A stretch of 64,000 nt of DNA from Candidatus Moraniibacteriota bacterium. GTDB taxonomy: Bacteria > Patescibacteriota > Minisyncoccia > Moranbacterales > GCA-2747515. Positions 1-64,000 of this stretch are shown piece by piece. Positions within the stretch are counted from its first letter, which is position 1, and the number at the start of each line of letters is the position of its first letter. Both the position numbers and the translations under genes were made by a program. The DNA is taken from assembly GCA_947311515.1 (NCBI GenBank), contig CAMZLB010000031.1, positions 922 to 64,921 on the forward strand, read 5' to 3'. The notes beneath the pieces were generated by a model that had not been told where the DNA came from, made no database searches, and saw nothing but the letters and a program-made list of their open reading frames with translations.

Positions 1-1104
1 TTCACCATCTCTTATTTCACCGACCATTATAACATCAGGATCTTGTCGCAAAATACTACGTAATCCACTCGAAAAAGTATATCCAATCTCTGGCTTAACT
101 TGTGACTGATTTATACCTGGTATAAAGTACTCAACTGGATCTTCTAGTGTTATTATATTTCCATCTTCACCATTCAAAATACTCAAGAAAGCATATAAAG
201 TAGTTGATTTACCTGAACCTGTTGGTCCCGTCATAAGAATCATTCCAAAAGGATCCCTGATATGTTCCATAAACATTTCATACTGAGAACCCATCAAACC
301 TAACTTTTCTAAATCAAATGACTGCCTATCTTTTTCCAATACACGCATAACAATTTTTTCGCCCTCAACTACAGGCAATGTCGATACACGAAAATCAACA
401 GCGCTACCTTTCTCTATTATTCTGAAACGACCATCTTGAGGCTTTCTCTTCTCATCAATTTTAAGTGAAGATAGAATTTTAATTCTAGAAGTTACTGCTC
501 TACCTACGTCAGATGGAAATGTCAATGAAGCATGTAAAATTCCATCAATTCTAAACCTAACTCTGTAAACCTTATCAATTGGTTCTATATGAATATCGGA
601 AGCACCTCCTTCAAGTGCGTGTTTTATAATAACTTGTACAAGTTTTGACACTGGAGCTTCTCTCAAATTTTCTAACGAAGAAGACTCTACGACATTTGAT
701 TTACGACCCTTTACTCCATCCAATAACTCATCTTCTTCTCCTAATGCTTGAACAGCACTTGCAACAGCCTTTTCTGTAGACTTATAAAAACCAAGTAACT
801 CTTCGAGTGTACCTTTATCTACAAGATATGATTCAATGCTTAAATCATCTTTTTGTGCCATAAAACGTAAAATATTCAAGGCATTAAGATCTTGAGGATC
901 TAACATTGCAACTCTAATAACACCTGTTATTTCATCTTTTTCAAAGGCTACCATACCATACTTCTTTGCAATATCTTCTGACATTAATTGTATGATATGA
1001 GATTCAACTTTTTTTGGAGCAACTCTCAAGAACGGCATATTTAATTTTTCTGCTCTTTCCCTTAAACTTTCTACATTATTATTTTTTTGTTTTTCTTGAT
1101 TCAC
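1..1104 (-). CDS. pilB: Type IV pilus assembly ATPase, PilB/GspE family (3' end runs off the window)
   Basis: Not in the ORF track. Manual translation from GTG at 1104 gives Walker A GPTGSGKST, TLEDPVEY, DIHIEP and RQDPDVIMVGEIRD. Confidence 0.93.
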   Translation of the reverse strand, partial: MNQEKQKNNNVESLRERAEKLNMPFLRVAPKKVESHIIQLMSEDIAKKYGMVAFEKDEITGVIRVAMLDPQDLNALNILRFMAQKDDLSIESYLVDKGTLEELLGFYKSTEKAVASAVQALGEEDELLDGVKGRKSNVVESSSLENLREAPVSKLVQVIIKHALEGGASDIHIEPIDKVYRVRFRIDGILHASLTFPSDVGRAVTSRIKILSSLKIDEKRKPQDGRFRIIEKGSAVDFRVSTLPVVEGEKIVMRVLEKDRQSFDLEKLGLMGSQYEMFMEHIRDPFGMILMTGPTGSGKSTTLYAFLSILNGEDGNIITLEDPVEYFIPGINQSQVKPEIGYTFSSGLRSILRQDPDVIMVGEIRDGE

Positions 1105-1122
1105 AAAATTATTTTTAATTTA

Positions 1123-1827
1123 CTAAGGCATAAATGGATTTTGTCTAGCCTGCACTTGAGCTTCTATATCTATAACTCTATTTACTTTATTTTTAATTTT
1201 TGTAATTTTTGCATAATCAACATCACCCAATATTTTCACATCATTTATATTTCCAACTGATGAACTAGTATTAAAATAATCAAATGACAATGTTAACATT
1301 AATTGATCTGATGTAGTTGTTTCTTTTTCTGAATTTACTTTCATTACTTCAATACTTCCTGCGGTAAATGCATAGAGCCTATTCATAATAAACACTCTTT
1401 CTATAAATTTATATATATTTTCATAAGTACCTGTAACTACCATACTACTTTCTACCTTTTCAATTTTTTTCAAATCTGATTCATCTTCTCTCTTTACTGT
1501 ATTTGTATTTTTGGAATTGAAACTTAGTGACGTTAGAGTGACACCACTTTCTATAGCATGTCTTGATATAATATTTATAAGCTTATCCTCTTCAACCTCT
1601 TTCGGAACAAAATTATTCAGAAATCCCTGTTCCGCTTTATGATTATTTGAATCGCTAATAAATTTTTTTAAAATAGCTAAATCTTTATTTAACTTTGCCT
1701 TTCTATCTTCTTGATTTTTGATCTCTTCCTTAAGTGATGCATTTTCTTTAAAAGTTGGCACAATGAACACAATAGTTGAATATATTGCTATTATTATAAC
1801 AAAAGGAAATAGAATAATTTTACTCAT
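1123..1827 (-). CDS. pilO: Type IV pilus assembly protein, PilO-like
   Basis: N-terminal TM, coiled coil and a VTGTYENIYKFIE motif; lies between pilN-like and pilB genes. Confidence 0.75.
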   Translation of the reverse strand: MSKIILFPFVIIIAIYSTIVFIVPTFKENASLKEEIKNQEDRKAKLNKDLAILKKFISDSNNHKAEQGFLNNFVPKEVEEDKLINIISRHAIESGVTLTSLSFNSKNTNTVKREDESDLKKIEKVESSMVVTGTYENIYKFIERVFIMNRLYAFTAGSIEVMKVNSEKETTTSDQLMLTLSFDYFNTSSSVGNINDVKILGDVDYAKITKIKNKVNRVIDIEAQVQARQNPFMP

Positions 1828-2016
1828 AATTTAATTGATATTGATTATTTATTTGAATAATTTCTTTATTGAACTTATCCCTAATTAAACTTGATGAATT
1901 TTTACTACAGTGTTGTTAAAAAAGTCTAGAAATACCGCAGTATTAGTAACATTTTTTTTAACAAGCTATAATAAAAATTAATACACTTAATTTAAGACTT
2001 GTTTAGAGATTAGTTA

Positions 2017-2607
2017 TTATACGCCAAAAGGTCGTTTGTCAGATCCAACTTCTCTCAAAATTAACTCTGCCGAAAAAACCTTTCTACCAGTCTCTTCATC
2101 AACACTGATGTCCGATACACTCACCTTACTAAAAGTCTCATTATTCTTCCATGAACGAACCTGTGCAGCTAATACATCATCAGTTTCTGCATCTCCTGTA
2201 ATCATTATCATCTGTCCGCCAATATCTGAATCATTCATGTTTTTGTCTTCTGCGTACTCCAATGAAATTAATACAACTCTTGGAACCATCCCATTTCCTA
2301 ACTCAGTTAATATTTTTTCCAATCCTTGCTGTTTATGCAAAAAATACTCCACAGCTAAAACAGAAAAAGCCTTCTGAGAATTTTCTGCGAGACCTTTTTT
2401 GATTTGAGTTTCTATGTCTTCCGCTTCCTTAATTACACCAGCCAACTTTACTTCAGTTTGTTTTTTTATATAAAATGCAACACCATAAGTTGCTACCACA
2501 CTCACCAAAACCACAAACGCAAACACTAAACTAGCTGAAGCAAGTTTAGTTTTTCTATATTTTACTTTATCAGAATTAGGACTTCTAAAACTTACACCTG
2601 ATGCCAT
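2017..2607 (-). CDS. pilN: Type IV pilus assembly protein, PilN-like
   Basis: TM plus coiled coil plus ITGDA...F..V..S pattern; downstream of pilM. Confidence 0.7.
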   Translation of the reverse strand: MASGVSFRSPNSDKVKYRKTKLASASLVFAFVVLVSVVATYGVAFYIKKQTEVKLAGVIKEAEDIETQIKKGLAENSQKAFSVLAVEYFLHKQQGLEKILTELGNGMVPRVVLISLEYAEDKNMNDSDIGGQMIMITGDAETDDVLAAQVRSWKNNETFSKVSVSDISVDEETGRKVFSAELILREVGSDKRPFGV

Positions 2608-2824
2608 ATACTTTTATTTATTTTAAAAATTATACCCAGAAATATTATTAATTTAACATATTATCGCAAAACTATAAAGTGACCAAGTCTTGCTATAGCT
2701 AATCACTAAAAAAATAATAAATTTTTTCTTATCTATATAATACCACACTTTTAGATTTAAAAAAACCTTAGAATTATCTCAATTATTTATCATTAAGATG
2801 AATTCTCTTTCTTAAACTTAGCAA

Positions 2825-3394
2825 AATGATTTTCATATTAAAAACGATCCTTGATATTTTATTATTCACATTTTCAATAGATAAATCATATTTTTTGATA
2901 ATATCCGTGCCACTGATGTTCCTCCTATACCAGCATCATTCCAATCAAAGTCTAATTTTTTTACTACTTTTTAAATGCCTAATTCACTTTTACCTTATAT
3001 TTCAATACATGTTTCACAAAAAGGTCGTGTATTTATAATTATCTCAATATTATCTAAATTCCCAAATTTCACGTTCAGTCTCTTGAAATTATTTTTCTTT
3101 TAATCCTAAATCTATTGCAAAACAACAAGCTTTTTGAAAATCTAAAACTTCTATTCCTGATTCCTTTTTATAACTGTCTAAATAGCTAATCTTTAAAGCC
3201 ATTGTTATCTTATCATTTCCTTCATCTTTCACTCTAGCATATTTATAATTAGCATCAATATTGATCAGAGGCAAAAATATCATTCTTTTCATGAAAATTT
3301 GAAACTTTGTTTTTTTTACACAGACCTTACTTAATTTTCTTCTGACATCTTCTTTATCTATATTGAAAAATTTAACCTCATATTCTATGTGTAT
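2825..3394 (-). pseudogene. CYTH-domain (CyaB-like) protein pseudogene
   Basis: Stitched frames read IEYEVKF (ExExK) ... ARVKDEG..ITMALK ... KE..IEV.DF ... *FQETEREIWE / LDNIEI..NTRPF..CIEI*G ... LDFDW, with several frameshifts and TAA stops. ORF 3089..3292 is one fragment. Confidence 0.8.
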
Positions 3395-3401
3395 AGTATT
3401 T

Positions 3402-4448
3402 TTATTTATCTAATCCATGTAATGCTAGCCCAGCTGCAACACAATACGAAGAATCTAAAACTATAGGATTTCCTGATTTATCTTTAAATGTACTTTTTAT
3501 ATATTTCATAGGATCAGCTAAATTTACAGGAGAACCAAGTTCTCTTTCTAAGTAACTATCTATCCCTTTCATTTTAGAGGAACCTCCTGCAATAATAGTT
3601 TCATCCAAAAAATCAATATTTTGTATTTTTTTCATACGATTTATCTCAGATACTATATAATCAATTGATGGAAATTCTAAAGATGTTACTCCCTCCAAAA
3701 GATTCTTATCTGATTCCTTCATCTCACGTGCTCTTTTGGATGAAATTTTCATATTATCTGCGATAGAATTAGTTAAATCAATACCTCCTATATCAATATT
3801 TCTATTAACTCGAACTATTCCATTCACAAGCAATACTAAATTCGTAGTTTTTGCACCAATATCAGCAAGCATCAATACCTTTTTTCCACTATTTTTTGCT
3901 AAAATTCTTGAAAGTGAAAAAGTTTCTAACTCTAATAACTCAACATCTAAATTCGTACCTTTCAGCAAATTATCATAATACGAAACTTCTGTCTTTGGAG
4001 CTGCTACCAAAAGAACTTTCATAGTATTTTTATTAGTCTTTTCTTCATCATTTTCTAAGCTTTCTATAATTTCCCAACTTACATTTACATCATCTAATGG
4101 CATAGGAATATGTTTTACAGACTCATATTTAATAGCTTTTGCTAATTCTTCTTCTGTCATTTTTGGAAAATCCACCATCATTACAAGTCCATTGAATGCA
4201 GGTATAGCGACGCTAACTTTTTTTGAATGTAGCTTTAATTTACTCAATAAAGCCTCCAGTCCTTCTTTTAATAAAACTGAATAATCATTATCACGATCTA
4301 GAAGACTTTTTTTTGCTTTATCCAAAATAACTTGACCATAATTAACCAAGTTAGCTTTTCCTTTTACAATTCTTATCTCAACAACTTTAATACTACGAGT
4401 ACCAAAGTCTATTCCTAAAAAATATTCGCCATTAGAGCCAAAAAACAT
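3402..4448 (-). CDS. pilM: Type IV pilus assembly protein PilM
   Basis: GIDFGTRSIKVVE, LADIGAKTT and AGGSS actin-like ATPase motifs. Confidence 0.93.
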   Translation of the reverse strand: MFFGSNGEYFLGIDFGTRSIKVVEIRIVKGKANLVNYGQVILDKAKKSLLDRDNDYSVLLKEGLEALLSKLKLHSKKVSVAIPAFNGLVMMVDFPKMTEEELAKAIKYESVKHIPMPLDDVNVSWEIIESLENDEEKTNKNTMKVLLVAAPKTEVSYYDNLLKGTNLDVELLELETFSLSRILAKNSGKKVLMLADIGAKTTNLVLLVNGIVRVNRNIDIGGIDLTNSIADNMKISSKRAREMKESDKNLLEGVTSLEFPSIDYIVSEINRMKKIQNIDFLDETIIAGGSSKMKGIDSYLERELGSPVNLADPMKYIKSTFKDKSGNPIVLDSSYCVAAGLALHGLDK

Positions 4449-4536
4449 ACACTATATAGAAAGAAATTAAATTTATTTTTCATCATCATTTAAATTCAGT
4501 ATACCATAGAAATAACTCTATACAAAAAAACTATTT

Positions 4537-5817
4537 TTACTTACTTTTTACATTAGCTATATCTTCAAATTTACTTTTCATAGTTGGATTTCCTCGTGTT
4601 ACTTTTTTTATAGTCAAGGTCTCCGCTTTAGCATTAGCAAGACGAAGATTATTTTCTGATGACCATAAAGCATCTTTTGTTTTTTGTAAATGATTTATAG
4701 TTTTATCTATTTCATCGATAGCTGTTTTGAATTTACGACTTGCTAGATCATAATTTTTTGCAAACCCTTCTTTAAATTTATTCATATTATCCTCAAAGTC
4801 ACTAATATCAATATTCTGATTTCTTACTAAAGCGAGTTCAACCTTGTATTTTAGCGAATTTAAGGCAGCATCACGAAGTATCGTAATGATTGGAATAAAA
4901 AACTGCGGTCTAATTACATACATTTTTGGGTACTTATAAGAAACATCAACTATACCGGAATTGTAAAGTTCACTTTCTATTTCCAATAGAGAAACAAGTA
5001 CTGCATATTCACATTTTTTATTTATTCTATCTTTATTGAGTTTTTGTAGAAAATCTTCATTTTTCTTCTTATTCAAAGTTTTTTCTTCTTCATTTTTCAT
5101 TTCAAACATTATAGAAATAATTTCATTTCCTGATTCATCAGTTTCACGATAAATATAGTCACCCTTATTTCCACCACTAACATCATTATCCTTTTCAAAA
5201 TAGGAATTTTGAAAAGCAGTCGCACGGAGCTTATTAAATTCAGTTTCACAGTGTTGTTCAAGTGTTTCACCGATCATTTTTGTAGAAAGCTTAAGTTTCA
5301 TGTCCTTACGAAGAGCAATTTCTTCATCTCTTGCTTTGATTATTTCATCTTTTGCTTTAATTTTTGCAAAAAACTTTTCCTCTATAGATTTCTCCAATAA
5401 TTTTTTCTCTATTTCTTTATTTCTTAATTCACTAATTAACTTATCTCGTTCTTTTTCTATTTTTATTGTAGCTTGTATTATATCAATTTTTTTTTCTGCA
5501 TTAACTTTATCAAGTTTTGAATTTAATTCAGAAATTTCAATATTTTTTCTTGTTATTTCTCCATTTAATTCATCTTTTAATTTAGAGTGTAGATTTGATA
5601 TTTCTAAATCTTTTTTTGCAATTTTTTCTTGTAACTTATTCTCAAGGTTAACTCTTAAGAGTTTAATTTCACTATCTTTCTCTTTTTCTATAGATTTTAA
5701 TCTATCATGAATTTCTTCACTAAATTGACTATCACGAACTTGTTTTACTATGCTAGCAAAGTCAGTTTCATCAATTTTGAAAAGCTTCTTACAATGTGGA
5801 CATTTTATATCTTTCAT
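4537..5817 (-). CDS. DUF2130 domain protein
   Basis: N-terminal IKCPHC, long coiled coil, [38 protein letters not shown]. Confidence 0.9.
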
Positions 5818-5929
5818 ACCTTTTTAGTTTAATTTAATTTATTATATCATAAATATTACTTTAAATTATATTCATAAAAAATTGAAAAATGAGTATTGCA
5901 TAATTCATGCTAAATAGACTTTAAAAACA

Positions 5930-6619
5930 TTATAAATGTTCTTTACTAATAATATTCCAAAGAATTGTATCTAAGTGTAATTCTGGGACATTTAATTTAA
6001 ATGAAATAGTTTTGTAAAAATCTTTAATATTTACTTTAGAATTTTTATTAAATTTTTTATATATTTTTATAAGTCTACTATCTATCGGAATCCCTAAAGA
6101 AGTTGGAAAAATTTCATTATAATTAAAAACATTTCTAGCGGAATAAGAAAACATTTTAACAGCAAAAACAATAGTTTTTGCATCTTTTTTTTGTTTCATT
6201 ACTTTTGATAGATCCAATGCAAAAATATCCATATTTTTATAGTAAAATTCGAATGCTTTATTATTTAACATAGAATAATTATCTATAAATTTATCTATTC
6301 TTTTAATTTTAATATTTACTAATCTTTTATTATTTTTAGAATTAGTTAAAAAAATAATCAAAACCTCTTTTACTTGCTGTAATGTATTCACATCCTTATC
6401 CTTTGTGTACTTATAAAATTCTTCCCAATAATCCTCACCATTTCCAGATAATTGATAACAAATAAGTGCATTTAAAATTACTAACTGAAAATATATTTTA
6501 TTTTTGAAGTTTTTTTCTTCGTATAATTTATTTACAGCTATAAATTGTCTATCAGATTTTTCAATTTTTAATATTTCGTTTAAAGAGTATTCTTTGAGAA
6601 TTTTATATAATTGTTCCAT
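5930..6619 (-). CDS. N-glycosylase/DNA lyase, AGOG family (8-oxoG)
   Basis: D.QF, NALICYQLSG.GEDYWEEF, KTIVFAVKMF, IPIDSRL and LHLDTILW motifs. Confidence 0.85.
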   Translation of the reverse strand: MEQLYKILKEYSLNEILKIEKSDRQFIAVNKLYEEKNFKNKIYFQLVILNALICYQLSGNGEDYWEEFYKYTKDKDVNTLQQVKEVLIIFLTNSKNNKRLVNIKIKRIDKFIDNYSMLNNKAFEFYYKNMDIFALDLSKVMKQKKDAKTIVFAVKMFSYSARNVFNYNEIFPTSLGIPIDSRLIKIYKKFNKNSKVNIKDFYKTISFKLNVPELHLDTILWNIISKEHL

Positions 6620-6694
6620 TTTTGCAAAATTAAAATTAAAGACAGACTCTGTAAAGTATGTTAATATAGATATATAATATATTATTTTACTAGT

Positions 6695-8395
6695 ATGAAA
6701 TCAATAAGGCAAGTTTTACTTATTATCTTTGTTATAATTTTTCTACCCTATTATTCTTATGCACAAGAACGAATAATAAAATTTGATGTTGATATAACAA
6801 TGAATCCTAATTCAAATATAGATATAACAGAAACGATAAAGTACGACTTTTCTATACAAAAAAAACATGGAATATACAGAACTATTCCTGTTAAATACAA
6901 AACTGACTTAGGACTAAGAAGAAACCTAAAAATAAAAAATATTTCCGTAGTTGATGAAATGGGTAACTCCTATAATTTTAAAAAAATTAATGATGGTAAT
7001 AACATTAAAATACGTATAGGTGACGCCGATAAAACAATAACAGGAACTCATACTTATGAAATATCTTATACTATACTCGGTGCTATCAATTACTTTGACA
7101 ATCATGATGAGCTTTACTGGAACATTACTGGAAATAATTGGGATCTTCCAATTGATTCTGTGAGTGCAATGATTCATTCTTCCGGAATTGAAAAAATTGA
7201 ATGTTATAAAGGGACTGAAAATAGCAAGGAAACTTGTAATAAAAAGTTTTTTAATGAAACTTATGCAGATTTTAAAGATTTAGATTTTTCTCCTAATGAG
7301 GGAATGACAATTGTAGTAGGTATATCCAAAGGAATCATACAAGAAATGACTACTATTGAAAAAATATTGCAGTTTTTACTTAATAATTCACTCGAACTTC
7401 TATTTCCTATTGTTACAATTATTGCTCTATTTACTCACTGGTGGAAATTTGGACGAGACTTTAAATCTGACAAATCTATAGTTCCTACATGGGAAATTCC
7501 AAATAATTTACGACCTGGTGAACTTGGTATAATAATTGATGAAACTTTTGACTCAGAAGATTTTTCTTCCATTGTAATTGACTTAGCTGTGCGTGGCTAT
7601 ATCACTATAAAACAAATAAATACTAGTGTTTTATTTTTAAAATCATCCGACTATGAATTAACTTTATTAAAAAATAATTCTGATATATATTCAGATAATT
7701 CACTAGAACAATATGAGCGAGACTTCTTAGTAGCATTTTTTGGTAGTCAAAAAAAAGTCTTAATTTCGAGTAAAAAACAGAAATTTAGCAAAACATATCA
7801 AAAGTTAACATCACAAGTTTATGAAAAAATTAGTGGAAATTACTTCACAAAGAATCCTAAAAAAGTTGCTTTAAAGTATGGGTTTTATGGTATAATTTTT
7901 ATAGTTTTTATAAGTATAATTGGTAGTATATTCAATAATTTAATCCTGATAATAACTGGCTGGCTTGGAGGAACTTTTATAATCATAGGATATGGAAAAC
8001 TGATGATAAGAAGAACCCACAAGGGAACTGAAACAAGAGATCAAATAGAAGGACTTAGGATGTATCTCAAAACTGCCGAAAAAAGACAATTAGAATTCTT
8101 AAATGCCCCAGAAAAAAATGCAAAGCATTTTGAAGAAATGTTACCATATGCAGTAGCACTAGGCGTTACAAAAGAATGGGGAGAACAATTTAATGATTTA
8201 ATACAAAAAGAACCTAAATGGTTGAATAATGGCGCTAACGATTTTAATGCATCAACATTTGGCTCTGCTATGTATAATTTTACTAAATCAAGCTCTAGTT
8301 CCTTAAGTTCTTCCAAGGCTTCTAGTAGCGGAAGTGGCTTCTCTGGCGGTAGTTCAGGTGGAGGTTTTGGTGGTGGAGGTGGTGGTAGCTGGTAA
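6695..8395 (+). CDS. DUF2207 membrane protein
   Basis: Signal peptide, ITETI.YDF, DELYWNITG..W, DLAVRGY, LPYAVALG and a C-terminal GGGFGGGGGGSW. Confidence 0.92.
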   Translation: MKSIRQVLLIIFVIIFLPYYSYAQERIIKFDVDITMNPNSNIDITETIKYDFSIQKKHGIYRTIPVKYKTDLGLRRNLKIKNISVVDEMGNSYNFKKINDGNNIKIRIGDADKTITGTHTYEISYTILGAINYFDNHDELYWNITGNNWDLPIDSVSAMIHSSGIEKIECYKGTENSKETCNKKFFNETYADFKDLDFSPNEGMTIVVGISKGIIQEMTTIEKILQFLLNNSLELLFPIVTIIALFTHWWKFGRDFKSDKSIVPTWEIPNNLRPGELGIIIDETFDSEDFSSIVIDLAVRGYITIKQINTSVLFLKSSDYELTLLKNNSDIYSDNSLEQYERDFLVAFFGSQKKVLISSKKQKFSKTYQKLTSQVYEKISGNYFTKNPKKVALKYGFYGIIFIVFISIIGSIFNNLILIITGWLGGTFIIIGYGKLMIRRTHKGTETRDQIEGLRMYLKTAEKRQLEFLNAPEKNAKHFEEMLPYAVALGVTKEWGEQFNDLIQKEPKWLNNGANDFNASTFGSAMYNFTKSSSSSLSSSKASSSGSGFSGGSSGGGFGGGGGGSW

Positions 8396-8836
8396 TTATA
8401 ACTATTATTTTATAACATTACTACTATCAATTCATAACAATTTAGTTGTTAAATTTATTTAAAAGATTTTTAATGTTACTACTTAAAAAACATCATTTTT
8501 AACTTTATTATTAATAGAGTGCGGATAATGCTATGAAGATAAAATTATATTTTAAAAAATCACTCTAACAAGTTTTCAGAAAAAAACTTTTACAAAATTA
8601 ACTTTGAAAGAAACCAAGGATTCGCTATGGAAGTAAGACTTTCAACAAAAGGATTGAATATACTAGAAACATATATAAAAGTGTTTGTAATAAATAAAAA
8701 AAGTTATAAAAAAAGAAAAACATTACAAATCAACATTCTGCTAAATTTAAAATATAAAAAAAGTAAAATACAATCAATAAAAACACCTATACTGCAGGTG
8801 GCTATAATTTAATAGTTTGTGTAACTTATACTTTCG

Positions 8837-9145
8837 TTAATGTGGTAACATATCAATATTTCCTACATATATCGTAAACATACAACCCCCAAATAAAAGC
8901 AAAGGGATTCCTATGCTTCCTATCAAGAATCCAATTAGTATATATTTTGTATCTGCTCTATTATAGATAATTATAATCAAAAAAGGTATAGCTAACACAA
9001 TCAATATAGGAAGAAATAAAAATGATATCCAAAGTGGTATTGAAATTAGTATTCCTAATATTAGGTATTTACGTTTTTTGTACCTAAGATTTAAATCATT
9101 TGATTTATTATCTATATTTTTTCTATCTATCTCTTTATTTTTCAT
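8837..9145 (-). CDS. Small multi-TM protein with a C-terminal lipobox-like motif (LLLFGG-C)
   Basis: 102 aa, hydrophobic; its only Cys closes the last TM segment; last gene of the radical SAM operon. Confidence 0.7.
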   Translation of the reverse strand: MKNKEIDRKNIDNKSNDLNLRYKKRKYLILGILISIPLWISFLFLPILIVLAIPFLIIIIYNRADTKYILIGFLIGSIGIPLLLFGGCMFTIYVGNIDMLPH

Positions 9146-9164
9146 ACTTTTATTATAACATAAC

Positions 9165-9941
9165 TCAAGCTAAAAAACACTTTGCGATTCTTTTTTTTAT
9201 AAAAACAAAATATATAATTATACAAAAAGACAATAGTTGAAATAAGGTTAAATTAAAAAATATTCTTGGCTCAACTCTAATAAACTCAATAAAAAATCTA
9301 TAAGAAAAATAATATATCATGAACATATCAAATAATTCACCATCTTTTGAATTATTTCTCAGCTTTATATTAATAACAACAAACATTAATAATAAAAATA
9401 CTATTTCATAAATTTGTGTTGGATGTCTCGATACACCATCACCAAAATCAACTCCCCACGGCAATTTTGTTTGCACACCGTAACAACACCCCCTCAAATA
9501 ACATCCTACTCTACCTATACCTATGCCAGCAATTATTCCTGGTACAATATTATTACCCAATCTATATTTTATTCCAATTTTATTTTTAATATAAAAAACT
9601 GCCAAAGTTCCGCCAATTAAACCACCAACTATAGTACGTCCCGAAATAATTATCCCTATATTTCCTTGAAAATTATTAATAATTTCTGGAAAATAATAAA
9701 TCCAAATAGGAATCTTTGCACCAACTATACCACCCAAAATACCAAAAAGAACTATTTCAAATAAATATTCATGTTTATATTTATCTTTATTACGAGTGTA
9801 AAAAAAAGTTATTATTATTCCTAATATTATTCCAAGAGAAACAAAAAAAGCATATGATTGTACAGTATAACTTCCTATGTGAAAAAGTTCCGGTCTAATT
9901 CCCCACCCTTCAATGTGTTCGTGATTATGTAAATCAATCAT
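9165..9941 (-). CDS. Prolipoprotein diacylglyceryl transferase (Lgt) family protein
   Basis: GGLIGG, IGRVGC..RGCCYG, LPWGV.F, RHPTQIYE and RFFIEFIR motifs. Confidence 0.9.
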   Translation of the reverse strand: MIDLHNHEHIEGWGIRPELFHIGSYTVQSYAFFVSLGIILGIIITFFYTRNKDKYKHEYLFEIVLFGILGGIVGAKIPIWIYYFPEIINNFQGNIGIIISGRTIVGGLIGGTLAVFYIKNKIGIKYRLGNNIVPGIIAGIGIGRVGCYLRGCCYGVQTKLPWGVDFGDGVSRHPTQIYEIVFLLLMFVVINIKLRNNSKDGELFDMFMIYYFSYRFFIEFIRVEPRIFFNLTLFQLLSFCIIIYFVFIKKRIAKCFLA

Positions 9942-10531
9942 TTTTTATTAATTTTAATTAAATTAGGAAAAAACATACCAACTTCTTTTGTGTATTGATT
10001 ATAATCTTCAAAATTAACTTTTAAAAGTTTTTCTTCTTGTTTAGCTCTATAAAACATAAAAGGAATAAAAACTATAGTTGTTAATATAAATACCAAATAA
10101 TTTGAATATATCATACTAGAAGCATAAAACATCCATATAATTGAAGCGTATAAGGGATGCCTAACAATTTTATATGGACCTGTTGTTACTAAATTATGAT
10201 TTTTATATATTTTTATTTGATTTGCCCAATTTTTACCAAGATAATGTCTACCCCAAATATTAAACCACGTTCCAAAAACCATAAGTATCAATCCTATGAC
10301 TACCTGATATATTGTAGTATATTCAAAAGATCCTATTTTAAAACGTAAAAATAAATAAATCAAAATAAAAAATATAGTCATACTACCTGTTTCCACTATA
10401 CTACTTTTTTCTTTTTTGACTTTATTTTTATATTGAGAATAATCCATAAAATTAAATAGTATAGCCAAAAAAATAACAAAAATACAAAAACCAACGATAA
10501 AATTAATGATTATAACACTTTGTATTATCAT
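9938..10531 (-). CDS. Isoprenylcysteine carboxyl methyltransferase (ICMT/PEMT) family protein
   Basis: LGKNW, H.LVTTGPYKIVRHPLY and RAKQEEKLL..F..Y..Y motifs; overlaps the Lgt gene start by 4 bp. Confidence 0.9.
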   Translation of the reverse strand: MIIQSVIIINFIVGFCIFVIFLAILFNFMDYSQYKNKVKKEKSSIVETGSMTIFFILIYLFLRFKIGSFEYTTIYQVVIGLILMVFGTWFNIWGRHYLGKNWANQIKIYKNHNLVTTGPYKIVRHPLYASIIWMFYASSMIYSNYLVFILTTIVFIPFMFYRAKQEEKLLKVNFEDYNQYTKEVGMFFPNLIKINKK

Positions 10532-10535
10532 ATAA

Positions 10536-11918
10536 TTATAGTTTATCTCTATAAAACATATTATAAGTAGAAAATGGCATCTTTTTTAAATCTGGTGTGA
10601 TTATATGAACACAATCTTTTTTTACAGATTTAATATCAAAATTATAAACATCCACAAATGAAGTTACTGTAATTCTAAAAAAATTGTCATTTACATAATC
10701 GACTCTTTTTTGCTTTGATTGTAGTAATATCTTTGGATCAATGATAGATGCCATCTTTTTCATTGAATTCATGCATCCACCAGAACCCTTACAGCTAAAA
10801 ATTGGTTTAATTAAGTCCTTTGCTATATCCTCCATTGTAAATGTAAGTGTATTTTTTATGTTTGGTAAATAAGTTTCTATTTCTATATCATCCATAACAG
10901 ATTTCCATTTTCCTTCTTTAATTCTTTTAAAAAAAGAAATTGCAACCCTATCAATATCACAAGGCAATGGTATAAAATTATCAGTCTTTATCATTTTATT
11001 TGTTTGTTTTTCTATATCATTTAAAATACCTGTCAATGTTGAACGTTTCGTTATATTTTTTCTAGGCATTCTACCAAAAAAAGCAACTGGTTGAAAATTT
11101 ATACCACGAATCATTTTCTGATTCATTCCAAATTTTACTATCTCACCAACTTCATTATCATTAATACCATTTTCTATAGTAGCAACTAATGTTATAGGTA
11201 TATTGTATTTTGCTAAATTTTCAATAGCCTTATTTTTTATTTTCAACAAATCTCGTCCTCTAATTTTTTTTAAAACTTCCGCACTAAAACTATCAAACTG
11301 TAAATATATTTCAAAACCATTACTAAAGATATTAGATATTTTTTTTACAAATTCAATATCCTCTGCAAGTCTAATTCCATTTGTATTTAACATTACATAT
11401 TTAAATCCTTTTTTAGAAGCTAACTTTAGTATCTCTACTATTTGAGGATGAGTAGTTGGCTCTCCACCAGAAATTTGTAATATTTCAGCATTTCCATATT
11501 CAGAATCTATATAAAAATCCATCATTTCTTCTATTTTTTTTAAATCCAAAAAATCTCCTTCATTTGAATTAGCATAACACAAAGGACATCCTAAATCACA
11601 ATTATTGGTAACCTCAATTAAACCTATACATGTATGTTGTTCATGATCGGGACACAGCCCACAGTCAAATGGACATCCGTTTTTTATTTTTGTTTGCGTT
11701 TTACATTTTGTTCCTGGCTTATCATATTTTTTTCTATTTAAGTAATATTGTCCATCTTTTTCCAAAAGTTCTTTTTTTATACCATGCTTTAAACAATTTT
11801 TTAAAATAAAAACAGAACCATCTTCTAAAATAATTTTGGCATTTATTCGTTCTAAACACTTTTCACAAATACTAATCGTAGCTTCTATAAATAAATATTC
11901 CTTTTCATTCATAAACAT
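10536..11918 (-). CDS. Radical SAM protein, Tes/GDGT-MAS (MJ0619)-like family
   Basis: CEKC...CLKH, CPFDCGLCPDH, rSAM motif CDLGCPLCYA, SGGEPT.HP, NTNG, YLQFD, FQP and C.H...PD....PF..YN. Confidence 0.88.
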   Translation of the reverse strand: MFMNEKEYLFIEATISICEKCLERINAKIILEDGSVFILKNCLKHGIKKELLEKDGQYYLNRKKYDKPGTKCKTQTKIKNGCPFDCGLCPDHEQHTCIGLIEVTNNCDLGCPLCYANSNEGDFLDLKKIEEMMDFYIDSEYGNAEILQISGGEPTTHPQIVEILKLASKKGFKYVMLNTNGIRLAEDIEFVKKISNIFSNGFEIYLQFDSFSAEVLKKIRGRDLLKIKNKAIENLAKYNIPITLVATIENGINDNEVGEIVKFGMNQKMIRGINFQPVAFFGRMPRKNITKRSTLTGILNDIEKQTNKMIKTDNFIPLPCDIDRVAISFFKRIKEGKWKSVMDDIEIETYLPNIKNTLTFTMEDIAKDLIKPIFSCKGSGGCMNSMKKMASIIDPKILLQSKQKRVDYVNDNFFRITVTSFVDVYNFDIKSVKKDCVHIITPDLKKMPFSTYNMFYRDKL

Positions 11919-11978
11919 TATTAAATAATAACCTCACTTACAAAGTATACCATAAAAATATTTCATTTTTTTTAAATT

Positions 11979-13238
11979 TTACTTTAAATAATCCTTATCT
12001 CGTAATTCTATATGATAAGTTATTGCAAATCTATGAGCCTCTTCTCTTAACTTTTCTATCAACTTTAAATTTGTTTTTATGGATGACTTAATCGGAAATT
12101 TTCTCGACTCATACACATCCACTTTTTTTCTAGTTAATCCTTTTGCAACTGAAAGTAATCCAATTGTTACACCAGATAATCCAAAGTCATTCATCAATTT
12201 TTCTCCCATATTTAGATGCCCTTGACCACCATCCAAAATTATAGTATTTGGAACTCCCCAATCATCTAAATGATTAAATCTTCTAGCTAAAACTTCCCTC
12301 ATAGCCCCCACATCATCTATTCCAACTATATATTTAATTTTAAACTTTCTATATTTACTAGTATCAAGCTTACCTCCAATAGCTACAACCATAGAAGCTA
12401 CCATATATTCACCGTCAATATGAGATATATCATAACATTCTATTCGCTCTTTTAAAATATTAAAAGGATCTTCTTTTTTCAATAGAGCTATGTCATTTAT
12501 ATGCATTAGAGAATATAATTGTTTTTTTACTAAATTTGCTTTTTCAAATTCCTGTTTTTGTGCATAACTTTTCATTTCTCTTTCTAATTCCTTTATTATC
12601 TTCTTTTTATGACCTGTTAAAAATAAAGAGACATTTCTCATATTTTTCTTGTAATCCTTTTCAGTTATATTGTCATCATAAGGACCTGGACATAATCCTA
12701 TTTGATACGATAAGCATCCTTTTTCAGTTCTTTCACTTCGATTATGAAATGGAAAAATTTTTCTAATAATTTTTAGAGCAATTCTCATATTTTCAGTAGA
12801 TGTATAAGGTCCAAATTTTCTTCCTTCAATAATTTCTTTTGTTTTATTTTTTGTTTTTTGAAAATCTGTTTTCCTAAGAATCAAAACTCTTGGAAATTTT
12901 TCTTTTGTTATTAAAAAATATGAGTAAGTCTTATCATCTTTACCTTCTATATTAAATTTTGGTTGATATCTTTTTATGTATTCAGCTTCCAGTATAAGAG
13001 CTTCCAAAACACTATCTGTTTTGATAATTTCTAAATCAAATATTTTATCCACAAGTTTTTTCATTCTAGTGCCTCGACTTTTTTCTTCTTGTCCACTAAA
13101 ATATTGATTAACTCTATTTTTGAGAGATGTTGCCTTTCCTACGTATAAAATTTTATTTTCAAAAGATTTAAAAATATAAATTCCCGAAGTTTTGGGAAGA
13201 TTTCTTATCTTTTTCAAAACTTTTATTTCAACTTTCAT
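11979..13238 (-). CDS. uvrC: Excinuclease ABC subunit C (short form, no C-terminal HhH)
   Basis: GIY-YIG region (GIYIF..LYVGKA), UVR domain, IECYDISH, DGGQGH, REEAHRFAITYH. Confidence 0.93.
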   Translation of the reverse strand: MKVEIKVLKKIRNLPKTSGIYIFKSFENKILYVGKATSLKNRVNQYFSGQEEKSRGTRMKKLVDKIFDLEIIKTDSVLEALILEAEYIKRYQPKFNIEGKDDKTYSYFLITKEKFPRVLILRKTDFQKTKNKTKEIIEGRKFGPYTSTENMRIALKIIRKIFPFHNRSERTEKGCLSYQIGLCPGPYDDNITEKDYKKNMRNVSLFLTGHKKKIIKELEREMKSYAQKQEFEKANLVKKQLYSLMHINDIALLKKEDPFNILKERIECYDISHIDGEYMVASMVVAIGGKLDTSKYRKFKIKYIVGIDDVGAMREVLARRFNHLDDWGVPNTIILDGGQGHLNMGEKLMNDFGLSGVTIGLLSVAKGLTRKKVDVYESRKFPIKSSIKTNLKLIEKLREEAHRFAITYHIELRDKDYLK

Positions 13239-13241
13239 TTA

Positions 13242-14390
13242 TCACTTTAAATCCTTTATAGGTACACATATTTCACCATGACATAGTTCATTAGAACTAC
13301 ATCCCGTATGTCCATCGCACTCTCTTGGAAGTTTTTCACCATTATCATTCTTTTTTATTTCTTTTATATCAGTAGGAGTTACCATCATATCTTTATCATA
13401 AAATGGTTTTTTTACATATAGTGCATTAATAGGATCAACGTAAAACATATCTATAACTGGATCACCTTCCTCTAAAGTCATAGCATAGTATGCTCCTGGA
13501 TATCTAGGACTTTTCTTTATTCCGGGAAGTGTGTAATATTTAACTCCTTCGTGTATTCCGAAATATCTTCTTTCTATATGTCCACAAAAAACTGCTTCTA
13601 CATTGTATTTTGAAAGCAAATTCATAACCTCATCCTTATTTGCAACTGAATTTTTAGATGTAAATTTAGATGAAACTAAAGAGTGATGCATAAAAATATA
13701 AACATGTTTATTAGTTTTCAACTTATTTTCAAGCCAAGCCATATTTTCTTTTGAAACAAATCCTGGTATATAATCTCCTGCTACTGGATTTTGAGGTGTA
13801 CCTCCTTTTTTGTGATAATTTGCATCCAATATTATAAATCTATAGGGTCCATTATCTATTGATTTATTTATATAATCAATATCTAAAGCCTTTTGAAACT
13901 GTCTCCTAGAAACTGAACGTAAGTCATGATTTCCAATTGTCCAGTAAGTAGACTTTCCAATTTTATCCATCTCTTGCTTTATAAGTTTGAGTTCTTCTAT
14001 TCCTACATCAAGAGGAACCTTGGTTCCTTCAATTATATCTCCTATATGAACTATAAACTCAGGTTGAAAACTATCCATTTCTTTTTTAAAATCTTCAAAT
14101 ATCTTTTTATATTTATCTGGAATATAAACATCTGTAGCAGAACCTTCCCTATTTACTCTCTTTGAATTCAAATGTGTATCAGTTATAAGTCCTATTTTTA
14201 TAGACTCACCCTCTAATGAAACTTTATTTTCCCATAGTGGAATTTCTTTCTTCACCGGAAGAGGCCATTTACCGAAATGCTCATATTCAGGAGTATCATA
14301 GGAATTGAAATACCAAATATACGAACCTACAGCTAAAAACGTAGCACCTAACAACATAGCACCCAATAGCATGACAATATATTTTATCAT
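13242..14390 (-). CDS. Membrane-anchored calcineurin-like metallophosphoesterase with a Cys-rich tail
   Basis: DTH, GD, GNHD, HH and GHIE motifs; N-terminal TM. Confidence 0.85.
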   Translation of the reverse strand: MIKYIVMLLGAMLLGATFLAVGSYIWYFNSYDTPEYEHFGKWPLPVKKEIPLWENKVSLEGESIKIGLITDTHLNSKRVNREGSATDVYIPDKYKKIFEDFKKEMDSFQPEFIVHIGDIIEGTKVPLDVGIEELKLIKQEMDKIGKSTYWTIGNHDLRSVSRRQFQKALDIDYINKSIDNGPYRFIILDANYHKKGGTPQNPVAGDYIPGFVSKENMAWLENKLKTNKHVYIFMHHSLVSSKFTSKNSVANKDEVMNLLSKYNVEAVFCGHIERRYFGIHEGVKYYTLPGIKKSPRYPGAYYAMTLEEGDPVIDMFYVDPINALYVKKPFYDKDMMVTPTDIKEIKKNDNGEKLPRECDGHTGCSSNELCHGEICVPIKDLK

Positions 14391-14489
14391 TTTTAAAATA
14401 ATAATATTTAAAAATATTTATTTTTACATATTATGTAAACAAAAATACTATATATATATAGTAACACATTTCATATCTAAGTTAAACTA

Positions 14490-17330
14490 TTACTTTAAAA
14501 TTTCATATAAATATTTTGCTGTTTCTGATTTATCTCTATAACTTACAATATCTTCTGGAGTACCACTAATAATAACCTTTCCTCCTCCACTTCCACCTTC
14601 TGGTCCCATATCTATTATCCAATCAGCTGTTTTTATCACATCCATATTATGCTCTATTACAACTACAGTATTACCAGATTCTCTGAGTCTCCGTAAAACA
14701 TGCAATAATTTATCCACATCTGCAAAATGTAATCCAGTAGTAGGTTCATCCAAAATATAGAGAGTTTTTCCTGTAGCCTTTTTTGCAAGCTCTGTAGCAA
14801 GTTTAATTCTCTGTGCTTCACCTCCAGACAAAGTCGTTGCACTTTGACCTAAGAGAATATATCCGAGTCCCACATCTTTAAGTGTACTTAGAATAATTTC
14901 AATTCCATGATATGATTCAAAAAATTCAACAGCTTCATTTACAGTCATTTTAAGTATATCTGAAATAGTCTTATTTCTATAAGTAACTTGTAATGTTTCT
15001 GAATTATATCTTTTGCCTTTACATATATCACAAGGTAAAAACACATCCGCCATAAATTGCATCTCAACTTTCAGATATCCATCACCAGAACAATGATCAC
15101 ATCTTCCACCATGTACATTAAAGCTAAATCTACCTGCTTTGTACCCTCTCATCCTTGAAGACTTCGTATTTGCAAATAAATCTCTCACAGCTGTAAACAT
15201 TCCAGTATATGTAGCAGGATTTGAGCGTGGAGTTCTGCCTATTGGAGATTGATCTATCATTATCACCTTATCAATATTTTCAAGTCCTAAGATCTCTTTA
15301 TGTTTTCCAGGTCGCTTCCTACTTTTCATGACTTTATTTGAAACTCCTCTGTACAATATATCTTCCACAAGAGTACTCTTACCGCTTCCACTCACTCCAG
15401 TAACAACTGTAAAAAGTCCCAATGGAAAAGTTACATTTATGTTTTTTAAATTATGCTCATTTGCACCAATTACCACTAGAGATTTTTTTCCTTTAATTTT
15501 TTTTCTAAATGCAGGAATTTCAATTATTTTTTCTCCTGTTAAATATTTTGCTGTTATGGAATTTTTATTTTTCATAACTTCATTTGGTGTGCCTGCTGCA
15601 ACAATTTGCCCTCCATGCTTTCCTGCTCCTGGTCCAATATCCACCAAGAAATCTGATGCACGCATAGTTTCTTCATCATGTTCTATCACGATAACACTGT
15701 TTCCAAGATCTCTTAAATAGAGCAAGGTTTCTAATAATTTAGAATTATCTCTTGCATGAAGTCCAATTGAAGGCTCATCAAGAATATAAAGTACTCCTAC
15801 AAGCCGTGAACCAATCTGACTAGCAAGTCTAATTCTCTGTGCCTCTCCACCAGATAAAGTATGAGCACTTCTAGATAAACTCAAATATCCAAGACCTACC
15901 TTAGACAAAAATGTCAATCGATTTATTATCTCTTTGATAATTCTAGAACCTATTAATTTTTCAGTTTCACTTAATTCAAGATCTAAAAAATATTTTTTAG
16001 TTTCTTCGATTGTCATAGATGACACATCTGAAATATTTTTTTCTCCAATATTAATCCATAAAACCTCTTCTCTGTAACGACTGCCATTACATTTTTTACA
16101 TGGCTTTTGAGACATATATTGCTCTATATCTTTTCTGACATTATCACTTTCTGTTTTTCTATATCTCTCCTCCAAAAATCCTACAACACCTTTCCATTTT
16201 ATATTAAACTTCCATATACTTCCCTTTGAGCTTCTGATTTTTACAGGTATTTCATCATATTCCTCATCACCATTCATAAGAATATTAAATTTATTTTCTT
16301 TAAAATCCTTAATTCTTACATTTTCATCTATGTTATAGTACTCCATAACAGCCTTAAGAATTCCACCATAATACCCATTTTTCTTCTTATTGCTCCATGG
16401 CAAAATTCCACCTGCTGCAACTGTTTTGCTCGTATCATCTATTATCATACTTAAATCTATTTCCTTTTTAGCTCCAAGTCCTTCACATGCGTCACATGCT
16501 CCATAAGGAGAATTAAAACTGAAAAGTCTAGGCGCTAATTCTGGAAATGTTATTTTAGGATGTTTCGCACATGCCATTTTTTGGTTAAATATGTCTGACT
16601 TTCCATCTTTTTTAATCATCACCATACCTCCTGCAATTTTTAGCGATATTTCAACAGCTTCGAAAATTCTTGAAATATTATCTTCATTTATTTCTATGGT
16701 ATCTACCACTACTTCTATATCATGTTTTTTATATCTATCCAATTTCAAATCGCTTACATCATCTAAATTGTACTTCTCTTTATTTATATATGCATCTACA
16801 AATCCCCTATCCCACATATCCGACAATAACTTAAGATAAGTCCCTTTTCTAAATCTAACTATAGGAGCAAGAATTTCACATTCTTTTCCATTTCCAAAGT
16901 CCATAATCTGCGTAACTATTTCATCAGTAGAAAGTGCAGTTATTGCAGTTGAACACTTAGGACAGTAAGGTATTCCAATCTTTGCATATAAAAGTCTTAA
17001 ATAATCCTGAATTTCCGTAACTGTTCCAACTGTAGAACGAGGATTATGCGATGTAGTTTTTTGATCTATGCTAATAGCAGGAGAAAGTCCTTCTATCATA
17101 TCCACATCTGGCTTATCTATCTGACCCAGAAATTGACGTGCATAACTAGATAAACTTTCCAAATACCTTCTCTGACCTTCTGCAAAAATAGTATCAAACG
17201 CAAGAGTTGATTTTCCACTTCCTGAGAGTCCTGTAAACACAACAAAAGAGTCACGAGGAATTGTAAGATTTATATTTTTTAAATTATGCTCTCTAGCTCC
17301 TTTTATAACTATTTCATTTTTTTTATTCAT
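14490..17330 (-). CDS. uvrA: Excinuclease ABC subunit A
   Basis: GAREHNLKN, two ABC domains with LSGGEAQRI, Zn fingers. ATG 17330 is a more likely start than 17435. Confidence 0.98.
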   Translation of the reverse strand: MNKKNEIVIKGAREHNLKNINLTIPRDSFVVFTGLSGSGKSTLAFDTIFAEGQRRYLESLSSYARQFLGQIDKPDVDMIEGLSPAISIDQKTTSHNPRSTVGTVTEIQDYLRLLYAKIGIPYCPKCSTAITALSTDEIVTQIMDFGNGKECEILAPIVRFRKGTYLKLLSDMWDRGFVDAYINKEKYNLDDVSDLKLDRYKKHDIEVVVDTIEINEDNISRIFEAVEISLKIAGGMVMIKKDGKSDIFNQKMACAKHPKITFPELAPRLFSFNSPYGACDACEGLGAKKEIDLSMIIDDTSKTVAAGGILPWSNKKKNGYYGGILKAVMEYYNIDENVRIKDFKENKFNILMNGDEEYDEIPVKIRSSKGSIWKFNIKWKGVVGFLEERYRKTESDNVRKDIEQYMSQKPCKKCNGSRYREEVLWINIGEKNISDVSSMTIEETKKYFLDLELSETEKLIGSRIIKEIINRLTFLSKVGLGYLSLSRSAHTLSGGEAQRIRLASQIGSRLVGVLYILDEPSIGLHARDNSKLLETLLYLRDLGNSVIVIEHDEETMRASDFLVDIGPGAGKHGGQIVAAGTPNEVMKNKNSITAKYLTGEKIIEIPAFRKKIKGKKSLVVIGANEHNLKNINVTFPLGLFTVVTGVSGSGKSTLVEDILYRGVSNKVMKSRKRPGKHKEILGLENIDKVIMIDQSPIGRTPRSNPATYTGMFTAVRDLFANTKSSRMRGYKAGRFSFNVHGGRCDHCSGDGYLKVEMQFMADVFLPCDICKGKRYNSETLQVTYRNKTISDILKMTVNEAVEFFESYHGIEIILSTLKDVGLGYILLGQSATTLSGGEAQRIKLATELAKKATGKTLYILDEPTTGLHFADVDKLLHVLRRLRESGNTVVVIEHNMDVIKTADWIIDMGPEGGSGGGKVIISGTPEDIVSYRDKSETAKYLYEILK

Positions 17331-17710
17331 ATCTTTTATATAATTTTCTTTAGTAAGATTTAAAAAGAAAGGTTTAGTGTAATAATTTATAATAAATGAT
17401 AATTTACTATTATATGTCAAATTTAAATTCCCCAATTACTAGAATTTCAGTTTTTAATTTAAACATAATATAGGAATAAATATGCTCAGTCCCTACGATA
17501 ATTTGAATTATTTACTAATGTTTATTTTTTTTACAAATAACAAGTATTTCTATTCCTAAATTTGAGTAATTTTTAAATTTAAATTAAGTTTTTAACAAAA
17601 AACGCAAAATATTACGTCTCCACTACATATCCAAAAGCTCTTTTCTCTTTTGAAATATGTTTATTCATCAATACTTTGTTAGTATATCATATTATTTTTA
17701 AACAAAGAAA

Positions 17711-17755
17711 AAGAGAAGATTTTTTTATTGTGTAATTTTACACAAAACCTTCTCT
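17711..17755. terminator. Hairpin downstream of the 17760-18230 gene
   Basis: AGAGAAG...CTTCTCT inverted repeat with an inner TGTGTAA/TTACACA; T-rich run follows on the minus strand. Confidence 0.55.
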
Positions 17756-17759
17756 ATTT

Positions 17760-18230
17760 TTAGTAGCGTCGCCCTCCTAGCCTGTCTAATATTTCAGATA
17801 CAGATCTCGATATAGATCTTCCGGAATCTATTATGATTCCTCTACTAGCCTCTGTGGCAGCACCACTTATGGTATTTCTGTTATGTTCCGCTTCTACTCT
17901 AACCCAAGATTCAGCTGTATATGCAGCAGCCGCAGAGTTTCTTATATCCTGTGCTTCCCGCGCTTGAACCTCTCTCCAATCTGTGCCATAGGTACTCTCA
18001 TATCGTGATGAGCGAGCACTCATCACAGATTGAGGATTATTCCAGTGACTATTTGGATATCCACTCATACTAATAGGAGTTCCAAGATATTGTTGAGATA
18101 ATCCTCTTGTGTCTCTATTGTATGTATCCTGTACACTCCCATTATTTGGATATAAAGCAGTACATGCATTAAAAGTTAGAGTTAGTAAAACTAAAGCTGT
18201 TGAAAATAATGGTATATTTCTCTTTCTCAT
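17760..18230 (-). CDS. Hypothetical lipoprotein
   Basis: Basic n-region, hydrophobic h-region, FNA-C lipobox-like motif; AAGGAG RBS; strong promoter upstream. Confidence 0.7.
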   Translation of the reverse strand: MRKRNIPLFSTALVLLTLTFNACTALYPNNGSVQDTYNRDTRGLSQQYLGTPISMSGYPNSHWNNPQSVMSARSSRYESTYGTDWREVQAREAQDIRNSAAAAYTAESWVRVEAEHNRNTISGAATEASRGIIIDSGRSISRSVSEILDRLGGRRY

Positions 18231-18275
18231 TATTATCTCCTTATTTATATTTCGTTGTTAAATAACGATACTTTT

Positions 18276-18304
18276 ATTGTATACCATACTAATACATTTG
18301 TCAA
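18276..18304 (-). promoter_or_regulatory. Sigma70-type promoter TTGACA-17-TACAAT
   Basis: Read directly on the minus strand upstream of 18230. Confidence 0.7.
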
Positions 18305-18338
18305 GTATACTGATATTAGTATATTTTACAAAAATTTA

Positions 18339-18965
18339 CTAATACATATATTTTATAAAGTTATTAAAATAATCATCTCTAGTATAAAATTTTTCAAAAT
18401 TAATTTCTTTTAACTGACTTCCTCTTATATCAGATATAGCCAAAATTGTAAGTTCTGTAATTATGTAAAAATACTTATTACAAAAATCATTCAATGATTT
18501 ATCACAAAAATTTATATTTTTTTTTGCAAATCCATGTAACAAATTGTGGTGCTTTATAGTATTTATAATTATATTTTCCTCTAAGCCTGATAATTTAAAT
18601 ATTTTTAATATATTTTTAACTTTTTTAGCGCCTAATTCCTCATGTCCCACACATGATGAAATATCATCAACTAAACTAAAAGTCTCTGGCTTGGCTATAT
18701 CATGAAACAGTATTGATACAAATAATAATTCTTTTCTAGTATGTTTATCTATTTTTTGATTGAGATATTTACCCACTTCAGAATTTTTATTTTTAAAAAA
18801 AAAATCTTCATATTCTTTTAATGCATTTATAGAATGATTAAAAACAGAGTCATTATTATGACCATTATTATTTTCAATACAATTTTTTAGCTTATAAAAT
18901 TCTGGTAACTCATTGCAGAAATCGCCACTTTGTACTCTATCCACACTCAAATCTGAAATTTTCAT
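18339..18965 (-). CDS. HD-domain protein, like the HD region of CCA/poly(A) nucleotidyltransferases
   Basis: LPEF..L, H...SVFNHS, LFHDIAKP, GHEELGA and IKHH motifs. Confidence 0.8.
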   Translation of the reverse strand: MKISDLSVDRVQSGDFCNELPEFYKLKNCIENNNGHNNDSVFNHSINALKEYEDFFFKNKNSEVGKYLNQKIDKHTRKELLFVSILFHDIAKPETFSLVDDISSCVGHEELGAKKVKNILKIFKLSGLEENIIINTIKHHNLLHGFAKKNINFCDKSLNDFCNKYFYIITELTILAISDIRGSQLKEINFEKFYTRDDYFNNFIKYMY

Positions 18966-19312
18966 ATATTTGTTTATTGTATAATTTATCTACATATCAC
19001 CACTAACATGATAACAAACATACAAAACAAAAACATTCTTTAATACTTTATAACATTTAGAAATACAAGTTATTTTATTTATCAAGTATATTAAATCATA
19101 TTAAAATACTATATTTCATCCAATTAAAATTTTTAGATTTTTATAAAAAATCGAAATCTTAAATAGCTCATAAGTCTAATTTTCAGATAAAAAACAAACC
19201 TTAAAGGTTTAATTAATTTTACTTATTTTCAAAATGATATTATATATGTAGATTACATATTATTAAAATCACTATTTAAATAATATAATACTTTCTACAT
19301 AATACAACTAAA

Positions 19313-20380
19313 TCAATTATGCAAATGTTTTTCTGTAAATTTAAAACTTTCTTTTAAGTTTGAGAAATCTTTATTTATTTTAGATTTATATTCTATGATA
19401 TCCTCACCCATAAAGACCATCCTTGGCTTAGTTTTTCTATTTTTTATACTTATAATCTCAAATTTTCCAAATGCATAATTAATCACAAAATACCCAAATT
19501 CTGATTTAACAACACCCTTTATTCTGTAAAAATTTTTCTTAGGATACTCTGAAAGAATTGTCTCAAGTTTATCTTTTGTGTAATTTTCTTTTGGTAAAAT
19601 TTCTATTAAATCCACTTCCATTTCTTGATGATAAAAATCGGTAACAATTTCACTACTATTAAACACTTTTGTATCCAGTCCAAATACAAGACTAGGATTC
19701 ACCTTTCCTCTATCTGTGAAAATTTTAGGTGTATCTAAGTTTATTTCATACACGTCATCCAGATTATCTTCTAAAGTTTCTTCATCTAAATCTTCATGTT
19801 TATTTATAAGTATTAAATCAGTATACCTTACCTGAAGTTTAAGTGTAAAACTCTTATCTAAATATCCAGAAAAATTCTCTGCATCTATAACAGTTATTAT
19901 TCCATCAATTTTTAGTCTATCATCCTTATTTATTTCAAAAACTACTGGAGCAGGTGTAGATGAACCAGAAGTCTCTATAATTATCCTATCAGGCTTACTA
20001 GCTATCAACTCATCAAGTGCATCACTTAAAGCACTCAACATGACATGACAAATACAGCCTTGAAGCATTTCCTTTACTAGGGTTGTATTTTCCAATTTTG
20101 CAAGTTCTGTGTCCACTCCAGTACTTCCTATTTCATTTTTTAGCCATGCAATTTTATAATCAGAACCCATACTTTTCATGAGTTTTGTGATGACTGTAGT
20201 TTTTCCAGAACCTAAGTATCCTGTAAATATAGTAACTGGAATTATATCTATTTCATTCTTTTTTTTAGTCTCTTTTTTCTGTTTTTTTTGTTTTTTAAAA
20301 GTTTTTTTATCATTGTCCCATATTTCTAATTTTAACTCTTCTAATTCTTCCGATGCCAAAAATGGTGATACATATTTCAT
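19313..20380 (-). CDS. CobW/COG0523 G3E GTPase, metallochaperone-like
   Basis: TGYLGSGKTT, NEIG, GCICH, IIETSG, LINK and YRIKG motifs. Confidence 0.9.
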   Translation of the reverse strand: MKYVSPFLASEELEELKLEIWDNDKKTFKKQKKQKKETKKKNEIDIIPVTIFTGYLGSGKTTVITKLMKSMGSDYKIAWLKNEIGSTGVDTELAKLENTTLVKEMLQGCICHVMLSALSDALDELIASKPDRIIIETSGSSTPAPVVFEINKDDRLKIDGIITVIDAENFSGYLDKSFTLKLQVRYTDLILINKHEDLDEETLEDNLDDVYEINLDTPKIFTDRGKVNPSLVFGLDTKVFNSSEIVTDFYHQEMEVDLIEILPKENYTKDKLETILSEYPKKNFYRIKGVVKSEFGYFVINYAFGKFEIISIKNRKTKPRMVFMGEDIIEYKSKINKDFSNLKESFKFTEKHLHN

Positions 20381-20463
20381 ACTATATATTATAGCATCTT
20401 TTAGATTTCAAAAAAACCTCCTAAAATATACTAAAAAGAAAAAGTTACATTGAGCTCATCTTG

Positions 20464-20548
20464 TGCCGCGGGTGGGACTTGAACCCACACGACTGTTTAG
20501 GTCAAGGGATTTTAAGTCCCTCGTGTCTACCAATTCCACCACCGCGGC
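20464..20548 (-). tRNA. tRNA-Leu (TAA)
   Basis: GCCGCGG acceptor stem, GGAATTGGTAGAC D-arm, CTTAAAA anticodon loop, long variable arm, GGTTCAAGTCC T-arm; CCA not encoded. Confidence 0.96.
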
Positions 20549-20633
20549 ATTTTTCTAAATACTATTTATATAATACTACAATTTTTTAATATTTTCAAAT
20601 AATTATTAGTTATTTGAAAATATTAACACACTG

Positions 20634-20704
20634 AGGTCGCGTCCGGACTTGAACCGGAGTAAAAGGTTTTGCAGACCTGTGCCTAACCGCTCGGCCACGC
20701 GACC
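20634..20704 (-). tRNA. tRNA-Cys (GCA)
   Basis: GGTCGCG acceptor stem, CTGCAAA anticodon loop, GGTTCAAGTCC T-arm, U discriminator; CCA not encoded. Confidence 0.96.
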
Positions 20705-21194
20705 ATGTAATCATATTATCAAATAACTTCATTAAAGTCAATCAATGCCTCCAAGAAAATAGCGAACCAATCTCCCTATAAAACATTTGAGCAAGTGCAA
20801 GTCCTTTAAAACGTTTATATGGAGATATTAATTGATTAAATATTCAGCTTTGATATTTCCTCCTCCATAATTTTACTAAAATCAACCCCATTAAAAAATT
20901 AGATTCAATTACCATTTTTCATTATTACCTTCTCCATAGGATTAATGTAGTACTGTATCTTAGACATATTCAAAATTAATATAGTGCTTCAGCCATATGA
21001 ACAAGGATTTATCTATGAACAACGTCAGTACAATAACACCACTTTTCTTATTATTTTTATACATTAGTTATTTTATATAAACATCACAATTAATTATTAA
21101 ACTTAGGTCCATCTTATTTATTTAATAACAAACTAATTTTTATGGATAACTTAATAATGTTATACTTAAAAATATAAAAAACATAATTTAAAAA

Positions 21195-22520
21195 ATGCTA
21201 CCCACAACAAGAAAAAAACTTCAGAATTATTTACTTTATTCTTTTGTTTTCTTATTACCTTTACAAACCATATTTATTTTTCGTGAGATATTTTTTGAGA
21301 GTGAAAAATGGCAATACGGTACAATAGGTATCTATATGTCAGATATCATTCTAATTTCTTTAATATCATACAGCTTTACATCTTCCAAAGAATTATTATT
21401 TAATTATTTTAAAAAAAATAAATGGATTACAGGTGTATCTATTTTACTTATATCATTAAACTTTCTATCTTCCATTTGGTCATTAGATTCTATCTTATCA
21501 ATTTATTTTTCAATCAAGCTTCTTCTTTCTATATGTTTATTTTTTGTGTTACAAATCACTAATTTCAATGTAAAAACTTTAATTTTAATATTTATAAGTA
21601 GTGTTTTTTTTCAAAGTATTATAGGTTTTTTTCAATTTATTATTCAAGATACTTTTTCTTTTAAATACTTAGGACTAAAGCAGTACACTATATGGCAAGG
21701 AGGAACTTCCGTAATGACTTCTGAAAGTGGTAGATGGCTACGAAGTTACGGCGGAGAAGATCATCCCAATATACTAGCACTACTACTATTTACTGCAATA
21801 TTACTTTCTATTTATCTGTATATATTATATGAGAAGAATTCATTGTTATTAAAAATATTTCTACTTTTAAGTATTAGTTTATTTAGTGTAACAGTACTGC
21901 TCACCTTTTCTAGAAATATTTGGCTAGCTTTTATTGTAGGACTTACATTTATGATAATATTTTTATTTTTAAAAAATAAAAATCTATTCAAAAGAATTTT
22001 TATCCCTATAATCTTGGTATTTGCTACATCTATCATTATCACATTAACCTACAAAGATTTATTTTTTGTACGTATATCTAATGACACATTAACATCTCAT
22101 AATTCTATATCAGATAGAGCAATCTACATTGTACATTCCATATCTTTATTAAAAGAACATTTATTTTTTGGCACAGGGATTGGAAACTATACAAACTCAA
22201 TATATAATCTAGAGAAAAATAAATATCCTATTTGGCATTATCAACCAGTTCATAATATATACTTACTTATATTTGTAGAGCTTGGCTTAATTGGTTTTTT
22301 TCTTTTAATATTCTTTATCATATTTAATCTAAAGAACATCTATTCACAAAAAAATAAAATTGATTTTACTCAATTTATATTTATATTAATTTTTTTCTTA
22401 TTTTTGATGATTTCTTTACTTGACCATCTCCTTTGGACTTCACATATTGGACTATTACTTATATTTTTAATTTTTGGAATTAGCGTAAAGCCTATACCAC
22501 TTTCCAACCACCACCTTTGA
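21195..22520 (+). CDS. O-antigen ligase/Wzy_C family membrane protein
   Basis: Many TMs; R.YG...HPN.LA, LTFSR, FGTGIGNY and PVHNIYLLIFVELG motifs. Confidence 0.88.
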   Translation: MLPTTRKKLQNYLLYSFVFLLPLQTIFIFREIFFESEKWQYGTIGIYMSDIILISLISYSFTSSKELLFNYFKKNKWITGVSILLISLNFLSSIWSLDSILSIYFSIKLLLSICLFFVLQITNFNVKTLILIFISSVFFQSIIGFFQFIIQDTFSFKYLGLKQYTIWQGGTSVMTSESGRWLRSYGGEDHPNILALLLFTAILLSIYLYILYEKNSLLLKIFLLLSISLFSVTVLLTFSRNIWLAFIVGLTFMIIFLFLKNKNLFKRIFIPIILVFATSIIITLTYKDLFFVRISNDTLTSHNSISDRAIYIVHSISLLKEHLFFGTGIGNYTNSIYNLEKNKYPIWHYQPVHNIYLLIFVELGLIGFFLLIFFIIFNLKNIYSQKNKIDFTQFIFILIFFLFLMISLLDHLLWTSHIGLLLIFLIFGISVKPIPLSNHHL

Positions 22521-23472
22521 GAGTGACGATTTTTCCATTAATTTCAAATCCACTTGCAAGCTTATGTCCACCACCACCAAACATCCTTGCAATTTTAGAT
22601 ACATCTACATCCGTATTACTTGGCGCACGAATATTTCCTCTTATTCTGTTTTCACCTATTTGAAATAAAAACAATGAAGCTTTTACACCCGGAACAGTTG
22701 AAAGAATACTAGCTACTTCTTTTACTTCTTCTCCAGTTAAATTTCTACCCTGTAAGTCTTCTGTAGTTACAGCTGTTACAATTAGCCCCTCTTTCTTAAA
22801 AAGTTTCGCATTCTCCAGTGCGCCTCCCCATGCATTGAGGGTTTTAATTTTTTGATTTGAAAATGTTGTATTTACTATTCTAGAAACATTTGCTCCATGC
22901 TTTACCAAATCTGCAGAAGCAGCTAATGTTCTAGAGCTAGTATTACTGTGTTGAAAAATTCCAGTATCTCCAATAATACCAGTCATGTAACTTATTGCGA
23001 CAAATTGAGATAATATCAATCTTTCAAATTTTGCAAAATGATACAAAATTTCTGATGTGGATGAAAAATCTGCATCAACTATATTTATATCTACTTCCAT
23101 AGTTATGTCATGATGATGGTCAATCGCAGCTATAACGCATTTTTTTTCTAATCTATCAATTATTGATTCAAAACCTCTTTCAACACTGTCACAACCAACC
23201 GCTAAATCAAACTTGGAATATTTTAAATCATTAGGATGTATAAATTCATTTTTACCCAAAATCTTATCCAAAAACTCTGGTTGCTCATTATAGCAACCTA
23301 TCGTGACATCAGCATTATAATTTTCCTCTATATATCTCTTAAATCCTACTACGCTACCACACGCATCTGGATCAGGTCTAGTGTGTGCGAAAAGTAATAT
23401 TTTTTTTGCATTCTTTATGGAATAACTAAGTGTATTAAATTCTTTCTGAAATGTCTTGAAAGGCATGACCAC
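22492..23472 (-). CDS. nrnA: DHH family oligoribonuclease/PAP phosphatase NrnA
   Basis: H.RPDPDA.GS, DHH, DTG.F and GGGH..ASG motifs; next to rbfA. Confidence 0.9.
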   Translation of the reverse strand: MVMPFKTFQKEFNTLSYSIKNAKKILLFAHTRPDPDACGSVVGFKRYIEENYNADVTIGCYNEQPEFLDKILGKNEFIHPNDLKYSKFDLAVGCDSVERGFESIIDRLEKKCVIAAIDHHHDITMEVDINIVDADFSSTSEILYHFAKFERLILSQFVAISYMTGIIGDTGIFQHSNTSSRTLAASADLVKHGANVSRIVNTTFSNQKIKTLNAWGGALENAKLFKKEGLIVTAVTTEDLQGRNLTGEEVKEVASILSTVPGVKASLFLFQIGENRIRGNIRAPSNTDVDVSKIARMFGGGGHKLASGFEINGKIVTLKGGGWKVV

Positions 23473-23484
23473 TGTTTATTCTGG

Positions 23485-23820
23485 TTAAAATTCGTTATCT
23501 TGAATTAGTTCATCTAAACTATCTACATCCTCACCAACACCACTATAAACAAATACTATTTTTGGTAAGACTTTGAGATGTAATTTTTTATTTATTCTTT
23601 TTTGTAAGAGATTTCTCTCATGCCCCAATGTCTTCATAGTATAATCTTTTTGTTCAGTAGGAAAAACACTTATAAAAATTTTCGTAAAACTAAAATCAGT
23701 AGAAGTATCCACTTTTATAACTGTAGCAAATACTCCAGGCTTAAAATCTATAATTTCACTTATAAGTCCTGTGAGCTCATGTTGAATCACGGAATTAACT
23801 CTTCTCATCCTTTCTGACAT
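23485..23820 (-). CDS. rbfA: Ribosome-binding factor A
   Basis: R..RVNS.I..EL, V..S.D and P.I.F.Y motifs. Confidence 0.88.
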   Translation of the reverse strand: MSERMRRVNSVIQHELTGLISEIIDFKPGVFATVIKVDTSTDFSFTKIFISVFPTEQKDYTMKTLGHERNLLQKRINKKLHLKVLPKIVFVYSGVGEDVDSLDELIQDNEF

Positions 23821-23851
23821 ATTTTCTTATTTTTAAATTATATTAATTTTG

Positions 23852-23923
23852 TGTCCTTGGTAGGAATCGAACCTACATCTAATCCTTAGGAGGGACCTAT
23901 TCTATCCGTTGAACTACAAGGAC
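23852..23923 (-). tRNA. tRNA-Arg (CCT)
   Basis: GTCCTTG acceptor stem, AACGGATAGAA D-arm, CTCCTAA anticodon loop, GGTTCGATTCC T-arm; CCA not encoded. Confidence 0.95.
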
Positions 23924-24024
23924 TTTCACTAATACCTAACTATACCCCACTTTTACATATTGTACAAGTAAATTAAAAAAATAGCAAAAAGATGTAGACT
24001 TTGTAAAATAACTAGCAAAAAAAA

Positions 24025-24792
24025 TTATACTAAATTTTTATCTATTTTTATTAATTCAGCTATTAATTTTTTTCTAACATCCTTAGCATAAGGATTGAAT
24101 TTTTGAATTGTTTCAAAAAGCTCTTTAGTATTTAATGCTGTATCTATATGCAAAGAATACATTATTCTATACGAATATGTTTTTAATTCATCATCTATTA
24201 AATCAAAAGACTTAAGACCTTCTCCAAGAAAATGAGTTAACGCTTGCACCTTTGCCATTCTCTTATCATGCTCATCTCCACTCATCTGACATATTTCAAA
24301 ACCAATGCCTTTTATGTAATTCATTATATTTTCAAGTTCCTTCTTATCCCCTGATACGTTTGAAATAACTACTTTTAAATTTGTTAATTTCTTTTCGATA
24401 GAAGGAACTCCAAACATTGGATGCGTTCCTATTATTTGATTATTTGGAAATTTATCTTTTAATACCTTTAATGGATAAATTTTTACTGATGAAACATCTA
24501 GTATAACCGATTTTTCTGATATCAATCTTTTTAATTCATTTACTGAATCTTTCAAAAATTGCACTGGTACGCCAAAAATAATATAATCAAAAAATGGAAA
24601 TGTATCTTTTATAATTTTTTTATTTTTATCTCTTTTTAGAATTCTTATATTATCTATATTTCCACCAAATTTTATATCAATATTCTTTACCTCACTTCTA
24701 TTATGAATATATATTTCAAAATCCCTTGATAAAAAATCAACCATCAGTTTACCAAATATTCCATAACCCACTACTAATACTTTTTTTTGCAT
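24025..24792 (-). CDS. tyrA: Prephenate/arogenate dehydrogenase family protein
   Basis: GYGIFG Rossmann motif, DVSSVK, HPMFG and HD..MA.VQALTH motifs. Confidence 0.85.
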   Translation of the reverse strand: MQKKVLVVGYGIFGKLMVDFLSRDFEIYIHNRSEVKNIDIKFGGNIDNIRILKRDKNKKIIKDTFPFFDYIIFGVPVQFLKDSVNELKRLISEKSVILDVSSVKIYPLKVLKDKFPNNQIIGTHPMFGVPSIEKKLTNLKVVISNVSGDKKELENIMNYIKGIGFEICQMSGDEHDKRMAKVQALTHFLGEGLKSFDLIDDELKTYSYRIMYSLHIDTALNTKELFETIQKFNPYAKDVRKKLIAELIKIDKNLV

Positions 24793-25074
24793 AATTTAAA
24801 TTAAATTCATAACATTCAGCAACAAATAAAAACTAGTGATACTATTACCATTTCTATAAAAAACTAACAAAATAAATAACAATACTAATTTCCTATTATA
24901 ACTCCTTTATTTAAAAAATATCATGAACCTTCATTATTCTCAAATGAAGTTAATTCATATTTATTTGTAAAAAATTATTATTTTCATCTATTCTAGTTTT
25001 TAATCAAAAATAATTACTAACCTGATAATGATTATTTAATTATACCACACCAAAAGAAAGAAAAAGTTATTCCT

Positions 25075-25117
25075 AAACACAAAAAATACTGAATCTATAT
25101 CAGTATTTTTTGTGTTT
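25075..25117. terminator. 18-bp stem intrinsic terminator
   Basis: AAACACAAAAAATACTGA / TCAGTATTTTTTGTGTTT perfect inverted repeat just past the stop at 25127. Confidence 0.75.
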
Positions 25118-25126
25118 TAACTTTAT

Positions 25127-25498
25127 TTAATTTGTCTGTGCATAGAATGCTGGCGCTCCATCTGTAAATTCGAAGTCATGATATTTATTTAATATCTTAT
25201 CCCTGTCAGCTATTCCTCTTGTATAAAGTTGCATTCCAGTTCTTGTGTTATATAAGCGGTATATTGGAGTTGTTCCATCATCTGTTAGAGATGTATAAAA
25301 TGCTAGTGCTCCATCTGTGAATTCAAAGTCATGATATTTGTTTAGTATTTTATCTCTATCAGATACTCCTCTTGTGCATAGTTAAGCTCCTGTTTTGGTA
25401 TTGTATAAACGATACATTGGCGTTTCACTATCTGCAAAAACATTACCAGCTATAAACATCATATCCATCATTGGCAAAATGTACAAAAACTTTTTCAT
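25127..25498 (-). pseudogene. Secreted two-repeat protein (TPxYRLYN repeat, DUF5648-like) with one nonsense mutation
   Basis: Signal peptide plus two ~49-aa repeats. TAA at 25382-25384 sits where repeat 2 has CAA (Gln). Confidence 0.85.
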
Positions 25499-25628
25499 AT
25501 TATTATATCATTTTTTTAAAAAACAATTATCATCTGTACAATTTAAGCTTAAATATCTCTTTAAAGTTATTAAACATCAATAGAGACATAAACAAGCAGA
25601 TACAAGGAACTTATTAAGAAATGTCTGT

Positions 25629-25763
25629 AGAACTCTAAAAATTATTATTTTTATTATTTTTCTTAAAATACAACTTATAAAAACACTACAAATAAAGGCT
25701 TCTGAAAATGTATTTGGATTTATTTTTTAAATTTTTAATGATAAATTAGTTTTGCAGTCTCTC
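25629..25763 (+). repeat. ~135-bp MITE-like intergenic repeat, copy 1
   Basis: Aligns by eye along its whole length with the reverse complement of 30174-30309. Confidence 0.6.
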
Positions 25764-25920
25764 CTAAAAAATAAAGCTCAATGATTTGCATTATGTGTAC
25801 TCCATAATATTTACAAGATGCGTAAAGAATTAATAGTTAATCCAATATAGAAAGCTGTTTTATGTGTGGTGTAAAAGTGATAAATGATACTAAGATGGCT
25901 TAAAATATTTCAAAAAATAA

Positions 25921-25947
25921 AAAATCAACCAAATATAGGTTGATTTT
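25921..25947. terminator. Intrinsic terminator-like hairpin
   Basis: AAAATCAACC / GGTTGATTTT inverted repeat downstream of the ABC-F gene. Confidence 0.6.
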
Positions 25948-26091
25948 AGGTTTATCGGTTTACTTAGGAACTCCAGAGAAACTCCTTAATCTAATAGAGT
26001 TCATATCTTAAATATCAAAAAAACTTTGCAAAAAATTATGTCCCATAAAAATAATTTAAGTAAAAGGTTCTTAGTATACTAAAAATAAAAA

Positions 26092-27543
26092 CTATTTATT
26101 CAAATCTAATTCTTCATCGATTCTTATTTTATCTACAAATTCATCCACATGAGAAACTAAAATCATAGCCCCTTTATAAGCGTCTAAAGCTTCCGCAATA
26201 AATGGAATATGTCTAAAGTTTATATGATTTGTAGGCTCATCCAAAATCAATAGCCCTGGTTCCAATAATACAAGTTGTGCAAAAGCAACTAATCCCTTTT
26301 GTCCTTCTGATAAACTTCCAATTTTTTCTTCCATTAAATCATTTTTTATCAAAAATCCTGCAGCAACCCTTCTCATATGTTCTTCTTCTTTTTTACGCAT
26401 AACACTCATAAGAGAATCATAAATCGTACTATTAAAATCCAATGTAGAAAAATCTTGCCTATAATATCCAATTCTGATCCCATCTTTAACATGTTCTCCC
26501 TTTGCTTGACCTGACGCAAGCCTTTCAAGTAATGTAGTTTTTCCTATTCCATTTGGACCTTTCAAAATTAAATGTTGATTTTTTTTGAGCACTATATCAA
26601 CCTCTTTTATAACAACTTCTCCCTCTCTCATAACACTAAGTTCCGTAAGCGTTAAAATATTACCATTTATATCTTCCTGAACTGGAATTTGAAAAGGTCT
26701 TATAGCCTTATCTTCTTTTCTGACCTCAACCTTAGATTCTTCCATCTCTTTAACTTCATCTCTAAGTTTCTTTGCAAGAAGTCTCATCTTACCACCCTTA
26801 TTTTGAAAATAATTTATTTTTTCTTTATTATCTTTGATTTTCTTCTCAAATTGAGCATTTTTCTTTTTTTCTTTTTCTACTCTAGCCGCAATTTCTTCTA
26901 CAACTGTATAATAATCTCCTACATACTGTTCTACCGTTCTAGTATAAATATCCAAATACAAGACTCCATCTGTAAAAGTATTCAAAAAATCAGCATCATG
27001 AGAAATCACAACGCAAGTTTTTTCATACATCATAAGAAATGACATAAGATGGGCAATTCCATCTGCATCCAAATTATTAGTTGGTTCATCTAGTAAAAGT
27101 ATGTCTGGTTCTTGAATTAAAGCAGAAGCCAATAACAAGCGTGCTTGCTGACCACCAGAAAACTCTTCTACTTTTTTATCGATAGAGATCTTCAAATTTA
27201 CAATTTCCAAAACCTCTTTTATTTTTCTGTCTAATTCATAATCTTCTCCCTTGAAATAACTAGCAAAGAAATCCCTGACAGTTATAGAAAGTTGATTTCG
27301 TGGCATAACCTGTTGAGAAACAGCAATACTAAGTCCTTGATTTATATTAATTCCACCATTTTCTGGCTTTAAATCTCCCATTATCAATTGAAAAAGCGTG
27401 CTTTTTCCTGCTCCATTTTGTCCCATAAGAGCAACCTTTGAACCTTGTCTTAGTGCAAATGAAACATCATCCAATGTTTTATGTCCATTTTCATACTCAA
27501 ATGAAACATCCTTGAACCTAAGCGCAATATCTTGTGTACTCAT
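26092..27543 (-). CDS. ABC-F family ATP-binding protein
   Basis: Two ABC domains (GQNGAGKST, GPNGIGKTT, LDEPTN twice), a linker helix and no TM. Confidence 0.93.
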   Translation of the reverse strand: MSTQDIALRFKDVSFEYENGHKTLDDVSFALRQGSKVALMGQNGAGKSTLFQLIMGDLKPENGGININQGLSIAVSQQVMPRNQLSITVRDFFASYFKGEDYELDRKIKEVLEIVNLKISIDKKVEEFSGGQQARLLLASALIQEPDILLLDEPTNNLDADGIAHLMSFLMMYEKTCVVISHDADFLNTFTDGVLYLDIYTRTVEQYVGDYYTVVEEIAARVEKEKKKNAQFEKKIKDNKEKINYFQNKGGKMRLLAKKLRDEVKEMEESKVEVRKEDKAIRPFQIPVQEDINGNILTLTELSVMREGEVVIKEVDIVLKKNQHLILKGPNGIGKTTLLERLASGQAKGEHVKDGIRIGYYRQDFSTLDFNSTIYDSLMSVMRKKEEEHMRRVAAGFLIKNDLMEEKIGSLSEGQKGLVAFAQLVLLEPGLLILDEPTNHINFRHIPFIAEALDAYKGAMILVSHVDEFVDKIRIDEELDLNK

Positions 27544-27921
27544 AAATTAATATCAATTACTTTAATGTTCCTTATTTTACACCAAAAATCCTATATTGTA
27601 AAGCATATTTCATGTTAATTACTAAAAAATATCATACCTGACAAAATTTAGAATTAATTCAAGTAAGACCTATAACACACAACTTACAAAAACCCTATAA
27701 ACAAAAGTTCTTTAGGAATACCTGAATTGATTATAAAACTTTATAATATTTTTTTCTTCTTCAACATAATATTCATTAAATCTGTATTAACCAACCTTAC
27801 TCAAATAACTACTCAAATTAAGTGTATTTGAGACAAGCTTATCATACCCAATAATTTTTAAGTTCTTTTTAGACAAATTTTAACTATCTAATTTATATTA
27901 TAAATTTATTTAATAACAATG

Positions 27922-28872
27922 TTAAAATTTCATTATAAACATCTCAAGTGCAGTTTCTGTATCAAACTTTCCTATTTTTGAGTTAGTATAGATTTCCAAA
28001 AGCATAGAATGTGCACTTATTAGTCTTTCCTTATTTAATTTTCTTACTATAGGTAATGCTTTTTGAACCACATAAGGATGTAGCTTTGTAGATTTAGAAA
28101 TTATATTTTTATCAAAGATTCCTCTTTCACATTCTCCTATAACTGCTATCATAGTCCTAACTTGATAAACATACATTCCATGTATTTTATTTGGACTATC
28201 GCCTGACATAATTTGCTTTTTAAAACTAGACAATGCTTTTAGTTTATTTTCTGAAGTTAGCGATTCCACAGTATCAAAAATACTTGCATTCATCTGTCCA
28301 TTCACAAGTAACTCTATATCATTTTTTGTAATTTCTTTACTATCCGCATAAATTGCAAGCTTTTTAATTTCAGATAATAATTTATACAAATTATTATCAC
28401 CTAATAAATTCAACAAAAAATTTAAAGTATCTCTACTAAGACTAGCATTATTATTTTTAATTTCTTCTTTCGCCCACTTAACTAATTCTTTATCATCTAA
28501 AGATTTAAATTCATAAGTATCACTAGAATTAGTCAATAACCATTTAAATAATACAGCATTTTTGCGAGGATTAGTATATTCACAAATAATAATCACATCC
28601 TGAAAATCTGATTTTTCTAAAATACTTTTAATTTTTCTTTGATTTTCAGAACTTACTGATGAAAACACATTTTTTACAATTATCATTTTCTGTACAGAAA
28701 ACAAACCTTGGGAATTTATTAAATTCTCAAGGTTTTCTATATTTGAACTCTCTTCAAAATCACAAACTTCAAAACTACTACCACTTGGATTATTTTTCAA
28801 AAAATCTTCAGTTAAATTTTTGATTTTTTTTGATAATCTAAATGACTCATCTCCATACAAAAATAATATCAT
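27922..28872 (-). CDS. holA: DNA polymerase III delta subunit
   Basis: MILFLYG.E, GLF...K, EI.KL..Y, IF..V and HPYVVQK motifs. Confidence 0.9.
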   Translation of the reverse strand: MILFLYGDESFRLSKKIKNLTEDFLKNNPSGSSFEVCDFEESSNIENLENLINSQGLFSVQKMIIVKNVFSSVSSENQRKIKSILEKSDFQDVIIICEYTNPRKNAVLFKWLLTNSSDTYEFKSLDDKELVKWAKEEIKNNNASLSRDTLNFLLNLLGDNNLYKLLSEIKKLAIYADSKEITKNDIELLVNGQMNASIFDTVESLTSENKLKALSSFKKQIMSGDSPNKIHGMYVYQVRTMIAVIGECERGIFDKNIISKSTKLHPYVVQKALPIVRKLNKERLISAHSMLLEIYTNSKIGKFDTETALEMFIMKF

Positions 28873-28875
28873 AAA

Positions 28876-30099
28876 TTACTTTAAGGTAGCTTTTTTATCA
28901 ATAGATTCCTCTTCTATTCTCTCTTTATATTCATCAGCATCTTCATAGCTAGCATGCTTGTCATGACCTAATACATGCATCCATATTTGACCTGGAACAA
29001 AATGAACTTCATATCCATCTTTATCATAAAATTTGAATCCCTTACCCATACCTTTATCTTTTTTCCATGTGCCTTTTATATATTCTCCATTCATAAATAT
29101 CTTTGCTTCTCCCTCAAATTTTGTGTCAAACCAAGGATCTCCAAGTTGCATATTTGGATATCCTCCATTATCATTCTTTTTATGAAACATATCTACGCCT
29201 TTCCATGGATCCTCAAGTCCAATAGATACATAATCTTTTTCAGAATACCAAGCTTCTTTTTTGGTAATTATTACTATAAGATTTTTTGGTGCATACTGCT
29301 TCTTTGTTTCAAAATCTATATCAGGCTTACCAAATATAAATCTCTTGTAATCATTTGTTTCTGGGTCATATTCATAAGTAACTCTGTATGGCTTTTGAAA
29401 TTTAACTACTAACTTTCCATATTCTGGTCGTTCTTTTCTACTTAAGTCTCCTTGATGATTAAAACCTTCCATTTTTGATTCCTTATCATAACCAGCTGCT
29501 TCTGCAACACTTATAAGAGCTGGAATACTTGTAGAAGCTTTTTCCAATTGACTCATAGGACCTTCTCTTCGAAAGCATGCTTCACCTCCAGATGGAGGCA
29601 CTTCCCCATTACAATCTATATGATCTACAATTTTTCTCTGCAAAAACGCTTTTGTAACGCTTGACCCTCCCCATGGTACAAATATTGCACCAAATGAATC
29701 TGCTACAGATAAATTATCGATACGTCCACTACGCATTGGACCCACTATTTCTGGCGTATTACACTGAAATATTCCCATAATCCTAGGTTGCCCATGCATA
29801 GGTCTATGTGGCATCTCCAAAACAAAATCTGCTTGTGATAGATTTGCAAAATATTGTCTAGCACTCTGATCACCAGAATACATTACAGCAAACGGTCGTT
29901 TATTATTATTCGGACATTCTAATCCTGTTATCTTTGATGCGTTCACTGGTAAATCATATGGTATATATTTCTTTGATTCTTTAATTTCTACTACTTTTTC
30001 TTTTGATACATTAATTTTTTGCTCATTTTTTTTCCCACAACCTGACAATATAACAATACAGACAAGCGAAATCACTCCCAATTTAAATAGTTTATTCAT
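28876..30099 (-). CDS. DUF3048 domain lipoprotein
   Basis: LSG-C lipobox; RPFAVM, LSQAD.V.E, VGPMRSGR and PGQIW motifs. Confidence 0.85.
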   Translation of the reverse strand: MNKLFKLGVISLVCIVILSGCGKKNEQKINVSKEKVVEIKESKKYIPYDLPVNASKITGLECPNNNKRPFAVMYSGDQSARQYFANLSQADFVLEMPHRPMHGQPRIMGIFQCNTPEIVGPMRSGRIDNLSVADSFGAIFVPWGGSSVTKAFLQRKIVDHIDCNGEVPPSGGEACFRREGPMSQLEKASTSIPALISVAEAAGYDKESKMEGFNHQGDLSRKERPEYGKLVVKFQKPYRVTYEYDPETNDYKRFIFGKPDIDFETKKQYAPKNLIVIITKKEAWYSEKDYVSIGLEDPWKGVDMFHKKNDNGGYPNMQLGDPWFDTKFEGEAKIFMNGEYIKGTWKKDKGMGKGFKFYDKDGYEVHFVPGQIWMHVLGHDKHASYEDADEYKERIEEESIDKKATLK

Positions 30100-30173
30100 A
30101 CTATATTACTTATAATTTATTTTATTTATATATCTATATTATCATTCAATTTCATTATTATCAATATATTAAA

Positions 30174-30309
30174 GAGAAGTTACAAAATTAAATCATTAGT
30201 AAAAATCAAGAAAATAAATCTAAATTAGATTATCAAAAGCCTTTGTTTGTAAGATTTTGCAAGTTATCTTCTACAGAAAAATTGAAAATAGTAATTTTTA
30301 GAATCTCTC
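30174..30309 (-). repeat. ~135-bp MITE-like intergenic repeat, copy 2
   Basis: Inverted homolog of 25629-25763. Confidence 0.6.
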
Positions 30310-30324
30310 CTTAAAGCATAATTA

Positions 30325-32979
30325 TTATAGTTCTCCCCAGTGCTTACCTATTGCAACATCTACCACAAGTGGCACTTTTAATTTATAAACTCCTTCCATA
30401 ATTTTTTTTACATTCTCACTCACTTCTTTTATATTTTTTTCTGGTACTTCAAGTATTATTTCATCGTGAATCTGCAATACTATTTTTACTGAACCGTCCT
30501 TAAATTCATTTTGTAAATATTTATAAACTTCGATCATTGAGAGTTTCATAATATCAGCTGCAAGTCCTTGGACAGGCATATTTATAGCAGCTCTTTCACC
30601 CATCGCTCTAAGCATTGAATTTTTTGATTTTAGTTCAGGTGTGTATTTTCTCCGACCAAATATTGTTTCCACATAACCAAATTCATGTGCATTATCTTTT
30701 GTCTTATCTATATATTTCTTTATTCCATTAAATTTTTTGAAATATTCATCTACAAATTGTCTAGCTTTATCAATTTCTAAATTAGCATTCTTTGCAAAAC
30801 TCCTTATGCCCATTCCGTATATTAATCCAAAATTTAGCTCTTTCGCATTAAATCTCTCCTCCTTGGTTATTTCATTCATTTTTTTTCCCAAAACACTCGC
30901 AGAAGTAAAGGTGTGAATATCTACAGAATTATTGAATGCATTTATCATTTCAGAATCTTCTGCAATATGCGCTACACACCTCAAATCAATTTGAGAATAA
31001 TCAACCCCCATTAGAACATTTCCATCTTTAGACACAAAACACTCTCTTAAAGCCTTTCCTATTTCTGTTCTAACTGGTATATTTTGCAAATTTGGATTCG
31101 AAGATGACAATCTTCCTGTAGAAGTCACGACTTGATTGAATGTTGAGTGAATTCTTCCGTCAGATGCTACTAATTTTGGCAGAGTATCTATATAGGTAGT
31201 TTTTAATTTAAATAATTCCCTATAAAGTTCAATTTCTTTTATAATAGGATGTTTACTTCTTAATTTTTCAAGCTCACTAGCTGAAGTAGAATATCCCGTT
31301 TTTGTTTTCTTGATTCCTTTAGTTGATAAATTTAATTCGTCAAATAAAACTACTCTTAATTGTTTTGTCGAATTAATATTAAATTTCTTTTCTGCAAAAA
31401 CATATATATCAGATGTAAGCTTTGAAAGCATTGAATTTACCTGAATTGATTGTTTTTTGGCTACATCCTTATCAAATTTTATACCAGCTCTTTCCATGTT
31501 ATAAAGTACTTGTAGTATAGGTATTTCCATTTTATTTAAAAGTGTTTTAATATTTGCATTTTTATCCTGAGATTTGATTGTTTTTTCTATATCTTTTACA
31601 AATTGCTTATGCAATAAATAGATATCATTTGCTTTTTGAGAAATTATATTTATTTCAAATTTATTATCTCGAAAATCCAAAATTAACTGAGAATCTTTTT
31701 TAAAATACTCTCTATTCCTACCAAGGATATTAAAAACAAGTTGCTCAAAATCAATTTTTTTACCTGTATTCAAAACATAAGCTTCCAAAAGCACGTCAGA
31801 ATAAATGTTCACATGTTCAATTTTAACTTCATCACACAAATATTTAAAACTTTTTACATCATATGTAAAAAATTTAATTTTATTACTCCTAAGAAAATTT
31901 TTAATATCTATCTCTGAATTTTTGTTAAATGGGAAATAATATGATTTGTTTTCCAAAGATAAGCACACACCCTGCAACACAGAGTTATATATATCCAAAA
32001 CAATACTAACCTCATTGCCCTCTATTTGTTTCGCTATAGTATCTTGAATTTTATTTTTTTCTACTATTATATTTTCAAAGACCTCCTCCATCTCTTCTGT
32101 TTTAGGAAGTCTTTTTAATAAACTTTTAAATTCATATTTTTGGAACACCTTCCTTGCTCCACTCATAGAAATTTCAGAAATTTTAGCCTTTTCCAAATCC
32201 AATTCAATATCTAAGTCAATTTTTATTCTTCCAAGTTCTCTAGATAAAAATGCAATTTTCTTATCACTTATAAGCTTATTTCTAATACCTTTTTTAATTA
32301 AGTCATTATCAATATTTTTGTAAATCCCTTCTAATGTGCCAAATTTAGACAATAAACTCACAGCACCTTTATCTCCAATTCCTTTTATTCCTGGTATATC
32401 ATCACTAGAATCTCCCCTAATTCCTTTGTAGTCTATAACTTGCTCTGGTGTGATTCCCATTTTTTCTATAACTAATTCTCTATCGTACAAAAGCATGTCC
32501 TGAATGCCTCTGGACATAGTAAAAACACTTACATTATCATTTACTAATTGAAGAGTGTCTTTATCTCCTGTAACTACTATAGTATTTAAACCTTTTTGTG
32601 TAGCTTTTAGAGTCAGCGTTCCTATCACATCATCAGCTTCTACATTTTTCATTTTTTTAATAGAAATATTCATAGCACTTACAACTTCTTGAGTTAGTGC
32701 AAATTGTGGACCTAATTCTTCTGGGGTCTCCTTACGCTTTCCTTTGTAATCTGGAAACATTGTATGACGAAAATTTTTTCCCGATTCATCAAAAGCAGCT
32801 ATCAAATAATCTGGTTGAAATTTTTCCAAAACTGACAGCAATGTAGAAATAAATCCATAAACTGCATTTGTCTGAGTTCCGTCATCTAGAATTAGTGGTG
32901 GTATGGCATGAAAAGCTCTGTGTATAATAGCATTTCCATCAAGGATCATTAATGTTTTATTGTTATTTTTTTTATTCAT
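30325..32979 (-). CDS. polA: DNA polymerase I
   Basis: 5'-3' exonuclease (DGNA..HRAFHA, EADD) plus polymerase motifs TGRLSS.NPNLQNIP, DYSQIDLR and QIHDE. Confidence 0.98.
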   Translation of the reverse strand: MNKKNNNKTLMILDGNAIIHRAFHAIPPLILDDGTQTNAVYGFISTLLSVLEKFQPDYLIAAFDESGKNFRHTMFPDYKGKRKETPEELGPQFALTQEVVSAMNISIKKMKNVEADDVIGTLTLKATQKGLNTIVVTGDKDTLQLVNDNVSVFTMSRGIQDMLLYDRELVIEKMGITPEQVIDYKGIRGDSSDDIPGIKGIGDKGAVSLLSKFGTLEGIYKNIDNDLIKKGIRNKLISDKKIAFLSRELGRIKIDLDIELDLEKAKISEISMSGARKVFQKYEFKSLLKRLPKTEEMEEVFENIIVEKNKIQDTIAKQIEGNEVSIVLDIYNSVLQGVCLSLENKSYYFPFNKNSEIDIKNFLRSNKIKFFTYDVKSFKYLCDEVKIEHVNIYSDVLLEAYVLNTGKKIDFEQLVFNILGRNREYFKKDSQLILDFRDNKFEINIISQKANDIYLLHKQFVKDIEKTIKSQDKNANIKTLLNKMEIPILQVLYNMERAGIKFDKDVAKKQSIQVNSMLSKLTSDIYVFAEKKFNINSTKQLRVVLFDELNLSTKGIKKTKTGYSTSASELEKLRSKHPIIKEIELYRELFKLKTTYIDTLPKLVASDGRIHSTFNQVVTSTGRLSSSNPNLQNIPVRTEIGKALRECFVSKDGNVLMGVDYSQIDLRCVAHIAEDSEMINAFNNSVDIHTFTSASVLGKKMNEITKEERFNAKELNFGLIYGMGIRSFAKNANLEIDKARQFVDEYFKKFNGIKKYIDKTKDNAHEFGYVETIFGRRKYTPELKSKNSMLRAMGERAAINMPVQGLAADIMKLSMIEVYKYLQNEFKDGSVKIVLQIHDEIILEVPEKNIKEVSENVKKIMEGVYKLKVPLVVDVAIGKHWGEL

Positions 32980-33100
32980 AATATAATATTACCATATTTA
33001 CAAATAAATAGTACTTTACAAGAAACACTTATTACATTATAATATATACATGACTTTGTCATAATTGTTATTTAAAAATAAAAAATAAAAAGGATTAACC

Positions 33101-33817
33101 ATGCAAATAAATCATATATTATTTGACATAGACGGCTGTTTAACAACTAAAAAATATGAATCTTTAGACTTAAAAAGTCTAACCTACATAAAAGAACTAC
33201 TATATGAAATACATTGCTCAAAAAGTTTCTGTACAGGCAGAAGCCAGCCATATGTAGAACTAATGGGGCAAATATTAAACATAAAAGCCACAACGGTTCC
33301 AAATATTTTAGAGCATGGTTGTATTTTAAATACAACCACTGATAGTAGTGATTTTTGTGTTATAAATCCAAAAATAACACAAAAAAGCATATGGGAGATG
33401 AGACGCATAAGAGATACTTTAAGTAGGAATTCCAAATGCGTACTTGAACCTGGAAAAGAAATATCCTTATCTTTAAATCCTGTAACCACCATGGAGGACT
33501 TAGAGAAAGTTGTGAACAATATTCCTAATATTCATAACTTCAGTGTGAAGATATCAGCGGATTCCATTGATATCTCTCCAGAAGGGATATCAAAAGGAGG
33601 AGCAATCCTTGAGGTATTCAAAAATCCTAACGGCATACTTGCCATCGGAGACTCAGAGGGGGATCGAACTATGTTAGAAATAGTCGAATTCCCTGCATGT
33701 CCAGCAAACGCATCTCAAAGAATTAAAAAATTAGTTCTTTCAAGAAAGGGATACGTATCAAACAAAAACAATGCTGAAGGAGTTTTAGACATACTAAAAC
33801 ATTTCTTCACTCAATAG
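33101..33817 (+). CDS. HAD-superfamily hydrolase (Cof/PGP-like)
   Basis: FDIDGCLT, TGR, SKG.A and AIGDS..D...PANA motifs. Confidence 0.88.
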   Translation: MQINHILFDIDGCLTTKKYESLDLKSLTYIKELLYEIHCSKSFCTGRSQPYVELMGQILNIKATTVPNILEHGCILNTTTDSSDFCVINPKITQKSIWEMRRIRDTLSRNSKCVLEPGKEISLSLNPVTTMEDLEKVVNNIPNIHNFSVKISADSIDISPEGISKGGAILEVFKNPNGILAIGDSEGDRTMLEIVEFPACPANASQRIKKLVLSRKGYVSNKNNAEGVLDILKHFFTQ

Positions 33818-33841
33818 ACCCTTAATTTAATAGGGTCTATT
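33813..33841. terminator. Hairpin after the HAD gene
   Basis: AATAGACCCT / AGGGTCTATT inverted repeat. Confidence 0.6.
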
Positions 33842-33902
33842 ATATTGATTAAATCTATTATATTATATACAATATATATGATAATAAACTTAATGCCAAA
33901 CT

Positions 33903-34625
33903 ATGTCAGGACACAATAAATGGTCTTCAATCAAACATCGCAAAGGTGCTCAAGATGCGAAACGTTCAAAAATTTTTTCTCGTATAGCAAAAATGATAAT
34001 TGTCTCAGCTCAACAAGGCGGTGGGGATCCTGAAATGAATAATTCTTTAAAACTACTATTACTACAAGCAAGAAAAGCTAATATGCCTAAAGATAATATA
34101 GAAAGAGCTATAAAAAGAGGCACAGGAGAAGGTGGAGATATTATAAAATTTGAAGAGGTATCCTATGAAGCTATGGGACCTGATGGTTCTGCTATAATAA
34201 TAAATTGTACAACGGATAATACTAACAGAGCTTTAACCGAAGTAAAAATTGCTCTCAAAAAAAATGGTGGTAAATTTGTACCTAGTGGTAGTGTAAGTTT
34301 TCAGTTCAAACATTTAGGCCATATTGTTATATCTACAGATGATTTAGACAGTGCAGAGCTATCCGCTATAGAAGCAGGTGCTGAAGATATAGAAAGAGGT
34401 GAAAATGAGCTCTTAGTAATAACAGAGCCAACAGAATTACATACAATTCGTGAAAATTTAGAAAAAGATGGATTTACGATAGAAAAAGCTGAACTTACTT
34501 ATACTTCACAACAACCTGTAATTTTATCTGAAGCTTCCTTAGAATCATTCATCAAGCTCAAAGAAGCTCTTGAAGATGTTGATGATGTTCAAGATATTTT
34601 CGACAACGTAACCAATTCTAACTAA
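33903..34625 (+). CDS. yebC: YebC/PmpR family protein
   Basis: MSGHNKWSSIKHRKG, NMPKDNIERAI, YE..GP.G and TDNTNR motifs. Confidence 0.96.
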   Translation: MSGHNKWSSIKHRKGAQDAKRSKIFSRIAKMIIVSAQQGGGDPEMNNSLKLLLLQARKANMPKDNIERAIKRGTGEGGDIIKFEEVSYEAMGPDGSAIIINCTTDNTNRALTEVKIALKKNGGKFVPSGSVSFQFKHLGHIVISTDDLDSAELSAIEAGAEDIERGENELLVITEPTELHTIRENLEKDGFTIEKAELTYTSQQPVILSEASLESFIKLKEALEDVDDVQDIFDNVTNSN

Positions 34626-34638
34626 GATTTGTTCAATA

Positions 34639-36396
34639 CTATTGCATCTCGTATATTCCCATATCAACCGTCAAAACACTATCACCATCTCCGTCTATAA
34701 TTCTAGTATTTTCATCTGCGTCAAAAACTGGTAAACCAATTAAAGCAGTATTATCCCCTGAATCAATTGCAGGCGAGGAACTTAAAGTATGATAATCATC
34801 AATTGCTTGGAATAACGGATCACATGATAGTAATTTAATTCCTGTTGGCAAAGTAAATCCATTATTCCAAAAAAGCGAATTTGAAAAATTAAAATTTAGT
34901 GGGTAAGTTCCTGCTTGATAATTTGTTATATTTGTAACTATACTATTTATCATCTTATTTAAATTGTTAGTTCTGTCTGTATCAAAAAGATAATTACCAC
35001 CATCTATTGTGCAATTTACAAAACTATTGTCATATACTTCAGATTCTCTGTTGTAATCCATAAAATTAATAACAGCTCCTATCGTATCCTTAAAAAGACT
35101 ATTGTAAAATATATTATTATTTCCAGTATACATTGCATCATCATCTTCACCTATAACATCTAAAAAAATTACAGCGGAATATGTACCAATAGTTTTTACA
35201 TTTTCAAATAAATTATTATTTGCTCCATCTCTGACCACGAATCCGTCACCGCCTATTGCTGTGCAGTTTTTAAATATATTATTTTGTACTCCACTATGTC
35301 TGACATAAAATGCCGCATTATCTAAATTTTTTGCGATACAATTCTCTATTAAGTTTCCTTCGCCAATCCCTTTTATACCAATACCCGCTCCTCCATGATC
35401 CAAATTTCCAACACGCTCAATATAAGAATTTTTTACCACATTATTATTTCCATGTATATGAATATAATAATCAGTAGAAGCGTCATACTCATCATCGTCA
35501 CAATAAACTTTTACACTATCCAATGTATTATTATCTCCATATATATCAATTCCCTCTGAACCACCATTTACTATAATTGAATTTTTTATAAGATTTTCAC
35601 TTCCATGATTCATATTAATTCCACTACCTGAATATCCATGAATATCTCCAAATGTTTTTCCTATAATGTTTTCTACAAAATTATACTTTGTTTCAGTAGA
35701 CCACCAATGAACTCCTACTTCATAATTTGTAATTTGAAAATTTTTGATATGTACATATTTGTTACCACTCAATTCAAAAGCTACTCCAGATGTTCTATCT
35801 CCTCCATTAAGCGTAGGCATAACGGATGAGTTTACACCATCTCCATATTGCCACCAATCATTTCCAATCACATCCCCAGGGTATAACTTACACCCTTCAA
35901 ATGTAATATTTTTAGATTCTGACACTCCACTATTTGCAAATGTTATATTTTCACTTCCATAATTTCCTGATTTCACATATACAATATCACCTGCATTCAA
36001 TGTTTGAGCTGCATTCTGAATAGTTTTCCATGGAGCATCTACAGATAATCCATCATTTAAATCACTACCTTCTGTGTCAACATAATAAACATTTTGATAA
36101 TGTGCTTCACACCATTGCGTACCGTCCATACTAAGACCTAATGACTCTCTGAGTATTAACTGTGCGTCTACCGTATTAGACACACCATCGCAATTAACAT
36201 CTCCAGTTACAAAAGAATTTTTCCAATCAGTCGATGACATATCCAAATTTAATGACTTTCTCAAAACAAGTATAGCATCCATTGAATTAGTACTTGAATC
36301 AAAATTCACATCATGTCTTATAGAAAAGGCACTTACTTCATTAAATGAAAATATTATTGCAAACACGATACATAAGATAGATATCCTTAGAAGCAT
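34639..36396 (-). CDS. Secreted protein with a dockerin-like duplication and a right-handed beta-helix
   Basis: Signal peptide, DVNFD...SMDAILVLR and GDVNCDG...VDAQLILR, YYV...GSD.NDG....PWKTIQ, Asn-rich repeats, C-terminal SPAID.G...DMGIYE. Confidence 0.8.
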   Translation of the reverse strand: MLLRISILCIVFAIIFSFNEVSAFSIRHDVNFDSSTNSMDAILVLRKSLNLDMSSTDWKNSFVTGDVNCDGVSNTVDAQLILRESLGLSMDGTQWCEAHYQNVYYVDTEGSDLNDGLSVDAPWKTIQNAAQTLNAGDIVYVKSGNYGSENITFANSGVSESKNITFEGCKLYPGDVIGNDWWQYGDGVNSSVMPTLNGGDRTSGVAFELSGNKYVHIKNFQITNYEVGVHWWSTETKYNFVENIIGKTFGDIHGYSGSGINMNHGSENLIKNSIIVNGGSEGIDIYGDNNTLDSVKVYCDDDEYDASTDYYIHIHGNNNVVKNSYIERVGNLDHGGAGIGIKGIGEGNLIENCIAKNLDNAAFYVRHSGVQNNIFKNCTAIGGDGFVVRDGANNNLFENVKTIGTYSAVIFLDVIGEDDDAMYTGNNNIFYNSLFKDTIGAVINFMDYNRESEVYDNSFVNCTIDGGNYLFDTDRTNNLNKMINSIVTNITNYQAGTYPLNFNFSNSLFWNNGFTLPTGIKLLSCDPLFQAIDDYHTLSSSPAIDSGDNTALIGLPVFDADENTRIIDGDGDSVLTVDMGIYEMQ

Positions 36397-36429
36397 AATA
36401 ATTAATATACATTTATTTTTAATATATTT

Positions 36430-37059
36430 TCAAGTTCTTTTAAACCTATTCACGTCATTCTTTATCATATTTATAATTTCTGGAAATTTTTCTACTCTGA
36501 AATGTCCATTTTTATCATTATATGTAAAAAATTTAGCATTATTTAATTTCTCTTCATAAGCATCTTTGTTAACAATAGGTACAATATCATCATCTTCTGA
36601 AAATAATAGGTACAAATTCTTTGCACAACTATCTAATTTAGATAGTTCCTTACCTAATATAAATCCACCACACGTTAAGTGATCCGACAATCCTTCACCA
36701 AACGGCGGAGCTATCAGGAATACAGATAATATATATTTTGGAAATTTATTTTCTGATAAATATTTTGCAAGAAATATTCCTCCTAGGGAGCATCCAATCA
36801 AAATTACATTATCCTCAAGTAATATGAAAAATCTTTCAAAATTAATTTTCCACTCTTCATATTTAGCATTTTCTCTTAGTGGCATTCTTGGACTTATAAT
36901 ATCAAAACACTTACCCAACTCATAACTTAAATATTCCTGATTCCATTTCTTTTTTTCCTGACTTGATATATTTCTTGTTTTTAAATAATTTAAATAATCA
37001 CTTTCTCTCTTAAAAACTGTTCCTCCGTGAATAAAAAATATTTGTGTTTTTTTCTCCAT
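36430..37059 (-). CDS. Alpha/beta hydrolase, RBBP9/YdeN-like
   Basis: FIHGG, GCSLGG nucleophile elbow, S.DD.IVP and GHF motifs. Confidence 0.88.
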   Translation of the reverse strand: MEKKTQIFFIHGGTVFKRESDYLNYLKTRNISSQEKKKWNQEYLSYELGKCFDIISPRMPLRENAKYEEWKINFERFFILLEDNVILIGCSLGGIFLAKYLSENKFPKYILSVFLIAPPFGEGLSDHLTCGGFILGKELSKLDSCAKNLYLLFSEDDDIVPIVNKDAYEEKLNNAKFFTYNDKNGHFRVEKFPEIINMIKNDVNRFKRT

Positions 37060-37149
37060 AGTTTTTTAAATGATGTCTAAAATAAACTTGTCCCTAAATA
37101 AGCTTTTAAAGGAAATTTGATGAATTCTTGCTACAGAGCTATTAAAAAA

Positions 37150-37555
37150 TTATTAATAATTCCCCATAGTTATTAACAGATAAATCTTCTGTACTGCAAT
37201 AATCATAGTAAGTTTACTGATTCCAAAAAAGCCTCAAAATGGTGATGTTCTGTAATATAGCAATTTACAACAACTTTAAACTTATTAACTCCATACTTTT
37301 CTAAAAATTCTAGTAAATTTATTATTCTTATACCTATATTTATAATAGTACAATTATCATTATATACAAAACATTCTTCTAATCCATCTACAAGTAATTC
37401 ATCTATCTCTATAGCAATAACCCTTTTGCCAGTTTAAAAAAGTTTTTTACTAGAGTTAATTCTCCTATATTATAACTTAACCCTCCAATACATCTTAACA
37501 TATACTATGTCTTCCAAGATGCCTTCATCATATAAAAATTTTATCTAATAGATTT
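37150..37555 (-). pseudogene. Degenerate second copy of rsmA
   Basis: Colinear similarity to 39196-39965 with an internal deletion; 37375-37420 is identical to 39773-39818 (46 bp). Confidence 0.85.
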
Positions 37556-37726
37556 ATAATACTAGTAATTATTCTAAATAAATCTATAATTAATAAGCTT
37601 AAAGATACCTATCTTTAAGAGATGACAAAATAAAACATTTAAAAACTTCGGAAGCAGATAAAAAATGCAAATAGACTTTTTTTATTAAAATGTTATTATT
37701 AAAATAATAAAAATTTAAAAATTAGT

Positions 37727-38941
37727 ATGTTTAAACCAGAATTAAACTTAGCAAAGCAAATAATTGATAAATATGGCACACCTATTTATGTTACAGATAC
37801 ACAAACCATAAAAGATAAATCTAGCTTAATAAAAAATGCATTTTCTAACTTAAATATGAAAATTTTTTATGCTATAAAAGCTAACTTTAATCCTCATATA
37901 GTAAAAATAATAAAAAATAGTGGAATTTATGGAATTGATGCTGTATCAGTAAATGAAATTATATTAGCTCTTGAACTAGGATACACTTCAGAACAAATAA
38001 TTTTTACACCAAGTAATCCAAGTGATGATGATATGCTACAAGTTGGAAAATTAAATATATTACAAAATTTAGGGTCTATTTCTGAAATAAAAAGATTTGG
38101 AAAAATGTTTAAAGGATGTGAGATATCCATAAGAATTTGTCCAGAACTAGGTGCTGGAGAATCTAAAAAAGTTACAACTGGAAATATAGAAAGTAAATTT
38201 GGTTTATCAATTAGTGAGATAGACAAAGTAAAAACTATATGTAATAAATATAATATAAAAATAGTTGGCATTCATAGTCATATTGGATCTGGATTTTATA
38301 ATTCAAAAATTTTTAAACAATCTGTTACCGCAGTTTGTAATATAGCTAAAAAATTTAAATATATTAAATTTTTAGATTTTGGAGGTGGTTTTGGAGTTCA
38401 ATATAATCCAAATAACATTCCTATTAATTTAAACGATTTTGCAACTTCTATAAAATATACTATTAATAAATTTACAAAATCTTATAAACATCCAATAGAA
38501 TTAAGAATTGAACCTGGTAAATTTTTAGTATCTCAATCTACTGTCTTATTAACAAGAATAACCACTATAAAAGAAAAAGGTAATATAACCTTTGTTGGAG
38601 TTGATTCTGGATTTCACAATCTAATTCGTCCTGCTATGTATAATGCCTATCATCATATTATAAATTTATCGAAACAAAATAAAAATAAAAAGTTAGTTCA
38701 AGTCGTAGGAAATGTATGTGAATCTGGTGATATTTTTAATAAAAAAATTAAACTCAATGATCCACAGGAAGGCGATATACTAGCCATATTAACTACAGGA
38801 GGTTATGGCAGTAGTATGAGTTCAAACTATAATCTACATAACTTTGCTCCAGAAGTTTTAGTTACAGATAGAAAATTCAAACTAATAAAGAAAAAACAAA
38901 CTTTTGAGCAAATTATGTCTAACTTTATTGACTATAAGTAA
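37727..38941 (+). CDS. lysA: Diaminopimelate decarboxylase
   Basis: YGTPIYV, FYAIKAN, SKFG, HSHIGS, DFGGG, EPGKF, RPAMY, CESGD and MSSNYN motifs. Confidence 0.95.
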   Translation: MFKPELNLAKQIIDKYGTPIYVTDTQTIKDKSSLIKNAFSNLNMKIFYAIKANFNPHIVKIIKNSGIYGIDAVSVNEIILALELGYTSEQIIFTPSNPSDDDMLQVGKLNILQNLGSISEIKRFGKMFKGCEISIRICPELGAGESKKVTTGNIESKFGLSISEIDKVKTICNKYNIKIVGIHSHIGSGFYNSKIFKQSVTAVCNIAKKFKYIKFLDFGGGFGVQYNPNNIPINLNDFATSIKYTINKFTKSYKHPIELRIEPGKFLVSQSTVLLTRITTIKEKGNITFVGVDSGFHNLIRPAMYNAYHHIINLSKQNKNKKLVQVVGNVCESGDIFNKKIKLNDPQEGDILAILTTGGYGSSMSSNYNLHNFAPEVLVTDRKFKLIKKKQTFEQIMSNFIDYK

Positions 38942-39195
38942 CTTATGCGCAAATTATACATATTTCATGTTTGACAATATTTTTATTTTGTTTATGGTCT
39001 AATTGAGAGATTGCAAGTAATTTCAAATAATAGAGTAAGAATTATTTTTGTACTTTATTAATTAAAATGTAAAAGTAGCTTTCTTTCTGCTAATAACCAA
39101 AAAACTACAAACTATTTTCTTTATTTTTATGAGAATCTATCTAAAATCTATTGTTTTTTCGAAATTTTCGTATTTTTAGACAGGTTCTAAAAAAA

Positions 39196-39987
39196 TTATA
39201 ATATTTTATATAATTCTTTCCACTTATTAACAGATAATTCTTGTGCTCTAACTGTTGACTTAAGATTTATTGATGCTAGTTTTTTTTCTATAATCAATTT
39301 ATCTAATTTCAAGCTATTTGATAAATTGTTTACAAGTTTTTTTCTCTTTGCACAAAAACCTGACTTCACAATTTTAAAAAACTTTTTCTCATCAACTTTT
39401 TCAAATTTTCTAATTATAGTTGATATTTTTATAACAGCACTATCTACTTTTGGAATTGGCTCAAATGACTCAGCTTTAACTGTAAATAAATACTCTGGCA
39501 ACCCATAAAATTGCACAGAAACTGCAAGAATACTCATATCCCCAACTCTAGCACATATACGTTCAGCAACCTCCTTCTGCACCATAACAATCATATCTGT
39601 AGGCTGAGTAATTAATTCCAAAAAAAGTCTCAAGATTGATGACGTTATATAGTAGGGCAAATTTGCAACAACTTTATATTTATCAATTGCATACTTTTCT
39701 AAAAGTTCTGGTAAATTTATCCTTCTTATGTCTGCATTTATTATAGTACAATTATCATTATACTCAAAACGCTCTTCTAATCCATCTACAAGTAATTCAT
39801 CTATCTCTATAGCAATAATCCTTGCACCAGTCTGCACAAGTTTTTCAGTCAGAACTCCTCCTCCTGGACCAATTTCTATTATAACTTCATCTTCTGATAT
39901 ATCTGAAACATCTATCATATCCTCTAAAACACCTTCATCATGCAAAAAATGTTGTCCAAGAGATTTTTTATGTTTAATTTTTTTCAT
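39196..39987 (-). CDS. rsmA: 16S rRNA adenine dimethyltransferase
   Basis: KKSLGQHFL, EIGPG.G.LT, ANLPYYITS, MVQKEVAERI and PKVDSA motifs. Confidence 0.97.
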   Translation of the reverse strand: MKKIKHKKSLGQHFLHDEGVLEDMIDVSDISEDEVIIEIGPGGGVLTEKLVQTGARIIAIEIDELLVDGLEERFEYNDNCTIINADIRRINLPELLEKYAIDKYKVVANLPYYITSSILRLFLELITQPTDMIVMVQKEVAERICARVGDMSILAVSVQFYGLPEYLFTVKAESFEPIPKVDSAVIKISTIIRKFEKVDEKKFFKIVKSGFCAKRKKLVNNLSNSLKLDKLIIEKKLASINLKSTVRAQELSVNKWKELYKIL

Positions 39988-40018
39988 TATATTTTATCTA
40001 ATTTTTCAAAAAAGAAAA

Positions 40019-40141
40019 AAGAGATTGGGTTTTGTGTGTAGTTTTGGTTGATGATGGAGATGGGGTTACTTCTGTACTATATTTAAATAAAGTACACAAG
40101 TAACCTCCTCTCCAATCATTTCAAACTACTTCCAATCTCTT
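40019..40141 (-). ncRNA. Candidate ~125-nt rod-shaped RNA (sRNA or rsmA leader)
   Basis: Long interrupted inverted repeat starting at the predicted start site of a consensus promoter and followed by a U-tract. Confidence 0.55.
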
Positions 40142-40147
40142 AATTAC

Positions 40148-40204
40148 ATTATAAATAACTATGTTATCCTTGTCAATAAGATTTTGTGGATAAACTGTGC
40201 ATAA
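40148..40204 (-). promoter_or_regulatory. Consensus sigma70 promoter TTGACA-17-TATAAT with two adjacent DnaA boxes
   Basis: -10 at 40148-40153, -35 at 40171-40176; TTATCCACA at 40185-40193 and TTATGCACA at 40196-40204. Confidence 0.75.
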
Positions 40205-40205
40205 C

Positions 40206-40799
40206 TTATCTTATAATTTTATCAACTAATCCATACTTAACAGCTTCCTTAGCGTCTAGATAATTATCTCTATCTGTATCTTTTTCTATTTTCGAAACTT
40301 TTTTCCCAGTATGTTTCGCTAGAAGCTTATTTAATAAACTTCTAGTTTTCAAAATATGTTTTGCATGTATATCTATATCACTAGCCTGTCCTTGTGTGCC
40401 TCCTAGTGGCTGATGAATCATAACTTCTGCATGAGGTAATATCTTGCGCTTACCCTTTGCTCCAGAAGTCAGCAAAAAAGCTCCAGCACTAGCTGCCATA
40501 CCCACGCAAACAGTAGAAACATCTGGCTTTATATGCTGAATAGTGTCATACATTGCAAGAGCACTAGAAACTGAACCTCCTGGTGAATTTATATACAAAG
40601 TTATATCTTCCCTAGGGTCCTGAGCTGTCAAAAATAGTAGCTGAGCTATAATTATATTAGCCACTTCATCATTTATCTCACCTGTAAGAAATATAATCCT
40701 ATCCTTAAGGAGTCTAGAATATATATCATATACTCGTTCCATATTTCCAGACTTTTCTATTACAGTTGGTATAAGATAGTTACTGTTTTGTTGTATCAT
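40206..40799 (-). CDS. clpP: ATP-dependent Clp protease proteolytic subunit
   Basis: [30 protein letters not shown] and DTDRD motifs. Confidence 0.98.
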
Positions 40800-40802
40800 A
40801 CT

Positions 40803-42101
40803 TTAATAACTAATAATCTCATCAAAAGTTTTCTTATTCAACATTGTCATCTTCGTATAATTATATAATCGCTGCGTATCTATATTACTTTCCATATCTT
40901 CCATGCCTTTATACTTTGCTAAAACTTTATTCATTTCAGTCTCTATTTCTTCAGTTTTGACTTCTATTTTCAATTCTTCACCAAGCTTTGTTATAATAAG
41001 TGAACCTACTATCCTATTTGTAGCTTGAGGAGTCCAATCTTTTTGCAAATCATTTCTATTTTTTCCTATTTTTTCCAAATGATCATCTAAAGCTACACCA
41101 CTCATCTGAAGTTGTTGTTCCATTTCGCTAACCATAACATCCAATTCCTCTTGAATCATATTTTTTGGTACTTTTACATCCATTTTTTCTATAAGTGTTT
41201 CCAATATAGAAGTTCGTTTTTTTTCTATTAATTGATCTTCTCTTTCTTTTTGCATCCCCTCTCTCATATTTTTCTTAAGGTCATTCAATCCTTTTATATC
41301 CTTTCCTAAAGTTTTTGCAAAATCATCATCTACCTTTGGTATTATTCTTTCTTCAACAACTATCAATTTAACTTCAAATGTCGCCTTTGATCCAGCTAAA
41401 TGTTTTGCATGATAATCCTTAGGAAATTCTAGTTCAAATACTTTCTCATCATCTTTTTGCATCCCTATAACTTTATCTTCAAAGCCAGGTATAAATGTTC
41501 CACTACCTAAGACTATAGTGTGTTTTTTGCTCGTTCCACCTTCAATTACAACACCCTCTTTCTTCACAGTAAAATCAATTTTTACAGCATCTCCTTTTCT
41601 TGCTTTTCTATCAACTTCTTTCAATTCTACCCTGGACTCTGCAAGTTTTTTGAGCTCATTGTCTACATCAGAATCTTTAATTTCTGTATTTTCTTTTGCA
41701 TTTTCTTTATTGATTTCTTTTATTATTTTTTTCCAATCTTTTGGCAAGTTAATTTCAGGAATAAGTGAAATTGTCATATCAACTTCCACCTCATTTCCTT
41801 CTGCAATTTTTTTAACTTGCACTTCTGGCGATCCTGCAAATTTATAATTTCCTTCCTTTGCAATCTCATTATACTTTTTAGTAAGTTCAATATTTACTAT
41901 CTCAGCAAGTATCTGAGGTTTATCCACCTGAGAGCTAGCAACATCAACAGGAACATGACCTTTTCTAAAGCCCTTCACTGATACATTTTTTGATGCTTTT
42001 TTTACAGACTCATTAAAGTCGTTTTCTAAATCACTCCATGGAATTTTAAAATTAACCAAAATTTCCGTTTCTTTTTCTTCTATTTCATGCGACATATTCA
42101 A
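40803..42101 (-). CDS. tig: Trigger factor
   Basis: GFRKGHVP, FIPGFE and FP.DYH...LAG motifs; upstream of clpP. Confidence 0.96.
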   Translation of the reverse strand: MNMSHEIEEKETEILVNFKIPWSDLENDFNESVKKASKNVSVKGFRKGHVPVDVASSQVDKPQILAEIVNIELTKKYNEIAKEGNYKFAGSPEVQVKKIAEGNEVEVDMTISLIPEINLPKDWKKIIKEINKENAKENTEIKDSDVDNELKKLAESRVELKEVDRKARKGDAVKIDFTVKKEGVVIEGGTSKKHTIVLGSGTFIPGFEDKVIGMQKDDEKVFELEFPKDYHAKHLAGSKATFEVKLIVVEERIIPKVDDDFAKTLGKDIKGLNDLKKNMREGMQKEREDQLIEKKRTSILETLIEKMDVKVPKNMIQEELDVMVSEMEQQLQMSGVALDDHLEKIGKNRNDLQKDWTPQATNRIVGSLIITKLGEELKIEVKTEEIETEMNKVLAKYKGMEDMESNIDTQRLYNYTKMTMLNKKTFDEIISY

Positions 42102-42118
42102 TAAATTTTTAAAAATAA

Positions 42119-42664
42119 TTACTTAGTTTTTCCAAACTTTTCTTCGTATAATACAATAGACTTTTCAACTGCTAAAATTGCATCCTCTTTTCCTTTGTAT
42201 CCTTTAATTACAACCTCACCCTTTTCTCCTTTTTTAAGTTCTTTGTATGTCTCAAAAAAGTGAACATACTCCTTAAGCGAATGTTTATTCAAATCAACTA
42301 AATCATGTACATCATCCCATCTTTTATCGTCTACTGGAACTCCTATGACTTTATAATCTGATTCTCCACCATCAATCATTTCCATAATTGCAATAGGCCT
42401 CACCCTGACAAGTATCCCAACATTTAAAGGAAATGTAGCAAGAACAATAACATCTAAAGCATCTCCATCCTCCCATAAAGTCTGTGGCACATAGCCATAA
42501 TCAAAGGGATATGGATGAGAAGAATAATTTGCTCTATCAAGTGCAATTAAACCAGTGTCTTTATCGATTTCATATTTATTTGGAGAATTCTTTGGAATTT
42601 CTATTATTACATTTATTTCTTTTGGTATATTTTTTCCTCTTGATACATCATGCCATAAATTCAT
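42119..42664 (-). CDS. ppa: Inorganic pyrophosphatase, family I
   Basis: IEIP...NKYE.DK, YGYVPQT..EDGDALD, D.GE.D.K and FFETYK motifs. Confidence 0.96.
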   Translation of the reverse strand: MNLWHDVSRGKNIPKEINVIIEIPKNSPNKYEIDKDTGLIALDRANYSSHPYPFDYGYVPQTLWEDGDALDVIVLATFPLNVGILVRVRPIAIMEMIDGGESDYKVIGVPVDDKRWDDVHDLVDLNKHSLKEYVHFFETYKELKKGEKGEVVIKGYKGKEDAILAVEKSIVLYEEKFGKTK

Positions 42665-42711
42665 ATTTTTATTATTAACTATTATTTTATAAAATCAAAT
42701 CTACACAACGC

Positions 42712-43923
42712 CTATTCACTAACTGGTGACTTAATTCTACTATCTTCTCCACTCTCATTTTCCACATCTAAATCCCATCCAGTTAATTTTACAGCAAGTC
42801 TGACATTTTGACCCCGTTTTCCAATTGCAAGTGACAACTGATCATCTGGTACAATAACCTTAGCTCTCTTCATGTCTCTATCTAGTTCAACTGAGATTAC
42901 TTGCGCAGGAGATAATGCCGATGTTATAAATTCTTCCATGTTTGCATTCCATTCTATAATATCAATTTTTTCTCCACCAAGAGACTCTATAACAGCATTT
43001 ACTCTCACACCTTTTTGTCCAACGCATGAACCCACTGGATCTATGTCTTCGTCTTCTGTATAAACTGCTATTTTACTTCTTGAACCAGCCTCCCTAGAAA
43101 CTGCCTTAATTTCAACTGTTCCTGCAAATATTTCAGGAACCTCCATTTCAAATAAGCTCCTAACCATTTCTGCATGAGTTCTTGAAAGTTTAACTCCTGG
43201 TCCTCTTGAATCTATCTCTACAGCCTCTATATAAACTTTAATATATTGTCCTACATCATATCTTTCGCCTCGCACCTGGTCTCTAGGAAGTAATACCCCT
43301 ATAGATTTTCCAAGATCTATAAATACTGTTTTACCTTCTATTCTGTGAACTTTTCCATTTACAATTTGCCCCTCTTTCTCTTTGTTCTCATTATAAAGAA
43401 TTTCTCTTTCTGATTCACGAACTCTTTGAATTATAACTTGTTTTGCAGTTTGAGCTGCTACACGCCCAAAATCTGTATATGTTGGCAATGGTTCTTCTAT
43501 GCTATCACCTAATTCTATATTTTCGTCGCTCTTAAGTGCCTCACTTAATAAAATATCTCTTTCCTCATTAAATCTAGGCAGTTTAATTTCTTCTTTTTCC
43601 GAGTCTTCTGCTTCATTCTCATTTAAAAATTTTGAATCTTCACCTTCGATCTTATTCTCTTTATTATCCTCATCTGCTTCTGAATCAATAAATTCACGAG
43701 TTGTCTCATCTACCACTTCTTTTACAAGCCAAAATTTCATATCCCCATTAACACCAGTAAGTTCTGCACGTATATTTTGACCACGTTCCCCATATTCCTT
43801 TTTGTATGCTGCTGCAAGAGCTGCCTCCACAGTAAGAAGAAGACTTTCCTTATCAATACCCTTTTCTTCTGCAAGCGCATTTATTGCTCCAGTGAAATCT
43901 CCAAAAGAATTTTGTTCTTTCAT
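42712..43923 (-). CDS. nusA: Transcription termination factor NusA
   Basis: FGRVAAQTAKQVI, EVPEI, DPVGSCVG.KG.R and LSLAIGKRGQNVRLA motifs. Confidence 0.98.
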   Translation of the reverse strand: MKEQNSFGDFTGAINALAEEKGIDKESLLLTVEAALAAAYKKEYGERGQNIRAELTGVNGDMKFWLVKEVVDETTREFIDSEADEDNKENKIEGEDSKFLNENEAEDSEKEEIKLPRFNEERDILLSEALKSDENIELGDSIEEPLPTYTDFGRVAAQTAKQVIIQRVRESEREILYNENKEKEGQIVNGKVHRIEGKTVFIDLGKSIGVLLPRDQVRGERYDVGQYIKVYIEAVEIDSRGPGVKLSRTHAEMVRSLFEMEVPEIFAGTVEIKAVSREAGSRSKIAVYTEDEDIDPVGSCVGQKGVRVNAVIESLGGEKIDIIEWNANMEEFITSALSPAQVISVELDRDMKRAKVIVPDDQLSLAIGKRGQNVRLAVKLTGWDLDVENESGEDSRIKSPVSE

Positions 43924-44000
43924 ATTTTTTTTAAAATCTAATTAATTTCTATAATATTTTATACTACTTATCTCTTAATGTGTTTCAAGAAAAATCAATA

Positions 44001-44078
44001 TAGGGTAAAAAAAATGAGAGTTCTTTCGAATCCCTCCTACCCTTATTATTATTATAACAAAAATCTATACTATGTCAA
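44001..44078 (-). promoter_or_regulatory. nusA promoter (TTGACA-16-TATAAT) and leader hairpin with U-tract
   Basis: -35 at 44073-44078, -10 at 44051-44056; leader GGGTA-GGAGGG-ATTCGAAAGAA-CTCTC-A-T8-ACCC. Confidence 0.6.
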
Positions 44079-44294
44079 TAAAATACAAAAGAATATCTAA
44101 TAATATAGATAGCCATAATAATTTAGAGTCTGGGAACTTTAGACACAAATTTGCATGTAGTCTTATATTGATTCTTGATTCATTTACATCTATTAACGCT
44201 GTTATTATTACTTTATTTTAATCTAATAAAAAATCCAGTTATTGCAAGTGTAATTCCTGTAATTATAAATACATTGTTTTAGTTTTTATAATTT

Positions 44295-45227
44295 TTATAT
44301 TTTTATTTCTTCAATTTCATAATTATCAAACTCTATATCCATAAAATCCGTCCTAATTCCAGCATGACCTTTATTCAAAATCGCCTCCCCTCCATAACTT
44401 TTTCCATCATCTATTGCTTCTAAAACTAATTCCCAATTTTTGTTATTTTCTTTATCAACAAATACTTTAATTTCAACTTGATTATTATTAATTGTTTTGA
44501 CTTCACTTCGAACACCGACCCATTTATTAACAGGTAATAAATTTGGATTTTTGTCCCTATTGTATTCTCCATCAAAAATTTTCTTTTCCGCAAGTGTGTA
44601 ATACTTTGTTTTATATTTCTTTTTTATTATCACTTTTCCATCAACTCTAATACCTGTGTAATACAAATTAAATCCATTTTGATAACGATTAAAAAGTAAC
44701 AAACCATTTGACTCTCTCCTATGCTTATCTTTACTCAAATTATATTTTTTAATTCTATAATATACTTCCTGACTAAAATTTTTCCACCTTGACTTTGTAA
44801 CTAATCGAAAAATATTTTGTGGATAATAACCACCATCTGTTTCATTTGGAATATCATTTTTTCCTTTAGAAAACCTTATCTGCCATTTTGAACCTTTTTC
44901 TAATGGTCCAAAAATTGTTCTACCAATACCATCTTCAGAATATAAAAAGGCTCCTGAATTAACCCACCAATCAGCATTTTCACTTTTTTCTATTTTACCA
45001 GTTTCTTCTAAAATAAAGTTTTTTGAAAAATTTTCGAAAAAAATATCATTTTTTATTACTAATTCTGTAATGTCAATTTTATTATCATTAGTACTATTTC
45101 TAACTAAACTAATATTTTCTTGCATGATTAAATTCTCCTTATTATTAAAATTAAAAAAAATAAATACTAAAGATAATACTATAAAAATTATAAGATATTT
45201 AATCATTTTATTCTTTTTTTTAAACAT
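44295..45227 (-). CDS. Hypothetical membrane-anchored extracellular protein (aromatic-rich, possibly beta-sandwich)
   Basis: N-terminal TM; C-terminal GHAGIRTDFMDIEFDNY strand pattern; family not recognised with confidence. Confidence 0.65.
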   Translation of the reverse strand: MFKKKNKMIKYLIIFIVLSLVFIFFNFNNKENLIMQENISLVRNSTNDNKIDITELVIKNDIFFENFSKNFILEETGKIEKSENADWWVNSGAFLYSEDGIGRTIFGPLEKGSKWQIRFSKGKNDIPNETDGGYYPQNIFRLVTKSRWKNFSQEVYYRIKKYNLSKDKHRRESNGLLLFNRYQNGFNLYYTGIRVDGKVIIKKKYKTKYYTLAEKKIFDGEYNRDKNPNLLPVNKWVGVRSEVKTINNNQVEIKVFVDKENNKNWELVLEAIDDGKSYGGEAILNKGHAGIRTDFMDIEFDNYEIEEIKI

Positions 45228-45349
45228 TGACTTCTTTTATGATTATTTTGCTATTGTTCATTTCAAAACAAATTTCACCAATTTAATTAACTCATTTTTG
45301 CTAATTTTATTTGTCAGCATTTACCACGTTATTTACATTTCTTCCAAAT

Positions 45350-45620
45350 AAAAAAATAATTGTTCTAAATAGTATTCCCATCTATTCCTTTATGTGACTT
45401 AACTGTATTATAGTAATTTACAAATCCTATCAATTCTTTTTTTATGATATCTATTTTTAAATTCAGTTTTGTTATATCACATTTACATTAAAGTTTTAAT
45501 CATTCTTTCTGTCTTTCCATTAGTCCATGAATGTTTAATTTTATAAATCTTTGCTCAATATTATTACTTCTACATTTTAACATAAAAGCATATTTCTCAC
45601 TATTTTCTTTGTCTTTCGAC
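45350..45620 (-). mobile_element. IS481-like transposase C-terminal remnant
   Basis: Stitched frames read AFMLKC..NNIEQRF / HSWTNGKTERMIKTL / FVNYYNTVKSHKGIDG, with stops and frameshifts. Confidence 0.75.
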
Positions 45621-46358
45621 ATCTAGATTATCAAAATGAGTTAGTAAAAGTTCAAAGTTACACTGAAGTGTCCTAATTAATTTTTGTAATTTCTTGTATT
45701 GTTGATGTTCCTCAGTGTACTTCAATTTATCTAAACTTGAAATAGCTTCTTGTTTTATTTTAGAAAAAAAGAATTTTCTCAGTAAGGTTTTTAATTATTT
45801 TACTCTTAGTCCTTACAGAAGGAATTATTTGTCTAGCTCTAGAATATTTATGAAATACACATAACTGTACCTTTGGAAAAACTTATCTAAGACTTTTAGT
45901 GATCCCATATATCCATCACAGTGAAAATCTTTATGGTACTAGGTAAATCTCACTAAGAACTGATTTTATGAGATTTGAGTATAACTCAGAGCTTTCTTCG
46001 AGAAATACTTTTCAATTGATAATATCTAATGTTTTAATATCAAATAATATCAGAAAAACAATATCCTTATCTCTGTATTTTAACCAAGTTCCATCTAGGG
46101 CATAGTAACCTAACCTAATTGAATTTAGCCATTTAGTAATTTCAAATTGCTCAGGAATTCTTTCGATGTATTGTTCAAAATATTTTATTAAAACTTTTTT
46201 TAGTAAGACACTTTTATTAAACCAACTACTAAATATTTTATAAACACTATTTAAATAAAGCGATTGTAAATATATCCCTAATTTACCCTAAGAATAACCT
46301 AAAATCAATGTTTTGAAACTACTAATTGATTACCAGTGTCTAAAATTTAGACAACTAG
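45620..46358 (-). mobile_element. IS256/Mutator-like transposase remnant with a possible terminal repeat
   Basis: Stitched frames read GYYALDGTWLK / FHCDGYMG / VQLCVFHK (CxxH), with stops and frameshifts; end-like CTAGTTGTCTAAATTTTAGACAC at 46336-46358. Confidence 0.65.
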
Positions 46359-46390
46359 CACGATCTCCTTGTTTGCCCCATACAAAATTA

Positions 46391-47277
46391 TTAATAAATT
46401 TTAATAAGCTTTGCTCGATAATATAGACGTTTTAATGAAGTATATTTTGGTGTGCAAGTATATAAAGTTAGTATTGGTTCATCAGTTTTTTTAAGAATTT
46501 CTTCAACTCCTTTATCATTTGGTTTAACCACTCCACTTTCAACAATTTCATACTCAAAAACATGCTGATCATAATGTACTTTTACTTTGTCACTTTTTTT
46601 AATTTGTCTAAATCAATAAAAGCTGTTCTAGCCGGATTATTTCCAAATTTCCAGCGATGTCCTGATATTACTAAATTTCCTTTTTCGCCCAGCATAGCCA
46701 TAGTTTTATGTCGGCCCAGACCTCTGTCCAAATCACTATCTTGAATTCCATTAACAATTGGAGCTTTTATTTTTACTTTCTCTGTATTCACTTCCAACCA
46801 AAATGTCCCCAAATCAGCTTCAGTAAACTCTTTTTTCTTTTCTTTTTTTTGATTATCACTTCCCTTATCATTTTTAACTTCCACTACTACCTCCTGGCTA
46901 TCAACATCTTTTCTCTCATCTACAGCAACATTTCTTTCTCCAAAAAACCACATCCAAAATAAAATATAGCCAACAACAAAAACTAGTAATATAATCCATT
47001 TTTTGTGTTTGAAAGTAATCACTTTAAGCCATTTTAAAATAGCCTTTAGACGACTAATAATCTTATCACTGAATTTATTTTTCTGCCAAATTTTCTTAAT
47101 TTTATCAATCCAAATTTTGCACCAAGGTTTAATTTTTTGTATCAACAAAACATATTTTTTCCGAGAAAAATTATAAATTTTAACCAATCTTTTTTTAATA
47201 CTAGTAATATTCTTACTTACAAATTTCCACACCATTTGTATATATTTTTTTACTATATTAAAAATTTTATTAGACAT
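46391..47277 (-). pseudogene. Sortase with a 1-bp frameshift
   Basis: GNLVISGHR lies in ORF 46582..47277. The catalytic LTLYTCTP...KR lies in the -1 frame after the A7 run at 46594-46600 and ends at TAA 46391. Confidence 0.88.
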
Positions 47278-47330
47278 TGACTTTGGATACTTAGTTGATA
47301 TGGATAATACTAAAAACTAGAACATTCTTA

Positions 47331-47554
47331 AAAAATTAAGTTAAGCGTGGAAAGGTCCAATCTTTGCAAAGCCACACATACTTCGTAGTTTTAGTGAAAT
47401 AGGAACAGATAAATATTAAGACTAGAACTTTGCACGCGAATATAAGCATATAATCTAGCAAAGATTCGACCTCCACATTCACCAAATTCCTGTAAGGATT
47501 AGTTTCTACAAATGTCAAACTTTTCCTCATAAACAACCTATTTTTGCGTGCGAA
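47331..47554. ncRNA. Candidate structured element between adhesin and sortase
   Basis: 47347-47367 pairs with 47458-47476; 47429-47440 is complementary to 47543-47554. Confidence 0.35.
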
Positions 47555-47635
47555 CTGTTGATACTTTTTTTTATTCTATCATAAAAATTTTCTAATTTAA
47601 ATAAATTTTATCATAGAACTATAGCTACACATATT

Positions 47636-50600
47636 CTAAAATATTTCAGAGCTTTTAACAATCTCCCAAATAGTTTTCCACCAATTCTCTCCAGTTTTAG
47701 CTAGTTTCTCTTCAGTATTGTTATAACCAAAGTCTGCTTTAGTATAATCCTGTCCTTCTCTTAAAGTCAATTTAATTTTATTGTTTAAATTACCACCTTT
47801 TTCATAGGTTTCTATAAAATGTCTCACATCATGTTTTTTTACAATAACTTTAAACTTACCTTTTGGAAGAATATCAAATTTATATTTACCATACTTATCG
47901 GTCTTTGTTTTCCAAATGTAATCATCATCAGTGCCAAATTTATTGTCTGGCCCAACCCAAATCAATTTAACATGAATATCTTCTAATCCTTTCTCATCTT
48001 TATCTTGTTTACCATCTCCGTCTTTGTCCAACCAAATGTAATTTCCGATGGAACTATCTCTCTCAGCTTTTTCTGTTCTATTCCATACTGTCTGATCTTC
48101 CCCGTTGATAGTATCATTATCCGTTACTACTGGTTCTTGTCCTCCAGTAATATCATCACTAAAATCTCCATCACCATTAGCATCCCAATGAGCACTAGCT
48201 TGATTTTCTACAGTTTTCATTTCAGCAGGAACAGTTGTCCTGTAAACCAAAACAACTTCATTTAAAGAATCATCTTCATTAGTCCCTCTTGGATCTGGAG
48301 CGATATCTCCTTCCCACCTCACCCTATTTTCCGCCACATCGTAGGTACAAACTGAAGTTACAGAAGCACCTCTTGCCTCACAAGTAAAACTATTTGCTAC
48401 GTAGGTCGTTCCAGCTGGAACATCATCGAGAATTTGTGTAGCAATAGCCGTCATATTTCCGTCGTTAATCCAAACCATTGTCCATTCTATTTCATTCTCT
48501 CCAGTTTCTCCAACAGTTTTTATAGCATGGGGTGGATCAAAAACATTAGCGTAAAGAGCATAAAATCCAGCATCTATAGATGTATTATTTTCTCCAGAAT
48601 GCAAATGTACAACATCCGTTGTTAATGTATTAATATTGATATCACTATCTTTTGTTGTGTCTCCACCTTGATTTTTATCAGTTGGATTATGATCTGCTGG
48701 TGGTGTAAATTGCACTTGATAATCGCCTGGCAAAAGATTTTCAAAAAGATAATCTCCATTTGAGCCAGTAGTTATAGTATAGGGTGTCCCAGGATTAGCT
48801 GGATCGTCAACTGGATTTCCTGCTCCATCCAATAATTCTACTAAAATACCTTCTAAGCCTGGTTCCCAATCTTGTTGAATACCATCCCTTTGATCATCTC
48901 GCCAAACTTTATCGCCAAGAGAAACCTGCTGCGATATACCTGCATCCAAAGAAGTTACTATGTCTCCAGAAGCCAATGTTACAACATCACTTCGCTTAGT
49001 CACAACATCTATATCAGAATCTATAGTGTCATCGCCTCCGACATTCTGTATTGAAACGCTATATCCATTTGGCAAATTTAATTCTATTTGATATTGCCCT
49101 GGCATTAAATGGATAAACTCATATTCACCATTGACTCCAGTGACTACCGTGTAAGGAGTGCCTGGATTATTTGGATTGTCCACTGGATTACCATCTCCGT
49201 CTAAAAGTTTTACTACTACTCCCTCTGCACCATTTTCTCCTGCATCCTGCAAACCATTAAGATTATCATCTAGCCAAATTTTATCTCCGATAGTAACTGT
49301 TTCATACATCCCCGTATCAATCGTATTATTATCCTCATTGACTTCCAAGCTAATAGTATCCGTCGTACCTACCTGTCCATTAATATTTGTTACATCTGAA
49401 TCAACAGCATCATCACCTCCTTGATTAGCTGGAGAATAAGAATGATTTGCTGAGGCAGTAAACCTTACACGATAATCTCCATGATTTAAACCTTCAAATA
49501 AATACCATCCATTAACATCTGTTGTTACTACATATGGTTGTCCATTTACTGGATTGTTCACAGGATTTCCTGCTCCATCTAATAATTCAACTTGCACTCC
49601 TTCCAATCCATTCTCGCCAGCATCCTGAATACCGTTAGCATTACTATCTGTCCATACTCTATTACCAATAGAACTGCCCACAATGCTAACCGCTTCTGAA
49701 TTAGACAATACGGGTAGAGTAACTCCTGTAGCCGAAGCACCTGCTGAATTAGAATAAATATCTCCGGACAAATTATTTTCTATTTTCATTTTCAATTGCA
49801 ATTGACACGTAGCGTCTGCCTCCATAGATGGACCTACTGCTCTCACAGCTGTTACATCACTTCGATTCATTCCAGATGGAGGATCAGTCATAGTTCCTTC
49901 TTGCCAAATTGTTTGTGCGCCACCAATAACGTTAGCTAGACCAACACTTGGCGCAATATTAATGTTAGTTGGCATCTCCGTTGTGTAATAGTATTTAACA
50001 CCCCCATTTACAGAAATATCACATAAAGCTGGTGATTCTGGATGGGCGACTAAAGACATAGAAGTAAATTCTTCAGTACCATGATAATTAGTTCCAGGAT
50101 TTCGTTCCACGGTAATATTATTAAAATGTATCGCCCCTGTATTTCCATCTCCTGTAAAAGGTAGAATATCAATCACATCTAAATCTGTTAAATCTCCTGG
50201 TTTTCCATTTCTAAAATCAACTAAATAATCAATGTCCTGACTAGCTACCGTACGTTCTCTTTGAGTAGCGCCCACTGTTGATTTAATAATATTTAAACTA
50301 GCTGGCACTGAGATATTTATTCCTACTTCTGATTGCGCTTGACTTACCACAGTAAAATCAGTTGAAACTTCTATAGTTGTAACATTATTAGCAATACCCA
50401 CCGGTGCTGAAGCTTTTACTTTTGCTTCATAAACAATATCTGAAAAATTACCGTTAGCACCTACTACCCCAAAATCCCATAACAAAACTGTATTTACGTT
50501 ATCATCACAGGTAAGTGAAACATCAACATCGTTACAAGTACCAATAACCGGCTCATTGGCTCCTGTTGTACTTCCATCAATATATTCAAATCCTTCCGGT

Positions 50601-52875
50601 AAAACATCTTTAATGACCAAATGCCCACTTTCAGCAAGACCAGCATCATTTGTATAAGTATAAGCTAAAGTATAAGAGACTGTATCACTAGGCACAGCTG
50701 TGGAGGTTGAAGCTGTCTTATTTATACGCGCTTTTGCCCCTGTAAATGTCACTCTATCTCCTCTTGTACCAATTATGGCATCTGGATATTGATTAGGAAT
50801 ATAATTTGTCCCAATAAAAGCATTGTTATTTATTTTATAAGCAAAACAATTAACAATTTCATCTCCATACTGTAGTGGTTGCCCGGTTAATAAATCATTT
50901 GTGCGCACCTTATGATTTAGCCACATAAATAAATAAGCTCCTGGCGGATGAACTACCCCATTGCGAAGTTTAATTTTTATTTTTGTCACCGAACCAATCC
51001 CTTGAGAGTCTGCTCTAGCCTCATCAGCTGTTGCAAACCACCCCCCTATTCCATTACATTCATTTTCAATTTCAGTTTTATATGAAACTGTTTGATCTCC
51101 ACCTCGTGAAGGAAGCCAAGAATTATCTACATAACGAGCCGAATATTCAAATTCATAAGGACCGGGGCTGGCACTATCGCTATAGTCACCGGAATCATGA
51201 CCTATATAATATTTTACTGGATCTGCATTGTTGTTATGAGCATAACCATTATAGCTTGTCTGTATACCAGTATAAAATTGATTGTCTTCAATATCTTGAA
51301 TTTCTAATCGATAAGCATCAATAACATCGCACATCTCCTCTGTAAAATCAGTTCCTCCTGTATTAGTAGAACGTATATTTGTAGAAAATTCATAACCACT
51401 ATTAACCATTCCTTCTCCCGTTCGAACACCCATAGCCCCTCCTGGCCAACTCCAAACACTCGAAGTGTCACCACGATAATATTTACCGAAAGATCCTCGT
51501 AAACCATACAAGGTTAGAGAATAGTCATTATCATTTTCTGATTCATGATTAGCTCCAAAATTTGAATTACCCGTTGGTGTAGTTGGGTCAAAACTTCTTA
51601 ATTTATTTTTTGTTAGCAATACTCCATCATCACTGTTTCCCGTAACACCATAATTTCCTGCTTCAACATCCGAAAGAGGTACAAAAACATTTACCGAACC
51701 AATAGCCGCTATTGCCCTACTGGCTGGCAAATCTCCTCCTGTATACATTTTTGTTGGATAATTATTTAAAGTAGCATCCACATGCGAAACTGTTACACCA
51801 ACATCAGTTCCGCTCACACTACAATTTACCTTTTAAACTCCCTGATTTTGTGGTATATGCTGGTCTGTGTTAGCTTCATGAATTGAACCTGGTCCACTAA
51901 AAGTTATAGGGTTAGCGCTACCAACATAGCCATCTTGCACGTCATAACGACCATTCATATCGCATCTAACCAACTGCGCATTAGGAGAAATTTCATCCAA
52001 CTGATCTGTAAAAGTAAAGGTGACATCATTTCCCATGGATTCATTCCCCAATAAAGAATAAGTGTTATCCGTTGTACCAACTACCTCATCAGTTTTAATA
52101 TAAAAAATATAATTTAATATATAACCATCAACTTCAGGAGTATTAGGATCCCCATCATCATCATAAGTCATTCCCGTATAAGATCTATACAAACCTTTTT
52201 GCAAATTCCATCGGGGTGACGCTGTAACTGTCAAAGAATATCCATCCGTATCATCAGAAACGGTTGTAGCATTTTGCCCAGAAACTTCAAAAGAAATATC
52301 TCCAGGAGTTGCTCCATTTGGAGTACCCCCCAACACTCTTGCTGTAAATAATAAATCCTCAGCATAAGTAGCTGTATTAGTAAAATTATTTCTAACACAA
52401 GTGAGGGTTAATTTGTCCTGAGAAATACTTGATTGATTTGAATCACAAGAACCTGGTAAATTTGTCCATTCATATTCCCCCGTGGCTGGCAAGGTTCCAA
52501 CTATAGCAACCTCTTCCTCTGGACCATTTTGCACACCATTCCAACTCCAACCAGCTGATACCTCAAATACATCTTCGTCCTCACTATCAAATCACCACTA
52601 TAGGTATCATCACTGGGATCACTAGTGGTTCCATTGTTAGAATATCCTGGGTCATTAGCAAAATCACAACCGTCCGTTGGGTCAGCTGGACAAATATTAA
52701 CATCATTAACTAAATCGCCAACATTATTTAAAGGTCCTTTTATCCCGCCAGTCTGAGTGTATTTAGTTGTTATATTTAAACTAGCTGCGAAAGCATTATC
52801 TAGTGAGTACACAAAAACCCCACTAATGATAATAGTCATTATCAACAACTTACCTAAAATATTTTTCATTTTCAT
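47636..52875 (-). pseudogene. Giant (~1745 aa) surface adhesin with DUF11/isopeptide-like and four SdrD-B-like domains and a C-terminal LAKTG; split into three ORFs
   Basis: ORF 52501..52875 carries the signal peptide; 1-bp deletion near 52574; in-frame TAA at 51833-51835; four IG..(V/I)W.D...G.Q...E.G repeats. Confidence 0.85.
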
Positions 52876-53079
52876 TTTTTATATTGTTATTATTTTTCTA
52901 AGATATTTATATTATACCACCCCCCCCTTTAGCTATAGCAAGTTATCATAAGGCGAATATCTGCTTTTTATTCAGATTATAACACTTACTAAGTAGTCAG
53001 CTTTACAATACAGACCTGATTAATCAAAAAAGATTTTTTGGATATACCATCATATTCTCCAAAGCTTAATCCTACAGAT

Positions 53080-53514
53080 TTATTTAATTTTTTCAATGTC
53101 TACAATAAGTGTTGTTTCTGGTAAATATCTGATTATTAATTTAGAATCTTTGCTATAAAATTGACTTATTAATCTATCTACATAACTATTTCCATTTTCA
53201 CAAATTAAACTTTTTCGTGCAAAGAAAAACCAAGTTGCTTTTTTTTGAAAATGTATTTCAGATAAAACACAAGTATTTTTCTTAATATATTGTTCCTTCT
53301 TAGATAAATAACCAATAGTATCTAAAAATAATGACTTCTGAGGAATTAACCAAATAAGTAGCACTGTAATTGCAAATCCCCTTACTACATTATCTATAAT
53401 AGCTGTTCTTATGCCATATTTAGTAATAAAACTTGGATTTATAATTACTGTTACGAGTATAAGAATCCCAACTGCAGCAATTAACCAATTTTTAATTAAA
53501 ATATAAGTTATCAT
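53080..53514 (-). CDS. Hypothetical membrane protein
   Basis: 144-aa ORF with two TM segments. Confidence 0.6.
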   Translation of the reverse strand: MITYILIKNWLIAAVGILILVTVIINPSFITKYGIRTAIIDNVVRGFAITVLLIWLIPQKSLFLDTIGYLSKKEQYIKKNTCVLSEIHFQKKATWFFFARKSLICENGNSYVDRLISQFYSKDSKLIIRYLPETTLIVDIEKIK

Positions 53515-53605
53515 CTAATTTCCTTTATTTTTTATTGGAATATTACTTATTTTTGACTTCATTACTAGGCATTTTAACATATTTTCTTATTTAATACTAT
53601 AGACA

Positions 53606-55057
53606 CTAGATTATTTTAGTTCCTAATAATTTTAATTTTTTGCCATTTTTTGTAGAACCTAATACACTTACAACTAAATCATCAGTAAGCAATATCTTTT
53701 TGTCCTTTGCGTCAAGTACAAGCTGTTCAAGACAATCTCTACGTAACTTGTCAGGTGAATATAAAAACGGAGTTACGCCCCACACCAATGATAGTTGCCT
53801 GTATGTAACTATATTATCAGTAGCAACTAGTATCATTCTTTGTGGTCTTTGTTGAGAAAGCAATCTTGCAGTAAATCCCGTTTCTGAATACATAACTATA
53901 GCTTTTGCCTCCATTTCTTTTGCAAATTTATATGTAGACTTAGCAATTTTAGATTCTTCTGAATTCATATCCATACTAACATCAGTTACCAAATCATCAT
54001 AGGTACTAGCTTCTGTTTCTGTGGAAATATGAGACATTATTGAAACAGCTTCAATCGGATACTTTCCTACAGTAGATTCAGCGCTAAGCATAGTAGCATC
54101 CGTGAGGTCTATAACTGAATTTGTTACATCTGCAATTTCTGCTCTAGTTGGACGAGGATTAAATTCCATACTAGCCAACATTTGTGTTGCCACAATAACT
54201 GGCCTTAAATATTTGCGACATTTCAGAATTATATCTTTTTGAAAAAGTGTAACATGAACAGGATTAACTTCTATTCCTAAATCTCCTCTTGCAACCATAA
54301 CTACATCAACTTCTCTCAAAATTGCATCTAAATTTTCAAGTGCCTTCTTACACTCAATTTTTGCAATAATTTTTGGTAAATTATCATCTCTACCTAATTG
54401 TTGTTTCATTCTATTTCTCAAATCTATAACATCCTCAGCGGTACGAACAAATGAAAAAGCCACAAAATCAACGTTTTGCTCTAGTGCAAATTTTAAATCT
54501 TTTAAGTCCTTTTTTGTAAGAGTTGATAATGGAATAATAGCATCTGGAATATTCACACCTTTATGATTTTTTACGACTCCTCCAGCAATTACCTCTGTAA
54601 GTATGTGCTCATCGTGCTTATCTAAAACATTCAATACCATTAGTCCATCTTCTACTAAAATCTCATATCCAATTTCAATATTTTTTATAATTTTAGGACA
54701 ATCTAAAATAATAACCTTATTTTCTTTTTTTAACTCATCTATATATTCATCACTAGAATTTATGTCACATATTCTAACTACATCTCCTTCTAAAATTTCT
54801 AATTCTTCACTCATTAATGTTCTAACTCTTGGTCCTTGTAGATCAGCAATAATTCCAATATTTGTATTTAATTTTTTACCAATTTCTCTAACATTTTTCA
54901 TAACTCGCTCATGCCAACTATATTCTCCATGAGAAAAATTAAATCTTGCAACATTCAATCCTGACTCAATCATCTCTTCTATAACTTGAGATGATTCAGA
55001 TGCTGGGCCAATTGTAGCAATAATTTTTGTTCTTTTATTTATTATTTCTTTTTTCAT
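53606..55057 (-). CDS. pyk: Pyruvate kinase
   Basis: RTKIIATIGPAS, RFNFSHG, DLQGP, MVARGDLG, ATQML.SM and PTRAE motifs. Confidence 0.98.
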   Translation of the reverse strand: MKKEIINKRTKIIATIGPASESSQVIEEMIESGLNVARFNFSHGEYSWHERVMKNVREIGKKLNTNIGIIADLQGPRVRTLMSEELEILEGDVVRICDINSSDEYIDELKKENKVIILDCPKIIKNIEIGYEILVEDGLMVLNVLDKHDEHILTEVIAGGVVKNHKGVNIPDAIIPLSTLTKKDLKDLKFALEQNVDFVAFSFVRTAEDVIDLRNRMKQQLGRDDNLPKIIAKIECKKALENLDAILREVDVVMVARGDLGIEVNPVHVTLFQKDIILKCRKYLRPVIVATQMLASMEFNPRPTRAEIADVTNSVIDLTDATMLSAESTVGKYPIEAVSIMSHISTETEASTYDDLVTDVSMDMNSEESKIAKSTYKFAKEMEAKAIVMYSETGFTARLLSQQRPQRMILVATDNIVTYRQLSLVWGVTPFLYSPDKLRRDCLEQLVLDAKDKKILLTDDLVVSVLGSTKNGKKLKLLGTKII

Positions 55058-55155
55058 TTTTTTTATTTTAGATTTAAGTACTTATCTTTATTATAAAGCA
55101 AAACACACTATACAAAAAGTATAGCATGTTTCTTTTTAAGCGATCTTAAAAAAAT

Positions 55156-55494
55156 CTACTTATCTAAAATGTGAATTCCTCCTATTACAGGAACTTCCTT
55201 CATCTCTCCATTTGATGCAGCTATAATTCCTATTATCCAAAATACAAAGACCGCGATATTTATCAACCATCCTATAACTGGAATAAACGTCATTACAAAT
55301 CCAACTAAAAGAAGTAACAAACTTTGATTCGCATGAAACTTTGCAAAAGGACTGTCTTTTGCATCTGTTAATAAAGGTATAAAAAATACAAGATATGCAA
55401 GCATAGCCATTGTTTTATTTTTTTCCACATCTTCTGACGTAGCTTTTAGTACAGCATCCTGTACCTCTCCTTGTTGTGTTTTTTGTTCTTCCAT
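55156..55494 (-). CDS. DUF4870-like small membrane protein
   Basis: DVEKNK.MA.LAY, SPFAKFHANQ and G.MK.VP.IG motifs; AGGAGG RBS. Confidence 0.85.
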   Translation of the reverse strand: MEEQKTQQGEVQDAVLKATSEDVEKNKTMAMLAYLVFFIPLLTDAKDSPFAKFHANQSLLLLLVGFVMTFIPVIGWLINIAVFVFWIIGIIAASNGEMKEVPVIGGIHILDK

Positions 55495-55565
55495 TTAAAG
55501 CACCTCCTTTCTAAAAAATTATCAAACCGTATTTAAATTATACCATTATTTCAAAATAAAGGCTA

Positions 55566-56000
55566 TCACAAATTATAATAGCCATTGCTTAAATTATTAC
55601 TTTCATGTATTTCATTTTCTATCTCAATAGGGATATTTTCATTTGCCCTAGTAACTCCAGGATATTTCCATGCACTTATAATCAAAATACTTTTTTGATT
55701 TTTAAATAAATTTTCAAATTTTTCTGGAATATCTAAATTAATTAATTTTTCTATTTCTATATATTTATACATCACCCAAATCTCATTACTCCAAGTTTTT
55801 TTATTAGTCTTTTTATCCATCCTTATTGATTGTGGTTGAACAGCAAGAACTATCTTATCCAAAAAGTTTTTCTCTATTCGAAGTGGATTTTTTATAATTG
55901 AACGAACACGGCTTTCAGTAATTCCGTAATGTTTCATTTTTTCCTTAGAATGAATTGTCCACTTATATAAGTTTGAATTTTTTGGCTCTTTCCATCTCAT
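55566..56000 (-). CDS. Conserved hypothetical protein (DUF4258/RelE-like pattern)
   Basis: WT.HSKEKM..YGI...V..II.NP, EIWVMY and IISAWKYPG; ATG 56000 is the likely start. Confidence 0.6.
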   Translation of the reverse strand: MRWKEPKNSNLYKWTIHSKEKMKHYGITESRVRSIIKNPLRIEKNFLDKIVLAVQPQSIRMDKKTNKKTWSNEIWVMYKYIEIEKLINLDIPEKFENLFKNQKSILIISAWKYPGVTRANENIPIEIENEIHESNNLSNGYYNL

Positions 56001-56001
56001 A

Positions 56002-56895
56002 TTAAATATCTCCATACTTATCAATTCCTCTAAGTCTTGCAATTCTTTCCTCTATAGGAGGATGTGTTGAAAACATTTTTCTTATCTTTTTACTACCAAA
56101 GGGGTTACTTATAAATAAATGTGCTGTAGCCTCAGTTGCCCTATCTAATGGTTTACCACTTCTGCTAATTTTTTCCAATGCTGAAGCCAAACCTTCTGGA
56201 TTTCCTGTTAAATACGCACCTGTTGCATCTGCTAAAAATTCTCTCTTTCTAGAGATAGACATTTGCAAAATTGTTGCCACGAATGGAGCAACAAACATAA
56301 GTACTATTCCTATTATTAAAGTAATTACTCCTCCTCTCCGATTATTACCAGAACCTCCAAAATGTATTATTCTAGCACTCATAGAAATAGTACTTGCAAA
56401 AACAACTGCAATTGTACCTATTAAAACATCCCTATTTGCAATGTGTGACATTTCATGTGCTGCAACACCTATAATTTCCTCCTTATTAAGAGCTTTCAGT
56501 AAACCAGTAGTAAATACGACGACTCCTTTACTTTGATTTCTACCAGTTGCAAAAGCATTAAATGCTGAATCTTCAATTATTCCAATTTTTGGGGTAGGCA
56601 ATCCAGCAGCAATTGCAACATTATCAACTATATCATAAAGTTTCCTATTATTTGAACGTTCGATTATTTTTGCTCCGGATGTCTTGAGTGCTATACTATC
56701 AGAAAACCAGTATGTCCCCACACTTGTAAAAATAGAACCAAATCCAGCAATAATCATGATAAATGGTGATTCTAAGTACACAGACATTATATAACCAACT
56801 CCAAGTATCATACCTCCCATAATAATCAACAAAGACCAAGTTTTTGAAATATTACTTACTTTGTGAGAATACAATGACTTATTTTCTTGTTTCAT
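56002..56895 (-). CDS. htpX: Zinc metalloprotease HtpX (M48)
   Basis: NAFATG, HEMSH, SRKREFLAD and FSTHPP..ERI motifs; ATG 56895 is the likely start. Confidence 0.95.
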   Translation of the reverse strand: MKQENKSLYSHKVSNISKTWSLLIIMGGMILGVGYIMSVYLESPFIMIIAGFGSIFTSVGTYWFSDSIALKTSGAKIIERSNNRKLYDIVDNVAIAAGLPTPKIGIIEDSAFNAFATGRNQSKGVVVFTTGLLKALNKEEIIGVAAHEMSHIANRDVLIGTIAVVFASTISMSARIIHFGGSGNNRRGGVITLIIGIVLMFVAPFVATILQMSISRKREFLADATGAYLTGNPEGLASALEKISRSGKPLDRATEATAHLFISNPFGSKKIRKMFSTHPPIEERIARLRGIDKYGDI

Positions 56896-56900
56896 ATTAT

Positions 56901-57683
56901 CTAAATTATTTCTTCCCACCCAACTTCTTCGTCCCTAAGCGTTAAAATTTCATATCCATCTTCTGTTATTAAAATAGTATGCTCCCACTGAGCACTAAGC
57001 GACATATCTTTAGTTACAACAGTCCAATTATCTTCCAATACTAAAGTCTCTTTTTTTCCTGCATTTATCATTGGCTCTATAGTAAAAATCATACCTTTTT
57101 TTATAACTTCACCAGTATTAATTTTTCCATAGTGCAACACCATTGGAGGCTCATGGAATGCTTTTCCGATTCCATGTCCACAATAATCCCTAACGATAGA
57201 GTATTTATTTGACTCTGCATATTGTTGTATTACATATCCGATATCTCCTAATTGTATACCTGGCTTTAGAATTTTAATACCTTCATACATTGCAATTTGT
57301 GATGCGCTGCATATTTTTTTACTCTCTAAACTTGCATTTCCCACTATAAACATTTTACTAGTATCTCCATGATAACCATCTTTTTTTACTGTTATATCAA
57401 TATTCAAAATATCACCATCTTCGAGAATTCTACTATCTGGTATACCATGACAAACCACATTATTTACAGAAGTGCATATTGATTTTGGAAAACCCTTATA
57501 ATTAAGAGGTGCTGGAATTGCTTTTTGTTCCTTACAGATAAAATCATGGCATATTTTATCAAGTTCTTTTGTAGAAATTCCTACTTTTACAAAAGGCTCT
57601 ATCATGACTAAAACTTGAGACGCTAATTTTCCCACGATTCTCATTTTTTTTATTTGATCTTCTGTTTTTATAATTATGGACAT
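56901..57683 (-). CDS. map: Methionine aminopeptidase type I
   Basis: S.N.VVCHGIP, DGYHGDTS, GHGIG..FHE.P, FTIEPMIN and SAQWEHT motifs. Confidence 0.97.
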   Translation of the reverse strand: MSIIIKTEDQIKKMRIVGKLASQVLVMIEPFVKVGISTKELDKICHDFICKEQKAIPAPLNYKGFPKSICTSVNNVVCHGIPDSRILEDGDILNIDITVKKDGYHGDTSKMFIVGNASLESKKICSASQIAMYEGIKILKPGIQLGDIGYVIQQYAESNKYSIVRDYCGHGIGKAFHEPPMVLHYGKINTGEVIKKGMIFTIEPMINAGKKETLVLEDNWTVVTKDMSLSAQWEHTILITEDGYEILTLRDEEVGWEEII

Positions 57684-57874
57684 ACCTTCATTATTTATTT
57701 AAATAAAAACCTAAAAATACAGATTTTTATAATTCAAAATATCCCACCTATTACCTAAAGAACGTCTAATATCTCACTTTCTCACTAAAATTTTTAAATT
57801 ATTTAGTAGAAATAATGAAAATTAAGGAGAACTATTGGGACATTTTGGATGAAATTATAGATTTTAGACAAATT

Positions 57875-58456
57875 CTAAAAACTAACTTTTGGTGCACTTT
57901 TTTCTGTATCTGCTATTTCAAAAAATTCTCTTTTTGCAAAATTAAACAATCCAGCAATTATATTACTAGGAACTGTCTCTACTTTTATATTATAATCCCT
58001 CACTGTGCCATTGTAATACCTTCTAGCTGACTGAATTGCAGATTCTGTATTTGTTAATTCATCTTGTAACTGAAGAAAGTTTTCATTAGCTTTTAAATCT
58101 GGATAATTTTCTGATACAGCTAACAACTTACCTAGAGCACCTGATAAACCTGATTGTGCTTGAGAAAATGCCACCATTTGTTCTGGTGTTACATTACTTA
58201 CATCTATATTTATAGATGTTGCTTTTGCTCTAGCTTCTACAACTTGACTTAAAGTCTCATTTTCATGAGTTGCATAACCCTTAACTGTTTCTACTAAATT
58301 TGGAATTAAATCATATCTTCGCTTAAGTTGAACGTCAATTCCACTCCAACCTTCCTCAACATTTGTACGTAATTTAACTAATCCATTATAAATTACAATT
58401 CCACCAAGCACCACGGCTATGCTAAAAATCATAATCATTGCAAAAATTCCAAACAT
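57875..58456 (-). CDS. lemA: LemA family protein
   Basis: YNGLV, WS.IDVQLKRRYDLIPNLV, YPDLKA and RRYYN motifs. Confidence 0.96.
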   Translation of the reverse strand: MFGIFAMIMIFSIAVVLGGIVIYNGLVKLRTNVEEGWSGIDVQLKRRYDLIPNLVETVKGYATHENETLSQVVEARAKATSINIDVSNVTPEQMVAFSQAQSGLSGALGKLLAVSENYPDLKANENFLQLQDELTNTESAIQSARRYYNGTVRDYNIKVETVPSNIIAGLFNFAKREFFEIADTEKSAPKVSF

Positions 58457-58538
58457 ATTACTTAATTATTTTTATTTACTACCCTTTATTATATACTAAT
58501 TTTCTAGATTTACCAAGAAATGTGCTATAATATAGATT

Positions 58539-59009
58539 ATGGATTTTATAATAGATTATAAGTTAATATTGATACCGCTCATTGTCATGAGTGTTGCTCA
58601 ACTTATGAAGTTTGGACGCTATGTTTTTAGACATGGTTTTGATTTTGAATACATGCTTACTCCAGGACATTTCCCAAGTGCACACAGTGCTTTTGTTACA
58701 TCTCTTATAATTTGTATCGGCTATTATGAAGACATTTCTAGTCCTGCCTTTGCTGTAGCTTTTGCAATTGCTTTACTTACCATATATGATGCACTTAGAA
58801 TACGGATAAATATTGGAATTCAAGGTAAAGTTTTAAATAGATTAGTATCTCAACTAGACGACCTAAAAGAAGTTGACAAAAAAACTTTTCCTCATCTCAA
58901 GGAGCGAGTTGGTCACTACAAAAGTGAAGTCTTAGGTGGCATATCTGTTGGATTACTAGTATCTACTATACTTATATATATCCTAGACCTAAGTTTTACA
59001 ATAACTTAA
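58539..59009 (+). CDS. Divergent PAP2 (DUF212) family protein
   Basis: AQ..K, G.FPSAHSA.V, YDA..IR and LKE.VGH...EV..G motifs. Confidence 0.9.
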   Translation: MDFIIDYKLILIPLIVMSVAQLMKFGRYVFRHGFDFEYMLTPGHFPSAHSAFVTSLIICIGYYEDISSPAFAVAFAIALLTIYDALRIRINIGIQGKVLNRLVSQLDDLKEVDKKTFPHLKERVGHYKSEVLGGISVGLLVSTILIYILDLSFTIT

Positions 59010-59104
59010 AAAAGAAATTTCACATTTTTATCACAAGTATCTTATTTCTGATAAAATATGGAATTTATTTTTCATACTCAATTTTAATTATTTGCATACA
59101 TGAT

Positions 59105-60640
59105 ATGAAGTACTGTTTAGATATAAATTCAACAATTCCATTTATTTGTTCAAAAAACCTTCGAAAAATTGCAGAAAAAAACGTAGGTGAAAATAACATT
59201 TTAGATGTGTCTCAAGGTGAACCAGGTTACGGATTTTCTCCAAGTGCACGTTCTAGAAGATTTTTTGGTTTTTTAGCTTTTTTAGATATAGAATTCAATG
59301 ATTATAGAGTAAATAAATCATTTAGACAATTAAGCGAATCTCAATTAGATGAAATAGAAGATAGAATACTACATTCAGCTAACAAAAATTTTTCAGAAAT
59401 TATTGCTAAAGAACTTTTATCTGATTGGACATTTTTCATAAAAAAATTAGAGAATATTGCAGAAAAACAAAATCTTTGTATGGACAGATTTCAAATTATG
59501 CAAGAATTATTCAAGTATTCAAATTTAATGGGTGGTAGATACCCTCAACCAAATGGACATATTCTTTTAAATGCTACATTTGCACAGAACCATACAGAAC
59601 AACTCGGACTAGAAGTTAAACATCATGAGCTAATAACAACGATTGGTGCGGCTCACGCAATAGGAACAACATTTAAAGCTCTAGGAGATGAAGGAATTGG
59701 ATTTTTAAAAAATGGGGACTCCGTTGTGATGACTTCTCCTGTTTATGCTCCTTATAATGACATTTTTATAGAAAGAGGTATAAAAGTTCATTCATTATCA
59801 ATAAATCCAGACACTGGAACCCTAGAAAAAGAAAGCTTTGCAGAAATACAAAAACAATCAGACCAAATAAAAGCTATAATACTTATTTCTCCAAACAATC
59901 CAACTGGTTTCGAATCAAGTGATGAACTATTTGAATCTGTTATAAAACTAGCTAAAACTCACAATTCCATAATAATAACTGATGAAGTATATCTTGGTTT
60001 TTTTGAAAATGCAAAAAGTATTTCTAGTTACCCTGAAGCAAGAGAAAGATTAATACTAATAGACTCTATATCAAAAATTGAACGAGCAACGGGAGTTAGA
60101 GCTGGTAATATATACATATCTGACACTGCTAATGAATTTATATCAAATAATATATTAAAAGAATACTTTACTGAAAAAATTGATAATATTAGAAAATTAT
60201 TACAACTTGCTAAAAGTCCTGGTGGTAAAAATATAGGCATATTTCAACACATAACTGGAATTCCTGGACCGTCAGTTGCGATATCACTTTGTCATTTAAT
60301 ATTAGGAAAAGAAGAGAGAATTCATTATATAAATGCCCTCCATAAAAAATGTGACATCTTTTATAAGACTATCGGAATTAAACATAATGGGAATCAGTAC
60401 TATGGAATAATAAATTTAAATAAGATTGAATCTGATCGCTCAAAAAATAGAGATATTGAATTGATACTTGAAATATTAGCTGAAAAAGGCGTTGTTCTTA
60501 TGCCTGCAAATATGTTTTTTTCAGAAAGTGATAAAAATAATAAAGACAGAACTCGCGTGATGAGAATTAGCTTGCCAAATTTATCATTTGAAGATACCAA
60601 AAAAGCTGCTCAAATAATAAAGGAAACTTGCTCTATATAA
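59105..60640 (+). CDS. PLP-dependent class I/II aminotransferase-fold enzyme, aspartate 4-decarboxylase-like
   Basis: PVYAPY, SPNNPTG, ITDEVY, SISK...ATGVRAG, H.TG.P.P and RISLPNL motifs; long N-terminal domain. Confidence 0.75.
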   Translation: MKYCLDINSTIPFICSKNLRKIAEKNVGENNILDVSQGEPGYGFSPSARSRRFFGFLAFLDIEFNDYRVNKSFRQLSESQLDEIEDRILHSANKNFSEIIAKELLSDWTFFIKKLENIAEKQNLCMDRFQIMQELFKYSNLMGGRYPQPNGHILLNATFAQNHTEQLGLEVKHHELITTIGAAHAIGTTFKALGDEGIGFLKNGDSVVMTSPVYAPYNDIFIERGIKVHSLSINPDTGTLEKESFAEIQKQSDQIKAIILISPNNPTGFESSDELFESVIKLAKTHNSIIITDEVYLGFFENAKSISSYPEARERLILIDSISKIERATGVRAGNIYISDTANEFISNNILKEYFTEKIDNIRKLLQLAKSPGGKNIGIFQHITGIPGPSVAISLCHLILGKEERIHYINALHKKCDIFYKTIGIKHNGNQYYGIINLNKIESDRSKNRDIELILEILAEKGVVLMPANMFFSESDKNNKDRTRVMRISLPNLSFEDTKKAAQIIKETCSI

Positions 60641-60671
60641 TTTTAAAACCTTTCTAATTAGTTACTTTTCA

Positions 60672-60701
60672 AAAAATAAGACTTTGCTAAGTCTTATTTT
60701 T
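60672..60701. terminator. Bidirectional intrinsic terminator
   Basis: AAAAATAAGACTT / AAGTCTTATTTTT inverted repeat. Confidence 0.7.
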
Positions 60702-61431
60702 ATTTAACTCTCCATTTCTACTTCATTATCTTAAGTGTTACTATAACAGAGATTTTCAAAATATCATCTTACCTTCTTTTTTCTTTTATCTCCTTCCATT
60801 TTTTAAATTTGTTTTACTATAACATCTTTAAGAATTTTTAAACTTTTTTCATTTAAATAATCTTCTTAATTTTAAAAAATAAATCTATTATCCAACGAAT
60901 AAAAGTTTTCTTTTAATAAATCAAAGTTCCTTCATTTATTGTCTATCTTATACAAATCTTCACGTTTTTTAATATATCATTTTCTTCCTTGTGTTTTTTT
61001 AATCTCTTCTGTAACTTTTGCTTTCGCTTCAACTTCATTTATTTTCTTTCTTTTTTAATAAGTTTTGTTCTGTGAACAGTCTACTTTTCAATAAGATTCT
61101 TATCTTCTACTAAATTACTTTATTTTTGACGCAAATGTCTGATAACCCTTTCTATATCACTACCTAATTCTAAATATTTTAACAAGTTCGTGATAGTTTT
61201 CTTTAATTGAACAATAAACTTCATTCGTTTTAAAGTATTTTTTTTATTGACTACGCTATAATTAACGGAATATTATATTCTTTAAAATTCTCTCGTTGTG
61301 ACTGAAAAAAATTTTAAAATATATCTGAAACCTCCTCCCTTTTGCAAAATACAGCTTTGATATTTTTAAATAACTTTATGCACTCTTAATATCTACAATT
61401 TGTAAATATCTAACGTAAATTATGCTATAGA

Positions 61432-62790
61432 TTATTTATCAATCTTATCTAATTCTTCCATAACTACTTTCCTATCATCCCATGGCATATGTTCACCGTT
61501 TGCTTTTACTATGGCTTGTTCCGAACCTTTTCCTGTTATAAGAATAACATCACCTTTGTTGGATATTTTAAGAGCTTTTCTAATAGCCTTCCTCCTATCT
61601 AAAACCCTAAATAAATTTTTATTATCAACTTTCCCAGCATTCACAGCCCCATTTGCAACTGCATTTATTATATCCATTGGATTATCATCATAAGGATCTT
61701 CATCTGTCACTATCACATTTTTAGCTTTTTTTCCTGCAATAAATCCTATTTTTTCCATTCTATCTATATCTCTACCACCACCTGTTCCTCCGAGTACATG
61801 AATTATTTCATTGGGATTTAAAAATGATACAGTTTCATACAACTTAGTAATTGCAACTGGTTCAAATGCATAATCTACTATTATAGTAATTCCTAATTTA
61901 TTTGAAATTTTTTCAAGTCTTCCTGGTATCCCTCTGATTTTTTCTAAACCTTTTTTGATTTGTGTGTAATTTAAATTTAACGATTTAGCTACGCAACTAG
62001 ACGCCGCAATATTTGTGGCTGTAAAATCTCCCAATAATTTTAATTGAATTTTTTGATTATTCAAAGATATGAAAATTCCATCTTTATTTGTCTTTAGATA
62101 TTTATACACAATACATTCATTATTTGTATATCTGCATTTATTTTTAATTGTAAAATTTATTTTTTTTGGAACATTAAAATTTGAAAAATCTTTTGCATAT
62201 TTATCATCTTCATTTACTACGATAGTTTTTTTAACTTCAATTTTTTTTCCATTTGTATCAACTAAACTTTTATTTTTAGATTTTTCAAGATGTCTAAAAA
62301 GCTTAAGTTTTGCTTGTTTATAGTTTTCGAAACTTCCATGAGAATCAATATGTTCAGGATACAAGCCCGTAAAAACAAAAGTATCATAATTTATAAATCT
62401 ATGCCTAAACTGTACTACTCCCTCACTTGTAGTCTCAACTATAGCTACCTTACAACCACTTTTCACCATATCCCTTAGAATTTTTTGCGTAAAAAATCTC
62501 CCCACCATTGTCATTTTTTTATCATTTAACCATTCCTTTTTTCCATCATTAAACATCGCAGTAGAAGTATACCCAGTTTTTATACCTGCATTATTTAATA
62601 TGTTTGCAGTTAGAAATGTAACAGTAGTTTTACCAGTAGTACCTGTAACTCCCACAACAATAAGTTCATTACTAGGAAATCCATAGATCAATGCCGCAAA
62701 ACCATTCATTAGATAATGATATATTGGCTGGACTTTTCTAAAGAGTGTATTAGGAATACATTTTTTTATCAAAAATAAAACTTTTTTCAT
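61432..62790 (-). CDS. murE: Mur ligase, MurE-like
   Basis: GVTGTTGKTT, E.TSEG, EHID.HG.FENY, PGRLE, VDYA, GG.RD, EDPYDD and TGKG.E motifs; ATG 62790 is the likely start. Confidence 0.88.
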   Translation of the reverse strand: MKKVLFLIKKCIPNTLFRKVQPIYHYLMNGFAALIYGFPSNELIVVGVTGTTGKTTVTFLTANILNNAGIKTGYTSTAMFNDGKKEWLNDKKMTMVGRFFTQKILRDMVKSGCKVAIVETTSEGVVQFRHRFINYDTFVFTGLYPEHIDSHGSFENYKQAKLKLFRHLEKSKNKSLVDTNGKKIEVKKTIVVNEDDKYAKDFSNFNVPKKINFTIKNKCRYTNNECIVYKYLKTNKDGIFISLNNQKIQLKLLGDFTATNIAASSCVAKSLNLNYTQIKKGLEKIRGIPGRLEKISNKLGITIIVDYAFEPVAITKLYETVSFLNPNEIIHVLGGTGGGRDIDRMEKIGFIAGKKAKNVIVTDEDPYDDNPMDIINAVANGAVNAGKVDNKNLFRVLDRRKAIRKALKISNKGDVILITGKGSEQAIVKANGEHMPWDDRKVVMEELDKIDK

Positions 62791-62797
62791 AACTTTA

Positions 62798-63751
62798 TTA
62801 TTTTTTAATTTTCTTTTTAATTGAAAGTAATGTTCTATAAGAGTTATAACTAAGTGGTACAATTACTAAATCATAAGAACCTTTAAATTTATAAATTTCT
62901 TCCTTTGGTGCAAATCCCTTCTTGAATCTAGTTATACCTTTTTTACCTGCGTTATCTGAATCTGGAAATACTCCACCAAAATCATAAAATTTACAATTCA
63001 TTTTTATTGCTTTTTTAAATGCTTCAAATTGAAGTAAAAATGGTGCCATTAAGTTTCTATAACTTTCACCTGTAGCACCGTGCAAATAAGTTGCTACACC
63101 TAAATAAAATGTAACTATATTCGCCGCTATGTAATTATCTTCAAATTTTGCAACAGCTAATGATATTAACTCCACTGGTATCTCCTTAAACATATTTAAA
63201 TAATGTTCTCTATTGTGAAAAACTACTCCTTTTCTCTTACTTGTATCCTTAACCATCTCAAAAAATGCATCAAATGCTCTCTCAAAATCTTCATCACCAT
63301 ATTTTATAAATTCAACCTGAACACCTTTTTTCTTTGCAAGTCTAACATTGTACCTAGTTTTTGATTTCATTCTCTTAAAAATCTCCTCTCCTGTCTCAGG
63401 AATTTTAATTATAAGATGATCTCTAGGTTGCATATCATGTGGAGATTCAATAATTTTAAATTTCTGCAACTTCTTTAATTGTTCTGAATTTTCAATATCC
63501 ATCCTAATCCATTTACATTTATTTTCTTTTGCGATTTTTATAAATTTTTCTATTAAATCCAAATGCTCATCAAATAATCTTGGGATATATAAGTATTTAC
63601 CTATAAATTTAATATTTTGAATAACACCAAATGCTTCTGTATTTAAATTTTTAGCATTCACTACCTGTTTTTTTTCCTTCCTGTAAATAGACGCCCAATA
63701 TTTTGATTGCAGTAGTCCTCCCTCTGATTTTACTTTATTATTTGATATCAT
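62798..63751 (-). CDS. FemABX family peptidoglycan bridge/lipid II aminoacyl transferase
   Basis: LQS..W, MKSKTRYNVRLA.KKGV, YL.GAT, YDFGG and GITRFKKGF motifs. Confidence 0.92.
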   Translation of the reverse strand: MISNNKVKSEGGLLQSKYWASIYRKEKKQVVNAKNLNTEAFGVIQNIKFIGKYLYIPRLFDEHLDLIEKFIKIAKENKCKWIRMDIENSEQLKKLQKFKIIESPHDMQPRDHLIIKIPETGEEIFKRMKSKTRYNVRLAKKKGVQVEFIKYGDEDFERAFDAFFEMVKDTSKRKGVVFHNREHYLNMFKEIPVELISLAVAKFEDNYIAANIVTFYLGVATYLHGATGESYRNLMAPFLLQFEAFKKAIKMNCKFYDFGGVFPDSDNAGKKGITRFKKGFAPKEEIYKFKGSYDLVIVPLSYNSYRTLLSIKKKIKK

Positions 63752-63788
63752 GTTACAATGATACTATAAATATTAATTTATACAAAAT

Positions 63789-64000
63789 ATGGAACCTATA
63801 AGACTACAGAAATATTTAGCAACACTAGGCATTGGATCAAGACGTGGTATAGAGCAGATGATGATAGAAGGAAAAATAAAGGTTAATGGTAAAAAACCAA
63901 AACTTGGAGATAAGGTAACCTCTAGGGATAGAATATTAGTAGATGGAAAGAAAATAAAGCATACACCCGAACTAAAAAGACTAATAGCATTTCATAAACC
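63789..64000 (+). CDS. RsuA/RluB-family pseudouridine synthase (5' part, runs off the window)
   Basis: MEPIRLQKYLATLGIGSRR...G.I.VNG...LG.KV...D.I.VDG...FHKP (S4 domain). Confidence 0.88.
   Translation, partial: MEPIRLQKYLATLGIGSRRGIEQMMIEGKIKVNGKKPKLGDKVTSRDRILVDGKKIKHTPELKRLIAFHK

Follow-up and report, generated by a model that had tools for sequence, protein, structure and literature searches.

A possible protein-lipidation cassette with a Tes-like radical SAM protein and a divergent Lgt paralogue in Candidatus Moraniibacteriota

Why should a radical SAM protein (rSAM) resembling tetraether synthase (Tes/GDGT-MAS) be encoded together with a membrane methyltransferase, a paralogue of Lgt and a very small membrane protein? 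The question was raised by four genes of a Candidatus Moraniibacteriota bacterium, located in a 64,000-nt stretch of contig CAMZLB010000031.1 (hereafter, the window). The original prediction, made from the sequence alone, was a dedicated pathway that lipidates a cysteine, then cross-links the lipid tails and methylates the product.

Results

All four genes were on the reverse strand. They encode the rSAM, with a Tes/GDGT-MAS fold (10536..11918, 460 aa), an ICMT/PEMT-family integral membrane methyltransferase (9938..10531, 197 aa), the Lgt paralogue (9165..9941, 258 aa) and the small membrane protein, the predicted lipid acceptor (8837..9145, 102 aa). The ORF coordinates bore out the expected co-oriented arrangement between uvrC and a DUF2207 gene, with gaps of 4, −4 and 19 bp. 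The end of uvrC lay 60 bp upstream of the cassette, and the DUF2207 gene, at 8395, was convergent to it. Because uvrC and the DUF2207 gene were directly adjacent in three of five same-family genomes, the four genes represent an insertion, and the cassette is horizontally acquired at this site; both genes and site were observed directly. Pfam cut-offs were passed by the rSAM (Radical_SAM and Zn_ribbon_HMPTM), the methyltransferase (ICMT/PEMT) and the Lgt paralogue (LGT), and the Pfam search returned no family for the small protein. A weak terminator-like hairpin (8784..8800, reverse strand) was found 37 bp past the last cassette gene; the hairpin search gave two sites, both at this same palindrome, compared with 0.9 ± 1.1 in shuffled sequences. 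Repeats and promoters at the locus did not exceed chance, and the viral contigs searched gave a single weak, unrelated match. Two short contigs of one metatranscriptome (158 and 225 nt) mapped to the rSAM gene but carried no information on strand or level, and raw-read RNA runs yielded partial matches of low identity only; these data speak neither for nor against expression.

Of the 84 loci, 65 had an Lgt-like gene no more than 4.5 kb from the rSAM gene; among the 41 whose flanks were complete the figure was 38, the exceptions being L035 (truncated), L075 and L083. This proximity rules out a chance grouping, and the dedicated gene association that had been proposed was therefore conserved. Pairwise identities of rSAM and Lgt covaried across 60 loci whose members, as kin, are not independent (Spearman 0.80, 0 of 500 permutations). 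Half of the longer Lgt relatives (6 of 12) combined an N-terminal Lgt with zinc ribbon and Radical_SAM domains, and in a genome of the same genus (G920) the cassette Lgt was fused to a small-protein paralogue; linkage and fusions alike are direct observations. The cassette, of which the window holds one copy, is mobile and not CPR-specific. It was carried by many bacteria and some DPANN archaea, and by 2 of 401 genomes of the host phylum. No paper on the cassette was found in the literature covered.

The motifs predicted for the rSAM (CxxC...CxxH, CPFDCGLCPDH, CxxxCxxC, YLQFD and C-terminal cysteines) were all present in its translation, as C18/C21/C42/H45, C82/C86/C89/H92, C107/C111/C114, YLQFD, and C320, C376, C382 and C436. 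The closest structure to its model was 7TOM, one of two entries (with 7TOL) for the tetraether synthase MJ0619 (Z 49.3, rmsd 2.8 Å over 426 residues, TM 0.83; runner-up Z 20.5). The whole four-domain fold of Tes was retained, including the rubredoxin CxxC..CxxH, the N-terminal auxiliary C3H and the RS CxxxCxxC ligands, as assigned from the Tes clusters in PMC9433317. The proposed match to Tes thus held for structure but not for family membership: the rSAM scored 315 bits against NF045702, for which membership begins at 450 bits, whereas two Tes-type proteins of DPANN phyla scored 713 and 540 bits. In a quick tree with long branches, it fell in a clade of its own (23 rows, support 100), apart from the Tes-type rows. 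The best-scoring NCBIfam model was TrsS (NF045646, 355 bits), whose cut-off of 490 was failed by this protein and by all nine non-Tes relatives tested. In the comparison with TrsS, the window's rSAM gene had no in-frame stop. TrsS reportedly has a molybdopterin aldehyde oxidoreductase in its neighbourhood. Selenocysteine was rejected for the two interrupted rSAM genes checked, which end at TAA and TAG, not TGA.

Two residues fully conserved in archaeal Tes and used here as a criterion, Met439 and Tyr459, were replaced by Thr419 and Ile439. Because both are dispensable in vitro (PMC9433317), their replacement weighs on membership more than on activity. At the C-terminal cluster site, one of the three Tes-conserved cysteines was retained (C436); the PFC cysteine position was Ser in this protein and in 53 of 53 close relatives, and the HxxC cysteine was absent. 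Gained relative to Tes were C97, C320 and the pair C376/C382, and at least two cysteines occurred in residues 356–400 of every family member (78/78 and 53/53). Judging from the alignment, C320 and the pair could act as substitute C-terminal [4Fe-4S] ligands; residues 371–382, which hold the pair, had pLDDT < 50 in the model. The site of the radical-storing cluster of Tes is altered in this protein, which counts against a tail-modification reading. Given the failed Tes and TrsS cut-offs and the rebuilt cluster site, the C–C joining of lipid tails claimed originally is kept here as a hypothesis, drawn from analogy with Tes. Other Tes-like rSAMs adjoined unrelated genes, among them methyltransferases and an ArsC-like phosphatase-family gene, so the fold leaves the substrate unfixed. 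An Lgt paralogue and small proteins accompany the cassette rSAM, whereas none were seen at the three Tes-type genes examined. In the ESM Atlas, the C-terminal part of the rSAM matched unnamed clusters only; the small protein was under 0.9, likewise with unnamed clusters.

The model of the Lgt paralogue had a single significant structure match, E. coli Lgt (5AZB, TM 0.69). PF01790 was passed (141 bits), and the canonical Lgt model TIGR00544 was not (74 bits, cut-off 118.9). In E. coli numbering, the fold, the signature glycines and Tyr26, Arg143, Gly154, Tyr235, Arg239, Glu243 and Arg246 were kept, but Val stood at the canonical His103 (or Y/W/F), and both Asn146 and Glu151 were Cys. Folds and residue changes were both directly observed. 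All 35 cassette Lgts shared the lipid-binding arginines, and none had His103, a residue that E. coli Lgt requires (PMC4728403). Position 26 was His in 17 of 18 members of the other main clade and Tyr in all 17 of the window's clade; with no His103 and Tyr retained there, residue comparison revealed no evident catalytic base in the window's clade. A quick tree placed 29 cassette Lgts in one clade and eight other Lgts outside it (support 98). Elsewhere in the host genome we found a canonical Lgt (His103/Asn146/Glu151) and, also away from the cassette, an LspA gene. The check for a separate housekeeping lgt was thus positive, which excludes the cassette gene as the only one; in comparison with the Lgt/LspA pathway, ordinary lipoproteins are served by this second Lgt.

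The last hydrophobic helix of the small protein ends P-L-L-L-F-G-G-C88 and is followed by a 14-residue tail. The lipobox originally claimed is therefore noncanonical: L-L-F-G-G-C88 stands 14 residues short of the C-terminus, its cysteine at residue 88 of 102 and not after an N-terminal signal peptide, and the canonical pattern [LVI][ASTVI][GAS]C matched 0 of 71 family motifs. The proposed association with small Cys-ending proteins was upheld by the neighbourhoods. In the small membrane proteins next to the cassette, basic residues preceded a hydrophobic helix that ended in F-G/S-x-C. Of 93 small hydrophobic ORFs adjoining the cassette, 63 had the motif, compared with 6 of 111 elsewhere; counted by locus, it was present in 45 of 64 evaluable loci. 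Lys or Arg preceded the helix in 70 of 71 proteins. Bacterial lipoproteins share the target cysteine after a basic-plus-hydrophobic helix, but the cassette motif is usually C-terminal; at L006, L033 and L118 it terminates an N-terminal signal-like helix. By the positive-inside rule, Cys88 is predicted to face outward, and in both arrangements the cysteine would lie outside, on the side of the Lgt active site (outer face; PMC4728403). The small protein thus looks like the cassette's own target. Cys-less paralogues also exist, and the Lgt fusion of G920 contains one of them, so a subunit role fits as well as a substrate role. Single loci held several divergent small proteins with little in common beyond the motif. 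A motif profile run over the host genome found no further copy, at a sensitivity so low that the window's own protein was missed.

The methyltransferase belongs to a subfamily (signatures SxVETGTM and GKNWANQI) that was seen only in the cassette. Its gene was present in 13 of the 41 full-flank loci and marked one well-supported clade. The original prediction is supported in part; the methyltransferase of its four-gene set is a clade-specific extra. The protein aligned to the ICMT of Methanosarcina acetivorans (4A2N, E 4e-13) and shared the conserved C-terminal motifs of the ICMT family (4A2N, MddA, LmtA), from which it is distinct as a subfamily. It passed no NCBIfam cut-off (ICMT, NF040696, 80 bits against 160; thiol methyltransferase MddA, 34 bits, below cut-off). 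A DUF4395 gene occurred in 12 of the 13 methyltransferase-bearing full-flank loci (11 separate, one fused) and was missing from the window's copy and its closest relative, for which reason the window's copy may be a reduced form. Cys pairs were present in the DUF4395 partners and in the Lgt of the same clade. A tie of DUF4395 to mycobacterial sulfurtransferase operons was looked for and not confirmed.

Discussion

We give a probability of about 0.45 to the reading that the cassette is a private system for S-lipidation, supplied with a phospholipid that the rSAM has modified. Acting at the cytoplasmic face, the rSAM would first alter a phospholipid tail; the diacylglyceryl group of the modified lipid would afterwards be moved onto Cys88, at the outer face, by the Lgt paralogue. 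A lipid substrate is suggested by the Tes fold, and Tes made in E. coli binds bacterial phospholipids (PMC9433317). The order is suggested by topology, to which the original order (lipidation, cross-linking, methylation of the Cys product) is poorly suited because the cysteine is predicted outside and the rSAM and SAM sites would be inside. ICMT-family SAM sites face the cytoplasm. The methyltransferase, as an accessory of one clade, might work at that face, capping the lipid at an anionic or thiol group. The lipidated protein would probably stay uncleaved, since the −1 position is often bulky. The host would obtain the lipid by scavenging and not by synthesis; PlsY and CDP-alcohol phosphatidyltransferase were not detected in its genome, in line with the lack of lipid synthesis expected of a CPR-like cell. 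Within the lipidation model, the single most likely rSAM reaction, at somewhat less than even odds, is tail-to-tail C–C coupling to a macrocyclic or membrane-spanning anchor. Next in likelihood comes the insertion of sulfur at the tail with subsequent S-methylation. If the model is true, it implies a new kind of lipid anchor, an Lgt chemistry without His103 and a function for spare lgt copies.

In another reading, which we consider unlikely, the product of the rSAM is like that of Tes, a free lipid that is macrocyclic or spans the membrane, and this lipid is held or moved by an inactive Lgt-like protein with the small protein as a subunit. Such a reading would account for the missing His103, the Lgt–rSAM fusions and the Cys-less paralogue fused to Lgt, and low activity is likewise presumed for a second Lgt of Mycobacterium smegmatis, which has Y26H/N146C (PMC13251419). 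However, a mere subunit leaves unexplained a cysteine conserved at the outer end of a signal-like helix in two topologies, and also the several divergent, motif-keeping copies per locus.

It is quite unlikely that the extra rSAM cysteines serve to equip a lipid tail with a thiol or with a bound metalloid (e.g., arsenic), which the membrane methyltransferase would methylate before the small protein stores or displays the product. Arsenic and sulfur genes were not seen near most loci when these were read by eye, the methyltransferase was below both the ICMT and the MddA cut-offs, and it is absent from most loci. What speaks for such chemistry is the thiolated lipid intermediate of Tes (PMC9433317), the cysteines in residues 356–400, the Cys pairs of the DUF4395 partners and of this clade's Lgt, ArsP_1 permeases within or next to the cassette at L020 and L036, and the ArsC-like and arsenite-methyltransferase-like genes adjoining distant relatives.

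Cleavage by LspA before Cys88 after lipidation, which would release a 15-residue lipopeptide (lipo-RiPP) with an rSAM-altered lipid, is very doubtful. Although LspA was found in the host and in eight of nine other cassette genomes tested, it was also found in 338 of 401 genomes of the archaeal sample, which makes co-occurrence uninformative. The −1 residue is small (G/A/S) in the window's protein and in 10 of 14 of its clade but in merely 28 of 71 family-wide, and the canonical lipobox is absent. The divergent small proteins of a locus resemble precursor sets, yet their tails vary freely from 3 to 22 residues with no conserved core. The concept itself exists in the DAG-RiPPs (PMC13056109), likewise small ribosomal products with a Cys-linked diacylglyceryl-type anchor. 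These use the Lgt, LspA and Lnt of the host, an N-terminal signal peptide and a peptide-modifying MNIO, and the text of that paper does not mention radical SAM or tetraether. Domain searches found no MNIO among the four cassette genes, and the Cys motif is C-terminal, unlike that of DAG-RiPPs.

A CAAX-like route, in which Cys88 is lipidated, the tail removed and the new carboxyl methylated, as the original option of a methylated lipidated cysteine implied, is highly improbable: the alignment with 4A2N and the shared C-terminal motifs favour it, but no protease gene was present in the loci read, the tail is 14 residues long, the cysteine is predicted on the side opposite the SAM sites, and the methyltransferase gene is missing from 28 of the 41 full-flank loci.

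Returning to the lipidation reading, its broadest form, which we hold unlikely, would make the cassette a second, self-contained lipoprotein system of bacteria and DPANN: tails welded, the lipid fixed by a His-less Lgt paralogue to the C-terminal cysteine of a microprotein, the anchor riveting both leaflets, and lipid-auxotrophic CPR and DPANN cells reworking host lipids. If this is true, many of the "bacterial Tes homologues" used as brGDGT markers are cassette members. Bacterial and DPANN Tes homologues serve to infer makers of membrane-spanning lipids (PMC8941075 and PMC11868695). Five of the nine Tes-like matches in the archaeal sample were the cassette and not Tes, which makes gene context relevant to counts of this kind. 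Chondrinema and Persicobacter, both cultured and harmless, carry the cassette and make it directly testable.

An inserted, patchily distributed cassette

The four reading frames, their spacing and the cysteine motifs described in the original prediction were borne out on re-examination. In three of the five same-family genomes examined (G920, G842, and G913), the DUF2207 gene (identified by eye) comes immediately after uvrC. The radical SAM gene (minus strand, 10536–11918) was detected in 2 of the 151 genomes of the order and in 2 of the 401 of the phylum, counting the genome that holds the window (G000) in both. Thus, the block is an inserted, patchily distributed unit. The GC content of its four genes (0.22–0.27) is similar to that of uvrC (0.27), so composition gives no sign of recent arrival. 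The size of G000 (1.2 Mb at 96% completeness; listed relatives, 0.5–1.0 Mb) agrees with the earlier guess of a CPR bacterium.

Gene linkage across related loci

The 84 related loci compared were the best 80 of 580 metagenome matches (from a scan of 7 of the 64 parts of the collection) and four genome loci. An Lgt-like gene lay within 4.5 kb of the radical SAM gene in 65 of the 84. Among the 41 loci with full flanks (2 kb or more upstream and 3 kb or more downstream), it did so in 38. Both counts come from nonindependent loci and from profiles built on the same loci. The gene association noticed in the window is therefore conserved elsewhere. The methyltransferase (window 9938–10531) was present in 13 of the full-flank loci, accompanied by a separate DUF4395 gene in 11 and fused to DUF4395 in 1. 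Six of 12 longer Lgt relatives were Lgt-radical SAM fusions. In G920, a 92% complete genome of the same genus in which no canonical Lgt was found, one 374-aa reading frame (L152:3978–5102) joins the cassette Lgt to a small-protein paralogue that lacks the Cys, possibly through a lost stop in this one genome; the radical SAM protein, methyltransferase, and two small proteins are encoded on a separate contig.

ArsP_1 permease genes were seen within or immediately after the cassette at two loci (L020:7452–8312 and L036:3066–3962). The closest relative of the window cassette, L005 (radical SAM proteins 75% identical), belongs to a genome of about 1.1 Mb, and the housekeeping Lgt encoded there clusters with the G000 one; its Micavibrio label may be in error.

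Small membrane proteins and the second Lgt

One to several small proteins (in the window, the one at 8837–9145) occur inside or after the cassette. Leaving out DUF4395, an ending of helix, Cys, and short tail was found in 63 of the 93 small hydrophobic ORFs beside the cassette; in the remaining parts of these loci, 6 of 111 such ORFs had it. With a filter that admitted only small residues, Ile, or Thr at −2, the consensus was F-G/S-x-C, with a median tail of 8 residues. The lipobox originally assigned to the small protein is noncanonical: none of 71 family motifs was canonical. A small residue stood at −1 in 28 of them. Basic residues preceded the helix in 70 of 71, and in three loci the N-terminal rather than the C-terminal helix bears the motif; both arrangements are predicted to place the Cys on the outer side of the membrane. 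By analogy, the motif would resemble the signal peptide of a lipoprotein but follow a separate code.

The cassette Lgt (window 9165–9941) has the Lgt fold, with Arg143, Gly154, Tyr235, and Arg239 invariant (E. coli numbering). The position of His103 was hydrophobic or Thr in all 35 sequences compared. Cassette Lgts formed one clade in a tree with a small outgroup (8 rows). In the group without methyltransferase, position 26 was His in 17 of 18, possibly a relocated base. In the window's clade, Tyr26 is retained, position 146 is Cys, and position 151 is mostly Cys. G000 also encodes a canonical Lgt, LspA, and about seven plausible ordinary lipoproteins (out of 8 pattern hits); the cassette copy is thus spare, and the separate housekeeping lgt raised as a check in the original prediction does exist. 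Inspected by eye, the Lgt in the cassette of Mycobacterium branderi carries Y26H and N146C. The same two changes are published for MSMEG_5408 of M. smegmatis, which is described as a second Lgt presumed to have low activity or another lipid preference (PMC13251419; bioRxiv 2025.01.07.631728).

Radical SAM enzyme and methyltransferase

The predicted radical SAM structure (pLDDT 87) matched GDGT-MAS with TM 0.83 and Z 49. Its profile scores fell under the cut-offs of both nearest families (Tes, 315 against 450 bits; TrsS, 355 against 490), and the Tes membership first proposed was not upheld by this check; two Tes-type genes of the archaeal sample passed the Tes cut-off (two of the three Tes-type rows in the tree were scored). 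In a quick tree of 58 proteins, the window protein belonged to a 23-member clade with support 100, all of whose members have the methyltransferase; one more methyltransferase locus (L041) lay outside. The first three metal sites were intact in 76–78 of 78 relatives. The C-terminal site differs. In Tes, it keeps the radical of the first lipid in the form of a C-S intermediate (PMC9433317); here, with Tes cluster ligands assigned from the alignment, C436 is the sole survivor of three Tes-type-conserved cysteines, and Met439 of Tes is Thr. The relatives invariably have C97 and C320, together with two or more cysteines within 356–400. The enzyme likely acts on a lipid, with C-C coupling a candidate reaction.

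Tes-like radical SAM proteins without Lgt were seen at L125, L092, and L061, beside genes for class I methyltransferases, an ArsC-like phosphatase-family protein, CcdA/thioredoxin, or a flavin disulfide reductase-like protein; they make up another subfamily, whose chemistry may involve thiols or metalloids.

When the methyltransferase profile was run against 401 genomes from the phylum that includes Woesearchaeota, it scored 291–305 bits only at three cassette loci, themselves part of the profile, and at most 100 bits elsewhere (60 genomes matched); thus, this search found no free-standing member of the subfamily. The methyltransferase most likely has a lipid as its substrate rather than the outward Cys.

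Proposed chemistry

The cassette is a real, conserved module of known enzyme families and most likely a variant protein-lipidation system. It is apparently undescribed: no account of the radical SAM-Lgt-small-protein combination was found in the literature covered, outside which most subscription papers fell. In the simplest order, a phospholipid would be modified on the inner side and then handed to the Cys on the outer side; we infer this whole chemistry and give it somewhat less than an even chance (about 0.45). Neither PlsY nor a CDP-alcohol phosphatidyltransferase was detected in G000. An 886-aa fusion of acyltransferase, ACP-like, and AMP-binding (ligase) domains (contig C26, L155:984–3644) is likely a lipid-salvage enzyme, and the gene content is in keeping with lipid salvage.

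Archaeal carriers

Tes-like hits occurred in 9 of the 401 genomes of the same archaeal phylum. Five were cassettes, with the methyltransferase in G404, G492, and G756 and without it in G629 and G755; the other four were lower-scoring Tes-type hits, of which the one in G737, an unpublished genome, enters the count only. The G404 cassette, on a contig titled Woesearchaeota, neighbors exosome and MCM genes, which we take to be archaeal in look. Zeng et al. term DPANN Tes homologues unexpected and possibly host-derived; the cassette accounts for some of them.

Bacterial-type signal peptidase II (PF01252) was matched in 338 of the 401 genomes (336 above the cut-off), a tally that takes in six unpublished genomes, and four cassette carriers (L149, L150, L151, and L154) also have a canonical-looking Lgt. 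These matches conflict with the absence of Lgt from archaea stated in PMC13251419 and PMC12462473. They suggest bacterial-type lipoprotein maturation in DPANN cells of this phylum, of which a limited literature search, including a term search of PMC8204110, found no description.

Other genes of the window

The window also encodes an archaeal-type N-glycosylase/DNA lyase (AGOG, PF09171; 5930–6619) in a bacterium, a CobW/HypB-type GTPase (19313–20380) in a reduced genome, and a sortase-domain gene adjoining that of a 1393-aa SdrD-B repeat surface protein (46582–51817).
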